Origin: Hydrolagus colliei
Lineage: Eukaryota
Reading direction: 5' to 3'
Assembly (NCBI GenBank): GCA_035084275.1
Contig: CM068750.1
Coordinates: 4,278,001-4,342,000, forward strand
DNA length: 64,000 nucleotides
In this document: in pieces, positions 1-64,000 of the stretch
How positions within the stretch are numbered: position 1 is the first letter of the stretch
How the letters are laid out: every line of letters begins with the position of its first letter
Translations under genes and position numbers: made by a program
The notes under the pieces: generated by a model
What the model was told of the DNA's origin: nothing
The model's input: the letters and a program-made list of their open reading frames with translations, nothing else
The model's database searches: none

Positions 1-119
1 ATTGCATTTTTAAAATAACTATACAATGAAGTTATTTTGTAATACAAGTACTGTATATACAAAGAAGATGAATATTTGATCTTTCAGAGCATCTGACGTT
101 GCCTTTTATGTGTACACAG

Positions 120-227
120 GTACAACTACATGAAGACAAAATGAGGAATCTTGAACATGAGGTGGCCACTCTGAATAACCATCTAATGGAAGCTAAGATA
201 ACTATTCATAAACTAACAGAACAAAAC
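120..227 (+). CDS. BEGAIN: BEGAIN internal coding exon (coiled-coil region); gene begins upstream of the window
   Basis: cag|GTA...AAC|gtaagt, 108 nt, phase 0; VQLHEDKMRNLEHEVATLNNHLMEAKITIHKLTEQN resembles the BEGAIN segment ...HEIVALNSHLLEAKVTIDKLSEDN (recalled). Confidence 0.85.
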
Positions 228-982
228 GTAAGTATCAATTTCTTAAAACGCAATGCTGTGGTCTTAAAAAAAATCTGATAGTTACTGAAACAAAACGATC
301 TAGTAAACTTGTCTCCCACATTGATCCAGCATTAATAGTCTCATGGTGGACTCCTGTAGCCACACATGTAACTCTCACATCCTTCACCATCAGACTCAAG
401 AGAATTTCTGAATGTCTGATAGCTGTGTTACAGCTACAGATGCAAGCAGATTATCAAAACATAGGACTGTATTAAAGTTTGCCAGTATTAAAGTACAATA
501 CTGTACAATTACCCCAAGTACTCCTTCTTGCCTATATGTGTTATTTAGTGTGTTTTTTGTGTTATTTAGTGGGTTTAAGGTCCGAAAATTTTGTGAAAAG
601 AACACATCGCAGGTTACATAATGGGACTGCGTGGGAAATCGCGTTTCGATTTAGGACGTTTAGATCTGAGAATAGTTTTTCAGGAATGCAACCCCGTCCT
701 AAATAGAGGTTTACCTGTACTACAGTGAATATAATGTACATCAGTAAAGAGAACGGTTGGGATGAAGATAATGCTGCATTTCAATGACCGATTCAAAAGG
801 AATTTCACTGAATTAAGTGAAATCTAATTAATGTCAAGACTTTTATAGTTGCACACCAAATGACTTCTGACGGTCTACTTCAGATAGAAATCTAATTGTC
901 AGAACATACATAAGAACTGAAGCATTTTTGGTATCCTTTTCTAATGTTACAATTACTTCCTTCAATTCATTTTCTTTTCCAG

Positions 983-1066
983 GAACTCTATCGGAAAGAC
1001 CAAAATTTGGCAGCTCAACTGTTACAGTATGACAAGCCTCCTTACAGGACACACAGGCCTTCAGAG
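983..1066 (+). CDS. BEGAIN: BEGAIN penultimate coding exon
   Basis: Polypyrimidine tract then cag|GAA...GAG|gttact, 84 nt; ELYRKDQNLAAQLLQY matches the BEGAIN motif ELYRKDCNLAAQLLQC. Confidence 0.88.
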
Positions 1067-2217
1067 GTTACTTGAATTACATCCAGTTTCATTTTATTGT
1101 CACGTTTATTTTATGAAGTTGTAAATATTTAGTTTGTTTTCCTGAAAATCACTGCTACCATGAATGCCTGCAAATCTTAAACTAGAGTGTATACCCGGCA
1201 TCGATGCACATTTTGGAGCTTCTATCTTTTCTGTAGAAACTCGCAGTTCATTTTAATTAACGTACATCACCCAGTTATTATTTTTTTAACATGTCTTTGA
1301 GACACTAATTAGTTCATTGTATGCACAATATGAGCACTACCATTTCTTACATAGTAAAGAGATAAATAATCGTCACCTTTGCTTACAGTAACTGATTTCA
1401 ATCATTGCCCTATTGTTCCATTTTGGAAGATACCACACTGGAAATAATCACTGATTACTTAATTAATCAATCCGTGTAACAACCCGAAACAGAAGCTTTA
1501 CAAAGAAGTCTCAAAATCATTTCATTAAATTTACACATAGGTTAACGGAATGGTTCAATGCAACTGAAAAGCATTGGAAATCCCACCATTGTTATATGGT
1601 TTCAGTGAGCCTTAGTACGCTTGTTTGCTCCCTGAGTTCAAGTAGGTGATCAGAAAGATCACAGTCAGTAATGGAAAGCAAGCGTTGAATGCTTCAGTAA
1701 GAAATGCGATGAGTAATAAACACATGTACAATTATCTTAACAATAATGATCTTTGTTGTGTGCAGATTTATCACTTTACTTTGTCAAACGGAACCTAGTT
1801 TTACTACAATAACTATACACACACAGTACTTGCTCACTGAGGTAATCTGAATTAATTTGCTCAACAGAGATAATTTGTTCAAATAACATTATTAAGATGT
1901 GACTTTGAGAAAAGTTTTAAAAATGTACTATCAATAAAGACCTAGGTTTCTGAGATTAAAATATAAAACTTAAGTCTAAACATATGTGAACCGTTGTTCA
2001 CCAAACACTATCAAACTACCCATCCAGTGAAACAGAGGACTATTGTAATTAATTTGCTGCTCAGAAATGGCTGGAAATATTGATTCTCTTGCAATGAGTC
2101 AAGTGTCAAATGGACATCAAATTCCATCGATCCATTGATGTGATGTGTTCTGTTTTCATCATTTGTGTTTAACCACAGTTTGGGGCAATGTCTGACCTTG
2201 TATCCTATTAACCACAG

Positions 2218-3513
2218 ATGGCAACAGAATTTCAAGAGAGAGTTTGTCTTCACGTGGAAGAATCTGAACCAACTAGTCCACCAAGTTCTCCTGTTGGGCC
2301 CTCACTCACACGAGATGCTAGCAATAAGCATAATAAATTGGTAAATGTGGGCAAATTTGGCCAAAGGTCTCCATACAAGGCTGATTTATATTGCAGTGAC
2401 ACAGTTCTTTACTGTCCCGAAAAACAAAAGGCAGACAGCAAACCAAGTTTCGATGCGCAAACGAGAGCTGTTGAGTTCTTCCGAACACAAAGCCTCACGG
2501 GTGGTTGCGGAGATGTGGACAGCCAGCAAGCAAGTCTTTCAAGTGAATATCTTTCCTATAAGACCTCTTCATTAGTTCCCACCCCATACCCGGGCCGCAA
2601 TGTGGTCACAGAGGAGAAAGGAACCATGCAAGCCGAAGCCATCTCAACTTCTGCCAATGGTTCGAGGGATATTCACGTCAGAAAGTTTCATGTCTCACAA
2701 GATCGAGGAGTCTGCCATTCTAGTTTTGATCAGGGAAGACCAACACAACAGTTCGCAGAGATGACTCACGCTCACCAGAATGGGTCCTATCACCACTGTT
2801 CCAAAACTATTCCGACCCGCTTCAGTAACCCACTGCAACTCTCTTGGATGAGCTCTCCCCATGGAGGTGTCCCGAGACAGAACAATGAACCAAGACATAC
2901 GCCGATTCCAGAAAAAGATGCAATGGGGCTTTGGAGGCAAATGAGAATGCAGGATTCTACCCCCATTTCACACAGGGTTCCTGGAATAATTTCAGCCGGC
3001 AGCCATAAAGATCAGCCCTTCAGAGGTTGTCCAGTGAAGCCAGCGGATGACGGGGCAAACCATTTCTTCACTGCTTCGAATCGAGATTACTTTCCCGACG
3101 GGGAGGACTCATTTCAAACCAGGTTCACGGAATCGGGCTTTGGAGCCGATAACTATCACCCCAGTTCGGAAACCGACGACAGCAGTGATTCGAGTTATGA
3201 GAAATTTGCCATTCACAGGCAAAGTGATGCCGGTGGGGACCTGCACGTCATTGTCAATAAAAATGTCGCAAATCAAACCTGCATGAAAAATGCAGAGTAC
3301 CTCAGAAAGGCATTAAAAGAATATGTTCACGTTGATGCAAATAGTCCAGGGGATTATGTATACCTTCCCCAAGTGCAAACATTAGAGCGTCGTCATCTAT
3401 CCTTAGATGCTACTGATTTTAATAGTAAAGAAGGATCCATATTGAAGCTGGATGGTCTAAACAGGAAAGACAGCCTCACCAAGGCTCAATTATATGGAAA
3501 CTTGCTCAATTAG
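2218..3513 (+). CDS. BEGAIN: BEGAIN large terminal coding exon (the ATG at 2218 is internal, directly after the cag acceptor)
   Basis: 431-codon ORF starting MATEFQERVCLHVE, containing YKADLYCSDTVLYCPE and ending RKDSLTKAQLYGNLLN*, the characteristic BEGAIN C-terminus; syntenic with WDR25. Confidence 0.92.
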   Translation: MATEFQERVCLHVEESEPTSPPSSPVGPSLTRDASNKHNKLVNVGKFGQRSPYKADLYCSDTVLYCPEKQKADSKPSFDAQTRAVEFFRTQSLTGGCGDVDSQQASLSSEYLSYKTSSLVPTPYPGRNVVTEEKGTMQAEAISTSANGSRDIHVRKFHVSQDRGVCHSSFDQGRPTQQFAEMTHAHQNGSYHHCSKTIPTRFSNPLQLSWMSSPHGGVPRQNNEPRHTPIPEKDAMGLWRQMRMQDSTPISHRVPGIISAGSHKDQPFRGCPVKPADDGANHFFTASNRDYFPDGEDSFQTRFTESGFGADNYHPSSETDDSSDSSYEKFAIHRQSDAGGDLHVIVNKNVANQTCMKNAEYLRKALKEYVHVDANSPGDYVYLPQVQTLERRHLSLDATDFNSKEGSILKLDGLNRKDSLTKAQLYGNLLN

Positions 3514-5400
3514 CAACAAATGCAGAGAATAAATTATTCCCCGTCCTGATGTTCAAAGTCATGCATTATATACTTCACCGTAAAAATGTCCTCCTTCTGT
3601 GCATCTCCTCAGTATAATACTACAGTATATAACTAATGTTAGAAAACATTTGGTTGTAGATATAGACACCAAGATGAAATTCTGGTGGATTTCTATCACT
3701 CCGCAGCAACCAACAATACTTAAATTATGTGATGAATCTGACATTCTAAACTGTAGTCAATTGCTCTTTATTTTTTTCAATATAACGTACTCTCAAATGC
3801 AAGAGATATTATATAATTTACCAGAATATATATGGACCAAAGTAGATCTATAGTCTAGATAATTTACTTTTCCCCAAAAATACTATATGTGCAATAAATG
3901 TGGTTACTTAGATCTATTTTTAAAAAAATATTTATTTTGACTTTTACAAATCCCTCGTCATAATACAGTTGCAAAGGTACAGATAAGATGATTTTTAAAG
4001 GCAATGATTCCATTGGGTTGAGTTTGTGTATCCTTAAGTCGTAAATCCTGATGCATTTCAAGAGAACCAAAAGTCATGTTTGTTATGGAATTTGAAAGTA
4101 ATGGGAACTTGCAACACGATGAAGGTTGGATTCAAAAGAAGTCAACCAAGTTGTGTTACTTTGGTTTACTTTTGAACTATTGCTGGATTATAGGAGGAAG
4201 TGCCTTCTGTTTGAGTTTCTGTAACGTTGGGGATCTGAGAAAGCAAAGCAAATACACACGGAAAATGTACTTGCTCCAAAACAGCGTGAAAAGACCTCAC
4301 AAGTCCTTCAGCAAAAGCAAGGGAGTTGATTGTTGCCTAACCAACAGGTTAAGTCAATTCCATGATCTTCTCAACTGTAGGAAGCAAATGAATTATAATT
4401 GATATCCAAGACATTGTCAGGAAATTGCTTCCAGGAATATATGCTGTGTGAACTTGATAGTATCTGTCCGTACTTGTATGTTGTACTAGTTTGTTCAAGT
4501 CATACTGAATGTAGCTGCTCAGGGCACTGCATTGTTCCTGTATTTTGTTTTCTTTGCCATTTTTTCCCCCTCGGTTCAAGCTTTTTCGTAACAACCTGAT
4601 TAATGTTTGTTCTGCTGTTTCCTCTCATTCTCTGAGAAACCTTCTCTTGAACACTACTCAATACCACTTATTGAGCAGGAACTCAATGCAACTGCACTCT
4701 TCACTTATTGATGTTCAAGGGGGCAATGAAAAAGCAAATGATTTCGGACAAGTATTGTGAGGAAATCCAAGGAGAGACTACACTGTATACCACATTAAAG
4801 TATTAGATGATTATCCTTCCATCTTTGTGATTCTAGTTTCTTCATTATACCACATATATGCTTCATTTTTTTTAACTACTGTATATTACACAATGCAAAA
4901 ACATGAGTCAGATGGGCGTCTGACAAGACATCACTCTAAAAGCATAACCCATACAGAATTACAAACCTGATTTGGAAATGTGGTTGAAATCTGTTTTGAT
5001 TTGACATTAACACTCGCAATTAATATAATTATTAGCCCCTTGCATAAGATCCGGCAGATTCTAAATATTGTGAAGGATATTGAGGCCTAATCAAAGAATT
5101 AATTGCAGCTGAAGGCAAACACTCAAACACCGCTTTCAGAATATCAACCAACTAAATTAAAAAATATATAAATACAGTACTGTACTTTAAAAATAAATTC
5201 TCTCATTCAACTGAATTCTTCTGGATTTATTCAATTTTATGAAAGAGGACAACATCAAACAAACACTTTCTCAGAAGAGACGTACATTTACTTTGAAACA
5301 ATGCATTTTTTTTTAGCTATTACGCTATGAAGGGGCCGAACAATGAATTGTGACATTTACTTGTGACTTAAATTATTTTCTGCAATATGCGGAATTATCA

Positions 5401-5622
5401 TCAGTGCCAAACTTTGATTTCTCCACTCCAGTCACAAGTTGCAATAATAGAAGGGTGTACAGGGTGAAAGGAAACGTCAACACAGGCCTCTCGGTGAGCA
5501 GGCAAAGTACGGATGAGTTTTGAATTCAGGTAGTTGTAAAAGTAAACTGTCCCGTCAGCACTTCCAGTAGCAATTAGGGTCCCATCGGGTGAAAATTCGC
5601 AGCCCACTGCATAGCCTTCCAC
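5401..5622 (-). CDS. WDR25: WDR25 last coding exon (WD40 repeats, stop TGA)
   Basis: ttacag|GTG; VEGYAVGCEFSPDGTLIATGSADG...IATCDWSGEIKVWH*; 222 nt. Confidence 0.93.
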   Translation of the reverse strand: MEGYAVGCEFSPDGTLIATGSADGTVYFYNYLNSKLIRTLPAHREACVDVSFHPVHPSIIATCDWSGEIKVWH

Positions 5623-5719
5623 CTGTAACATAGGGAGAAAGTTCATGAATGCTTGGTGGTGATCATTCAAGGAATAAAATACAGATTTCTTCATATAGTG
5701 CTGTGATGGATAACAGCAA

Positions 5720-5995
5720 CAACAACAAATTACATTTGTAGAGCACCTTTCTGGTCTGAAGAACGTTGGGACAGTTAAGGGTTTACACCTGAGTTGGGGG
5801 ATTGGAATCAAGAAAGTTGGAGTGGCTGTGGGGAGGAGGAGGAAAATATTAAAGGCACATTCAAAGAGGAAGATCTTGAGACGGCTTTAAAAGATAAAGG
5901 AGATGGTCAGATGCAGTGGAGGGGGCTCTGGGATTGAGTTCCAGATGGTGGGGGTAGAAACCTGATCACTAATGATGCGGTGGTAGGGAGGGGAC
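5720..5995 (-). mobile_element. Degenerate L2 3' remnant
   Basis: (AAC)n tail, GATCTTGAGACGGCTTTAAA and GGATTGAGTTCCAGA blocks. Confidence 0.55.
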
Positions 5996-7740
5996 TTGTG
6001 GAATTTAACCACACGCCTGCGGATGACATCGCTGAGGGGGTGACATCAATATTAAAAAGGATAGCAAACCTTTACATTTCATCTGAATGCGGCAACATGC
6101 AAAATTTTGTAAGTGTCAATGCTGCCAAACCTTTCCCTCGCCGCATCTGAGCAACTATTTAGAACCGAGAAAGAGCAAAGCCCACAACTGTCCATCACTC
6201 CAGCACAGAGGCCTCAGATAGCAGTGTCCGAGTTCTTGCACGCTGGTTGAGTGCTATGCAGAGATGAGGCACTGCATCCCAAAGCTGAGCCAAAACAAGA
6301 CCGCAGCACATCACCACTGGAGTCACACTATCTGTCATCATTGACAGTGACGTTTTCAGAGATTCATGATCCAAACCATCAAACACGGATAAACGAGTTT
6401 CCCTTGGAACTGCTTCCTAAACCAGCTGTTTTCATGCATGAATGGGGATTTGCACAGAACAAAATCAAACTGCCTTGTTTCAGCTTCATTCTGTAAAAAT
6501 TTCAATTTGCCCAGAGAGAACATTTTTGGTTCAAACCATCCTTTTCCTTTAACAAAATACAGTAGAAATAAATGTTTTGTGCATGCCAACATTGCTTCAA
6601 GTCTGTGATTGATTTCACGCTCTCACTGTTTTGGACCAGTAGATTTCCCTGGATGCCTCTTCCATGTGACTACTTGATTTAGCGTGTGGGATTGCACCTG
6701 TAATGTCTAATGATTTAGAGAGACCAACAAGCAAGGCTTCCCGATTATATCATCATTTTCACGGTATGAAGGATGCGCAGCAGACCCTTAACCAGCTGAG
6801 CAAAGGCGACAAGTAGAGGAGTGGGAATATGAACAGATCTGAGAGCTATAGAGGTGCCAGGGGCATCATGAGATTTGAAAATGAGAATGAGGATCTAGAA
6901 ATTGATCCATTCTACGATAGAGAGCCAGTGGAGCCTGGCAAGAACTAATAAAGATTATTAACACCTTTAGTACGGATGGTGCTTCCTGGATTGAACATTT
7001 GTTAATACAGTATATTATGCCAATCATTGAACATTTGTCTTGTTGAAAGGATGAATGTACACTAAAATTGAACTCACTCAACCTTCACCACCTACAGCAG
7101 AGGGAAAAAAAACAGATCACATTGTTTCCTGTTGATTTTACTCCCTATTTGACCTCAAGTCAGAATAGATACCTGTTGGATATTTGATGTGGGAGACCAG
7201 CAGTGAAATCAATCAATGTCGACAATACACACATCAAGATTAGATCTGCTTGAGATCCCAAAACTTGATTTTACAGCACACTAGGTTTTAAAGGCTAAAC
7301 TGAGTACATAGGTCATTAATACTGTAAATATATAGTGTTTCAACATCTCACCTTTGAGGGAAGGATTAAGGTTTATCACAATAATAGACCTTGTTTGAAG
7401 CACTGAACTGAAGAAGCTGCATTTATGACTCCCCAAAATTAAAATTAAAATGGATCTCACAGTGAGTGAGATTTGGGATCACATTATCAGCTTGGAGTTT
7501 TGAATCATCGAATGTAGCGACAGGATAATTAGTTGATATAGGAGTCCCCTGAGGAGGGATGTAAGAGATGTTTGGAGCTTTCATACACAGCTGGATACAC
7601 AGCTTTGATATACAACTGGGCTTTTTTCCCACTGAGTATCACTAATTAAAATAAGGATTATCTGTCTGTACAGAGAAGCCTGAATATGCTGTGTCATAGA
7701 GTGGTAGGATATGGCTTTATGTTGTGATTTTGTGCATGTG

Positions 7741-8260
7741 TTTTGTCACCTCCCGCTTGGATTATACGCAACCTATTCCTCGCCGGTCTCCCCAACTCCA
7801 TCATCCAAAAGATCCAGCTGATTCAGGACTCTGCGGCCCGCATACTGACCCAGACCAAACTCTGTACCCACATCTCACCAGTTCTGGCCCAGGCTCCACT
7901 GGCTCCCCGTCATCGAACGGATCGACTTCAAGATCCTCACACTCGTATTCAAATCCACTCACTCCCTGGCACCTCCCTACCTCTCCGACCTCCTCACTCC
8001 CCAAACCACCACCCAGCCGATGACTCCGCTGGACCGGCACCGGGCTCCTGATTGTCCCTCGTTCCCTCCGTCCCACCTTCGGAGGTCGTGCTTTCAGCCC
8101 ACTACTCCCGCAAACTCTGGAACACTCTCCCTCAATCCCTCCACCTTGCCCTCCCCTCTCTCGCTCTTTTCAAGCCCAGCCTGAAAACCTTCCTCTATGA
8201 CCGTGCTTATGGCCAACTGTCCACAATCGCCCCCCAACCCCTGGTTTGGAGTCACTGTTA
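7741..8260 (+). mobile_element. L2-clade LINE 3' remnant (frameshifted ORF2 C-terminus)
   Basis: Frames give FVTSRLDY, LAGLP, IQLIQDSAARIL, HISPVL, HWLP and LWNTLP, motifs typical of the L2 ORF2 end. Confidence 0.85.
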
Positions 8261-8308
8261 AGAGCTCCAAGGTTGGGTGGGGGGGGGGGGGTTAAATGGG
8301 AAATGTAC

Positions 8309-8449
8309 CTTATGTCCCTCATATCGTTTCCTTTTGTTCATCCTGTATGGTCGCTGAGTAGAAAAAAGCACCATGTAACTGCCATTGGTCTGTGCAACAA
8401 AAACAGCTTCTTTTGGATGGACAGCCATACACGGGATGGTGTATCTTTC
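8309..8449 (-). CDS. WDR25: WDR25 coding exon 5
   Basis: cacag|GAA...AAG|gtacat, 141 nt; [47 protein letters not shown]. Confidence 0.92.
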
Positions 8450-9438
8450 CTGTGAGGGAATGGGATGGAGAAGGAGTTTTGATGTTACACTTATTTAATC
8501 TTTTACAGTACTTTTTTTTAAAAAAACATAAAATTGCCAATTACTGCTAATTTCTGTGGACTCCAGGTGTTTCAGCAATTGAATTGAATAGAAAAATAAT
8601 GTCCAGTCTTTTTCTATTCTCCTTTCCTTAGAATAAGAGAGAGAAATAAGACGATTTGGCCCTTTATTCTAAGACACCACAGGAAACTACTGACTGCCCC
8701 TCAAACGTATAGTTATTTGGCATACAGTAGTTATACATTTTTGCTTTGGGAAAGTAAAGATCCTGATTTTTATTAAATCATTGTATCTAATCCGTTTGTC
8801 TAAAAACCCCCCAGTAAAATCCTGTGAAGTGTTTTGGGACGTCCTCACAACACGAAAGGCAAATGCAAGGATTGTTATTATTATAATCCAGTGAAACATA
8901 TGATTAACATCGATAACAAAATAAATCCCCCGTTAATTTTCTTCTCAGTTAAATAACCTTGAGGTTCCTTTGTCGCTGTCAGAATCTAAATTGATTATGA
9001 ATTTCTCGGAAGACATTTCTACGATAGATCTTTACTGGTAAAAAATAAATAGATGTAATGTTATGTGCTAACATAACAATCCATAGAAAGATTTAGATTT
9101 AGTAATGGTCATATTCTGACACTGATTGACGTGCGACTGAAAACTGGATCGTTAGTATTGCCAGTGCTACAGGGAGAATCACAAGTACTGCATTGGCAAT
9201 TTACTGTAATAGTGTTATATGGATTATACCACAGGAGAGAGATTCAACCACAAGCAAGTTCCTTCTCATTATTTAGTCGAATGAACGGCAGTGGCAGGAA
9301 AGATTCAGTACTGGTTATGTTACTCCAGCATCTTGTGTGGGTGCAATAAAAAATAAAATTGCTCGGGTCAATGGACACCAAAGGAGTCCACTGTACAGGG
9401 TGACTTTGACGAAGAAATAATAACCCTGTTGACCTTAC

Positions 9439-9609
9439 ATGAAAAATCTGATTGGAGATTTTTGCAGACGTCTGGAAATCCCAAGCAATAACAGTTCTGT
9501 CTGCTGAGTCTCTGCTGGCCACATCTGTGCTGGTAACAAACTCCTTTCCGCCCGGAAGGAAAAGAATGTCAAGTGTTTGCTGTATTCCAGCACTGTATTC
9601 GTTGACTAC
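9439..9609 (-). CDS. WDR25: WDR25 coding exon 4
   Basis: tgcag|GTA...CAT|gtaagg, 171 nt; [57 protein letters not shown]. Confidence 0.93.
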
Positions 9610-9644
9610 CTGCAATAAAAGAGTTAATAAACATTAACTACAGA

Positions 9645-9910
9645 GAACGGGGAACAGGAGGAGGCTATTCGTCGCATTAAGCCTGTTACACAGTTCATTT
9701 GATTTTGGTAGATCTTTTGATCATAATGCTCTAACTTTTTTACCATAGATCTTAATACCTTTCCTACCCAAGTTATCTGTCTTTCTCTTTATGAAACTGT
9801 ACTGATTCTACCTGTTCAGTTATCTTGGGCAGAGCATTTCTACATTTTAACAACCCCCAAGCGTGAGAAATGCTTTGTGACCTCAATTCTCCCAGCTGTG
9901 ATTCAAATTT
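9645..9910 (-). mobile_element. Degenerate CR1-type 3' remnant
   Basis: GGAACAGGAGGAGGCTATTC start and GCATTTCTACATTTTAACAACCC...GAGAAATG block resemble the 3' part of the CR1 at 40.5 kb. Confidence 0.45.
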
Positions 9911-10051
9911 GCAAGCTATGTGGGCAGAAGAAGCTCTCGGGATGTGAAGTCCTGACCTGTGGATGTGACATTAAATGACTTTGACTTGGCAACCTGGCTG
10001 TTGCCAAGTTACTTTAGATGAAATTGTGCAAGTCATAATCTGTTCCTCTAC

Positions 10052-10182
10052 CTTGCAATTTCTTGTATCCCACGCTTTTATGGTTGAGCTAAATCCTCCA
10101 GTCAGAAAGCTGCTTTGGTGCACAGGATTGAATGCCAGGCAGGTGATTCGACATCCATTGTGAAGACTGACGATCTGCTTTC
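10052..10182 (-). CDS. WDR25: WDR25 coding exon 3
   Basis: cccacag|GA...AAG|gtagag, 131 nt, phase 1 to 0; KQIVSLHNGCRITCLAFNPVHQSSFLTGGFSSTIKAWDTRNCK (WD repeat). Confidence 0.9.
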
Positions 10183-12650
10183 CTGTGGGGGTAGAAAGAA
10201 AGCTTTACTGCAAAGTAGGGATGCTTTTATTAAAGCAGGCTTTGTGGTCCAATGTCCCACTTGCATCAGTTTGAAAATATACAGATCACAGAGTTAAACG
10301 TTTAGGTTAAAGGAAAGATGATTTTTAAACAACGACAAAATTACACTTGTATAGCGCCTTTCACTTCAGGAGGATGTCCCAAGGCGCTAAACAGGTTTGT
10401 GGCTTCCCCAAAAGGCTGTCGAAAAAATGCACCAGGACCGGTATTCCAGGTTGGTCGAACTGGCTGGCGTGAGTTTATGATATATGGAACATAATAGGGT
10501 TGTATTAAAATCTCAATTTTACCAAGAACACTTTGAACACATTGGAAATGAGATGATAATGTGAATAATCTCAGCCACAATGATCTAATTATTATAGTTC
10601 GGAGCAGCTATCTCGCAAATCTTGCTAAGACTGCAGTTGGTGGATGTGTGCCTCTGGAGAGAAGCAGCATGAGTAGTGTAATGAGGAGCAGTGAAAGAGC
10701 TCACTGCTCTTACAATAGGCCCCATTAAAATAATTGGAAAAAGTTAATTACAATGGTAAAAATTAATTTACTTTCAACGTGACATTTAAAGTGTAACAAA
10801 CAGAATAGGTCTTGGCCGGAGGTGAATTACATAAATCTCTCCACTCGTAATGCTAACGCCATGATCTACAAGAAACAAACGGTCCATTTATATCTTAGGA
10901 TACTTGAAATCTGCCTCAACAGGGCATGGGGTAGCCATTTCCAAAGTACGAGCTGCAATTTTCAGTCCCTGGGAAAGTTTCACAGCCTTACAATAAACAA
11001 ACCTCATGAGTGAAATGTAGACCCATGTAGGGATATGGTGACAAAAGATCAGAAACAAAATGGTGCATTATCTTCATGGCACTGTAGTAAACTACAAAGT
11101 CTTCACACCTTTGTGTTTTCTAGATACATACAAGTCCTCAGATCACAATCTGTGCAGACTTGGCTCGGGCCTTTGAGCACTAAGATTGCCTTAAACTGCT
11201 CTTCCCGCCTACTCTCCCACTAGGGGACATTTGCTGGAAATTGCGGGAAATTCATGTGCACACATGAATATTGAGTAAAGGCATTGTTCAATTCAAATCT
11301 GACCCTCTCCACTGTGTAATAGTCAGCTGACTCGCTGTTTGGGCCCAACGTGAAGAATAAATATTTGAGCAACAGAGTATGGACCTACCAAAGCCAACAG
11401 AGCCATACCCAGTAAGAATTAGCCACCAGGTGAGAAAACAGACAAAACTATGAAATGACTCAAATTAAAATAGCAGAATCGGCTTAAGGTTATTGCCAAA
11501 CTAGTGGTGATAACTCTTTTCAATATCAGGGATATCAACAACAAGAAGAACAAAATTTCATTGTATAGCGCCTTTCAAGTCCCAAGGCGCTGCTTATCAG
11601 AATATTATTTCTACAGCAAACGGAGGAAATTGTCTTGGCCAAGTATTGCATATTGTGGATATATTTACAGAATGCAAATAATTCATTATTCATGAATGCT
11701 GAAATAATTAATGAGAATGTCGTTGCCAGCATTGAGATACCATCAGTGTCCACTAATGAGATTAACCAGACATTATTTTTATCCCATGAATCTTACAAAA
11801 CTGGTGGTCCTAGCACTGACTTTCACGGGAGTCCTGAAACATAAATAAGCCAGTGATTTGCTCGATATCTGTTAGATGAGCAAACAAAACATTTGATTCC
11901 TGCTCGGAGCATGTAGCATCGGTGATGTAAATGACTTAATGACATTTTTTTAAAAAAAGAAGAAAGGAGCTTATTTCCTTCTAATTTCACCGTGTTCAGC
12001 AAAATGAAATGACTCTCCTCTCCACTGCCCTAAATCTGTTCAGCAGTGATCACCATTTCCTACACCGGTCACGCATGGTGCTTAATTATGACTCTTCATC
12101 AATTAGGTCTTTCTTGCAAGTTCCTTCGAGTGCCAGAGACATAACCCACCAGATGTTCTTCCTTACCACGAAACTAAGAGTTTCCTCTGGGGAATTAACC
12201 TACATAATAAATTCATCATGGCAAGTATGATTCTGTCTACTGATCTCCAACTGTAAAACACTCAATTACTGCGGGTTGTGCGAAAAAGGGGGTTTTGCAA
12301 AGCGTGTTGGATAACACAGCGGTTGGATTTCGCGAAGCAATAATAAGTGCTTTATTCACAAAATGGAGTGCAATTATTTTGAAGTGATCGGATTTATGAA
12401 CCAGCAGACACACATTTTCATCGAATGCGACACACTGCTAGAAACATGCGAAGAAGCTTTTCAATTTTGCATAAACTAATTTCAGAAACTAGGAGGCGTT
12501 CGGATTCTATCGCAAGACAGATGGCTGCAAACCACAATTAAGAGAGCTATAGGCATCAGGCACAGCGAGTACGAAAATGAGAAGGATAATTGTTGACGGT
12601 TGGTGGAAGTCTGCCTTGATTAGAATGTTTCCCTTAATATAGTACCTACT

Positions 12651-12968
12651 GGAGTCCTGTAGGTCAGTGATTAGAGCACTTGTCTTACAAGCGTGAGACC
12701 TGGGTTCAATTCCAGGCAGGGTGAAACCTTGGGCAGGTTTCCTTATACTCCACATGCCTAATAATAATCCCTCAATAAACAATAATAAATTGGTCATTTC
12801 AACCCATGACTGTTTGTGGGGATGCTGCTGTGTGCAATTGGCTGCTGCGTTTTGCCCTCAAATATACAGTCAATTCACTTTACAGTATATTCTGTGAAGT
12901 GCTTTGAGACATCTAGAAGACATGAAATTGCGCTATATCAAACAGCAAGGATTATTATCATTATTATT
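12651..12968 (+). mobile_element. tRNA-derived SINE, full length, L2-type tail
   Basis: GGAGTCCTGTAG head with A/B-box-like motifs, GCTGTGTGCAATTGGCTG body, AAGTGCTTTGAGAC...(ATT)n tail. Confidence 0.88.
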
Positions 12969-13294
12969 CCCTTTGGAGCCCTCCCCAAAGTAGTCATTGC
13001 TACCCTGTCACTGTTGATCATGTACCTTTAGATCATTATACCTTTAGATTCGTCAGTAAGTCACATCACATTTAAAGGCACATCAAATTGGAGTGAAGTG
13101 GTAGGAACCCAAAGCGAATCACAGCAGAGTCCCCGGCTTTCAGTGGCGAATCAATTCCTATCTCTGCAATATTAACTAGTGCGTGTGAATCAATTCTGGA
13201 CCCACTCTGAAAGGGTCCCTTCAAGGCAGACGCTGACTGCTTTAAAGCACATACTCTCTTTACTCTCCGCCATCACATTGGCTATTTTAATTAT

Positions 13295-13527
13295 TTGGGG
13301 CAAGTTTCCTTACTTCACATCCACACCTAATAATAATAATTATAATCCCTCAAAAAACAACAATAATAAATTGGTCACTTCAATCCACGACCGTTTGTGG
13401 AACACTGCTGTGCATTTCGCCCACAAATATGGAGTCAATTCACTTTACAGTATATCCTGCGAAGCTCTTTGAGACGTTCAGAAGACGTGAAAAGCGCTAT
13501 ATCAAATGCATGGATTATTATTATTAT
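13295..13527 (+). mobile_element. Same SINE family, 5'-truncated
   Basis: Starts at GGGCAAGTTTCCTTAC; has body and (ATT)n tail. Confidence 0.85.
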
Positions 13528-14298
13528 ACCCTACTGGTAAATCTACCGCAGTTTTGCCTATAGTCACCTGGAGTCATTTCGGAGGCAAATCAAAACCTCT
13601 CTTGATTCTGCGAAGCAAAAATTGTTTCATAAAAAATATATGCAATACTGCGTTTGATATGGCAGCCCCAATGTGGTGTAGGATGCTGTGAGTATAACTC
13701 AATCTTTCTGGGTTAATGACATACATGAACAATTCAAGTTGTGAGCGTATGGTATGAGACATTATATCAGTGCTCTCCAGCACATCAATTATTCTGCTTT
13801 TATTTCCTAAAATTTTGCAGTATAGCCTCAAGATTCAGTCTTTAATAACCAAGCCATCAGCCATTCAGGCTCATGATGTTCTAATTAGCAATGTAGATCC
13901 ATGTGAACAAGAACACAGCATCTCTCTTGGATCCACGTCTACAGATAGATACCCTGTGGGTTGTAGGCTGGACTGGGATAAATGGAAGGATAAACGGACT
14001 GCGGCATGAAAAAAATATTAAGTCTTTCCCACCGGAAGCTGAGAAGCCATACAACACTGGTGTAACCTGCAAGTAGTTTTGTTTTCAAACTCTAACGCTC
14101 AAAACATCTTCAGTGTTTCAACGTTCAGAAGCAAAACTGAACTTTAACGGTGAAACCAATAAGGAGCTTGTAGAAGAAAGGAAAGTGCATCAGGGATAAG
14201 GACAGGTAATGGAATTTCACCAGGACATTTCATTACATTTAAGCTACTTGTCTGTTGAGTTCAAAAGAGAATGACTGGCAAACCCAAAAAAATCACAC

Positions 14299-14446
14299 CT
14301 GTTTCAATATCAGTCAAATGAAGCATTGAATCAAATCCACCGCTGAGGATCTGCCGTCCACACAAAGACCACTGAGCGTCACGAACCGCCCCTCTGTGGC
14401 ACAAGTACGTCTTCAAGCACTTGCTTGTATCAATAGCATCCCATAC
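14299..14446 (-). CDS. WDR25: WDR25 coding exon 2
   Basis: aag|GTA TGG...ACA G|gtgtga, 148 nt; [49 protein letters not shown]. Confidence 0.92.
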
Positions 14447-15044
14447 CTTTATGAAGAGCAAACAATAGAAAAATGTCAGCGGAAATCAAAGGCTTGATTC
14501 GAAAATCCAGATGCAATAAAAGAAAATGGTCCAGGCTAAAACTGCAGAATCATCTTACCTTGCCTCCAAATACTACTACTGCATATTAAAAAAAAACTCC
14601 ATCCTTATTTTATTTGGTTATGGATATAAAAATAATCTTAAAAATTAATTCATTCCAGGCTGACCTTATCTCCAAAACCAGCACCTCAAAACCAATCACA
14701 GGTCAGAAATGATAGGGAATTATTGCTCAATGGTAATGGTTCCCAGACACATCTCGCAAATTCCATACACTGCTTCAGGCCACTGATACGTTACTAAAGT
14801 CATTTAATGTGCTTAAAACACTTGATTAGAAGAGTATTGTTTTTTATTATAACAATACTCTTTTAGCTTGGCCTTATCAAGCACAGATTCAGCTGCTTCT
14901 GCAGCAAAGACATCGTTGAGAAAAGAAACAACTTTGTTTCCAAATCTTCTTTATCAGCAGGGAATTCCAGCTTCATTTTTATGTTAAATACAACTTAAAA
15001 TAAAATCGGCTTTACCATAATCCAATAACACATTTGCCCTTGGT

Positions 15045-15356
15045 GAAGTCCTGGAGCTCAATGGTTAGAGCACTCGCCTTGCAAGTCAGAGACCTGGGTT
15101 CAATTCCCGGCACGGCAAAATCTTGGGCAAGTTTCCTTACTCCACACGCATAATAATAATAATAATCCCTCAAAAAAACCCCAACAATAGTTTGGTCACA
15201 CAACTCACCGACTGTTTGCGGGTCACAGCTGTGCGCAAAATGGCTGCCGCATTTCGCCCACATACAGTCAATTCACTTTACAATATATTCTGTGAAGCGC
15301 TTTGAGATGTCTAGAAGACGAGAAAAGCACTATATCAAATGTAAGTATTATTATTA
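15045..15356 (+). mobile_element. tRNA-derived SINE, full length
   Basis: Head GTCCTGGAGCTCAATGGTTAGAGCACTCGCC...GGTTCAATTCCC, body and tail. Confidence 0.9.
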
Positions 15357-16499
15357 CTTATATGTATAAATATATGGCCAGCTCTCCTCACAGGTGTCCC
15401 AACATTGCGCACATTTTCAATAGGTACTTAGCAAAGAGCTGACTCTCCTGTTGACTAGGAAAGCTTTTCCCACTGATAGTTCTACTGGTGTGAAGTGAAG
15501 CCTAAATAGATTGAGACCCCGCCGCAATCGTACCCAGATTGTAACTTTAAACGTATATTGCATTGATGTGATGTGAAAACCACATCAAATTGTGACAAGA
15601 GATGGTTGGCTGCACTTAGACAGACTCACACAAGTGTCAGTGTAATGGATATCAAACAAATCTCTTCAAAGATACTACCTTGACACAATGGAGAGAATTC
15701 AAGTGAATGTTTGTTGAAGATCTAACGCTTTCTGGTTGCTTAATTAAGCAGCAGATTGGTAACCAAAGCAGGACTACGCATTTTAGTTTCAATTTGAAGT
15801 TGAATCAATGTACAATATTGTTGTTTGCCTTTGAAATCCGAAAGCTTATTAATAATCAAGGCAAACAGCAGTATGAGTTGCAGTCAGCAAATGCAATTAC
15901 TGTAGAATTCTTGTTGCAGGGGATTGTTTAATGAGTGGGTGGCACTCTCCTGTAAATCTATACAAGACATGCAAGTAAAAAGGAAACATAACGTGAAATA
16001 AGGACATATTCACGATCCATGTAAATAATCTGGAATAAACCTTTGGGTAACACAGTAGCTACGTCGACATTACCTGTTACATATAGGAGTAAAGAAGTTC
16101 CCGCAGTAATAGTGACCCAGATAGATTTGCAAATGTTTGAGAGATGCTGTTAGAATTTCATGAATCTTAATGAAAATAGAAAAATAATTATATCTCCGAA
16201 ATGGAGTTTTCGTGTTTGCTTTGTCCCTTGAAAATGGAGAGTACAGAAGCGACAGTTTGCATTTGCATCTCAGTTCCATTGGCGTCACCAATATGGATTC
16301 TGTGCAACTGCATTTTCCCAACAGGTCAGCAATTTGGTCCTCCCTGAATTTCCACCGGGTTTGCGATGTACATTGCATTAACCACTGCAGAGAATCTTTC
16401 AATATTTACACTCGCTAACTGAAAATACTCCTAAATACAACACAAGTCTGCGCTGTGCCAACAGTTACAATGGCTCCTAATTACTTCTGTGACCTTAAA

Positions 16500-16962
16500 C
16501 GCAACAACCTACCTAATCCCTCTGACCCGCAGTCAGTGGGCTGCTTCATGCTCCACAGCTTGCCTGCCCCACCATTGGTGGTCGGGCTTTCAGATTATAT
16601 CTGACCCCTCTCCAGAACTGTATCCCGGAATATCCTCACCTCGCCTCCTTTAAGGTCTGTCAGCCACTTTCCCCCCTCCACCCTCTCCTGAATCCAACCA
16701 TTCTCAGTTGGGTGCAAATCCTCTACTGTCCAACCTCTGGAACTCCATCCCACAGTCCATCCGTCTCACCCCACCTCCCTGGCCTCCTTCAAGTCCCGCC
16801 TCGAGACCCTCCTCTTCGACGGTCCCATCGGTCACCCCAAATCCCCCTCTTTCCCTCCACTCACCTGGACCCCAGCTCGGGTCTGAAACAATGACTGTCC
16901 AGCACCTTGGGATGTCCTCCTGACGTGAAAGGCGTTATACGAATACAGTTTGTTGTTGTTTG
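16500..16962 (+). mobile_element. L2 LINE 3' end with tail
   Basis: CTCTGGAACTCCATCCC (LWNSIP), TTCAAGTCCCGCCTCGAGACC, tail CAGCACCTTGGGATGTCC...GTGAAAGGCG...(GTT)n. Confidence 0.75.
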
Positions 16963-17691
16963 CTGTTATCTGCACTGACTTTGGTTCATAATGAGCACAA
17001 GTGGGATTCATTTCATTCTGAGGACCCTCTGTAGCAGCAGAAGCTGTGGCTATTATTGTATAAGATCAATGAAAAGAGCACTTTTAAATCAGACCGATTT
17101 ACTTCTGGCCAGGATTCTGTAAGAAATTCAATTTATCACTGAGCATTAATCTTTCCAACAGATTCCTATACCTGGAAACATCTGAAACTGTGGTTATCAG
17201 TTATTATTTCTAATTTGAGGTCCTTCCATGAGAAGCAGATCCAAATTTGCATCAGAATATAGATAGCATAATAGTGGATGTGTTAAAGAGTGTACATTGG
17301 ATTGCTACAAAATGTAGCACAATGAAGAGTTTGAGTTGATGCCGAACTGTGACAGCTAAAGCTAATGGGCTTCTTAACCTTTTGTTGAGTCCTAGGATTG
17401 TATTTCTACATATTTTCAGCCAAACTGTCATCACATGTATCGACCGGTAATTATATATGCAGTATAATGTCATTTATCTTTTAAACATTGAATATTATGA
17501 GTCGGTGAAACGGAAAAATGCCGATACGAGCTGATGTAATCCGAGAGTAAAATATGGTGCCTAAAAGTGGAGACCAGTTCACACGGATGCTCAGGCTGAC
17601 CAACACGCTGTGCGAGTACATCACTTAATCTCCTCACAAACTGAGGAGAGATAATTGCCAACTATCTTTATTCACTCATTTGGTAGCACTT

Positions 17692-17950
17692 AGCTGGCTC
17701 AGTGGGGAGCTCTCTTGCTTCTTGAGTCAGAAAGGTGCGTGTGGTGGCACTTGGGGCGCGAGTAGTTTACAAGGGCCGACATTCCAGCGCAGTGCTGGGG
17801 GTGTGCTGCGCTGTTGGATATGTCATTCTGCGTTTGAGACATTAAAATGAGGTCTCATCTCATCGGTCTACTTAGGTGGAGGTTAATATCCTATGGTACT
17901 CGAAAAGAGAAGCCGAGTTCTGACTCAGAGTTCTGGCCATCAATCCCCCG
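17692..17950 (+). mobile_element. Old DeuSINE-like (SacSINE1/AmnSINE-type) copy
   Basis: GGCTCAGTGG...TGAGTCAGAAAGG head and TGAGACATTAAAATGAGGTC...AGGTGGAGGTTAATATCCTATGG central block resembling the Deu domain (recalled). Confidence 0.6.
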
Positions 17951-18068
17951 GATAAAATCAGTTATTTGCTTCATGAGATGCACTTTATATTCCACTACTG
18001 GTGCAGTCACTAATATTGGTAGGTCTTTGCCCACTTGTGAGATGTGCCTCACATGCAATATAATTCAC

Positions 18069-18345
18069 AGTCCTGTAGCTCGGTGGTTAGAGCATTCGCC
18101 TCGCAAGTGAGAGACCTGGGTTTGATTCCCGTCAGGGTGAAATCTTTGGCAAGTTTCCTTACTTCACACACTTGATAATAATCCCTCAAGAAAAACAAAC
18201 AATAATAATTTAGTCACTCAATACACGACTGTTTGTGGGACACTACTGTGTGCAACTGGCTGCCACAAATATAGTCAATTCTCTTTCTCTTCGAGACGTC
18301 TAGAAGACATGACAAGTGCTATAACAAATGCAAGGATTGTTATTT
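18069..18345 (+). mobile_element. tRNA-derived SINE with internal deletion
   Basis: Head GTCCTGTAGCTCGGTGGTTAGAGC, body and tail. Confidence 0.88.
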
Positions 18346-19420
18346 TATATTATTATAATAATATTCATGTATATTTTATATTAATATAATAATATTCATG
18401 TATAATGTGGCTTTGGCCACATTTCCTACCACATATTAGGTGGAGAAATGCGCCTCCTCTAAGGGTTTAAACTGCAGACACAATTGACCGAGCATAATTG
18501 TTTGTGGTTGGTAAGCAAATTACTTTTGTTCAGCAATAGTTTTGCAAAGAGAAAATAAAGAATTGGAGATATGACGTGTGCTAGAAGCATATTTTTCCTA
18601 GTGAATGTAGATTTCCTAAATGTAGTACACAAAAACATGCCTCATTTAATATTAAATGTCATGTGCTTCAAAAACTTTTTTAATTTCCCTAATAGGAGAA
18701 CATCAGTCATACTGCCTTTGAATTAGACACACTTGAGAGCTGCTATTATTAAAATCAATATGAATCTGCTGTGAACCTTTCTCGGGCATTTCATTAGCCT
18801 CACTACCTGGGAGATAACAAAACTGATCTGCAACGGTTTGACATCGCTCTAGAAATCCTAGAGCAAGTTACTCTCTTTATTATGCAGGCATGCTGTTTGT
18901 CTCATTAAAACGAGAGATAGGCTTGTGTTCAACATTACCTCACTAGTCTGTTAAAAGTGCCTCCCAGCATCAAGGCCTTTTCCAAGGTCACTGATGACTT
19001 TTTCCCCTCCTCTGAACTTCTTTAATCTCTCTGTAGCTGTGAATAATTTTGTCCTGTGATTTACTGATCCCAATGAGACACAGTCTGAAACACGATTGCC
19101 TGCGCTGTTTTAAAAAATACATATAATTGGACATTTGGCTCGATGACTTGCAACAAAAAATAGCTTTTACCCCTACTTTCCTGACGATTCTGTCTCATGC
19201 TGGAATAAGGTTCCATCTGAACTGGCCAACCTCCAGCACCAAGGGAGTCTCTTTTCATATGTGAGCCGAGATGGAATATGTTTACAAGCTATTTACCATG
19301 AAGCCGTCAAAGCCAAGATCAATTATTTACTCATCCAATGTCCACATACGTGCTTTTACCCAGTAACTCGTATTGATTTTCTCTCCCTAGGCCCTGAAGC
19401 CAATTACAATATCCTTACTA

Positions 19421-19718
19421 CTGTAGCTTAATGGCTAGAGCACTCGACTTGCAAGCAAGACACTTGGGTTCGATTCCCAACAGCACGAAACCTTGGGCAA
19501 GTTTCCTTACTCCAAATGCATGATAATAATCCCTCACGAAAAAATATATATATTTGGTCAGACTCAATCCATGACTGTTTGTGGGACATTGCTGTGCACA
19601 ATTGGCTGCCGATTTTCGCTCACAAAATATACAGTCAATTCATTTTGCAGTATATTATGTGAAGCACACTGAGATGTCTAGAAGAGGTGAAATGCGTGAT
19701 ATCAAATGCAAGGATTAT
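19421..19718 (+). mobile_element. tRNA-derived SINE
   Basis: CTGTAGCTTAATGGCTAGAGC...GGTTCGATTCCC head, body and tail. Confidence 0.88.
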
Positions 19719-21113
19719 CGTAATTAACTCTCTACACATATTATATGGTTGGAGTAAAATTGCCAGAGCCAAAATGGCATATTTCTGCTCTAGTTATCAT
19801 CAGGAGAGCAACAATTCTCATTTTTGTTTAGAAAAAAAGGTTTTAGAATCTCAATATTTCAAACTATTGATGATACTGTTTCTTAAACTTTCACAAATTT
19901 CAGCCACTTTATTGTTAGATATCAGTTAATGTTTTTTTGCTTTTTCATATTATGTACATTTCCAAACTTTATGCATACTAACGTGGAGATTTCATGGGAG
20001 AAATAGATGTTTCAGAAACATTGTTGAGAAGAACACTATTGTAGTTTAAAACAATCAATTTTAATACTCTTTCTCTCACCATTTAACATCAATTGCCACA
20101 AGTTCTGAACCACCACCACAAACAACAACAACTTGCATAATCTCCCAATATATTTTAATTTTAGTGCGTGTGAGTACGAGGGTGGTGCAGTTCTGATAAC
20201 ACATGCTGTTTGGTAGAAAATCCAGTCTACAGCTGAAGGTATTGAAATGGAACGTGCAAGTTTCAATGCAGATGATATCACTGACGTGTGGGGAAAATGT
20301 TCTGTTCAGAAGTCAGGATACGAGTCAAGTGAGATTTATGGCAAATTAACAACCCGATACTTGATTCTATTAATGTTGGAAAATTTAAAGTAGGGCAAAT
20401 TGGCACTGAAATTGAATGATTGATTCCAAATAACTGTCTTTATTTTTTTTATCAACTCAGCAGTTCCCCGTGGCTCTATTCTCTCCTCTGATTTTGTTCC
20501 TTATCATTGGTGACCTGCACTTATCATGTAACCTTTTTCCCTTGACTGATTGTTCCACTTCCTTCAGATTGCACTCTCTCAGTGCTATCAACCTCCGTGC
20601 CTCTTGTAGTGCAGTCACAAAATGTCTAAATCCGTGTTAGTGAGACAGTGGTCATCATACTGATGCAGGGATTATGGAGGCAATAGAAAAGATTAGAGGA
20701 AGGCAATAAAGAGGATTCCAGAGTTTTCAATCATTTTCGATGAAGACGGAATAAGAAAACGACATCTGCACTATCTATAACCTCTGCAATCCAGACTCTC
20801 ACATGGGAGCATTTATAAAATTAATAAAATATAATAGAATTAAAAATAATAACAATAAAAGGCACAAACTGGGAACACAGTAAAACAATTGATTATAAAC
20901 TGGGCAGAAAATAAGACACTTTAACCGTGCGCCATCTTAGAGAGAGTAACATTACATTCAGTCATTCTGTGCTGGATTCAAACCATGGTTTGAGAACAAT
21001 GCAGCTTTCATTTTCAATGATTTAAGACAAATCTAGAGTCTCACAAGACTTTTTGGATGAACACTAGCCAAATTATTGGTCAATTCTGGAAATTATTCAT
21101 GATCGATTTACAT

Positions 21114-21246
21114 CATGCCACGTTTCGCCCACAAAATGTACAGTCAATTCACTTTACAGTATACTGTATTCTGTGAAGCTCTTTGAGACATCTCAAAGAT
21201 GTGAAAAGGCGCTATATTAAATGAAAGGATTATCATTATTATTATT
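21114..21246 (+). mobile_element. SINE 3' fragment
   Basis: TTTCGCCCACAAA...CAGTCAATTCACTTTACAG...(ATT)n. Confidence 0.8.
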
Positions 21247-23965
21247 GGCTTCCTGAACCTATGATTGTAATGGAAATTTGATTATTATAGAGGATCTTAT
21301 CTTACTCAACCAAAACATCCAATTTTGTTGTTCTGTTAATGCTCCAAGGCATTCATATACAGCAGAAGTATGTAAGACTACTGAACTGAGCAGCCTCATT
21401 GTAGCACTCTTTGCTTCCGTAAATACAGTACCAAGAACAAATCCACCAATATGGAATTTATCCAGAAAAGAAAACAGAAAATTACAACACAAATAAAATG
21501 AAGCTTCAGAGCAAATCAGACTGCGGAAAACACACAAAGCAAACGCTGTGCAACGTTTGGTTTGTCTGCTTGGACTGCTGCAGTCTCGATTACACACATT
21601 AAAGGTAGGTGTTTGAGGTCTTTGAGTCCAGGAACAATCAGAACTGATGAGGATGTTCTGAAGAAATAATCAGCGTCACGCTGGTGTAGGCATGCGCTGG
21701 ACGACACATTCTTAAAACGCTTTGAATCGCAAATTCAGACATGAATTATCCGCTGGAGCTCCAAAGACAATTCTGCAAAGTTCTGTTTGATGAAAACTGA
21801 AATTGGAGCTAGGTCTGCCTCCGAGGACTGTTTTGTTTTATCACTAGTCAAACAGAGCTGCGTTCATTTTGAATCCATGCAGCTCTGAAGACACGGCCAG
21901 CCTTCAAAAGGAAATAGTGCATGTCCTCCCCACTTGGACTCCAGAAACAACATGTGCTTCTTGAGTCAATCAGCAAGGAGCAACAAAGACTCTCTCCTCA
22001 GTTCAAAGCTGACAAGCTCCTGTCAGGAACAGCTGAGAGCGTTGTGTGAAATTCAAACGAGATTCAGATTCAAACTCAAATCTTCTGCGGTAAAGGAATA
22101 ATTGGTCTACTGGAATATTGAACAGTGGGATCCAGTAAAAGATATGTGTGTCTGTGTGTGTGTTTGTTTGTGGGGGGGCACCCCACAGGAGTTATTCAAC
22201 ACAAAAGGTTTGTGAAATACCGTAAATGTCAGATTCTCCTCCTGACCCTATCTGATCTTTGTTATTTTGTTTAGTCGTTTTTCCCTGCTGATTAGCCCCA
22301 TTCATTCATTTTCCTTCCAACTTCTCTAAACAGTTCTCAGTTCAGTGTCACAATATAAACAGTCAATGGAGACTGCAGCTCCACATGACCACCACCAAGA
22401 ATATCTCATTTACACGAGACAGGGAGAGAATGTTGCACAATTTATACACGACAATTACAGTGTTGGATAGACTCTATTGAAAGTGTAAATAGTACAGCTC
22501 CAGTCAAACACGAACACACATCAAATTGACAGCCACCATTAATATAGAAGAATGCAATACTATACAGTCAAGTTTATTTATAGCTCTTTGGCATTTATCA
22601 CTTTCATCCCTGAATTCGCGTGAGTACGGGGGAAAATTCACACAGATTTATTTGTTGCTGTCGGATTTATTGTTTGAGCCAAAATATCACTCTACGTGCA
22701 ATACCTATCATAATCTTAAAGCGTGACTTTACTGCAACTTGATCTACAATAGAGCAATGCTTTTGCTATTCGGCCAGTTCTCTGCTATAGCTCTTTGGAA
22801 CTGCTCAACCACACAAAAAAAAAGCTAAAGCAATTACTGGTTTGAAAGAAATGCACATTTTATTTTAACAATTAATTATTTAGCTTGCAAAATCAAATGC
22901 CAATTGCAAACTGACTTGACAGTTTATTAGAATATTATTACCCATGCTGGTATTCAAATGATGAAATGTCAAGCTCCAGTGGATGATAAAGGGCTAGTAA
23001 AATTGGTAAATAGCTTTATTTAACAGCTTGAAGGGTGAATAAAGAGCACTGATGGCACAATTAAGATTGTCACAGCTGAACAGTTCCTATACAGAAAACA
23101 GTTGCAGTGGCAGCGATCTGCATAATGCCCTTTAGTATTGTACATAAGGACACCCTGGTTAAAATTATTACAGTACTTTAATTTCCAAGAAGAAAATGTT
23201 ATTTTAGCATGGCTGTGAAGCCAAAATAAATCAGAACAATAAAAAACAAAGAAGAAATATAAAGCAGAAAGAAAGTAGGATTTATTCTTTTTTTTCACAA
23301 AATATTTGATCACAAAGATCAAATTTTGTGTTCATCTGACAGATGGTAAATTTGGCAGATACCTAAAGGTTCAAGAAAGATGTATTCCAATCGTAATACT
23401 GAATACATCAATTGAATGCCCAAACGTTCAATGTGAATATATAGCTAGGATTCCCCTTCCAAGGCTGGTCCTCAAAGCAGAATTCCAAGAGGGAATCTAC
23501 CCCAACAATGTAATCGACACTATGTTGAATAGATTTAAGAAATCAGTCATTGAGATCACAAAGGAATCAGACAATTCCTTTTGTGGCAACTTTGAAATAG
23601 TGAGAGGAAGAGAATTTGCAGCCTGTGGTAACTTAGTGCCACCATCAGGCCAGTACACAGAGTGTAGGCATACACAGCATTGTATTTTCATGACTGCTCT
23701 ACATTGAACACAGTGAAAATAGTTGAAACAGCACCTTCCAGTGGCTTGTCACAGAGAAGCCCAGGTCATGGGCTTTGTAGCAAATATTTAGGCTGTACTG
23801 TACTTACAAGAGATCTTTCAATTACTAAGTGTCGGTAATGACATAAGTTTAGCAATATTTGTGAATAATTACAGCTTTAATTCACACCATTCAATCTTGT
23901 GCTACCAATTATTAACATAAACAGGGCAGCGCAATACTTATGTACATGAGTAAAGGTTTGATTTT

Positions 23966-24186
23966 ATAATAATAATAATCCATGCACTTGATATAGCGCT
24001 TTCCACATCTTCTAGGCGCCTCTAAGCGCTTCACAGAATATACTGTAAAGTGAATTGACTGTATATATTTGTGGGCGAAACACGGCAGCCAATTGTGCAC
24101 AGCAGTGTCCCACAAACAGTCGTGGATTGAAATGACCAATTTATTATTTTTCTGGAGGGATATTATTATTGGGTGTATTTTCCTTA
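23966..24186 (-). mobile_element. SINE, 5'-truncated
   Basis: Reverse complement of the family body and tail. Confidence 0.85.
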
Positions 24187-24477
24187 CAATAGTGTCAGAA
24201 TTCATATTTTAAAGATTAGAATGCACCATAAAATACACAATTTAATCCACACCAGCCTCAAGATAATGTTCCAATAATACTAGTTCAAAATGAAACATAA
24301 TAGGTTGCTTTTGTTATAGTGAAGTCTTAATGACATAATTAAAAAACTACAAATCAAGGAACATCTGCAAGAAAATCTGCATTTTCTAATCATCGATATA
24401 TCGGCCGATATGAGTAAAACGAATAATACCACAGTGCACAACATAAAGCTGAACAAAGCGTCTCCACTTGTTGGTAC

Positions 24478-25236
24478 CTTTAAGGACTTGTCCATGGAAG
24501 CGGAGAGAAGCAAGTGACTGTGTTGCTGGACTGGACACCACTGTATTTTATTCACTGGCCCACTGTGCTCACCCATCTGAAACAAGCAGCGCTTTGGAAT
24601 TTCTGAAGTTTTGGAATGCTTCTCCAAATAGGGCTGAATAAAGTCAGAAACTCTGCTCGTCGCGTTTGACGGCTGATCTTCCGAAGCCGTGTATTTTTGC
24701 TCCGAGGTTAGAGCTTCGGTGTGGTCCACCGTTGCGGAGTTGGTGTAAGACACCGCCTGCTCCCGCCTCACTCTCTTCGGTACGTAAGGTCTAATGTTTC
24801 CGGGGGCTCCCACAGAGTCTTGAAAAGATGACCTTTTCCGAACGCAGGAGATCACCTTTGCCGGAAGTTTGTTACATTTCTGCGCCCGACTCAATAAATT
24901 TGGAAGACCCCTTTTAGAAAAAATGGGAGGTCCCTGTTGAGGATGTGCTTGATGGGTCATGGTGGTGTCTGGAGATTTGGGAGCCGTCTGAACGTTTATC
25001 CGAGGAACGTTCCGTTTGTTTGGGGCCGTGTGACCTGCGCTCAAATCTCCCGGTGAGGAATTTCCCATCGCCCAGTCGGAAGTAGATTTCGACCGCCCAG
25101 CCTTCGGCGCCACTCGCTGGAAACGGGATTCGGGCTTAACAATAAGATCACCTTCTCTTCCAAGGCACCCGTCAGCCCCGCATTCGTCATTGTCTGTCTC
25201 TGAACCCGAGGACTCATAGGCAACCAGAGAATTCAT
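24478..25236 (-). CDS. WDR25: WDR25 first coding exon (disordered N-terminus plus first WD repeat); in-frame upstream ATGs at 25299 and 25308 could extend it by up to 24 aa
   Basis: MNSLVAYESSGSE start motif, IRPYVPKR motif, HSGPVNKIQWCPVQQHSHLLLSASMDKSLK|gtacca donor. Confidence 0.9.
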
Positions 25237-25414
25237 GTTGTTTTGTAATATACCGGATGATGACGGACCCAATGTCGTTTCCAATTCATGGGCTTTCATC
25301 CGAAACATGGAACTGACCCTCCCTCCACCTACAGTCTGAAATGGCCACCAGCTCTGCCGTGGCTCGCTCTACTCTCTAAACTTGAGGTTGCTCTCCGGCT
25401 TGCTCTTTAACATC

Positions 25415-26447
25415 TCTCAGTTACCCTCTATTACTTTCTGAGTTACTCTCTGTTACTCTATTATTCTCTGAGTAACTGTCTTATCACACACCGGGTTACG
25501 CTCTGTAACTCTCTCTGTTATTACACCCCGGGTTACTCTCTCTCTCTATTACTCCCCAGGTTACTCTCTCTCTATTACTCCCTGGGTTACTCTCTCTCTA
25601 TTACTCCCTGGGTTACTCTCTCTCTCTATTACTCCCTGGGTTACTCTCTGTTACTTCCCAGGTTACTCTCTCTCCACTACTCCCCAGGTTACTCTCTCTC
25701 TCTGTTACTCCCGGGTTACTCTCTCTGTTACTCCCCGGGTTACTTTCTCTCTCTCTCTCTGTTACTCCCCGGGTTACTCTCTCTCTCTCTGTTACTCCCC
25801 GGGTTACTCTCTCTCTCCCTATTACTCCCCGGGTTACTCTCTCTCTCTATTACTCCCCGGATTACTCTCTCTCTCTCTCTCTATTACTCCCCGGGTTACT
25901 CTCTCTCTCTCTCTCTATTACTCCCCGGGTTACTCTCTCTCTCTCTATTACTCCCCGGGTTACTCTCTCTCACTCTCTCTCTATTACTCCCCGGGTTACT
26001 CTCTCTCTCCCTATTACTCCCCGGGTTACTCTCTCTCTCTCTCTATTACTCCCCGGGTTACTCTCTCTCTCTCTCTCTCTCTATTACTCCCCGGGTTACT
26101 CTCTCTCTCTCTCTATTACTCCCCGGGTTACTCTCTCTCTCTCTATTACTCCCCGGGTTACTCTCTCTCACTCTCTCTCTATTACTCCCCGGGTTACTCT
26201 CTCTCTCTATTACTCCCCAGGTTACTCTCTCTCTCTCTCTCTATTACTCCCCGGGTTATTCTCTCTCTCTCTCTATTACTCCCCGGGTTACTCTCTCTCT
26301 CTCTCTCTATTACTCCCCGGGTTACTCTCTCTCTCTCTCTATTACTCCCCGGGTTACTCTCTCTCTCTCTCTATTACTCCCCGGGTTACTCTCTCTCTCT
26401 CTCTCTCTCTATTACTCCCCGGGTTACTCTCTCTCTCTCTCTCTCTG
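25415..26447. repeat. Compound minisatellite with unit TTACTCCCCGGGTTAC(TC)nTA
   Basis: Dozens of tandem units with a variable internal (TC)n tract; degenerate on the left, homogeneous on the right. Confidence 0.95.
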
Positions 26448-26449
26448 TT

Positions 26450-27060
26450 TATTACTTTGACACTTCGTCCCGTTTAGTTCAGTTCCGGTGGAGAAACACA
26501 CCCGGATGTGGGTCCGTCGCTCTAATGTGTCCGATGTGCAACCGTTTCCCCCCCATTCCCCCCCAGCCCAGCCAGGAGCAACGGGTTTGTCTGTGTGAGT
26601 GAGAGGGAGTGAATGAATGATTGAGTGAATGTGTGAGGGAGTGAGTGAGTGAGGGAGTGCGGGGGGGGAGGGGGGGGGGGGGGGGAGTTCGCTGGGCGAG
26701 TGTGAGCCGCGCCGCCGCCGGGAGCTGATGCAATGAGTCCCGGAGGCGGCTCCTGTCAAAGGCCCCGGTCACTGACTGACACTGACACTGACTGACTGAC
26801 GGCAGGAACTTGTGGCACAGACACCTCCCTGACTGTACCACCACACACTCTCCCCCCCCCCCCCCCCCCCCCCAGCCTCCCAGCCAACAACAACAACAAC
26901 AACAGCTACACTTGTATATCGCGAAAGGTGATACACAAGTGTAGCTGTTGTTGTTGTTGTGGCTGCTGGTGTTTTGCTGATTGGATCTCCACAGCGAAAC
27001 CTTTAAACCGGTCACCTCCCCCCCCCCCCCCCCCCCCCCCGAGGAGGGTTCGGGCAAAAT
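26450..27060. promoter_or_regulatory. Probable bidirectional WDR25/WARS1 promoter with non-coding first exons (GC/CpG-rich)
   Basis: Lies between head-to-head coding starts; locally CpG-rich; ETS-type TTCCGG/CCGGATGT motifs near 26483-26509; long G and C runs; exact TSS and exon borders not determined. Confidence 0.6.
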
Positions 27061-27064
27061 GTGT

Positions 27065-27297
27065 GGAGTCCTGTAGCCCAGTAGTTGGAGCCTCGAGAGA
27101 TGTGGGTTCAATTCCAGGTCAATAATAATAATAATAATCCCTCAAAAAAACCCCCCCCAATAATAAATCGGTCGTTTCAACCACGACTGTTTGTGGGGAC
27201 GCTGCTGTGCGCAATTGGCTGCTGCGTTTCGCCCACAGATGGACAGTTCAGTTCAGTTTACAGTATATTCTGTGAGGCGCTTGAGATGTCTGGATGT
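27065..27297 (+). mobile_element. SINE, deleted and GC-shifted, next to the WARS1 promoter
   Basis: GGAGTCCTGTAG head and family body; tail incomplete. Confidence 0.82.
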
Positions 27298-27869
27298 TAG
27301 TTACGCGCGCAGCTTTGGTGATATTCCGACAGTAGTTTGTGGGACAATGCCAGGTGGGATAGGCTCAGTGCTGTACCTGTTACTGAATTTGATACGGGAA
27401 ATGTGTTGTTCAAGGGACTTGGAAATAATTCATTTGTTATTTGTATATTAACGATAAATCTTGCCGTTGTTAGATTCCACTTTCATATCGAGAGAACGTC
27501 TCTCAGAGTTCTTCACAGAAATTGAGTGCAGTGACTGTGTGTGTTTTGGAGGTCATTTTGTTTTTACTGTACCTTCCAGAGTAATAATGATTAACTAGAG
27601 CTGTGTACCTGATAGGATTCTGTAACACATTACTGCACTTTATTTGATAATAATGGGATTTCTTTTGTGGCTTTAGTCATTCTATGTCATTGCTATTCAA
27701 AGCAGATTTTTCTATCTTTTCTAAAGTTATGTATGTAAGGTACAGATATACAATCTTTTAATGAATGCCAATCCAAGTGAACATACTTTGCTATCACTAA
27801 CAACACTCATTGTCCTGCTTGGTCCATTTACCAGATCTTTCTTCCATCTTTTCAGGACTGAAATGAGAA

Positions 27870-27950
27870 ATGAATCCCATGGAACTGTACGAGAAAGTAG
27901 CCGCTCAAGGGGAGGCTGTGCGACTTCTAAAGACGAAAAAAGCATCAAAG
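27870..27950 (+). CDS. WARS1: WARS1 (cytoplasmic tryptophanyl-tRNA synthetase) first coding exon, WHEP domain start; acceptor at 27855/27856
   Basis: In-frame TGA at 27864 precedes the ATG; MNPMELYEKVAAQGEAVRLLKTKKASK|gtgaaa is a WHEP helix (QGExVRxLK). Confidence 0.88.
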
Positions 27951-28168
27951 GTGAAATAGGCTGATCATTTTTTTAAATCTTGGTTCATGTTAAATATACA
28001 GACAATCACTGCAACATAAATTGCATGCCCATCTATTAGCTACATGGTATTGATTCGTTAAAGCCTTTTTAAAAAAAAGCTTTACGATGTTCGTTGCCGA
28101 ACATATAATTTACGAAGACAGGAAAGCACAATTCTATTAATGATTTAAAAGCAGAATTTGGTGTCGGT

Positions 28169-28370
28169 CTGGCTCAGTCAACTCAAGGTTGTGGTTCAAT
28201 CACTTTTTGGAGACTTTGAGCTCATCATCTAGGTTGACACTCCGGTACAGTGGTAGGAGAGGCTTGCGTTGTTTGGGCGTATCGGTCCTTTGGATGACAT
28301 GTTAAACCAAAGTCTCACCATCCGCATGTTGAAGTGGACGTTAAAGATTCAACGGCAGAATTTGAAGACT
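28169..28370 (+). mobile_element. Old DeuSINE-like copy in a WARS1 intron
   Basis: GGAGACTTTGAGC...TCTAGGTTGACACTCC...GGATGACATGTTAAACC...GTGGACGTTAAAGAT; colinear with the 17692 copy. Confidence 0.6.
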
Positions 28371-28439
28371 TAACTGAAGAGCCACACGGGGTTTGGCACT
28401 TTTTAAATAATGGTTTTGTTTTTGTATAAAATGGTGTAG

Positions 28440-28644
28440 GAAGAAGTTGATGTAGCAGTAAAGGAACTCTTGGCATTGAAACTGGATTATAAGACATTAA
28501 CAGGCCAAGAATACAAGCTGGGTAGCTCACCCACGAATATCGCACTGGTTAGTACTGATGTTGTAGAGGATGTTGGTGACTACGTGGATCCATGGACAGT
28601 GCAGACATCAAATGCTAAAGGCATGGACTACGACAAACTCATAG
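28440..28644 (+). CDS. WARS1: WARS1 coding exon 2
   Basis: tag|GAA...ATA G|gtgatt, 205 nt; [26 protein letters not shown]...[21 protein letters not shown]. Confidence 0.93.
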
Positions 28645-29127
28645 GTGATTATTCCTGTAGCTGATCTAGTTACTGATATTGATGTCAATTTGAATATTAT
28701 TGTTAAAAATCCTGTAGACGTAATGCCTATTAATACATGATGTGTTTTAATACATGATGTCCTCCTTTGAAACGTAGGGAGCGGAGGGAAAATATATTGC
28801 CGTTATGCATGTGGTAGCAGCAGCAACACCAACAAGCTGTATTTATATAGTGCCCTTCACGCCAGTACAGTGCACATCTTGAAATTTGTGGATAACAAAT
28901 TCTGTGGATAACCTGCTTAAAATACTGCAGTTGTGGGAAATACTGTAATCTGCCTACAAATACACAATTACTACAGTAAAAGTCACTATGTTTGCTGGTA
29001 GATTACCTGTGTGCTTTTGAGACACTTTTGACTTCATCAAGCGCTTCTATTAAATGCAAGGATTATCATTATTTGAGGTGATGCTGCGGTGTCTACATTA
29101 ATTGTCAACGTTTCTTATTGTTCACAG

Positions 29128-29236
29128 TTCGTTTTGGGAGCAGCAAAATCGATCAGGAGTTGATTGAAAGAATAGAGCGAGCGATCGGTCGACGAGCTCA
29201 CCACTTTCTCCGGCGTGGAATCTTTTTCTCTCATCG
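29128..29236 (+). CDS. WARS1: WARS1 coding exon 3
   Basis: 109 nt; [35 protein letters not shown]. Confidence 0.95.
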
Positions 29237-29423
29237 GTTGGCAGATTTTTAAAAATCTTTCGTGCTGATCACAATGATCCTTTTGTAGCTCAAAAAACCT
29301 TGGCCCGTTCCTAATTGTTGATCTTTTCTCCGCTACGTTCCCAGTACTGTATTTGTGTGTGAAAATCCTATCGTGTTTCGAAGACGTCCTTTTGATCACA
29401 GTTCCCTTTTTTTTTCCTTAAAG

Positions 29424-29543
29424 GGATATGAATCAAATCCTTGAAGCTTTTGAAACAAAAAAATCATTCTACCTGTACACAGGCCGAGGGCCATCATCAG
29501 AGTCAATGCATGTGGGTCACCTTATCCCATTCATCTTCACAAA
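29424..29543 (+). CDS. WARS1: WARS1 coding exon 4 (HIGH-type motif HVGH)
   Basis: 120 nt; [39 protein letters not shown], donor gtaagt. Confidence 0.96.
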
Positions 29544-29563
29544 GTAAGTTGTGTTTTATCCCT

Positions 29564-29673
29564 AAATAATAATAATAATAATAATCCTTGCATTTGATGT
29601 AGTCTTCACGTCTTCTAGACGTCTCAAAGCGCCTCACAGAATATGCTGTAAAGTGAATTGACTGTAAATTTGT
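29564..29673 (-). mobile_element. SINE 3' fragment in a WARS1 intron
   Basis: (AAT)n CCTTGCATTTGAT...GTGAATTGACTGT. Confidence 0.8.
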
Positions 29674-29818
29674 GGTACACTCTCTGCATACTTCATGGAT
29701 TACGAGTAAGGAGATTTGCTCGTATCGTATATAAAAATAATAACACATTTCACAGAACATGCAACCGTTGAGTTGTGAGTGGATCTCCTCTGCATGTGTT
29801 TCTTCATCTTTTTCCTAG

Positions 29819-30001
29819 GTGGCTGCAAGATGTGTTTGATGTCCCACTTATTGTTCAACTGACTGACGATGAGAAGTGCTTGTGGAAAGATCTGACACCG
29901 GAACAGGCTTATAAATATGCCATTGAGAATACCAAAGACATTATTGCTTGTGGATTTGATGTGAATAAAACCTTCATCTTCTCTGACCTGGATTACATGG
30001 G
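29819..30001 (+). CDS. WARS1: WARS1 coding exon 5
   Basis: 183 nt; [24 protein letters not shown]...FIFSDLDYM, donor gtatgt. Confidence 0.96.
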
Positions 30002-30377
30002 GTATGTCCAAAGCAATACCACACTTGTGTTTTCTATTCCATCCCTTCTTTAGAAGTGTATTGTGACCACAATTTGGATAATTGACATCATGACAAACTT
30101 AACTGGCTTTTAATAAAACACAAGCCCCAAATAATGCGCGGATTGTACAGAATTTACTTGGCCTTTATTTTGTGTGATTGTTTTTCATATTTTTCCCAAT
30201 TGGTTTCTCCAAATGTAAATGTTCCTGTGATTTGCATTTATTACAAGCCCTCGGGTACAAGAGGTGTGGGCAGTTATAGACTTTAAAATAATGGACTTGT
30301 TCTGTACATTTCATGGCAACACATCTAACTAATCTGTAAATATTACTTTTTCATTACGAAAGATTGAAGCAACATAG

Positions 30378-30668
<291 letters not shown>

Positions 30669-30910
30669 TGAGGAAATCCCACTATTTTCGGAGGAACATT
30701 GTGAACAATTAATTTAGATGATTATTTAAGATGAATAGTATAATTTGCCCGGGTTGCGGCATTCTGCAGTAAACATCGTAAGCAGTTATATTTGTCTTTT
30801 TAGGTCTGTTAGAGAACAGATGTAGTAGCTTTTTGGTAATCTATGATGTAATTATAACTGCCTCATTTTAAGAAATATGTGAAAGTTCAATTGTTTTTTT
30901 TCATTGGCAG

Positions 30911-31023
30911 GGAAGATCAGCTTTCCCGCAATACAGGCTGCTCCGTCTTTCAGTACTTCATTTCCACATATCTTTAATGGCCGAAAGGATATTCAGTGTC
31001 TCATTCCCTGCGCCATTGACCAG
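30911..31023 (+). CDS. WARS1: WARS1 coding exon 7 (AIDQ motif)
   Basis: 113 nt; [37 protein letters not shown]. Confidence 0.95.
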
Positions 31024-31103
31024 GTCGGAACCAAGTGATTGAACACATTTCAACATAGAATTAAGCTATTCAGACAAGTATCTCTGTTGTGCTAGAATCC
31101 AAC

Positions 31104-31420
31104 TGCTTCAATGGTTAGAGCACTCGCCTCGCAAGCGAGAGAGAGACCTGGGTTTGATTCCCGGCGGGGCGAAACCTTGGGAAAGTTCCCTTACCCCACA
31201 CACCTAATAATAATCCATCAAAGGAATAAAAGAAAAAAAAATTGGTCATTTCAATCCACGACTGTTTGTGGGACACTGCTGTGCGCAATTGGCTGCTGCG
31301 TTTCGCCCACAAATATACAGTCAATTCAATTTCCAGTATATTCTGTGAAGCGCTTTGAGACGTCGATGAGATGTGGAAAGCGCTGTATCAAATACAAGGA
31401 TTATTATTATTATTATTATT
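31104..31420 (+). mobile_element. tRNA-derived SINE, near full length
   Basis: ATGGTTAGAGCACTCGCCTCGCAAGCGAG head, body and long (ATT)n tail. Confidence 0.9.
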
Positions 31421-31565
31421 AAATAGCCACAAGGTGGCGGTCACGAGTACCTGGAGCGTCGGGCTCCCTTCTGTTCCACGTGTTGTTCTATAGGAGAAGA
31501 CAATGGAACAGGACTCCGATGACGCTTTGTGTGATATTATCTGTGTGTTATTCCTCTCACCCTGA

Positions 31566-31871
<306 letters not shown>

Positions 31872-31897
31872 TAACACCTTTTATTATTTAAACTACT

Positions 31898-32223
31898 GGA
31901 GGCCTGTAGCTCAGTGGCTAGAGCACTCGCCTTACTAAACGTGAGACCTGTGTTTCGAATCCAGGCAGGTCAGGGTGAAACCTTGGGCAAGTTTCCTTAC
32001 TCTACACGTCCTATTGATAATCCGTCCCCAAAAAACACAGTAATAAAAATTGGGTCATTTTCAATCCACGACTGTTTGTGGGACACTGCGCATTGGCTAC
32101 CGCATTTCGCCCAAAAATATCCAGTCAATTCACTTTACAGTATATTCTGTGAAGCACTTTGGGACGTCGATAAAATGTGAAAAGCACGATAGCAAATGCA
32201 AGGATTATTCTTATTCTTATTAC
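31898..32223 (+). mobile_element. tRNA-derived SINE, full length, tail abutting a WARS1 splice acceptor
   Basis: Head CCTGTAGCTCAGTGGCTAGAGC; tail ends 7 nt before the exon at 32231. Confidence 0.9.
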
Positions 32224-32230
32224 TGTTCAG

Positions 32231-32371
32231 ATCAACAAGCATGCCTTTTCCGGGGGCAAGGATACAATTGAAGAACACCGACGACTTGGTGGCAACTGTG
32301 AAGTGGACGTCTCTTACATGTACTTAAGTTTCTTCCTGGAAGATGATGAGAAATTGGAGAAAATAAAAGAG
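32231..32371 (+). CDS. WARS1: WARS1 coding exon 9
   Basis: 141 nt; [47 protein letters not shown]. Confidence 0.95.
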
Positions 32372-32683
32372 GTCTGTCTGATCATTTATGTATTTTTCTG
32401 ATTCCGAGTGACAATGTCGGCATTCCTAGAGTTCTTCAGTTTATTTTAAGTAACCTTTTTCTGTTTGCATTGCTGTTCCTTGAAATTGCATTGGTAGAAA
32501 ATGCCCTTCCTTCCGCTAGGAAATCAATGTCGCAATGCGATTAGGTTTTGACATTAATTTTTCTTATACCTGTTGCAATAGTCACATTGCACTAAATAGC
32601 TAAGAGATTTCAGATGCCATGGAGGACTTTGAAAGTGAGAACCAGGTTCTTCGTATAACGAGAAATTCCTGTTTCTTCATTAG

Positions 32684-32842
32684 GATTACTCAAGTGGAAA
32701 ACTCCTTACTGGGGAACTAAAGAAGATTCTGATTGAAACGTTGCAGCCTCTCATAGCGACACACCAAGAACGACGCAAACAAGTGACGGATGAAATAGTG
32801 AAACAGTTCATGACTCCTCGAAAACTAGCTTACGACTTTTAA
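32684..32842 (+). CDS. WARS1: WARS1 last coding exon (stop TAA)
   Basis: tag|GAT; [52 protein letters not shown]; the joined CDS is 1386 nt. Confidence 0.95.
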
Positions 32843-32993
32843 CAAACGGTATTTCCTAGCTTCGAAAATTTGTATTGCTCAGATACACAGAAATTGTCCC
32901 ATCTCAGGCTGGTTCTTGGTTGCATCATCTAGAATCTTGACAGGACCTTCAAACTAGGTGTAACATCATGCAAACTAGTGATATGGAATCATT

Positions 32994-33114
32994 AATAAAT
33001 GCTGCTAAATTATCCCAATCAGTCTTTCAGGTCGTGGTCCTTGTGTTTCCATCACTCTTGTTGAGTCTGTGCTAGGTTTTATGCACATCAACCTGATGGT
33101 AGTCGATTAATAAA
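32994..33114 (+). terminator. Candidate WARS1 polyadenylation signals
   Basis: AATAAA at 32994-32999 and 33109-33114; the first is followed by a GT/T-rich tract. Confidence 0.5.
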
Positions 33115-33689
33115 CATTTCTTGATAGGTTTTTGCACTAAAAATAATAATAATAATTTCACATTATTTGCACTTGCAATTGACTCCTTATCACATTGCCT
33201 ACACAATCGAAATAACACTAGTCAGTCTGGAATAAAATTCCACTACAACGCAAATTCAAGAACGGGAAAGAGGTGGAGATACTGTACATGACTGACCCAA
33301 TGTCCAGTTGTCATGTGTAGAATCATGATGACTACATCTCCAAATTTAATCCACTACCCTCATTCATTGTAATTCACACGTTTTTGTTTAGTCTATACTA
33401 ATGAGGGGTGTAATTCCTGTGAGAAAATACACGAACGGACCTGGGCTGACAATCTTAACTCAGCAAGTCTTAAAATAGGATATGCAACATTGCTTGGAAC
33501 TCGTTTCTGTGAAAACTGTTGGGGTAGAATTATAAAATGTCTTCAGTGACAGATTTACGAGATTCAATTATGTGTTGCTGGGATCAATGATTTCTTCAGT
33601 TAGGCACATTTCACTGAATTCCACCTGGGTTGGCCCCCATATCTGATCTAGTGCAAGCATTAGAACATGTTTATGTAATGTATATATAC

Positions 33690-34090
33690 CCTTCAAAGCC
33701 CTCCTTGGCCTTGCCCCTCCAATCCAACCTCCGCGACCTCCTAAGCCCTACCAACCTGTCCCATCCCCCTGCTCAGCGGACTCTGGTCTGCTTCACGTCC
33801 CCCAACCCACCTGACCCACCATCGGCGAGTGAGCTTTCAGCCACTCTGCCCCCGACCGTTGGAAATCCATCCTGCAATCTCTCCACCTCGCCCTCCTCCC
33901 TAGACTCCTTCAAGTCCCTTCTCAAGACCCTCCTCATCGACCGTACTATCGGTCACTCCCTTTGCCCCCCACCTTCCCTCCACTCTCTTCGATCCCAACC
34001 CTAGCTTGGGTGCAAAACACTTGACTGTCCAGCGCCTTAGGATGTCTTCCTGACGTGATAGATGCTATACAAATGTCACTTTTATTGTTT
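33690..34090 (+). mobile_element. L2 LINE 3' end with tail
   Basis: C-rich ORF2 end, TTCAAGTCCCTTCTCAAGACC, tail CAGCGCCTTAGGATGTC. Confidence 0.78.
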
Positions 34091-35613
34091 CCTGCTATTT
34101 CTTCCGACAGACCAAAGAATACATTCAGTAGAGAAAAGGCTATATATTACCAGGAATGGGAAAATGTATACATTAATGCTTAGCAGCTCCATCTAATGCC
34201 AAAAATAATTCATTGTAATAAATATGAAACTTTTCACAATTGTTTTCAGCAGAAGATAAATGTCACCAATTTTAATTTTAAGATGCCTGAAATATTCATA
34301 TCTAGTTATTGCACCATTGTCAGAAAGAATATCAGTGTAGCACATTATTAAGATACGAGTTTATATAAAAAATTCCCATCCGTTTAGTGGCTCTGGTATT
34401 ATAGATCTAAATTTTCAAACAGCTAACTTTATGGCTAAATGAAAATAGTCATAAATAATAAATATGGAGTCCTGTAAAATATTTGATTCTAACACTAAAG
34501 TCCTAATCCCTGACTGTTCAGTGTCTTGAGATGTCCTCCCGATGTGAAAGGCACTTTACAAATACAATTCTACGTTGTATTGTAACGGGGATAATAACTC
34601 AATCCATGACTGTGGGGACATGGCTGCCGCATTGCACCTTCAAAATATCCAGTCCGTTCACTTTACAGTAATGTTCTGTGAAGCGCTTTGAGACGTCTCA
34701 TCGACGTGATAAGGTGCTGTATCAAAGATTATTGTATTATAAATAGAGGTCCATATTTAAGACATTAGACAGAACCTTGCGATGTACAGCTATTGAGCAC
34801 ACATCCTGGGATGTGATACTCAAAGACCCTTGACCAATTTTCCATTGCCTAGCGTAAGATTGCTGACACCAACTGTTACTGGCCCTCTACTGTTACTCAC
34901 CCATCTGAGATGAGTGAATTCAGGTTAGGGGGATTCTCACTTAAGTCTGTAAGTCTGAGCACAACAACAACACCATGTGCTTGTTCTACTGATATAAGAC
35001 ACAAGCTTATAGAAGAATAATGTCAAATGCAGAAGCAGTTGAGATATCAGGCTGGAAAACTTAGCCAACAATAAAACGTGAGGTTTCTGAGGCGACTTTC
35101 ATCAAATAAGCCAGAGTTCAAAAAGAAAGGCAAAAGCAAAAAGGGATTACTAATGCATCGATTTATTTGTCGTCTGCATTACCCTGAAAAGCTTTGGAAG
35201 TGTCAATAACCTGGTTAGCATCACAGATTATTATATACAGTACGTGACATCATGCTCCGCCACTGATGCTACCCTGCGTGAAGGGCGCTATATAAAGGCA
35301 AGTTGCTGTTGTCATTAGGTTTTTTTTATGCTCCATCCATTAGTGCTAATATTTCAAATCAAAACAAAGAGTTTCAAGTCATTTAAAAAAAAAAAAAACA
35401 TTTACAGCATTCCCTTCTTATCCCACGAGGAAATATGGTTGATATGTTCGCAAGCTAAACGTGCCTGAAAGACGCAAGATGTGGACAAAACAGGTGCTCT
35501 GATCCACATCTAAAAAATCTCATTCACATTCAGGAAGGCCTGCGCACGTTACAGTGAGTAAAGGCAAGAAAGTTGCCTTGGGGGAAATCCTCTGGACTAA
35601 GATGTTGCTCTTC

Positions 35614-35900
35614 TCATTCCTTTAAGATGAGTTTATTGAGGAGCTGCAACACATATTCATAAGTCACAAAGGTCACGCCGTTCACTGGAAATGCGCGCAA
35701 ACAGTTCAAAGTCAGGCCCTTGAAGAAAACTCTAATGCCCTCATGCCTGAAGCTTTCGGTAATACAGTTCAATACACCAGTGTATCTCTGCTTTCCCATG
35801 CCATCCACCTGCATACGAGACTTCATGACATCCATCGGGGTTGCCAATGCCCAGTAGGTCATTCCCGAACACCCTCCAGCCAGCAACATGCCCGACCAAC
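35614..35900 (-). CDS. SLC25A47: SLC25A47 last coding exon (third carrier repeat, stop TGA)
   Basis: ccgcag|GT TGG; MLLAGGCSGMTYWALATPMDVMKSRMQVDG...LRAFPVNGVTFVTYE; PX[DE]XX[KR] motif PMDVMK. Confidence 0.9.
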
Positions 35901-36742
35901 CTGCGGAGAGACAAGGCTATTGATTATTTACAACTGGAAATATTTTCTCCAATTTAGACAAACGGCTCCCCAAATCTCTCACTTGACCCAAGCCTAAAGC
36001 TGCCCATATACAAAGGTATCTATTTAGCTGGTTGCCCTAGAACCACATTACCAGACTAATTGTCTTTTACGCACTAAAACGTGGCCGGTATAATGACACA
36101 AACCCACACGGTAAGATACCACCATTGAACATAATTATTCGAATACAAAATCAATCAGTTGTAATAGCCCAATGAAGACAACAAAGTGCTTTGAGACTTA
36201 CTCCTGATGTGAAAGGTATATAAATATATTATGTATTGTATAAATCTCACAGTTAACAGAACATTAAGTATCCTAGCAGATATTGCATCACCCACATGTA
36301 CAGTACAATCACACTTATGAGAGGATATTTCTATGGTCAGCTATGCCTCACTGTTTTCACGAACTTACAAATGAAGAAACCACCTCCTAATTCTGAATGT
36401 TTGTACTACTGTATAAGTCAGGATGCAGTCAGATAAATCCCATTGTTAGCCGTCTGTCCAATTTCCCCCGCATATCTTCTGTAAGATGTTTTATGTTATC
36501 TTAACTATCGTTATATCTATCGTCCAGCGCCTTCGGACATCCTCCCTACGTGAAAGGCGCTCTATAAATGCAATTTTGTTGTTGTTGTAGGCTCAGTGTT
36601 CCAATTACAGCATAAACACTGAGCTCTCCTACGTCAAATGACAGTTTGATTAACAATCTCAAGGTTGTACTTGTACATGCATCTATTTCAGTAAAACTGT
36701 AATTCCAAATAAAACCAAGCCCCTTTTTGTTTCAATAAATAC

Positions 36743-37025
36743 CTCTGGAGTCTTGTCCTTCTGGAGTCAACCATTCAGTAAAAATGGAGTAAGACAGAAA
36801 GTATAATCCAAAACAAGGGATGTCCCTCAGCCACAGAGCAGTAATACCTCGATAAAGTCCACGTATCCCTTCCTCACTCAGTATTGTCATCAGGCAGTGG
36901 ATTGGACCTCGGTATTTGGCCTTTGATAACAGACCAACGGTTGCTGGGCCGTGGTAAGTGCTATGAGGATGAGTTTGGATCTGCTGCCTTATCTTGATCA
37001 GGTCAATAGGAGAAAACACGATAGC
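36743..37025 (-). CDS. SLC25A47: SLC25A47 coding exon 5
   Basis: ccag|GCT...AGA G|gtattt, 283 nt; PIDLIK signature, KYRGPIHCL, LWLRDIPCFGLYFLSY. Confidence 0.9.
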
Positions 37026-37196
37026 CTGGAAACATGCAGCAAAAACAAAAACAGACAAAAACAGACGCTTGCTTCGCGATGGCAGCTAAAGAGTTGAATC
37101 GCTTAATGGGATTGAGAATAAGGCACATATAATTAAGAGAAAAGATGCAAGCCTTGCAACTGGTCACTGAAAGTTCTCTTGTCAGTTGTTGAAAGA

Positions 37197-37501
37197 AATA
37201 ATAATCCTTGCATTTGAGACCGTGTCTTATGAAACCAATGAGACGTTTCAAAGCCTCCACAGAATATATTGTAAAGTGAATGGACTGTATATTTGGGGGC
37301 AAAACGCGGCAGCCAATTGTGTACGGCAGTGTCCCACAAACAGTCGTGGAATGAAGTGACCAATATATTTTTTTTTCTCTGAGGGATTATTATCAGGTGC
37401 GTGGAGGAAGGATACTTGCCCAAGGTTTCGCCTTGCCTGGAATCAAACCCAGGTCTCTCGCTTGTAAGATGAGTGCTGTAACCACTGAACTACAGGACTC
37501 C
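37197..37501 (-). mobile_element. tRNA-derived SINE, full length
   Basis: Reverse complement of head (CTACAGGACTCC), body and tail. Confidence 0.9.
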
Positions 37502-38270
37502 ACTCTGTTGCAATAATAAAGAATTTTTATTCTATGAAGATGGGAAGTCACAATACCGCATTACAATTTGCAGAGATCTTCCTTTAACCTACTTTTTTCC
37601 TGCATCTTGCGCTTTTAAGCCTTTCAATTTGTTGGTCATAGTATTTTTTCTTAAATAAAAGAAAGTATATCTCTCTCATTACCTGGGTACCCGATCTCCC
37701 AAAATAAAGCTCCACTGTATCAAATGCTTCTATTTTGTAGAGATGGAATAACAGTGCGTAATACGGGCAATTGAGGAATTTAAACCAACAGCCACACAAT
37801 AATTAATGAGCATCACAAAGCTCCTCCGCTTTTGGCTGCCGTAATGAGGTTTGGAAGATGTTTTAAATGAGTGATCTTCAAAGAATAGCTCAAAACGTAT
37901 GGGCAATTCCACAGTCCACAGATCCAGCTTTAGTGGTAGCACTATTATCCGTTGTCCCACCAGGAGAGAAGCATAAAAGGATGAACTGCAAACCAGCTGT
38001 AATTCAAATTTGTCTGTTCACAAGACCTGAGATCAGATCCATCATAAACCTACATTGTTCTGAATCTACTGCAGTTCAGACATCATTTTAACATTTTAGG
38101 CATTATATGAGCTTGTATGGATCTGTTACATCTGCGGTAACTTTCCAGTGGTGTGCTGGGTTCAGAATTAAAAATCACACTAATTTCCTGATCAAGTACA
38201 TCTCTAAGCCCTGAAATCAGCTGAATAATTCCTCCCCATGTGTGTAGCAATTTGGTTACAAACAAAGTAC

Positions 38271-38453
38271 CTCAGCGGTTCCTGCACAGCAGCCAGCGAC
38301 AAAAACATCGAATCTGGATGGTTTCGCCTCTGAGCTCCCGTGTCGCAAGGTGCATAAGTAATGAAGGCAATTTCTGTATGTGCCAAAACAAACTGAGCTG
38401 CACACGGACACGGACAGAACAGGCAACGCCATTCCTTTGTAAAATCCACGAAC
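38271..38453 (-). CDS. SLC25A47: SLC25A47 coding exon 4
   Basis: 183 nt; VRGFYKGMALPVLSVSVCSSVCFGTYRNCLHYLCTLRHGSSEAKP resembles the SLC25A47-specific SSVSFGTYRHCL...RYGNPDAKP (recalled). Confidence 0.9.
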
Positions 38454-38599
38454 CTGGGGAATAGAGAATAACATGAGAAGGTATGGAATGAGGAAACGTT
38501 CGCTTTACAGACACCAAAAAGCTACCGTTCTTGTGGAATTCGACTCACAGAGTCTCCCCTGTTCCAACATAATCTAACACCCAACTGACCATGACATCT

Positions 38600-38940
38600 C
38601 CACTTTTTAAACCTCTCCTCAGTCAGGGTGAGACCCAAGCAAGGGAGAGGGGCAGGATAGGGAGGAGGGGAGGGAGTGAGTTGGGAGGGTAGGGGAGTGG
38701 AGGGAGAGTGATGGGAAGGCGGCAGAAGGCACGATCGAAGAGGAGGATCTTGAGACCATCCTTGAAGGAGGTGAGGGAGGGAGCGAGGCAAAGGGACTGT
38801 GGGATGGAGTTCCAGAGTGTGGGAGCAGAGAGGCTGAAAGGCGGGGGACATGGAGCAGACCATAGCCTGCTGAACGGAGGGGACGGGGAGGTTCATATGG
38901 GAATAGAAGCTGAAGGGTATGGGCACGCCACAAAGCATTA
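38600..38940 (-). mobile_element. L2 LINE 3' remnant
   Basis: Reverse complement of the same ORF2 end (GGGATGGAGTTCCAGAG, GATCTTGAGACCATCCTTGAAGG). Confidence 0.72.
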
Positions 38941-39019
38941 CAATTCACAGTGGGTAGATTCCTTCTTTTGAAACACCATTCAAACGTATCGCAAATGGGA
39001 CCCCAAAACTGCCATTTAC

Positions 39020-39091
39020 CTTTTCTCTCTGGTAGGTTGATCGAATACAGTGCCATACACCAGTGTACACCTGCTGAGTCTGAATTCTCAC
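39020..39091 (-). CDS. SLC25A47: SLC25A47 coding exon 3
   Basis: ccag|GTG...AAG|gtaaat, 72 nt; VRIQTQQVYTGVWHCIRSTYQREK. Confidence 0.9.
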
Positions 39092-39173
39092 CTGGAAAAA
39101 CAGTTGGTTATTAACTATTGTCTCAAAATTCAATACAAATGCAAAATAACTACGAGTTAAATATAATATGTAC

Positions 39174-39217
39174 CTTGATTGTATCCAAGGGATATCCTAC
39201 TATAGTAGCAAGTCCAC
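39174..39217 (-). CDS. SLC25A47: SLC25A47 coding exon 2
   Basis: cacag|GT...AAG|gtacat, 44 nt; GLATIVGYPLDTIK carrier signature. Confidence 0.9.
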
Positions 39218-39843
39218 CTGTGGTGTCAATAAATAGATCCAAGGAAAAGAAGTTAACAATATCACGGCTGATGAAACTAGGATGTTTTCTTTAAACACAA
39301 ACTAATCACAATCAAAACAATGCCCATTGCTGTACTGTGCTAGGAAAACACGCAAAAGGTCAACGAGTCAGACCATGTTCGAAGCACTATCACGTGCAGG
39401 AAGTCGAACTGAATGTGAGAACGTTTGGAAATTTAAATCAACTGATCACTTGAAATTGGAGCCCCGAACATGGTGAGAATTAGGATGAGAATATGACAGA
39501 CTCCAGGATTTTCCTCCCACCGAGTCCAACTTTTCAATGGAATTTGGCATTAAAATAACCATCTTCCCCTGAGCTCATATGCAAAGTCGGTGTTGGAAAC
39601 AAACACATTCCCACTGGTGTTGTTTGGTAAGGCAAATTTTATTGAAGTTGGATCGAGGGTGACTTGTTGCAGTCAGTAAGAAATGGGGGTGTGTTGGGGG
39701 TGGGGAATAGCTTTGTACTTTCTCCTGATACATACTGGGTTCTGGGGTTAACTGTAGGAGGGAAAAACTGGGAGAATCAGCAGCTGCTTTGAACACTAAG
39801 CTTTATAATTTGGTGACCAGGAAGGCTGCCCTTTCCTGCTCGT

Positions 39844-40158
39844 GGAGCTCCTGTAGTTCAGTGGTTAGAGCAATCGCCTTACAAATGTGAGACCTGTGTT
39901 CGAATCCAGGCAGATCAGGGCGAAACCTTACCCCACATGCCTGATAATAATCCATCCAAAAAAAACCCCACAATAATGAAAGTTGGTCATTTCAATCCAC
40001 GACTGTTTGTGGGGACACTGCTGTGTGCAATTGGCTGCTGCGTTTTGCCCACAAATATACAGTCAATTCACTTTACAGTATATTCTGTGAAGCGCTTTGA
40101 GACGTCGATAAGATGCGAAAAGCGCTATATCAAATGCGAGGATTATTATTATTATTAT
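39844..40158 (+). mobile_element. tRNA-derived SINE
   Basis: CTGTAGTTCAGTGGTTAGAGC...GTTCGAATCC head, body and tail. Confidence 0.9.
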
Positions 40159-40460
40159 CAGATTCTGCTCCAATATCAGGTTTAGATTTTTTATATTTTG
40201 TATAGCGCCTTTCATGTCGGAAGGATGTTCCATTTTGACTTCATTTACCTACTTGAAAAGGCGTGGACAAAGTTCAATTCAACGATAGTATTTTTAGAAG
40301 AAAGCAGCATCAGGTTCACACAAGTGTGAGAATCTCAATAACTCTTAACGGAATGTAGAATTCAATCCTACACCAGCACCTTGGGACGTCCTCCCGACGT
40401 GAAAGGCGCTCTACAAAGTATAATTCTGTATTGTTTCTTTGTATTGTTTTCAGATTGAAA

Positions 40461-41822
40461 TATCATAGAATCATAGAATCATAGAATCATAGAATTTTAC
40501 GGCACAAAAGGAGGCCATTCGGCCCATCTAGTCTGTGCCGGCTCTTTGAAAAGAGCGATTCAATCCCATTGCCCTGCCCGCTCCCCATAGCCTAATAGAC
40601 CCGTTCTTCCTAAATAAAGATCTAATTCCCTTTTAAAAGTTGTTATCGAATCAGCCTCCACCACCTTTTCAGGCAATGCATTCCAGATTCGAACAACTCG
40701 CTGAGTGAAAAAATTTCTCCTCAGCTCCCCTCTACTGCGCCTTGAAACTATTTTAAATCTGTGACCACGAGTCACAGATTCACCCACGAGTGGAAATAGT
40801 TTTTCTCTATTTGCCCTGTCGAAACCCCTCATGATCTTATAAACCTCTATTAGGTCTCCCCTCAATCTTCTCTGCTCCAGAGAGAATAACCCTAGCCTAT
40901 CTAGCCTCTCCTCATAGCTGAAGTCCCTCAATCCTGGCACCATCCTAGTAAATCTTCGTTGTACCCTTTCCAATGCCTTCACATCCTTTCTGTAGTGTGG
41001 TGACCAGAATTGAACACAGTATTCCAGCTGAGGCCTCACCAAAGTCCTATAGAGGTTAGTCAGCACTTCCTGACTTTTGTACTCTATACCCCTATTTATA
41101 AAGCCTAGTATCCCATATGCCTTCTTAACAGCCTTGTCTACCTGTCCTGCCACCTTCAACGAGTCACTAACACAAATCCCCAGGTCTCTCTGTTCCTTCA
41201 CACCATTTAAAATTGTACTATCTAGCCTATATTGCCTCCCTTCATTTCTTCTCCCAAAATGCATCACCTCACACTTCTCTGCATTAAACTTCATCTGCCA
41301 TGTGTCTGCCCACTTTACCAATTTGTCTATATCCTCTTGCAGATGGCTACTATCCTCCTCACTGTTTACTATTCTCCCTAACTTAGTGTCATCTGCAAAC
41401 TTGGAAACTGTACTCCGTACACCCAAGTCCAGATCATTGATGTAGATTACAAACAGCAATGGTCCCAAAACCGATCCCTGTGGCACACCACTGCTCACTT
41501 CCCTCCAATCTGAAAAACAGCCGCTCACTACAACTCTCTGCTTTCTGTCTCGCAGCCAGTTGTGGATCCACGTTGCCACTGTCCCTTTTACGCCATGGGC
41601 CTTTAATTTCTTAATAAGTCTCTCATGTGGCACTTTGTCAAATGCCTTTTGAAAGTCCATGTAAACTACATCAACTGCGCTACCATTATCCACCCATTCC
41701 GTTACCTCATCAAAAAATTCTATCAGATTTGTAAGGCAAGATTTGCCTTTAACAAATCCATGTTGACTGTCCTTTATTAGCCTATATCTTTCTAAGTGAA
41801 GATCTACCTTGTCCCTGATATG
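40461..41822 (-). mobile_element. CR1-clade LINE, 5'-truncated, with open RT/ORF2 C-terminal frame
   Basis: Uninterrupted frame with QHGFVKGKSCLTNL, YMDFQKAFDKVPH, GVPQGSVLGP and KFADD; 3' terminal (ATTCTATG)n repeat at 40461-40495, typical of CR1; lies in SLC25A47 intron 1. Confidence 0.95.
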
Positions 41823-42479
41823 AAACATATCCCTAAAGAAATCCTGTGTGCTGTTTACTTGGTGAGTCATGAACGTATTGTAAGCACTGTATAAACTAGG
41901 CTTTCTTTTAGTGCTGTGAAGGTAAGCAAGGAAGATAATAATAATCATAATAATCCTTGCATTTGATATAACGCCTTTTCATGTCGTGCTTCACAGATTA
42001 ACAACAACAACTTGGATTTTACAGATTATATTGTAAATGTGAATTGACTGTATATTTTGTGGGCGAAATTCGTCGGCCAATTGCATACAGCAGTAACTAG
42101 GTACGTATGTAAAAAGGTAACCAGCAGAGAAAGAGACAGAAAAGAAGCTGAAAGTTGAAAAAGTTGAAAACATCAATATTAATAAATCTTATTGCAATTA
42201 AACAATGGACTGAGAAATAAAATTTGACTTAAAATATTTAATACTTTGAGTTAGTAACCCTTAGACTCTTCCTTCATTCAAAACCAGTGGCTAAAAATAA
42301 AAACCCATGCAAAAAAAAAATAAATTGACTGTTGATCAGTAACAACAACAATATATACAGTATATAGAGTATATAGAACGGAGAAAATTTCCTAAAATAT
42401 GAATTCAGACCCTCTCATTCTGTGCTTTACTGTATGAGCGAATGAGTTTTCTTTTAGCAGATTAATTGGGATATCCCCA

Positions 42480-42745
42480 AATAATAATAAATAATAATCC
42501 TTGCATTCGATAGAGAGCTTTTCACGTCTTCTAGATGTTTTAAAGCCCGTCACAGAATATACTGTAAAGTGAATTGGCTATACATTTGTGGGCGAAATGC
42601 AGCAGCCAATTGCGCACAGCAATTGTCCCACAAAACAGTCGTGGATTGAAATGACCAATCTTTATTGCGTTTTTTTGTGTGTGTTTTGAGACGTCGATAA
42701 GATGTGAAAAGCACTATAGCGAATGCAATAATAATTATTATTATT
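42480..42745. mobile_element. Minus-strand SINE 3' half (42480-42662) joined to a plus-strand SINE tail (42683-42745)
   Basis: Two family tails in opposite orientation pointing outward. Confidence 0.75.
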
Positions 42746-42921
42746 TACTATTAATGGTAGAAATACAGCATTCAACCCACAACACTTGCTTTATATTATA
42801 CTGTAAACCATATTGTCATTGAATGCACTGACAGACAGACACAGACACAAGGCGACAGAGAGAAGGCAAAAGGAGAGGACTTCTGTCGGTTTGACCCCCT
42901 TTTTTCCCTTGTGATTTCAGA

Positions 42922-42948
42922 TGTGTGTGTGTGTGTGTGTGTGTGTGT
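42922..42948. repeat. (TG)n microsatellite just inside SLC25A47 intron 1
   Basis: Perfect TG run about 10 nt from the donor. Confidence 0.9.
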
Positions 42949-42957
42949 TGTTTTTAC

Positions 42958-42994
42958 CTGCCACCCAACCGGCCAGGAAGTCGAGAAACTGCAT
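42958..42994 (-). CDS. SLC25A47: SLC25A47 first coding exon
   Basis: ATG CAG TTT CTC GAC TTC CTG GCC GGT TGG GTG GCA G|gtaaaa = MQFLDFLAGWVA(G); phase 1 joins exon 2; the joined CDS is 906 nt. Confidence 0.85.
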
Positions 42995-43657
42995 CGTTTT
43001 TTTTTAACGTGTCCACGTTGTCTGTCAGCAGCTCCTAGTATCTGTGAGACTGGGGGAGGACAGACAGTCAGACAGACAGAGACAGACACTCAGGACCTGC
43101 TTGATGTGAAGTGAAGTCAAGTGAAGGATATTCACCCATCCAAGGTGACCAGCTCTGGTTGTGTAACTTGTTATCCAATTCCAGAGCTAGAGAGCCACAC
43201 AGCAGCACAGAGCTCACTAAGGACTGCCTGACAGTGACAGTGACTGTGACCGACTCTTTCTTAACAGTAGGAGGTGAAAGACAGCAGTGACACCCACATC
43301 AGGGCGGTTAAAACAGTTACTTTCAATTGTTTACTTCATAACGAGATAAACCATTTTAGGGGATGGGTTGCTGGGGTGGGGGAATCTGATCTCAGCCAAT
43401 TCGCTGGGCCCTGTGTTCGGGAAAGGGAACAACAACAACAAACAACAAATTACTTTGCTGCTGAATGTTGGACGAGGACTAACAGTTTTGACTGAAATTG
43501 TAAATTGTCTCTCTGGGAATCAGCTGAATTCCTTGTTTGATGGTTGAATGTCAACAACAGTACAGCTCCTGCCAAGTTTGGAGGAGCGCGTGACGTTTGC
43601 GTGAGAAAAGAAACCTCTTTTAACTCTAGGCAAGCACGGATTGTAACAACAGGCCAA

Positions 43658-43950
43658 CAATAAGAATAATCCTCGCATTTGATTTCGCGCTTTTCACGTC
43701 TTCTAGACGCCTCAAAGCGCTTCACTGGATGCACTGTAAAGTGAATTGACGGCATGTATGTGGGCGAAACGCGGCAGCCAATTGCGCACGGCAGCGTTTC
43801 CCCACAAACGGTCGTGGATTGAAGTGACCAATTCATTATTGTATTTCTTTCGAGGGATTATTATCAGATGCTCGGAGTAAGGAAACCTACCCTGGATTTT
43901 GCCCTGTCTGGAATTGAACCCGGGTCTCTCGCTTGCGAGGCGAGCGCTGC
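43658..43950 (-). mobile_element. tRNA-derived SINE, GC-shifted, upstream of SLC25A47
   Basis: Reverse complement of tail, body and most of the head. Confidence 0.87.
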
Positions 43951-43969
43951 AGAGGAGCCGACAAGAAGA

Positions 43970-44130
43970 CGCTCAGAAGGCCTGAACCAGGCTGTGCAAA
44001 GGCGGGAGGCAGCGGAGTGGAGAGGAGAGGAGAGGTTGGGAGGTGCCAGAGCATGAAGTGATTTGAAAGTGAGAGCGAGGATCTTGAAATCAACCGACAG
44101 ATTTTGTAGCGATGGTCCATTTTGTGGGCG
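43970..44130 (-). mobile_element. Degenerate L2 fragment
   Basis: GGGAGGTGCCAGAGCATGAAGTGATTTGAAAGTGAGAGCGAGGATCTTGAAAT is the reverse complement of the block at about 7925-7990. Confidence 0.55.
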
Positions 44131-46838
44131 GAAATAAATGGGCAGCTAATTTTCACACAGCAGTGCCCCCAAAACAGTTATGAAGTGAATGATCAACAGG
44201 CATTAAAGCACATAAAACAACCAAAGGAGCAGCCAACAAGCTCAAAGGTCAAGGAATTATTTCCCCGTAAAATATTTTCAATCGCTATAATCCTATTACA
44301 GTATTTGTTTCTGGCATTTTTAAAGGTAGTGGAACATTGGTTGTGGCTACAGGAGCGTAATCTAATCATAATGAGTAGTTTATACTACTGTACCAAGATT
44401 AGATTATACCTTTAAATCACAGCGGTGGAATGCGTTAATTTTATGGGGGTTATTCTCTGTTCATTTTGTGGCTGCTTTCATTACTGAGAACACAGAAACT
44501 GTCCGTCAGGCCATTTCATAGTGCAGCATTGGTAGGTAATGAACTTAAATGGAAAGAATAGCAATTTTGATGTGACCACAATGAATTTGTGATGAAATAA
44601 TTTTGCAGTTGAATACCAGGAAATTCTGTGCGTGGAATTTATTTAACTATTTGTTCAACTATTTATTGAAATATACATTTTTCAGCAAGTAAATGGGATT
44701 ATTGTCTGTCCTTCATTGTTAGAAGTTTGTGTTTAAATACTATGCTTAGCACCTTTGCCCAGTGAGATAAATAATGAAACACATCGATACATTTAAAATA
44801 GTTTATTTATTGTTTGTTTAAAACTATCTTGAGTTTATCTTAAAACATCCTCTCTGTGCCCAAATAAATTAGGCAATACATAATGTGTACATTACATATT
44901 GTATAAATGTAGTATACAATATCTGCGGTTATTCTGTAAGGTAACTGATATGTTCACAAACGCAACAGTATTTATCTGAAAACTTTCCATTTGATATTAT
45001 TAACTTTCCAGTTAATAATAATAATAAATTATTATAATTATAATCCTGAAGCCAAATGAACCATTGCTTTCCTCGATCATGATCAGCCAACTCACTTCAG
45101 ACCAGAGATTAACACTGGCTGCAATGAATAACTCAGTACCATTTCATGCCAAAATGTGTTTCAAGTAATTATTTAAGAAGTACACATTGAAGGGCTCATA
45201 CATTAACTCACATCAATTTTGTAAAAAATTCCGAACTGTTTAAACTCCTGAGAGGCATTGAAATGTTTAGAGGTGCTGATTTTTTGGGGGGAGGATAAAA
45301 GATTTGGACGATAAAAAGATAATATGTCTTTTGAATCGATAAATTAAAGGTAATTCTTGATCTGCAAAGATGTACTTCAACTTTAGATTTTGAAAGCACG
45401 TAAATACCAAACAAAATTCATCTAATTTCTGGATCTGAGGGCAAAGATGTCAATTACAGCTCCGAGTACAAAACTATAAAATTACCTCCTTCTTCATTAA
45501 GAATTTAATGCGAATTACATCATCTGATAATAATAAACAATAATGATCCTTGCATTTGATATAGCGTTTTCCATTACTGCACTGTGACAGCTCACAGTGC
45601 AGTAATGGAAAACGCTGTGCCTTTGGCAATGTTAGAGTATCTTGCTAAATGTCCCATTGGAAAATTCCCAGTTCCCCAGGACTGAAATGATTTACCATAA
45701 AAAGGATAGTGAGTACAACATTCTGACTCTTGCCACAATCTCAATCCCTTTACTTCCTTTTGCTCCCTTTTAAATGTTGCTGAAGATGAAATCAGCAAAC
45801 GACAGCATGGGCTGTCGTTTGGGCTGGAAGCTGATTCCATTTTTACTTTGTTTGGTGTAAATCCGCAAGTTGGCAAACCTTGAAACACAGTTAAAATTTT
45901 AAATTTCTATACACTCACAATGGAGAAAGCTTTGGCAACTGAATGTTTGCTTTCATACCACAGTATACTGCTGCTAGGTACTGCGATAATGTGTGGTAAA
46001 CAGCAACATCGATTTAAATCAACATCCAATATTATTTTGAAGCGCTCTGAGAAATCCAAGTTGTTGTTGTTATCTCGAACCCCTCTAAATCCTGTTGGAT
46101 TTTGGTAAAGTTTCAAAGGTATATTTGCCGTTGAGGGCCCACTTGTAAGGAATCATTTATACATGTACAGGCAAATATTTAGTTACCCCCAATAGAAATG
46201 GAAATTGCAGTTCCCGAGCACCTAATCATGTTGAAATGACTCAAAAGGACTTAGCTGTCGTCATCGCTGGTGGGCAGTGACAAATTTGCTTTTGTAGGCC
46301 AATGTGGCAACCATTTTGCACACGTCAGGGTTACAGAAACAGACTCAAGATCAATAATCACTTTAGAGTAAAAAAGAACCCTGGCTCTTCGACAAACTAT
46401 TAATGACACAGCAAGACAACTGGCGTTCACATCACTTGGCACGGATCCATTTTTTCCCCCCAAAGGAACTAAATTAAGTAAACATATGGCCGACAGTCCC
46501 CCAAATAAAATTAGTGACTCTCTCTCTCTCTCTCTCCGTGGCTGTTTGTGGGACGTTGCTGTGGGACTACTGATTGCCGCGATCTGCCCCGAAAATGCCG
46601 TCAGTCCACTTTACAAAGTGTGTACAAAGCGTGAGGTGCTTTGAGGTTCTCAAACGATGCGACGATGACGCACTAGCGTCAAATTCAAGACTCATTAGAT
46701 GATAAATGCCATCAGTGGCCGGCACAGATTTCAGGATATCATCAAACACAAAGAACGGGGCAATACTTGAGCATATAAGGTCATAAGAATAATAAAGCAT
46801 GATACCAAAGGCATTGATTATTATTATTATTATTCTCG

Positions 46839-46999
46839 TGGTCATTTCGATCCACGACTGTCGGCGGGGACGCGATCGGCTGCCGCGGTTTCGCCCACAA
46901 GCCTACGCGGTCGGTTCGCTCTGCGGCGATACCCTGGGAAGCGCTTCGAGACGTCTGGGAGACGTGTGCACAAGTAACAAATGCAAGGATCCTTATCGT
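46839..46999 (+). mobile_element. SINE 3' half, strongly GC-shifted
   Basis: Colinear with the family (GGTCATTTCGATCCACGACTG...GAAGCGCTTCGAGACGTC...CAAATGCAAGGAT) despite many substitutions. Confidence 0.8.
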
Positions 47000-47372
47000 T
47001 CAGCAGGGGCTGTGGGCTTGAAGAGGAGCAGTCTCAAGAGTCACAGAAACACAGCCAATAGTGCGAGAGGCGGGTTGGCTGTGAGGGTGGGTGGTGTTGC
47101 TCTCTGGCTCTCGCCATTGGTTTGAGAACAGGGGGTAATAATCCAGGCTCGCTCGAAACAGAATACAGNNNNNNNNNNNNNNNNNNNNNNNNNNNNNNNN
47201 NNNNNNNNNNNNNNNNNNNNNNNNNNNNNNNNNNNNNNNNNNNNNNNNNNNNNNNNNNNNNNNNNNNNNNNNNNNNNNNNNNNNNNNNNNNNNNNNNNNN
47301 NNNNNNNNNNNNNNNNNNNNNNNNNNNNNNNNNNNNNNNNNNNNNNNNNNNNNNNNNNNNNNNNNNNNNNNN

Positions 47373-47589
47373 AAGGAGAGAGAGATAGACAGACCAAGAC
47401 AGAGAGAACGAGAACGGTTTGACTGTAAAGGAAAGACAGAGAGGGGAGGGAGGGATTAAGTGAGAGAGAGAGAGAGAGAAAGAGAGAGAAAGAAAGAAAA
47501 AGAGGGCAGTATAACTATTAGAGAGAGAGAGAGAGAGAGAGCGACAAGATAGAGAGAAGGAGTGAGTGAGAGGGAGAGGGAGAGTGTGA

Positions 47590-47641
<52 letters not shown>

Positions 47642-47687
47642 GACAGTATAACTGTTAAAGGAGAGAGAGAGAGAGACCGACAAGATA
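47373..47687. repeat. (GA)n/(GAAA)n microsatellite island between assembly gaps
   Basis: (GAAA)n at about 47588-47641; duplicated CAGTATAACT...(GA)n...CGACAAGATA unit. Confidence 0.9.
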
Positions 47688-48033
47688 NNNNNNNNNNNNN
47701 NNNNNNNNNNNNNNNNNNNNNNNNNNNNNNNNNNNNNNNNNNNNNNNNNNNNNNNNNNNNNNNNNNNNNNNNNNNNNNNNNNNNNNNNNNNNNNNNNNNN
47801 NNNNNNNNNNNNNNNNNNNNNNNNNNNNNNNNNNNNNCCATCATAGGTTTTATGTACATTTTGCAAAGCAGTCGCTGAGCTGCTACAGTCGGCACTGAGA
47901 GAGGGGGGGGAGTCAGTGGCCAGATTGGAGTGAACACGTTTCAAGGCTGATTGTTTGGTTGGTTGGGGGGAAGAGAGAAAAAAAACACACATTTTTTTGC
48001 TGCAATTCCAGTGGACAGGCCCTCAGCCTCGAT

Positions 48034-49030
48034 ACAGAGAGAGAGACAGGGAGAGACACACAGAGAGACAGGGAGAGACACAGAGAGACACAGGGAGAGA
48101 CACACAGAGAGACACAGGGAGAGACACAGAGAGAGACAGGGAGAGACACACAGAGAGACAGGGAGAGACACACAGAGAGACACAGGGAGAGACACACAGA
48201 GAGACAGGGAGAGACACACAGAGAGACACAGGGAGAGACAGGGAGAGACACAGGGAGAGAGACAGGGAGAGACACACAGAGAGACACGGGGAGAGACACA
48301 GAGAGAGAGACACAGGGAGAGACACACAGGGAGAGACACAGGGAGAGAGAGAGAGACACAGGGAGAGACACAGGGAGAGACACAGGGAGAGACACACAGA
48401 GAGACACACAGAGAGACAGGGAGAGACACACAGAGAGACACAGGGAGAGACACACAGAGAGACACACAGAGAGACAGGGAGAGACACACAGAGAGACACA
48501 GGGAGAGACAGGGAGAGACACAGGGAGAGAGACAGGGAGAGACACACAGAGAGACACGGGGAGAGACACAGAGAGAGAGACACAGGGAGAGACACACAGG
48601 GAGAGACACAGGGAGAGAGAGAGAGACACAGGGAGAGACACAGGGAGAGAGAGAGAGACACAGGGAGAGACACAGGGAGAGAGAGAGACACAGGGAGAGA
48701 CAGGGAGAGACACAGAGACACAGGGAGAGACACAGGGAGAGAGAGAGACACAGGGAGAGACAGGGAGAGACACAGAGACACAGGGAGAGACAGGGAGAGA
48801 CACACAGGGAGAGACAGGGAGAGAGAGAGAGAGACACAGGGAGAGACACACAGAGAGACACAGGGAGAGACACAGGGAGAGAGAGAGAGACGAGAGAGAC
48901 ACACACACACAGAGACACACACACACAGAGACTAGAGAGACACAGAGAGAGACTAGAGAGACACAGAGACACACACACACAGAGAGTATCTCTAGTGATA
49001 GTGATACAGAGAGAGAGGGAGAGAGAGACA
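48034..49030. repeat. About 1-kb purine-rich (GA/GACA/GGGA) satellite ending about 30 nt before the SLC25A29 ATG
   Basis: Units such as GGGAGAGACACA and GAGAGACACA with higher-order block duplications. Confidence 0.95.
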
Positions 49031-49059
49031 TTCTTGCAATTCAGAATTGACGTTGAGAA

Positions 49060-49093
49060 ATGGCATTGGATTTTGCTGCAGGATGCCTAGGGG
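49060..49093 (+). CDS. SLC25A29: SLC25A29 (mitochondrial basic amino acid carrier) first coding exon
   Basis: gaaATGG context; MALDFAAGCLG(G)|gtgagt, 34 nt. Confidence 0.9.
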
Positions 49094-50339
49094 GTGAGTG
49101 AGTCAGTCTGTTGTCTCTGTAATGTCTCTGTAATGTCTCTCTGCCTCTCTCTTCCGCGTGTGTGTCTCTCTGTGTTTCTCTCTTTGTCTCTGTCTGTGTG
49201 TCTCTATCTCTCTCCCNNNNNNNNNNNNNNNNNNNNNNNNNNNNNNNNNNNNNNNNNNNNNNNNNNNNNNNNNNNNNNNNNNNNNNNNNNNNNNNNNNNN
49301 NNNNNNNNNNNNNNNNNNNNNNNNNNNNNNNNNNNNNNNNNNNNNNNNNNNNNNNNNNNNNNNNNNNNNNNNNNNNNNNNNNNNNNNNNNNNNNNNNNNN
49401 NNNNNNNNNNNNNNNNNNNNNNNNNNNNNNNNNNNNNNNNNNNNNNNNNNNNNNNNNNNNNNNNNNNNNNNNNNNNNNNNNNNNNNNNNNNNNNNNNNNN
49501 NNNNNNNNNNNNNNNNNNNNNNNNNNNNNNNNNNNNNNNNNNNNNNNNNNNNNNNNNNNNNNNNNNNNNNNNNNNNNNNNNNNNNNNNNNNNNNNNNNNN
49601 NNNNNNNNNNNNNNNNNNNNNNNNNNNNNNNNNNNNNNNNNNNNNNNNNNNNNNNNNNNNNNNNNNNNNNNNNNNNNNNNNNNNNNNNNNNNNNNNNNNN
49701 NNNNNNNNNNNNNNNNNNNNNNNNNNNNNNNNNNNNNNNNNNNNNNNNNNNNNNNNNNNNNNNNNNNNNNNNNNNNNNNNNNNNNNNNNNNNNNNNNNNN
49801 NNNNNNNNNNNNNNNNNNNNNNNNNNNNNNNNNNNNNNNNNNNNNNNNNNNNNNNNNNNNNNNNNNNNNNNNNNNNNNNNNNNNNNNNNNNNNNNNNNNN
49901 NNNNNNNNNNNNNNNNNNNNNNNNNNNNNNNNNNNNNNNNNNNNNNNNNNNNNNNNNNNNNNNNNNNNNNNNNNNNNNNNNNNNNNNNNNNNNNNNNNNN
50001 NNNNNNNNNNNNNNNNNNNNNNNNNNNNNNNNNNNNNNNNNNNNNNNNNNNNNNNNNNNNNNNNNNNNNNNNNNNNNNNNNNNNNNNNNNNNNNNNNNNN
50101 NNNNNNNNNNNNNNNNNNNNNNNNNNNNNNNNNNNNNNNNNNNNNNNNNNNNNNNNNNNNNNNNNNNNNNNNNNNNNNNNNNNNNNNNNNNNNNNNNNNN
50201 NNNNNNNNNNNNNGTCCAGCTGCCGGCCTGGCCTCCCCCACAGTCCGGACCCTGAGTAAACCAGCGGCACCCCCCAGGTCTCTGGTTAGTGTTTAATCTG
50301 CCACGTCCCCCATTGCCCTGTTACTGCTCCACCAGCAGC

Positions 50340-50467
50340 CTCCCCCCCCCCCCCCACTGCCTCCCCCCCCCCACTGCCTCCCCCCCCCTCACTGCCTCCC
50401 CCCCCCACTGCCCCCCCCCCACTGCCCCCCCCCCCCCACTGCCTCCCCCCCCCCTCACTGCCCCCCC
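50340..50467. repeat. C-run minisatellite (C)nACTGC, G-quadruplex-prone on the minus strand
   Basis: Repeated poly-C tracts separated by ACTGC, running into a gap. Confidence 0.85.
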
Positions 50468-51872
50468 NNNNNNNNNNNNNNNNNNNNNNNNNNNNNNNNN
50501 NNNNNNNNNNNNNNNNNNNNNNNNNNNNNNNNNNNNNNNNNNNNNNNNNNNNNNNNNNNNNNNNNNNNNNNNNNNNNNNNNNNNNNNNNNNNNNNNNNNN
50601 NNNNNNNNNNNNNNNNNNNNNNNNNNNNNNNNNNNNNNNNNNNNNNNNNNNNNNNNNNNNNNNNNNNTGAATCTGATACTTTAGCAACCATTTTGAATAT
50701 CGTATGAGAAGCTCACCGAGGTTTGCTTTGCTACAGCTAAACCAATCCTGTGCTTTTCCTTTCCTTGTAAGCTTAGATGACGCACTTCAATTTAGCCTCC
50801 AACTTAATTGTTTCCCTTTCCCCTCACCCTGTTCCCACCCTGTTTCTTCCAAGAGACATTCTCCAAATTTGGTCAATAAAGCCATCAACATTCTGGAATA
50901 GTTTTCTCAATTCTAGGAAGCAATTTTGAGATTCCTTTACACTGCAATAGTCTACCTGAGAGGATATATTTAGTCCTTCATTTGCTTGATTGATTTATTG
51001 AGGCAAATTACCTATGAAACAATAATAATAATACTAATAATCCTTGCCTTTGATATATAGCGCTTTTCACATCTTCTGGAGAATACTGTATAGTAGAGAA
51101 TATAGTTCTATAACTATAACGATACTGGCAGCTTTAGCAATATTCTTTTTTCTGTGAAAATGTTTAATGATGGTATAACACTTGGATTTTTTTTATCATC
51201 GCTGAATAGAGATGAGGTAAATGGGTGGTAGTGGTGTTGCGGTGGAGCAAAGCATTAATTACCTTGTTCTAAATTAAGAGCATTCTGCCCGAGGAGACTA
51301 CGCATGTGAGTTTGACTTGTTAAAAAGATTTTATGGATCTGTTCTCTGTGTGGATGCCCAATGTTTGAACTGCTGAGCAAATCTGGACCAGCTGTACATC
51401 CTGCTATTGTCTTGGGTGGATCCATATTGCTCCTGTTACCATGTAAACACGTCAGGGATATGAGATTCTTTGGTAGAAAGACCAGTTTCGAATGTTGGCT
51501 TGAACATGTCGACTGGAGGTTTGGGGATTTTCATGCTTTATTCAGCCCCAAAGAAAATTCTTAGCATTTCAACAAAACTGGAATGAAAGGCGCTCGATAC
51601 ATATAAATTGTTACAACTGGCAGATTGTTTAGCAGAAGGTTAGTGGGAAAACTGAGGCCAGGAAAAGTAAAACAAGCAAATTATCTCCAATCCTATTTAA
51701 CAAAGTCTGAATTTTTATTCTGAATTTTTATCGTCTTTTTATTGCAGACGACGAATATCTTTCCTTTAGCTGAGAACCTGAAGAGTTTTTAAATTTTACC
51801 TATAGATAGCTGGTTCTTTTAACTTCTATTTGATGAGTTTAATCTGAGGACGACATATACTTGGAGTGATAC

Positions 51873-52126
51873 ACAAGCGAGAGACCTGGGCTTGATTCCA
51901 GGCAGGTCAGGGTGAAATCTTGGGCAAGTTTTTTTACTCCAACCGCCTGATGATAATCCCCCCCCCCCACCAAAAAAAAAAGTGGCCAGAACTGCTGGGT
52001 GCATTTGGCTGCCGCGTTTCACCCAGAAAATATACAGTCAATTCACTTTACAGTATATTCTGTGAAGCGCTTTGAGACATCTAGAAGATGTGAAAAGCGC
52101 TGCATTAAATGCAAGGATTATTATTA
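51873..52126 (+). mobile_element. tRNA-derived SINE, partial head
   Basis: CAAGCGAGAGACCTGGG..., body and tail. Confidence 0.85.
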
Positions 52127-52738
52127 GTTGCTCGTTCTCTGAGCTATACACTTACTTGAATCTGTTTCAAGAGTGGTGTTTTGTTTTTTTCCATGGAGAA
52201 CAAGTTCCAATTGTTATCAGCTGATCAGGGCTAAATCCTTGGTTTGTTTGAGAATCATTCGCACAATTAATTCCTAGTTTCCCAGTATGAAGAAAGATTA
52301 CCCGTGCAGCGAGGCTCCATTCCTGTTCGATCGAGTCTCCTGTTTACTCGCTATTTTCAGAATTGTTCTATCGGTGAACTGCCGTGAGTGGCTATGTATT
52401 GGAGTATCTTGGCAGTGGTAATGTGTTCAATATGATTACATCCTTTGACAGTAATTTTGGTCAGCAGGCAGTGCGAGCAAAGCTGTTCAATGTTGTGGGC
52501 ATACTCGCCTTATGTAGTCTCTGCTGAATTTAGAGAATGACTTGGAACACAGTCAAGATAGCCAGAAACCCTAAGGATATACGATGTATATTTTCATCCC
52601 AGCTAATCAGGAAGTGTTGCTGGACACCACACAGAGCAAATTGATTATCTTCTGAGCAAGATAATGAACTGCTATGGTAATGATATTTAGTGGTGACATT
52701 GCTAGTGCAGTAATAAGCATATGGTACCTCCATTCAGT

Positions 52739-53007
52739 GGATCTCCTGTAGCTCAGTGGTTAGAGCAATCGCCTTACAAGTGTGAGCCTAATAGTAATCC
52801 ATCCCCCCAAAAACACAATAATAAAAATTGGTCATTTCAATCCACGATTGTTTGTGGGACACTGCTGTACGCAATTGGCTGCCATGTCTCGCCCACAAAC
52901 ATACAGTATATTCACTTTACAGTATATTCTGTGAAGGGCTTTGAGATGTCGATAAGATGTGAAAAGCGCTATATCAAATACATTACAAGGATTATTATTA
53001 TTATTCA
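52739..53007 (+). mobile_element. tRNA-derived SINE with deletion after the head
   Basis: CCTGTAGCTCAGTGGTTAGAGC head, body and (ATT)n tail. Confidence 0.87.
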
Positions 53008-53585
53008 TTCACTACCAAGGGGTCTCCTGTGGAGGATGTCCTAAAGCCCCGGTTTTAAATAGTAATGCTTGGATTTTTGGTGTTTGCGTCAACAAAGGAT
53101 GTGACTGATCAGTGTGATTCATGTCGGAGAGCGGTGAGTGCTGGCAGCACATGATGGGGAGGGTGAGGGGTGGGTCTGTGCAGAAAAGAAGCCCTTGCAG
53201 TGTGAATGCTTCACGTGTTTGAAATGAATTTGTCTGTTGTACAAACCAGACAAGTATTACCACAATGTCCCCATTGTAAACCTGTTCACATTACGGTGAA
53301 GCGATGCCTGTTTTCCAATCAAAAGAAGTTGTTTTATATCAAGAACAAATGTACTAGTTAATGAAAACCTTTTTGTTTCCCACAAGAAATTATACACCAA
53401 TTTCCCCAGTGAATTTCTCTATTGACTGCACTATGTTTACACAAAATGTTATGTATAGTTCAGGGTACATTATGGTCAAACAGTTACCTCCCCTGAGCTT
53501 GTATTGAGCTTTATATTATCTGAGGTAATAAAGTAAATTAAATCTTCTTTGATCGAATTGCATCAAAAGCGAGTTTATGCTTCCT

Positions 53586-53800
53586 AGGAAATGCCCGTTT
53601 ATCTGGCAACCTCAGGACCTGGCCAATGCCGGTTAAAGCGCATGCCGGATATTTGGCTGAAAACACACAATTTAAATTTTTTTAAAAAAATAATACATTG
53701 TGCCGGATAAATTCCGGTTAATCGAATGCGGACCTTTTTTTGAGGTGCCGGTTATACGGAAGTTACGGTTGATCGGGTCACGGATAAACAGGCTTTTACT
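53586..53800. mobile_element. MITE, Tc1/mariner Tigger-like
   Basis: Terminal inverted repeats AGGAAATGCCCGTTTATCTG and CGGATAAACAGGCTTTTACT (16/20 match); internal CCGGATA/CCGGTTA sub-repeats. Confidence 0.6.
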
Positions 53801-54212
53801 TTACATAGGTAGATACTCGACTGTGTGTGTCTCTCACTCTGTTCCGTAAGCAATTGCTGCAGTTAATCCCAGCCCAAAATGCAGAGCGTGAAGTCTCATT
53901 GGTGACTTTCCAATTTGAATTGAACTCAAGTGATTTTCCCAGGGATTGAAGGAGAATGTAAGATCTCATAGTTGTCTGGTATTAAAATCTGAAGGTGTTT
54001 GGGGCTAATTCCAATGCAGTATCTCTTCCAAAAGAGTTCATTTTTTCATCAATCGAAACACTGACTGTTTTTTTGAAACTTTATAGGTTCAATGAGCCAA
54101 ATCTTCTTTGCTTTTGTGGAACCTTCGTACAGTTTGCACCAAAAGTATATTTTTTTCACATAGAATATGTGAAATACCTCTACTCGTAATTGAATGGGTT
54201 TGATGAGCCATT

Positions 54213-54330
54213 TAATAATAATAATAATCTTTGCATTTGATGTAGCACTTTTCACATCTTATCGACGTCTCAAAGAGCTTCACAGAATACACTGTAAAGT
54301 GAATTGACTGTATATTTGTGGGCAAAACAA
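54213..54330 (-). mobile_element. SINE 3' fragment
   Basis: (AAT)n CTTTGCATTTGAT...GTGAATTGACTGTATATTTGTGGGC. Confidence 0.8.
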
Positions 54331-54408
54331 ATGATTGAGTTTCTAATGACTGCACATGATATTTTTATAGTTGGACAATGATAATTCAACTAACTTTGTT
54401 TGTTGCAG

Positions 54409-54452
54409 GAGCTGCAGGCGTTCTTGTCGGACACCCATTTGATACTGTAAAG
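54409..54452 (+). CDS. SLC25A29: SLC25A29 coding exon 2
   Basis: tgcag|GA...AAG|gtgagt, 44 nt; AAGVLVGHPFDTVK. Confidence 0.93.
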
Positions 54453-56868
54453 GTGAGTTGGCTGATATTTGTGTTATTTGGTTGAATAAACGCCTGAAGC
54501 CTATGAAAGGCTACACGTCTACATCTCTTTTGGGGGTGATTCTCTGTGCCTGTATATTTAGTTTAGGACTATATATGACAGTGTGCGTTACAATGGGATG
54601 TCCCAATTACCACCCACAGGGTAAAAAAATAATACAATTAAATCCACCATCATCCCAAGCATCACCCCCTTTTGTACCTTTTCACTAAATGTATTGACTT
54701 CCAGATTTCTTTTTTTTTTTAAAGTGCTTTAACCCGAAAAAAAATATGTTAAGCACTGACGGAGATTAGTTTTCATTCAAATGCTTTCAAAACCATTCAA
54801 GAGAAAGTCTGTCCAAATGTTCCAACATTGAGAGCTTTAACGGTAAACTGTTTCAAAAATATTTGTTTAATGCTCTTGATGGATTTTGACCTCAAAATTG
54901 ACTTGGGGGGGAATGATCAGAATTGATCTAATGAGCGAAAGTAAAATGTATTTTTACTTCAATAAGCAAAGAGGTTGTCTTAAGATATTAGTGCTTGCTG
55001 AATTACACTTGACAACAACGACAAAAATAATTTTTGTACATTTGAGGCAGGATCATGTGGGTTTCATTTAAGACCCAGTTCTTTTGCTTAGAAATGTTGA
55101 GATTGAGGGTGAGATTAAAGTGTGCAATTTTTGTTTACGAGCAGCTAGTGGAGATTGTTGTTGTGGGATTGAGTTTAAAAGGCCATTTGAGCACAGGAAT
55201 ATTTACAGGAAATGTTGGAAATTGCTCTCTCGAACCCTACCCTGAATTTAATCTAAATTTGCTTCCTTTGCTGAAACTGTCCTTCACTGGGTTAGATTGT
55301 TAATGGACATACAGCCAACAATCAGGCTGGCTGTGCTGACACTTCATCCGCAAATGCTAAATACTGCAGCATTTATGATTGAGATATACAGTACTGTAAA
55401 TGTATATGTCCCATTGTGTCCTGCTCTCTGGCTTAAGAAAGCAGGAGCCAGGCGAGGAGCTAAGAATTTGATGAAGGAAGATTGTGACAGAGAAAGGGGT
55501 AAAGAGTTTTGGTTCGGTTTGGCTCAAAAAAACAGTGACTTGTCTGAAAACTCAGTTCGTCCAGTGAATAGCTGAGCCTCAAAAAACAAGAGGTACCCAG
55601 ATGTGTTGCTGTAAATTAGATGATCTCAGACATGGCAGGCAATAGTAGGAAAGCTGCAAGTGTTTGGCCCTGGGTTAGGGAAAGGGGAAATTGGACTGGG
55701 GTTCCAACCCTCCTTTTAGAGGTTCATGTTGAACATAATACTGCCGGGATTGCAACCAGGGACCTATAGAGCTGTACTGCAGCAAGGAGTCCATTCCTCT
55801 GGGGAAAGGGGAGATTGAGGGAAGAGTAATGATGGGAGGGCAGGCAGGGGGAGGGGAAGGGGTTGTCTCTGTAACATTCAGAATGGCTGGAGAGAGGCTG
55901 AATCAATGTGTGAGCTCATTGGGTGATAAGAGTGTTGCAGGTAGTGGTTTAGAGACTTTACCCACGTGACAGATGGGCAGCGAACAAAAGCTGCGACTTT
56001 CCATCCAAATGAAAAGGTTAGGAGAGATCCTATCAGCAACTGTGCCCTCCAGCCTCCTTGCTGCTGGCTCAGTGTAACAAGTGGTGAGGCCTGGGAGTCG
56101 ATTATTTAGCCCGAGTCAAGGAGAGAATGTGGGAGACGATAGATGGGTTGGTGACCTGACTGAGAGGGAAACAAAATCACAAGTTGACCAAAAGGATTCT
56201 CGAAATCGTTGTGTTTGGTGCTACCACTCTAGAAACCAAAGCAGCTGTGGTTTACGCTGTGAATCTTCAGCATAGCATGACGTCAGTGCAGATTAAAACC
56301 TAAGGCGATATTTTCTGATTGTCTTGAGTTTTCTAACCAGGATACTCATACAACGCTGATGGATTAGGAGCCACTCTATAAAGTGTTCCGAGACATTTTT
56401 TTTTCTTGCTATTTTCATGTAAATGTGTGAAGTTTGTTGCGTTTAACTGCTTCTACTTTCTGAGCTAGGGGCTGTCCTCATTAACAGCAAAAGTGTTACT
56501 TTGTGATGAGAGATAAGCCTCATCACGGGAGAATTCCTAGTAAGTACAGAAAAGGTGAATTTATACATCCTTCAGTTTCTGTCCAGTTCTGAATTTATAC
56601 CACGTGACTATCACTTTTCAGAAAAGCAAAACTGTGGAGTCTTAAACACACATATAGCATGTTTCTGTTTCTTCTGTAAACTTTGCAGAGTGTAAATTTT
56701 ATCTGCGACTTAAAAGTAGTTATAGCAATAAGTACTGTAGATGCTATCCATTATCAATAACTTTTAACTGCAATTTGAAGCGATAAATTGTGGACACAAA
56801 ACATGTCTATTGTACTGCGAGTCCAGTTTGAATCTGTTCCCCTTTCTAGAAGTGCACTTGTTTTGTAG

Positions 56869-56952
56869 GTTCGACTTCAAGTACAAAATCCAGATAAGCC
56901 ACGTTATCGTGGGACTTTTCACTGTTTCCAGTCCATCATAAAACAAGAGTCG
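56869..56952 (+). CDS. SLC25A29: SLC25A29 coding exon 3
   Basis: tag|GTT...TCG|gtaagt, 84 nt; VRLQVQNPDKPRYRGTFHCFQSIIKQES. Confidence 0.94.
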
Positions 56953-57456
56953 GTAAGTCACCTCTATGCTTGTTCCTCAACAGTCAGCCATGGTCTCTGC
57001 CAAAGTGCTGAGTCTAATTCCTTGTCTAATGAACACTATGGGTGAATATACGAATGAGTCGGCAGGTAGAGATTGTTCCCGTTGCAGAACTGGGAAGATT
57101 CCAGATTTGATTCATGCTTATTAATACTATTTATTAATTCTTGCATTTGATAACCTCAGAAAACTGCAGGGTTGCTAGCTCTCGAGCTCTGTTTTCAAGT
57201 CAAATCACAAGTTACTGATTTGCCGTCCCAAATTCCTTTCCCATTATGTGTCTTGGCATGCATTTTTTATTCAGTTGACTCAAAGGTATGTCTGAACATG
57301 CGTGATGTTCCTGTATGTAATTTCAGTAGATAAGCAGTATTACAGTGTGTTGGAATCTTGTTATGATTATAATAATAATTATCCTTGCATTTGATACAGT
57401 GTCTTATCATGCCCACGAGATGCCTCAAAACCTCACAGAATATGCTGTAAAGTGAA

Positions 57457-57702
57457 ACAAAGACAGAAATGGCTGAGAATACTCAGCGGGTCAGGCAACA
57501 TCTATTGAGAAAGGAAAAGTGAGTCAACGTTGCAGGTCCATGACCAGTATTGTGTATTGTGTTCTGACGAAGGGTTGTGGACCCGAAACGTTGACTCAAT
57601 AGACTTCCTCAATAGATGCTGCCTGACCTGCTGAGTGTTCCCAGCCATTCCTGTTTTTGTTTCAGGTTTCCAGCATCTGCAGTAATTTAGTTTTGTTGTT
57701 GG
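57457..57702 (+). mobile_element. Non-autonomous fold-back element, Penelope-like pLTR derivative, with 14-bp TSD
   Basis: TGCTGTAAAGTGAA direct repeats at 57443-57456 and 57703-57716; about 90-bp imperfect inverted arms (57454-57545 vs 57572-57663); hammerhead core inside. Confidence 0.8.
57555..57601 (+). ncRNA. Putative minimal type I hammerhead ribozyme motif
   Basis: Stem I TATTGTGTT/GACTCAATA, core CTGACGA, stem II GGGT-TGTGG-ACCC, GAAA, minimal palindromic stem III region AACGTT; activity not shown. Confidence 0.6.
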
Positions 57703-58910
57703 TGCTGTAAAGTGAATTGACTGTATATTTTGTGGGGAAACAACTCGACAGCTAATTGTGCACAGCAGCGTCCCACAAACAGTCGTGGATTGAATGACCC
57801 AATTTTTATTTTTTTTGGGGGGGAAGGGATTATTACTCCCAGAAAATTAGCCAACTTTTCGCCCTTCCGGGGAATCAAAACCACATCTTCTCGCTTGCGG
57901 GGTGCGTGCCACTAAACTGCAAGACTCTATATGTACAGGAAACCAAAAAATGTATTCCGCTATTGGTTAATGTAGGGGTGTCATCCTGACGTGAAACATT
58001 TTGTTATTATTGTAAAGGGATGAATATCAAACCCTGTGTTTAATCTCGGGCGTGTTCTGAGAACAGAACCTTCATGCATTGTTGTGAGTTTCTGCCTTAA
58101 GACATGTCAGTCTGGCTCGGTTGGCAGGCTGTAGTAACCATATGTGCATCACACACAAGCTATTTTGGAGCGTTAGGCTCTGGAGTGAGACTGGCACAAA
58201 TGGAATATTTCTGTCTGTAGGATTGATGGCTGTGCTGGATTTAGCTGTGAGATACATTTCTGATTTGAAATGGGCTATTATTACTCGAGCTACTATTTGA
58301 TGTGACTGGGAGGTGTAGCACAGGCCTGTCAGATCCAGCCAATTGAAACGCTTGATGTACATAAAGGTTTAAGTCGAAACAATTTTGCAATAAATAAACG
58401 CAGGATTATAATGGGAAGGTGGTGACCCTTTTGGCAGGGCGAGCTCAAGTCAGCTGAGTCTGTTGTGAAATTGTGTCTGCCGGTTCCTGTCCTTGCCATT
58501 GCGTCTTAGTCATGGTGGATTTGAAGTGAAATTTTGATGCTGATTTGGGGGAAAATGACAATTCACCCACAAAATACTGTCTTCAGCCAATTCACTTTAC
58601 AATATATTCTAAGTGCTCCGGGCGGTGGTGGGGTGGGCCTTCATAAATGGAAGTTGTTGTTCTGCGAAGCGCTTTGAGATGTTTCAATGACACGATAAGA
58701 TGCTGTATGAAATGCAAGGATTATTATTATTTATTATTATTATCATGTGATGCAAACGTAATCTAATCCGACAAGTCTTCATGTGCTGAGGAGGAATGCA
58801 GGAGAGATTTAAGGTCATGGACCAACCAATGTTTTTTTTTGTATTTTGTCTGTGAAATTTTATTGAGACTTTTAAAAACAAAAAACTATTAATATCACAT
58901 TTTGTTCCAG

Positions 58911-59654
58911 ACCTATGGACTCTACAAAGGTATTGGTTCACCAATGATGGGTTTGACCTTTATCAATGCTATTGTATTTGGCGTCCAGGGAAATGCAATA
59001 CGTTACTTAGCGCGGGATACACCGTTAAATCAGTTCCTCGCGGGGGCTGCGGCTGGGGCAGTCCAGTGCGTCATCTGTTGCCCCATGGAACTAGCCAAAA
59101 CAAGAATGCAACTCCAAGGCACGGGCGAATTAAAAGTAACGAGCAAAGTCTACAAGAATTCTCTGGACTGTTTGATTAGAATCCATCGGAAACAAGGGAT
59201 CCGTGGCATCAACAAAGGCATGGTGACTACAATCGTAAGAGAAGTGCCTGGCTTCGGCTTCTATTTCCTCACGTATGATTGTTTGACCAGAGCCTTAAAC
59301 TGTGAACCCGATGACAGTCTTATAATCCCCAAATTGCTCTTTGCTGGGGGAATGTCTGGGATAGCATCGTGGCTGTCCACCTACCCCGTTGATGTTATTA
59401 AGTCCCGGTTGCAGGCAGATGGAGTGGGTGGAGTGAACCAGTACAATGGCATTTGGGACTGCATCCGTCAGAGCTACCAGAAGGAAGGGTGGCAAGTGTT
59501 CACGAGAGGACTCACCTCTACTCTGCTGAGAGCTTTTCCTGTCAACGCCACGACGTTTGCCACAGTCACACTCTTCCTCATGACTGCGAGGGCCGAGGAA
59601 AATTGCAAAGAGCTGGAGCCAGCCCCAGCGATCCAGCAGCCATCAAGCCTGTGA
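58911..59654 (+). CDS. SLC25A29: SLC25A29 last coding exon (stop TGA)
   Basis: ccag|ACC; GLYKGIGSPMMGLTFINAIVFGVQGN, CCPMELAKTRMQ, YPVDVIKSRLQ, C-terminal QPSSL*; the joined CDS is 906 nt. Confidence 0.95.
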   Translation, partial: TYGLYKGIGSPMMGLTFINAIVFGVQGNAIRYLARDTPLNQFLAGAAAGAVQCVICCPMELAKTRMQLQGTGELKVTSKVYKNSLDCLIRIHRKQGIRGINKGMVTTIVREVPGFGFYFLTYDCLTRALNCEPDDSLIIPKLLFAGGMSGIASWLSTYPVDVIKSRLQADGVGGVNQYNGIWDCIRQSYQKEGWQVFTRGLTSTLLRAFPVNATTFATVTLFLMTARAEENCKELEPAPAIQQPSSL

Positions 59655-61585
59655 AGCCATTTTGCTGTGTCTTCCTTCCTCTACCTTTGGTAGAGTGTGT
59701 CCTCTCCGATAACTGGATTTTACTCGTTCTATTTTTATAAATGTAGTAAGATTATGAAAGATGTACTAAGATGTAAATAAGTTCTGTGTAAGAGTTATTT
59801 CTTTATAAGGTTAGCCTTGAGTTTTATGTTACAGAATTCCATCCAGTTTTGGCTGCTTGTGAGGCCACAGCTTCATTCATGCCTTTAGAAATCTAATGGA
59901 ATGTACATAGTGTATTTTAGTTAAGGACAAAGCAAAGAATGTGATTTTTTTTGCCCTTAGGCATATAATGTACAAAAAAGCTACTTCTCTGACTTGACAA
60001 GAATATGTTGATTGCACAGAGGGTCCAAGTTTCAACTACCACATTTGTAAAGAAAGTTAAAGGACAGAAATGGCAAATATTGTGGGGTTGACAGCAAAGG
60101 AGCACACAGCTGACGCCAGCTGAACAGCCAGTTACTTGCAGCTACATTGGGGCGAAGGCGCAGAAAATATGCTTGTCAATTTTCTAAAGCTTAACTCGTA
60201 AAAAGCTAAATTATCTATTTTGAGGAGCCTGTATTTAAAGTGAATGACTAATTGACTGAGGAGGTATGCCTCCGCATTTAACATATTCTAACTATTGTGA
60301 ACACAATGTGAAGTACAGTGTTTAAACTGCACGCAAATCCCTAAAGTCCTTAGGTTTTAAGTCACACATCTTTACTGTTGTTGTTACATGATGTCGGGAA
60401 ATATCTGGCAGAATTATATAAACTCTTTTTTTTAGACCGTTCAGCCCAACTGCAAATTGGCATTCCAATGAAAACGGTTATCAGCAAATACTGATTTTTT
60501 TTTCTCTATTTCACACCCACTGTGTACTTTTGTTGATGTGCTGTGATGACTCATGCATACTTGCAGTTTCCTGATATTCTCAGAATATGTTATTAATATT
60601 TTAATAGCTAAAATTAAGTTGTATTTGGAGCCAAGTCGAGTTACAGTTAATTTTGGGGATTCTGGCCACCATCCATCAGCCACATTCTTAACCCTGGTGT
60701 TTTTTTTTGAGTGTGTTGTGGTCTCTTGCGTTTGATATTAAATGTTTTGTGCGGAGTACATTTATAGTTTTTTTTCATTGATTGACTGATGTACTACGTG
60801 ATCTATGAGGAGTCATACTGATCAGAGTTCCCAACTCCCTTAAATGCGTGGTTTAAAGAGTTGATCACCTACTCTTAGCCACAGATCAGGCAAGTTTTAA
60901 TTTTATGTAGCCAGAACTTTTTCAATGAGTTAGCAGATCACTAGAGCTAATGGTTTGACTGATTTGAGTTAGTCAGCTCACAAATGGAGAAATAGTTACT
61001 GTGATCTGGGTACATAAAGCTTCAGTCCTCATTTCCCCCAAAACTCAAGTGTGCTGTTCAATATTACCCCAATTTTGAGAAGGGGGGGGGGGGGGGGGGG
61101 GAGTTTTTAATGAAAACTCTCTCTCCCAAGCTGACTGTGGGCAGCAGTGTTGGGAAACTTCATTTGTGGTATGATCTCAATGTGAGATGTTCCAGTTAAC
61201 TCATTCAGTGCCCTGTGGAAATGGAAGTACAGCCTCAGTTCTGTCTATCAGGTACCAGTCTGAAAATTCCACACTAAAGAGTCCACAGCCGTGTTACAGA
61301 GAGGTATTTAATCTCTGGCAGTTTTATGCCTTACTGTCCAGAAATTGATTTTTAGAAGTACACAAGTTGGTTTTCAACTACTGAAAGCTCATGGATTCAA
61401 ACGTCCATCCGCTCCTTTTATAGTTCACTTTTGCACAAGACCTCTTCTCAACCCATTGTGCAGTTGCAGGAATGGACAAAAACGCAAGTTGTGTTGACTT
61501 GTCTTTTGGGGGCATATATATCTTGTATCAGGTGACCGATAGGTGGAATTAGATTCCAACCTTTCTGTGTTGCTTGGGACAGGTG

Positions 61586-61586
<1 letters not shown>

Positions 61587-61618
<32 letters not shown>
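61587..61618. repeat. (TA)n microsatellite
   Basis: Perfect TA run. Confidence 0.95.
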
Positions 61619-61619
<1 letters not shown>

Positions 61620-62788
61620 TGTATATACTCTGATGCTATTCAACAAAGATTCTCAATAGTTTCCAGTATCATGTTTTTTATGGGCACAAGCAACTTTATT
61701 TTGCAATGAGAAAACCTTTGTACCTGGCACTACGATCAATTTTCAGACGCAAATGAATTCTAATCTCAAAAGTGCGTGCCTGGAGCCCGGAACAGTGGTG
61801 AAATTTGCAGATTATCTGAATGGGTTTCTGTTTATGTATTGAATATGTGCGCTTGATCAACTAGACGGTTCAGCTGTTGACATTTTGGTCAATCATTTTG
61901 CACTGACTGTGTGTGACTTCTTTCAACCTAGCAATGTGGTTTATCATGTACCTTACTATGTAAAGTACCATATCAAGATTGAAAGGGAAAATAAAATCTA
62001 CATTCAGATCGATTTCCTGCTTTGAATATTTTTTTGTTCCTGGTATTTTCAACCTCTTTTGTTCCTTTGCTGCTCCAGAGTCACCATTTGACACCATTTC
62101 CTTTATTTTACAAAAACACATAGAAAATAATTGGAGAACTCTAGTGTCCTGATGTTTTGATTTAATTATTACAAAATAGTTTATAATATCCTATTATAGA
62201 CACAACAAAAATCTTAACATTCGTCGCAAGTGGTCCGAAACAATGATTGTCCAGTGCCTTGGGACATCCTCCTGCGTTAAAGGCGCAAAACAAGTGTAAT
62301 TTTGTTGTTGTTATCAAGTTTCGAAAACCTTGGTTCCACAGTCGTTTGTGTAAGGCGGAAGCAGTCTTTTTATCATTTACCAAGATGTTTTGAGCTGTGA
62401 ATGAGAAGCTGAACCAAGGAAGTTGGACGAGGCTGAAACAGAGGAACAATCAGATCAATTTCTGACACAGCGCATCCATTTCTGAGCCGTGATACAACTG
62501 AATAATTTTACTGATTGTTTTCATATTCCTGCCATTTCACATTTCACTGCTATTCTTTACAAGACAATTGGCGTGCAACATTTGTCGTCACCCCTTTCCT
62601 GTGATTTACAATACACATTACAATACCACTCGAGCTCAATGAATTTAGATGGAACTATTTAGAAGCTTTATCAACTTCATCTATACACTTAAATGCCTGG
62701 TGGTGGTGCTGTTGTGGTAATAGAACCAAGAACTATTGCAATGCAGCTGAAAATGAGTTTGACATTAGCTAATTACGTAATAAATAAA

Positions 62789-63078
62789 AATAATCCTTGC
62801 ATTTGATATAGCACTTTTCACGTCTCAAAGTGCTTCACAGAATATACTGTAAAGGGAATTGATTGTATACTTGTGGGTGAAACGCAGTAGCCAATTGCAC
62901 ACAATGTCCCAGTTGTGGATTGAAATGACCAATTTATTATAGGTTTTCTTTGGACGGATTATTATTAGGCCTGTGGAGTCAGGAAACTTGCCCAAGGTTT
63001 CGTCCTGACCTGCCTGGATTCGAAACACCATTCTCAGGCTCGTAAGGCAAGTGCTCTAACCATTGAGCTACAGGACTC
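62789..63078 (-). mobile_element. tRNA-derived SINE, full length
   Basis: Reverse complement of head (GAGCTACAGGACTC), body and tail. Confidence 0.88.
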
Positions 63079-64000
63079 TACAGGTAGCACCCAGAGTTGA
63101 AATATGGAAGACAATTTGAGTAGGTGATTAGGGTGATGGGCTTGTTATGGCAAAGAAAATGGGAAGCAGAATTTGAATTATCTAGAACTTCTGGAGGGGC
63201 TGATAATAATATGACCGTTTTGAAAGGTTTTTCTGGGATCCAGCTACAATTGGCCTTGTTTCATTAGGTCATATTTGAGCTGAGTAAATTGATACTTATT
63301 CCAGTGCAGATTCTTTATGCTAAGGAACTTGCGACAATAGAAAGCAGTTCAGAATTTGATACGGTTAAGAGCATTGGTGGTGGTGGTAAGGTAATGGTTA
63401 AAGCAGCTCAATGAACAGAAAATGTGGCATTAGACCAAGTGCACATTGCTTCTTACCTTTGTACAGCAGACTCCACAAATGCCCATCTGAATTTCTCCTG
63501 GCACCTTGTTAATCTTGTTCCTACTCTAAAGATGGTGATCATGATAGGATAAAATCCACTTGCTATTATTTTTCTGTGTTTGCCACATAATTTAGCATCT
63601 TGACAAAGGCTGGGAAGTTAGCCTCTCTTGGAAACTGTAGCATGGCTGACGCTTAGTGGCGGCCTAGCCAATAATACTCTCATTGCTGATTACACTAAAC
63701 CAGTCACACTTAAACTCACATCAGAAACCAGAATCTTCGTCCAGAACAAACTTTTTCTTTACTGTAGAGTGATTTCTCATTTTTAGATTCAGTAAACTGT
63801 CAGAAAAACACATTTATACATGCCATGTACTATATAAAACGTTAAAGATTAGCTAAATTCAATCTGCTCCCGAATATACCAGTCTTGTCAGAGGTCAACT
63901 TGTTTTATTAAAACTGGTTTCACAAGCTGGAGTTGAATCTCCCCAGCAATGAAGAAATTGCAATCCTTTCCCAACAGGTTTTCAGAAACAGCAGGTAATC

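Follow-up and report, generated by a model that had tools for sequence, protein, structure and literature searches.

How did a sequence that folds back on itself and carries a hammerhead ribozyme motif come to split a SINE in an intron of Hydrolagus colliei, and is the ribozyme likely to act there? To address these questions we analysed a window of 64,000 nucleotides around the locus; all coordinates are those of this window. We identify the host gene as SLC25A29 (mitochondrial basic amino acid transporter): its last coding exon encodes a product with 98% identity to this transporter of Callorhinchus milii and 84-87% to those of sharks. The last coding intron of this gene carries both the insert and the SINE that it splits. 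This SINE family has more than 20 copies within the window, and in an intact copy a tRNA head with A and B boxes is accompanied by an (ATT)n tail. The host SINE is likely a CmiSINE (SINE2-1_CM / SINE2B-1_CM), named here from the description in PMC5499810 and not from comparison with a consensus. The locus is laid out as follows.

56869-56952, plus strand: exon of SLC25A29
56953-58910, plus strand: last coding intron of SLC25A29, which houses the SINE and the insert
58911 onwards, plus strand: last coding exon of SLC25A29
57365-57456, minus strand: 3' part of the host SINE, tRNA-derived, with an (ATT)n-type tail
57443-57456, plus strand: left target-site duplication (TSD), from direct-repeat comparison
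57457-57545, minus strand: inverted arm, a 5'-truncated copy of 57573-57660 with no tail
57546-57560, no strand assigned: junction spacer, with GTATTGT twice, nearly private to the locus, giving the outer 5' strand of stem I
57561-57660, plus strand: sense, pLTR-like arm, the body of a high-copy repeat
57564-57592, plus strand (SLC25A29 sense strand): core of a minimal type I hammerhead, CTGACGA-A-GGGT..ACCC-GAAA-CG-TT
57661-57702, plus strand: tail of 42 nt, present at one end only and unpaired with the other arm
57703-57716, plus strand: right TSD, from direct-repeat comparison
57703-57900, minus strand: 5' part of the host SINE, with a decayed tRNA-like head

Elsewhere in the window lies a putative second mitochondrial carrier gene (35617-38990, minus strand; exon-like frames 35617-35916, 36735-37085 and 38948-39196), on the strand opposite SLC25A29 and convergent with it in type. 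An uninterrupted 472-codon LINE reverse transcriptase (RT) frame at 40563-41978 (minus strand), which we take to be that of a CR1-type LINE, suggests a young LINE copy in or near this second carrier gene. There are also a gene for a WD40-repeat protein (minus strand; exon-like frames 5404-5886, 9247-9633 and 24283-25368), long low-complexity tandem arrays at 25411-26460 and 47900-49090, and four N gaps within 47169-50667.

Is the insert a true insertion? The original prediction, made from the letters of this stretch, had placed 246 bp inside a SINE between perfect 14-bp TSDs. The direct repeats TGCTGTAAAGTGAA at 57443-57456 and 57703-57716 are indeed identical at 14 of 14 positions, with 246 nt (57457-57702) between them. 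We compared the site with the 20 other SINE copies in the window that match a degenerate pattern of the 14-mer. Each carries the 14-mer once, and the TSD is therefore genuine. Its second position, said to be G in both repeats where most copies differ, is A in 19 of the 20 and G in one (29644). Some 20 sister SINEs show what the site looked like before insertion, which fixes both junctions to the single base.

What then was inserted? Aligned with 57573-57660, the inverted arm gives 73 matches, 10 transitions, 5 transversions and 1 gap, so that the inverted partial pLTR foreseen for this locus is present. This arm terminates inside stem II of the hammerhead, without CUGANGA, and has GCAA in place of GAAA. 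The two arms are 89% complementary at 57453-57513/57604-57664 and 85% at 57520-57545/57573-57598, and the fold of the insert has a z of -14.6. In the tail, likeness to the family fades at about 57688, about 28 of the 42 nt following it. Counted from the predicted cut of the hammerhead, the two ends that bound the tail come 68 and 110 nt further on. Although the TSDs are identical, 15 of 88 aligned letters disagree between the arms, for which two slightly different templates may account. At the SINE rate of PMC5499810 the divergence would correspond to tens of millions of years, a hand estimate that assumes identical templates and no conversion. GTATTGT occurs twice in 57546-57563 and CAATAGA twice in 57597-57614, behind the cut site; both are private, and together they extend stem I.

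In PMC3846280 and PMC8557442, insertions of EN+ Penelope-like elements (PLEs) are described as an inverted truncated pLTR with an optional tail of 30-40 bp at one end and a TSD of 8-10 bp. The insert has the same layout: an inverted, 5'-truncated pLTR beside a direct one, a tail at one end and a TSD. We consider it very probable that this is a pLTR-only, 5'-truncated insertion of an endonuclease-bearing PLE (probably Neptune-type), the hammerhead being a relic of the parent RNA that is predicted to be inactive here.

How sound is the hammerhead motif? In strand order it reads CUGACGA, A, GGGUU-GUG-GACCC, GAAA, CG, UU. Both cores, CUGANGA and GAAA, are present, and stem II is closed by G10.1-C11.1 (57564-57588). 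Four pairs had been assigned to stem II; the stem is there, and the count is five, the fifth pair being U.G (the inverted arm has C at that place). A57571 is an unpaired nucleotide between 9 and 10.1, C57589-G57590 forms a palindromic 15.2-16.2 without loop III, and the NUH triplet is GUU, with the cut predicted 3' of U57592. In stem I, 57555-57563 pairs with 57593-57601.

A loose scan of the window for CTGA.GA..GAAA gave nine sites. Only that at 57564 passed a descriptor that requires both cores, at least 4 pairs in stem II, a paired 15.2-16.2, NUH and at least 3 pairs in stem I. This descriptor matched once in the real window (both strands) and in none of 200 dinucleotide shuffles, so the motif is not a chance occurrence. 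It also fits the consensus for PLE minimal hammerheads (min-HHRs), NNN CUGANGAH GNNNNN..NNNNNC GAAAN palindrome NUH NNN, which bears out its assignment to the minimal type I hammerheads of the Penelope kind. A check against Rfam models had been proposed as well; searched at E up to 10, the segment 56500-58700 matched no hammerhead family, the only matches being weak ones to hairpins (MIR831 with 35.8 bits, its gathering score being 100). The additional A after the core and the GUU triplet had been read as signs of a weak or dead copy. We reject that reading, since both are features of the class: in PMC4209133, PLE minimal hammerheads are characterised by a nucleotide that separates 9 from 10.1, by G10.1-C11.1 and by a palindromic 15.2-16.2, and many of those in its Fig. 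S3 have C-G-U-U.

Is the same core found elsewhere? A metagenome scan with the hammerhead core found 10 loci, which have only the core of ~30 nt in common with the insert and thus show the motif class, not the insert's family. Stem I was left out of the search pattern. Across the 11 sequences (insert and 10 loci), 75% of the 44 cells of its inner four pairs are paired, with 16 double-sided changes, the independent count being lower because L008/L009 and L006/L010 are near duplicates. None of 500 shuffles reaches either value, and slid registers give 30-48%. A Pfam scan of 8 frames picked from 6 of the 10 loci matched RVT_1 in L005, L006 and L007 and GIY-YIG in L006 and L007, every score lying below gathering. 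RT matches are thus confined to 3 of the 10 loci, and the L005 frame lies on the strand opposite the motif. In L006 the motif stands about 95 nt behind a broken RT and GIY-YIG frame. In L007 (10-2899, plus strand) an uninterrupted frame of 961 codons (RVT_1, E 5.6e-6; GIY-YIG, E 0.017) has the motif at its 5' end and contains, ahead of the GIY-YIG part, a cysteine-rich linker such as PMC8557442 describes for Neptune. The L007 protein has 111 homologues, with PF00078 in most. L007 is, in its own right, a PLE in a metagenome contig with a minimal hammerhead followed by an RT and GIY-YIG frame, apparently intact, and a candidate for in vitro study of Neptune-type elements. At L001:2781-3002, two tandem 110-nt repeats, 97% alike, stand immediately upstream of the hammerhead motif.

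Which part of the insert is repeated in the genome? The whole fold-back had been taken for a small mobile element. We sampled depth in contigs from four of the 19 runs listed, each run from a different named organism; the contigs were picked at 80% likeness to the insert copy, and the sense part was abundant in all four runs. Relative to unique flank, summed contig depth (an order of magnitude, not a copy number) reached about 21,000 over the hammerhead in run X1 and about 16,000 in X6, and about 86,000 (X1) and 65,000 (X6) over 57609-57635, against about 7 (X1) and 1 (X6) at the junction spacer. The SINE ratio in X1, 342,000, is near the 302,861 CmiSINEs published for C. milii (PMC5499810). 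Among the longest 32 of about 200,000 pieces listed, the span covered is 57560-57691 and none crosses the junction; the loose ends before 57561 in X6 agree at only 0.37. With depth high over the sense part and near single-copy over the junction, we conclude that the repeat unit is the sense part of ~130 nt (57561-57689), and that the fold-back is the product of a single insertion and not a mobile family. The fold-back as a mobile unit is rejected, its junction being nearly private to the locus.

The same data bear on stem I, originally described as nine imperfect pairs. Eight of the nine do form in this copy. However, the majority letters of the family differ from the insert at 57599 and 57601-57603, so that the outer part of the stem is private to the insert copy and a 9-bp stem I is rejected as a family trait. 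An A at 57560, in 57-66% of depth in all four runs, repairs the U.U mismatch in stem I. None of the 40 difference rows listed, of 107, falls in 57561-57598, among contigs preselected at 80% likeness. Both arms depart jointly from the family majority at 57506/57611 and 57471/57646, and these two common departures fit one template lineage.

Within the window, blastn and nhmmer searches for other copies returned the two arms only, plus a weak match at 9458-9528 (E 0.044). None of the contigs listed from related organisms spans the insert, and paralogous SINEs swamp the joint table; one X6 contig at single-copy depth covers the junction spacer, a weak hint that organism B (X6) has the insertion too. 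A literature search among open-access reports gave no description of the ~130-nt family, which may already be catalogued in Repbase/Dfam. A literature search for a hammerhead ribozyme in Callorhinchus found nothing. PMC4350176 counts elephant shark among 23 vertebrates with PLEs.

How might the inverted arm have arisen? When 57442-57456 is reverse-complemented and aligned with the first part of the tail (57661-57676), 13 of 16 columns are identical, and this match begins precisely where the inverted arm ends (57660/57661). It ranks first among the insert's 144 positions. At the same anchor its score is equalled by 2 of 19,514 random 15-mers from the window, in a test devised post hoc, after the match had been noticed, and at one locus. 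The G variant of the host SINE copy is the tail-like letter. One reading that the match suggests is annealing of the top target strand to the beginning of the tail, from where it primed the inverted cDNA; another is an endonuclease with a preference for tail-like DNA. In X1, one contig of single-copy depth matches 57604-57722 with 17 differing letters and 6 gaps and may hint, weakly at best, at another target/tail junction of this kind.

We propose the following sequence of events. A GIY-YIG/RT protein would cut both strands of the SINE, 14 nt apart. The bottom strand would prime cDNA at the end of the tail, yielding 57561-57702, and the top strand, its 3' end complementary to the tail start, would prime a second cDNA 42 nt further in, yielding 57457-57545. 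Both cDNAs would halt early, near the hammerhead, and a short filler would join them. The template RNA would not have cleaved itself, since the copy includes the core, which lies upstream of the cut site. According to PMC11167929, the anole PLE protein cleaves and extends both strands, and its RT starts at two internal sites bounding the tail on template RNA that is uncleaved. Unlike the match in the insert, however, those in vitro starts are at sites without homology to the cut DNA, which argues against the generality of target/tail priming.

Alternatively, the palindrome of stem II could have given rise to the inverted arm, through self-priming or a fold-back of the template, or one insertion could have followed another; the target/tail match would then be a coincidence or reflect a preference of the endonuclease for tail-like DNA. 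Self-priming at palindromes has been proposed for PLE inversions (PMC3846280), the short arm does end within stem II, and the D. virilis endonuclease does not cleave without its own tail (cited in PMC11167929). But self-priming gives no reason for the short arm to start exactly where the target/tail complementarity ends (57660/57661), and we think this alternative improbable, though not greatly so.

The source RNA might also have differed from the truncated PLE that we favour. The hammerhead unit of ~130 nt could be a dedicated short, non-autonomous element (a retrozyme-like monomer) mobilised in trans by a PLE, and not a truncated coding element. The longest pieces listed start at 57560-57581 and end near 57689, the low agreement of the X6 loose ends points to mixed upstream sequence, and retrozymes are reported as derivatives of PLE pLTRs, including in the one chondrichthyan sampled (10.64898/2026.07.22.740005). 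Mixed upstream ends, however, are given equally by 5' truncation, inversion and subfamilies. Moreover, tandem units define retrozymes, whereas the locus has no tandem array and the window holds one unit with one motif. A dedicated short element, which departs from the truncated-PLE reading in its source RNA only, is thus doubtful. For the truncated PLE we infer that it is tied to an autonomous RT/GIY-YIG element of the same genome. None with the ends of the insert was found in the searches made: the 111 PLE-like proteins gave no match in the window at E 1e-3, and their best match to the insert (E 0.003, internal RT region) was judged a chance one. A 22-nt motif from the body of the repeat was found at 0 loci in viral contigs and, in bacterial genomes, gave 2 matches of 22-23 nt that were also judged chance.

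Could the motif nevertheless be an active self-cleaving RNA in the SLC25A29 intron, as first envisaged? Its core is intact, stem I forms 8 of 9 pairs, its orientation in the intron is sense, and alone it is predicted to fold with both stems. Yet without loop III a monomer cannot form stem III, and the descriptor found no second hammerhead on either strand of the window. In equilibrium folding predictions, the pairing probability of the hammerhead stems is 0.68-1.0 without the inverted arm and 0.00 in the whole insert. The inverted arm is transcribed first, and forcing the hammerhead would cost 18.5 kcal/mol in the nascent RNA and 21.5 kcal/mol in the full insert. Once paired in the SLC25A29 pre-mRNA, the arms would make up a hairpin (about -134 kcal/mol) engulfing stem II, GAAA and stem I. 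Because the inverted arm is predicted to outcompete the hammerhead by about 21 kcal/mol and the window has no partner motif, the arm probably sequesters the ribozyme and cleavage of the pre-mRNA is unlikely. The intron would likely yield long double-stranded RNA rather than a working ribozyme. A protein-assisted or trans dimer may form; the self-duplex of the hammerhead is predicted to be weak (-1.7 to -3.5 kcal/mol). Dimeric PLE hammerheads were reportedly treated by Lunse et al. in 2017. Published behaviour points the same way as the folding: single min-HHRs gave no cleavage and dimers low cleavage (PMC4209133), 8 of 9 Xenopus retrozyme dimers were uncleaved (10.64898/2026.07.22.740005), and the anole hammerhead needed its protein (PMC11167929). 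An active ribozyme at this locus is very unlikely.

The intron also contains, on the sense strand of the element, a pyrimidine run ending in CAG (TTTTTGTTTCAG, 57651-57667), a possible cryptic splice acceptor; it sits at the base of the predicted hairpin.

A MITE or fold-back DNA transposon with an incidental hammerhead-like motif, which long inverted arms and a TSD might recall, can be set aside almost completely, because such an element is bounded by TIRs on both sides and recurs in many full copies, whereas here the right end is a 42-nt tail, so that the arms are not terminal there, the junction is nearly private while one arm is high-copy, and 200 shuffles produced no such motif.

What does the truncated PLE insertion add? 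PLE minimal hammerheads and inverted pLTRs with tails are already published, and a single locus with a probably inert copy is of little weight, useful as a compact, cleanly bounded example of a PLE insertion. The target/tail complementarity is the aspect most deserving genome-wide comparison. Should it recur across the genome, it would bear on how PLE inversions and one-sided tails form, a matter left unresolved in PMC8557442 and PMC11167929. Tentatively, and with less than even confidence, we sketch a wider picture for chimaeras. A hammerhead-bearing Penelope end would be present in tens of thousands of copies, its inverted pLTRs arising from double target priming; the main SINE, by mimicking the tail, would offer a recurrent landing site, and each insertion would silence its own ribozyme by means of the antisense arm.

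How does the insert compare with known systems? With the EN+ PLEs (Penelope/Poseidon, Neptune), such as Pen2a_Av (PMC3846280) and PAc/Poseidon_Ac (PMC11167929), it shares a head-to-head inverted, truncated pLTR, a tail at one end and a TSD, as well as a hammerhead about 70-110 nt upstream of the two ends on a template that, for the insert, would likewise have been uncleaved. It differs in lacking any coding frame, with a partner element that is putative, in a TSD of 14 bp and a tail of 42 nt, slightly above the published 8-10 and 30-40, and in target DNA complementary to the start of the tail.

With the metazoan PLE min-HHRs (PMC4209133) the motif has in common CUGANGA, one unpaired nucleotide, G10.1-C11.1, GAAA, a palindromic C-G at 15.2-16.2 without loop III, GUU as NUH and a short stem I. 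Its stem II, with 5 bp, is on the short side, the examples in the available portion of Fig. S3 of that paper include no chondrichthyans, and its fold is predicted to be blocked by the antisense arm. Like the non-LTR retrozymes (10.64898/2026.07.22.740005), the insert is short, non-coding and kin to PLE pLTRs, with a type I hammerhead. Retrozymes, however, are tandem arrays, whereas the insert is a single unit with an inverted fragment.

A parallel to the proposed mechanism is offered by L1. In its twin priming, an inverted cDNA starts from the second target strand after that strand has annealed to an internal part of the RNA, as would have happened here. In L1, however, the two cDNAs copy different segments, whereas both arms of the insert copy the same 88 nt, which would call for two templates or two passes.
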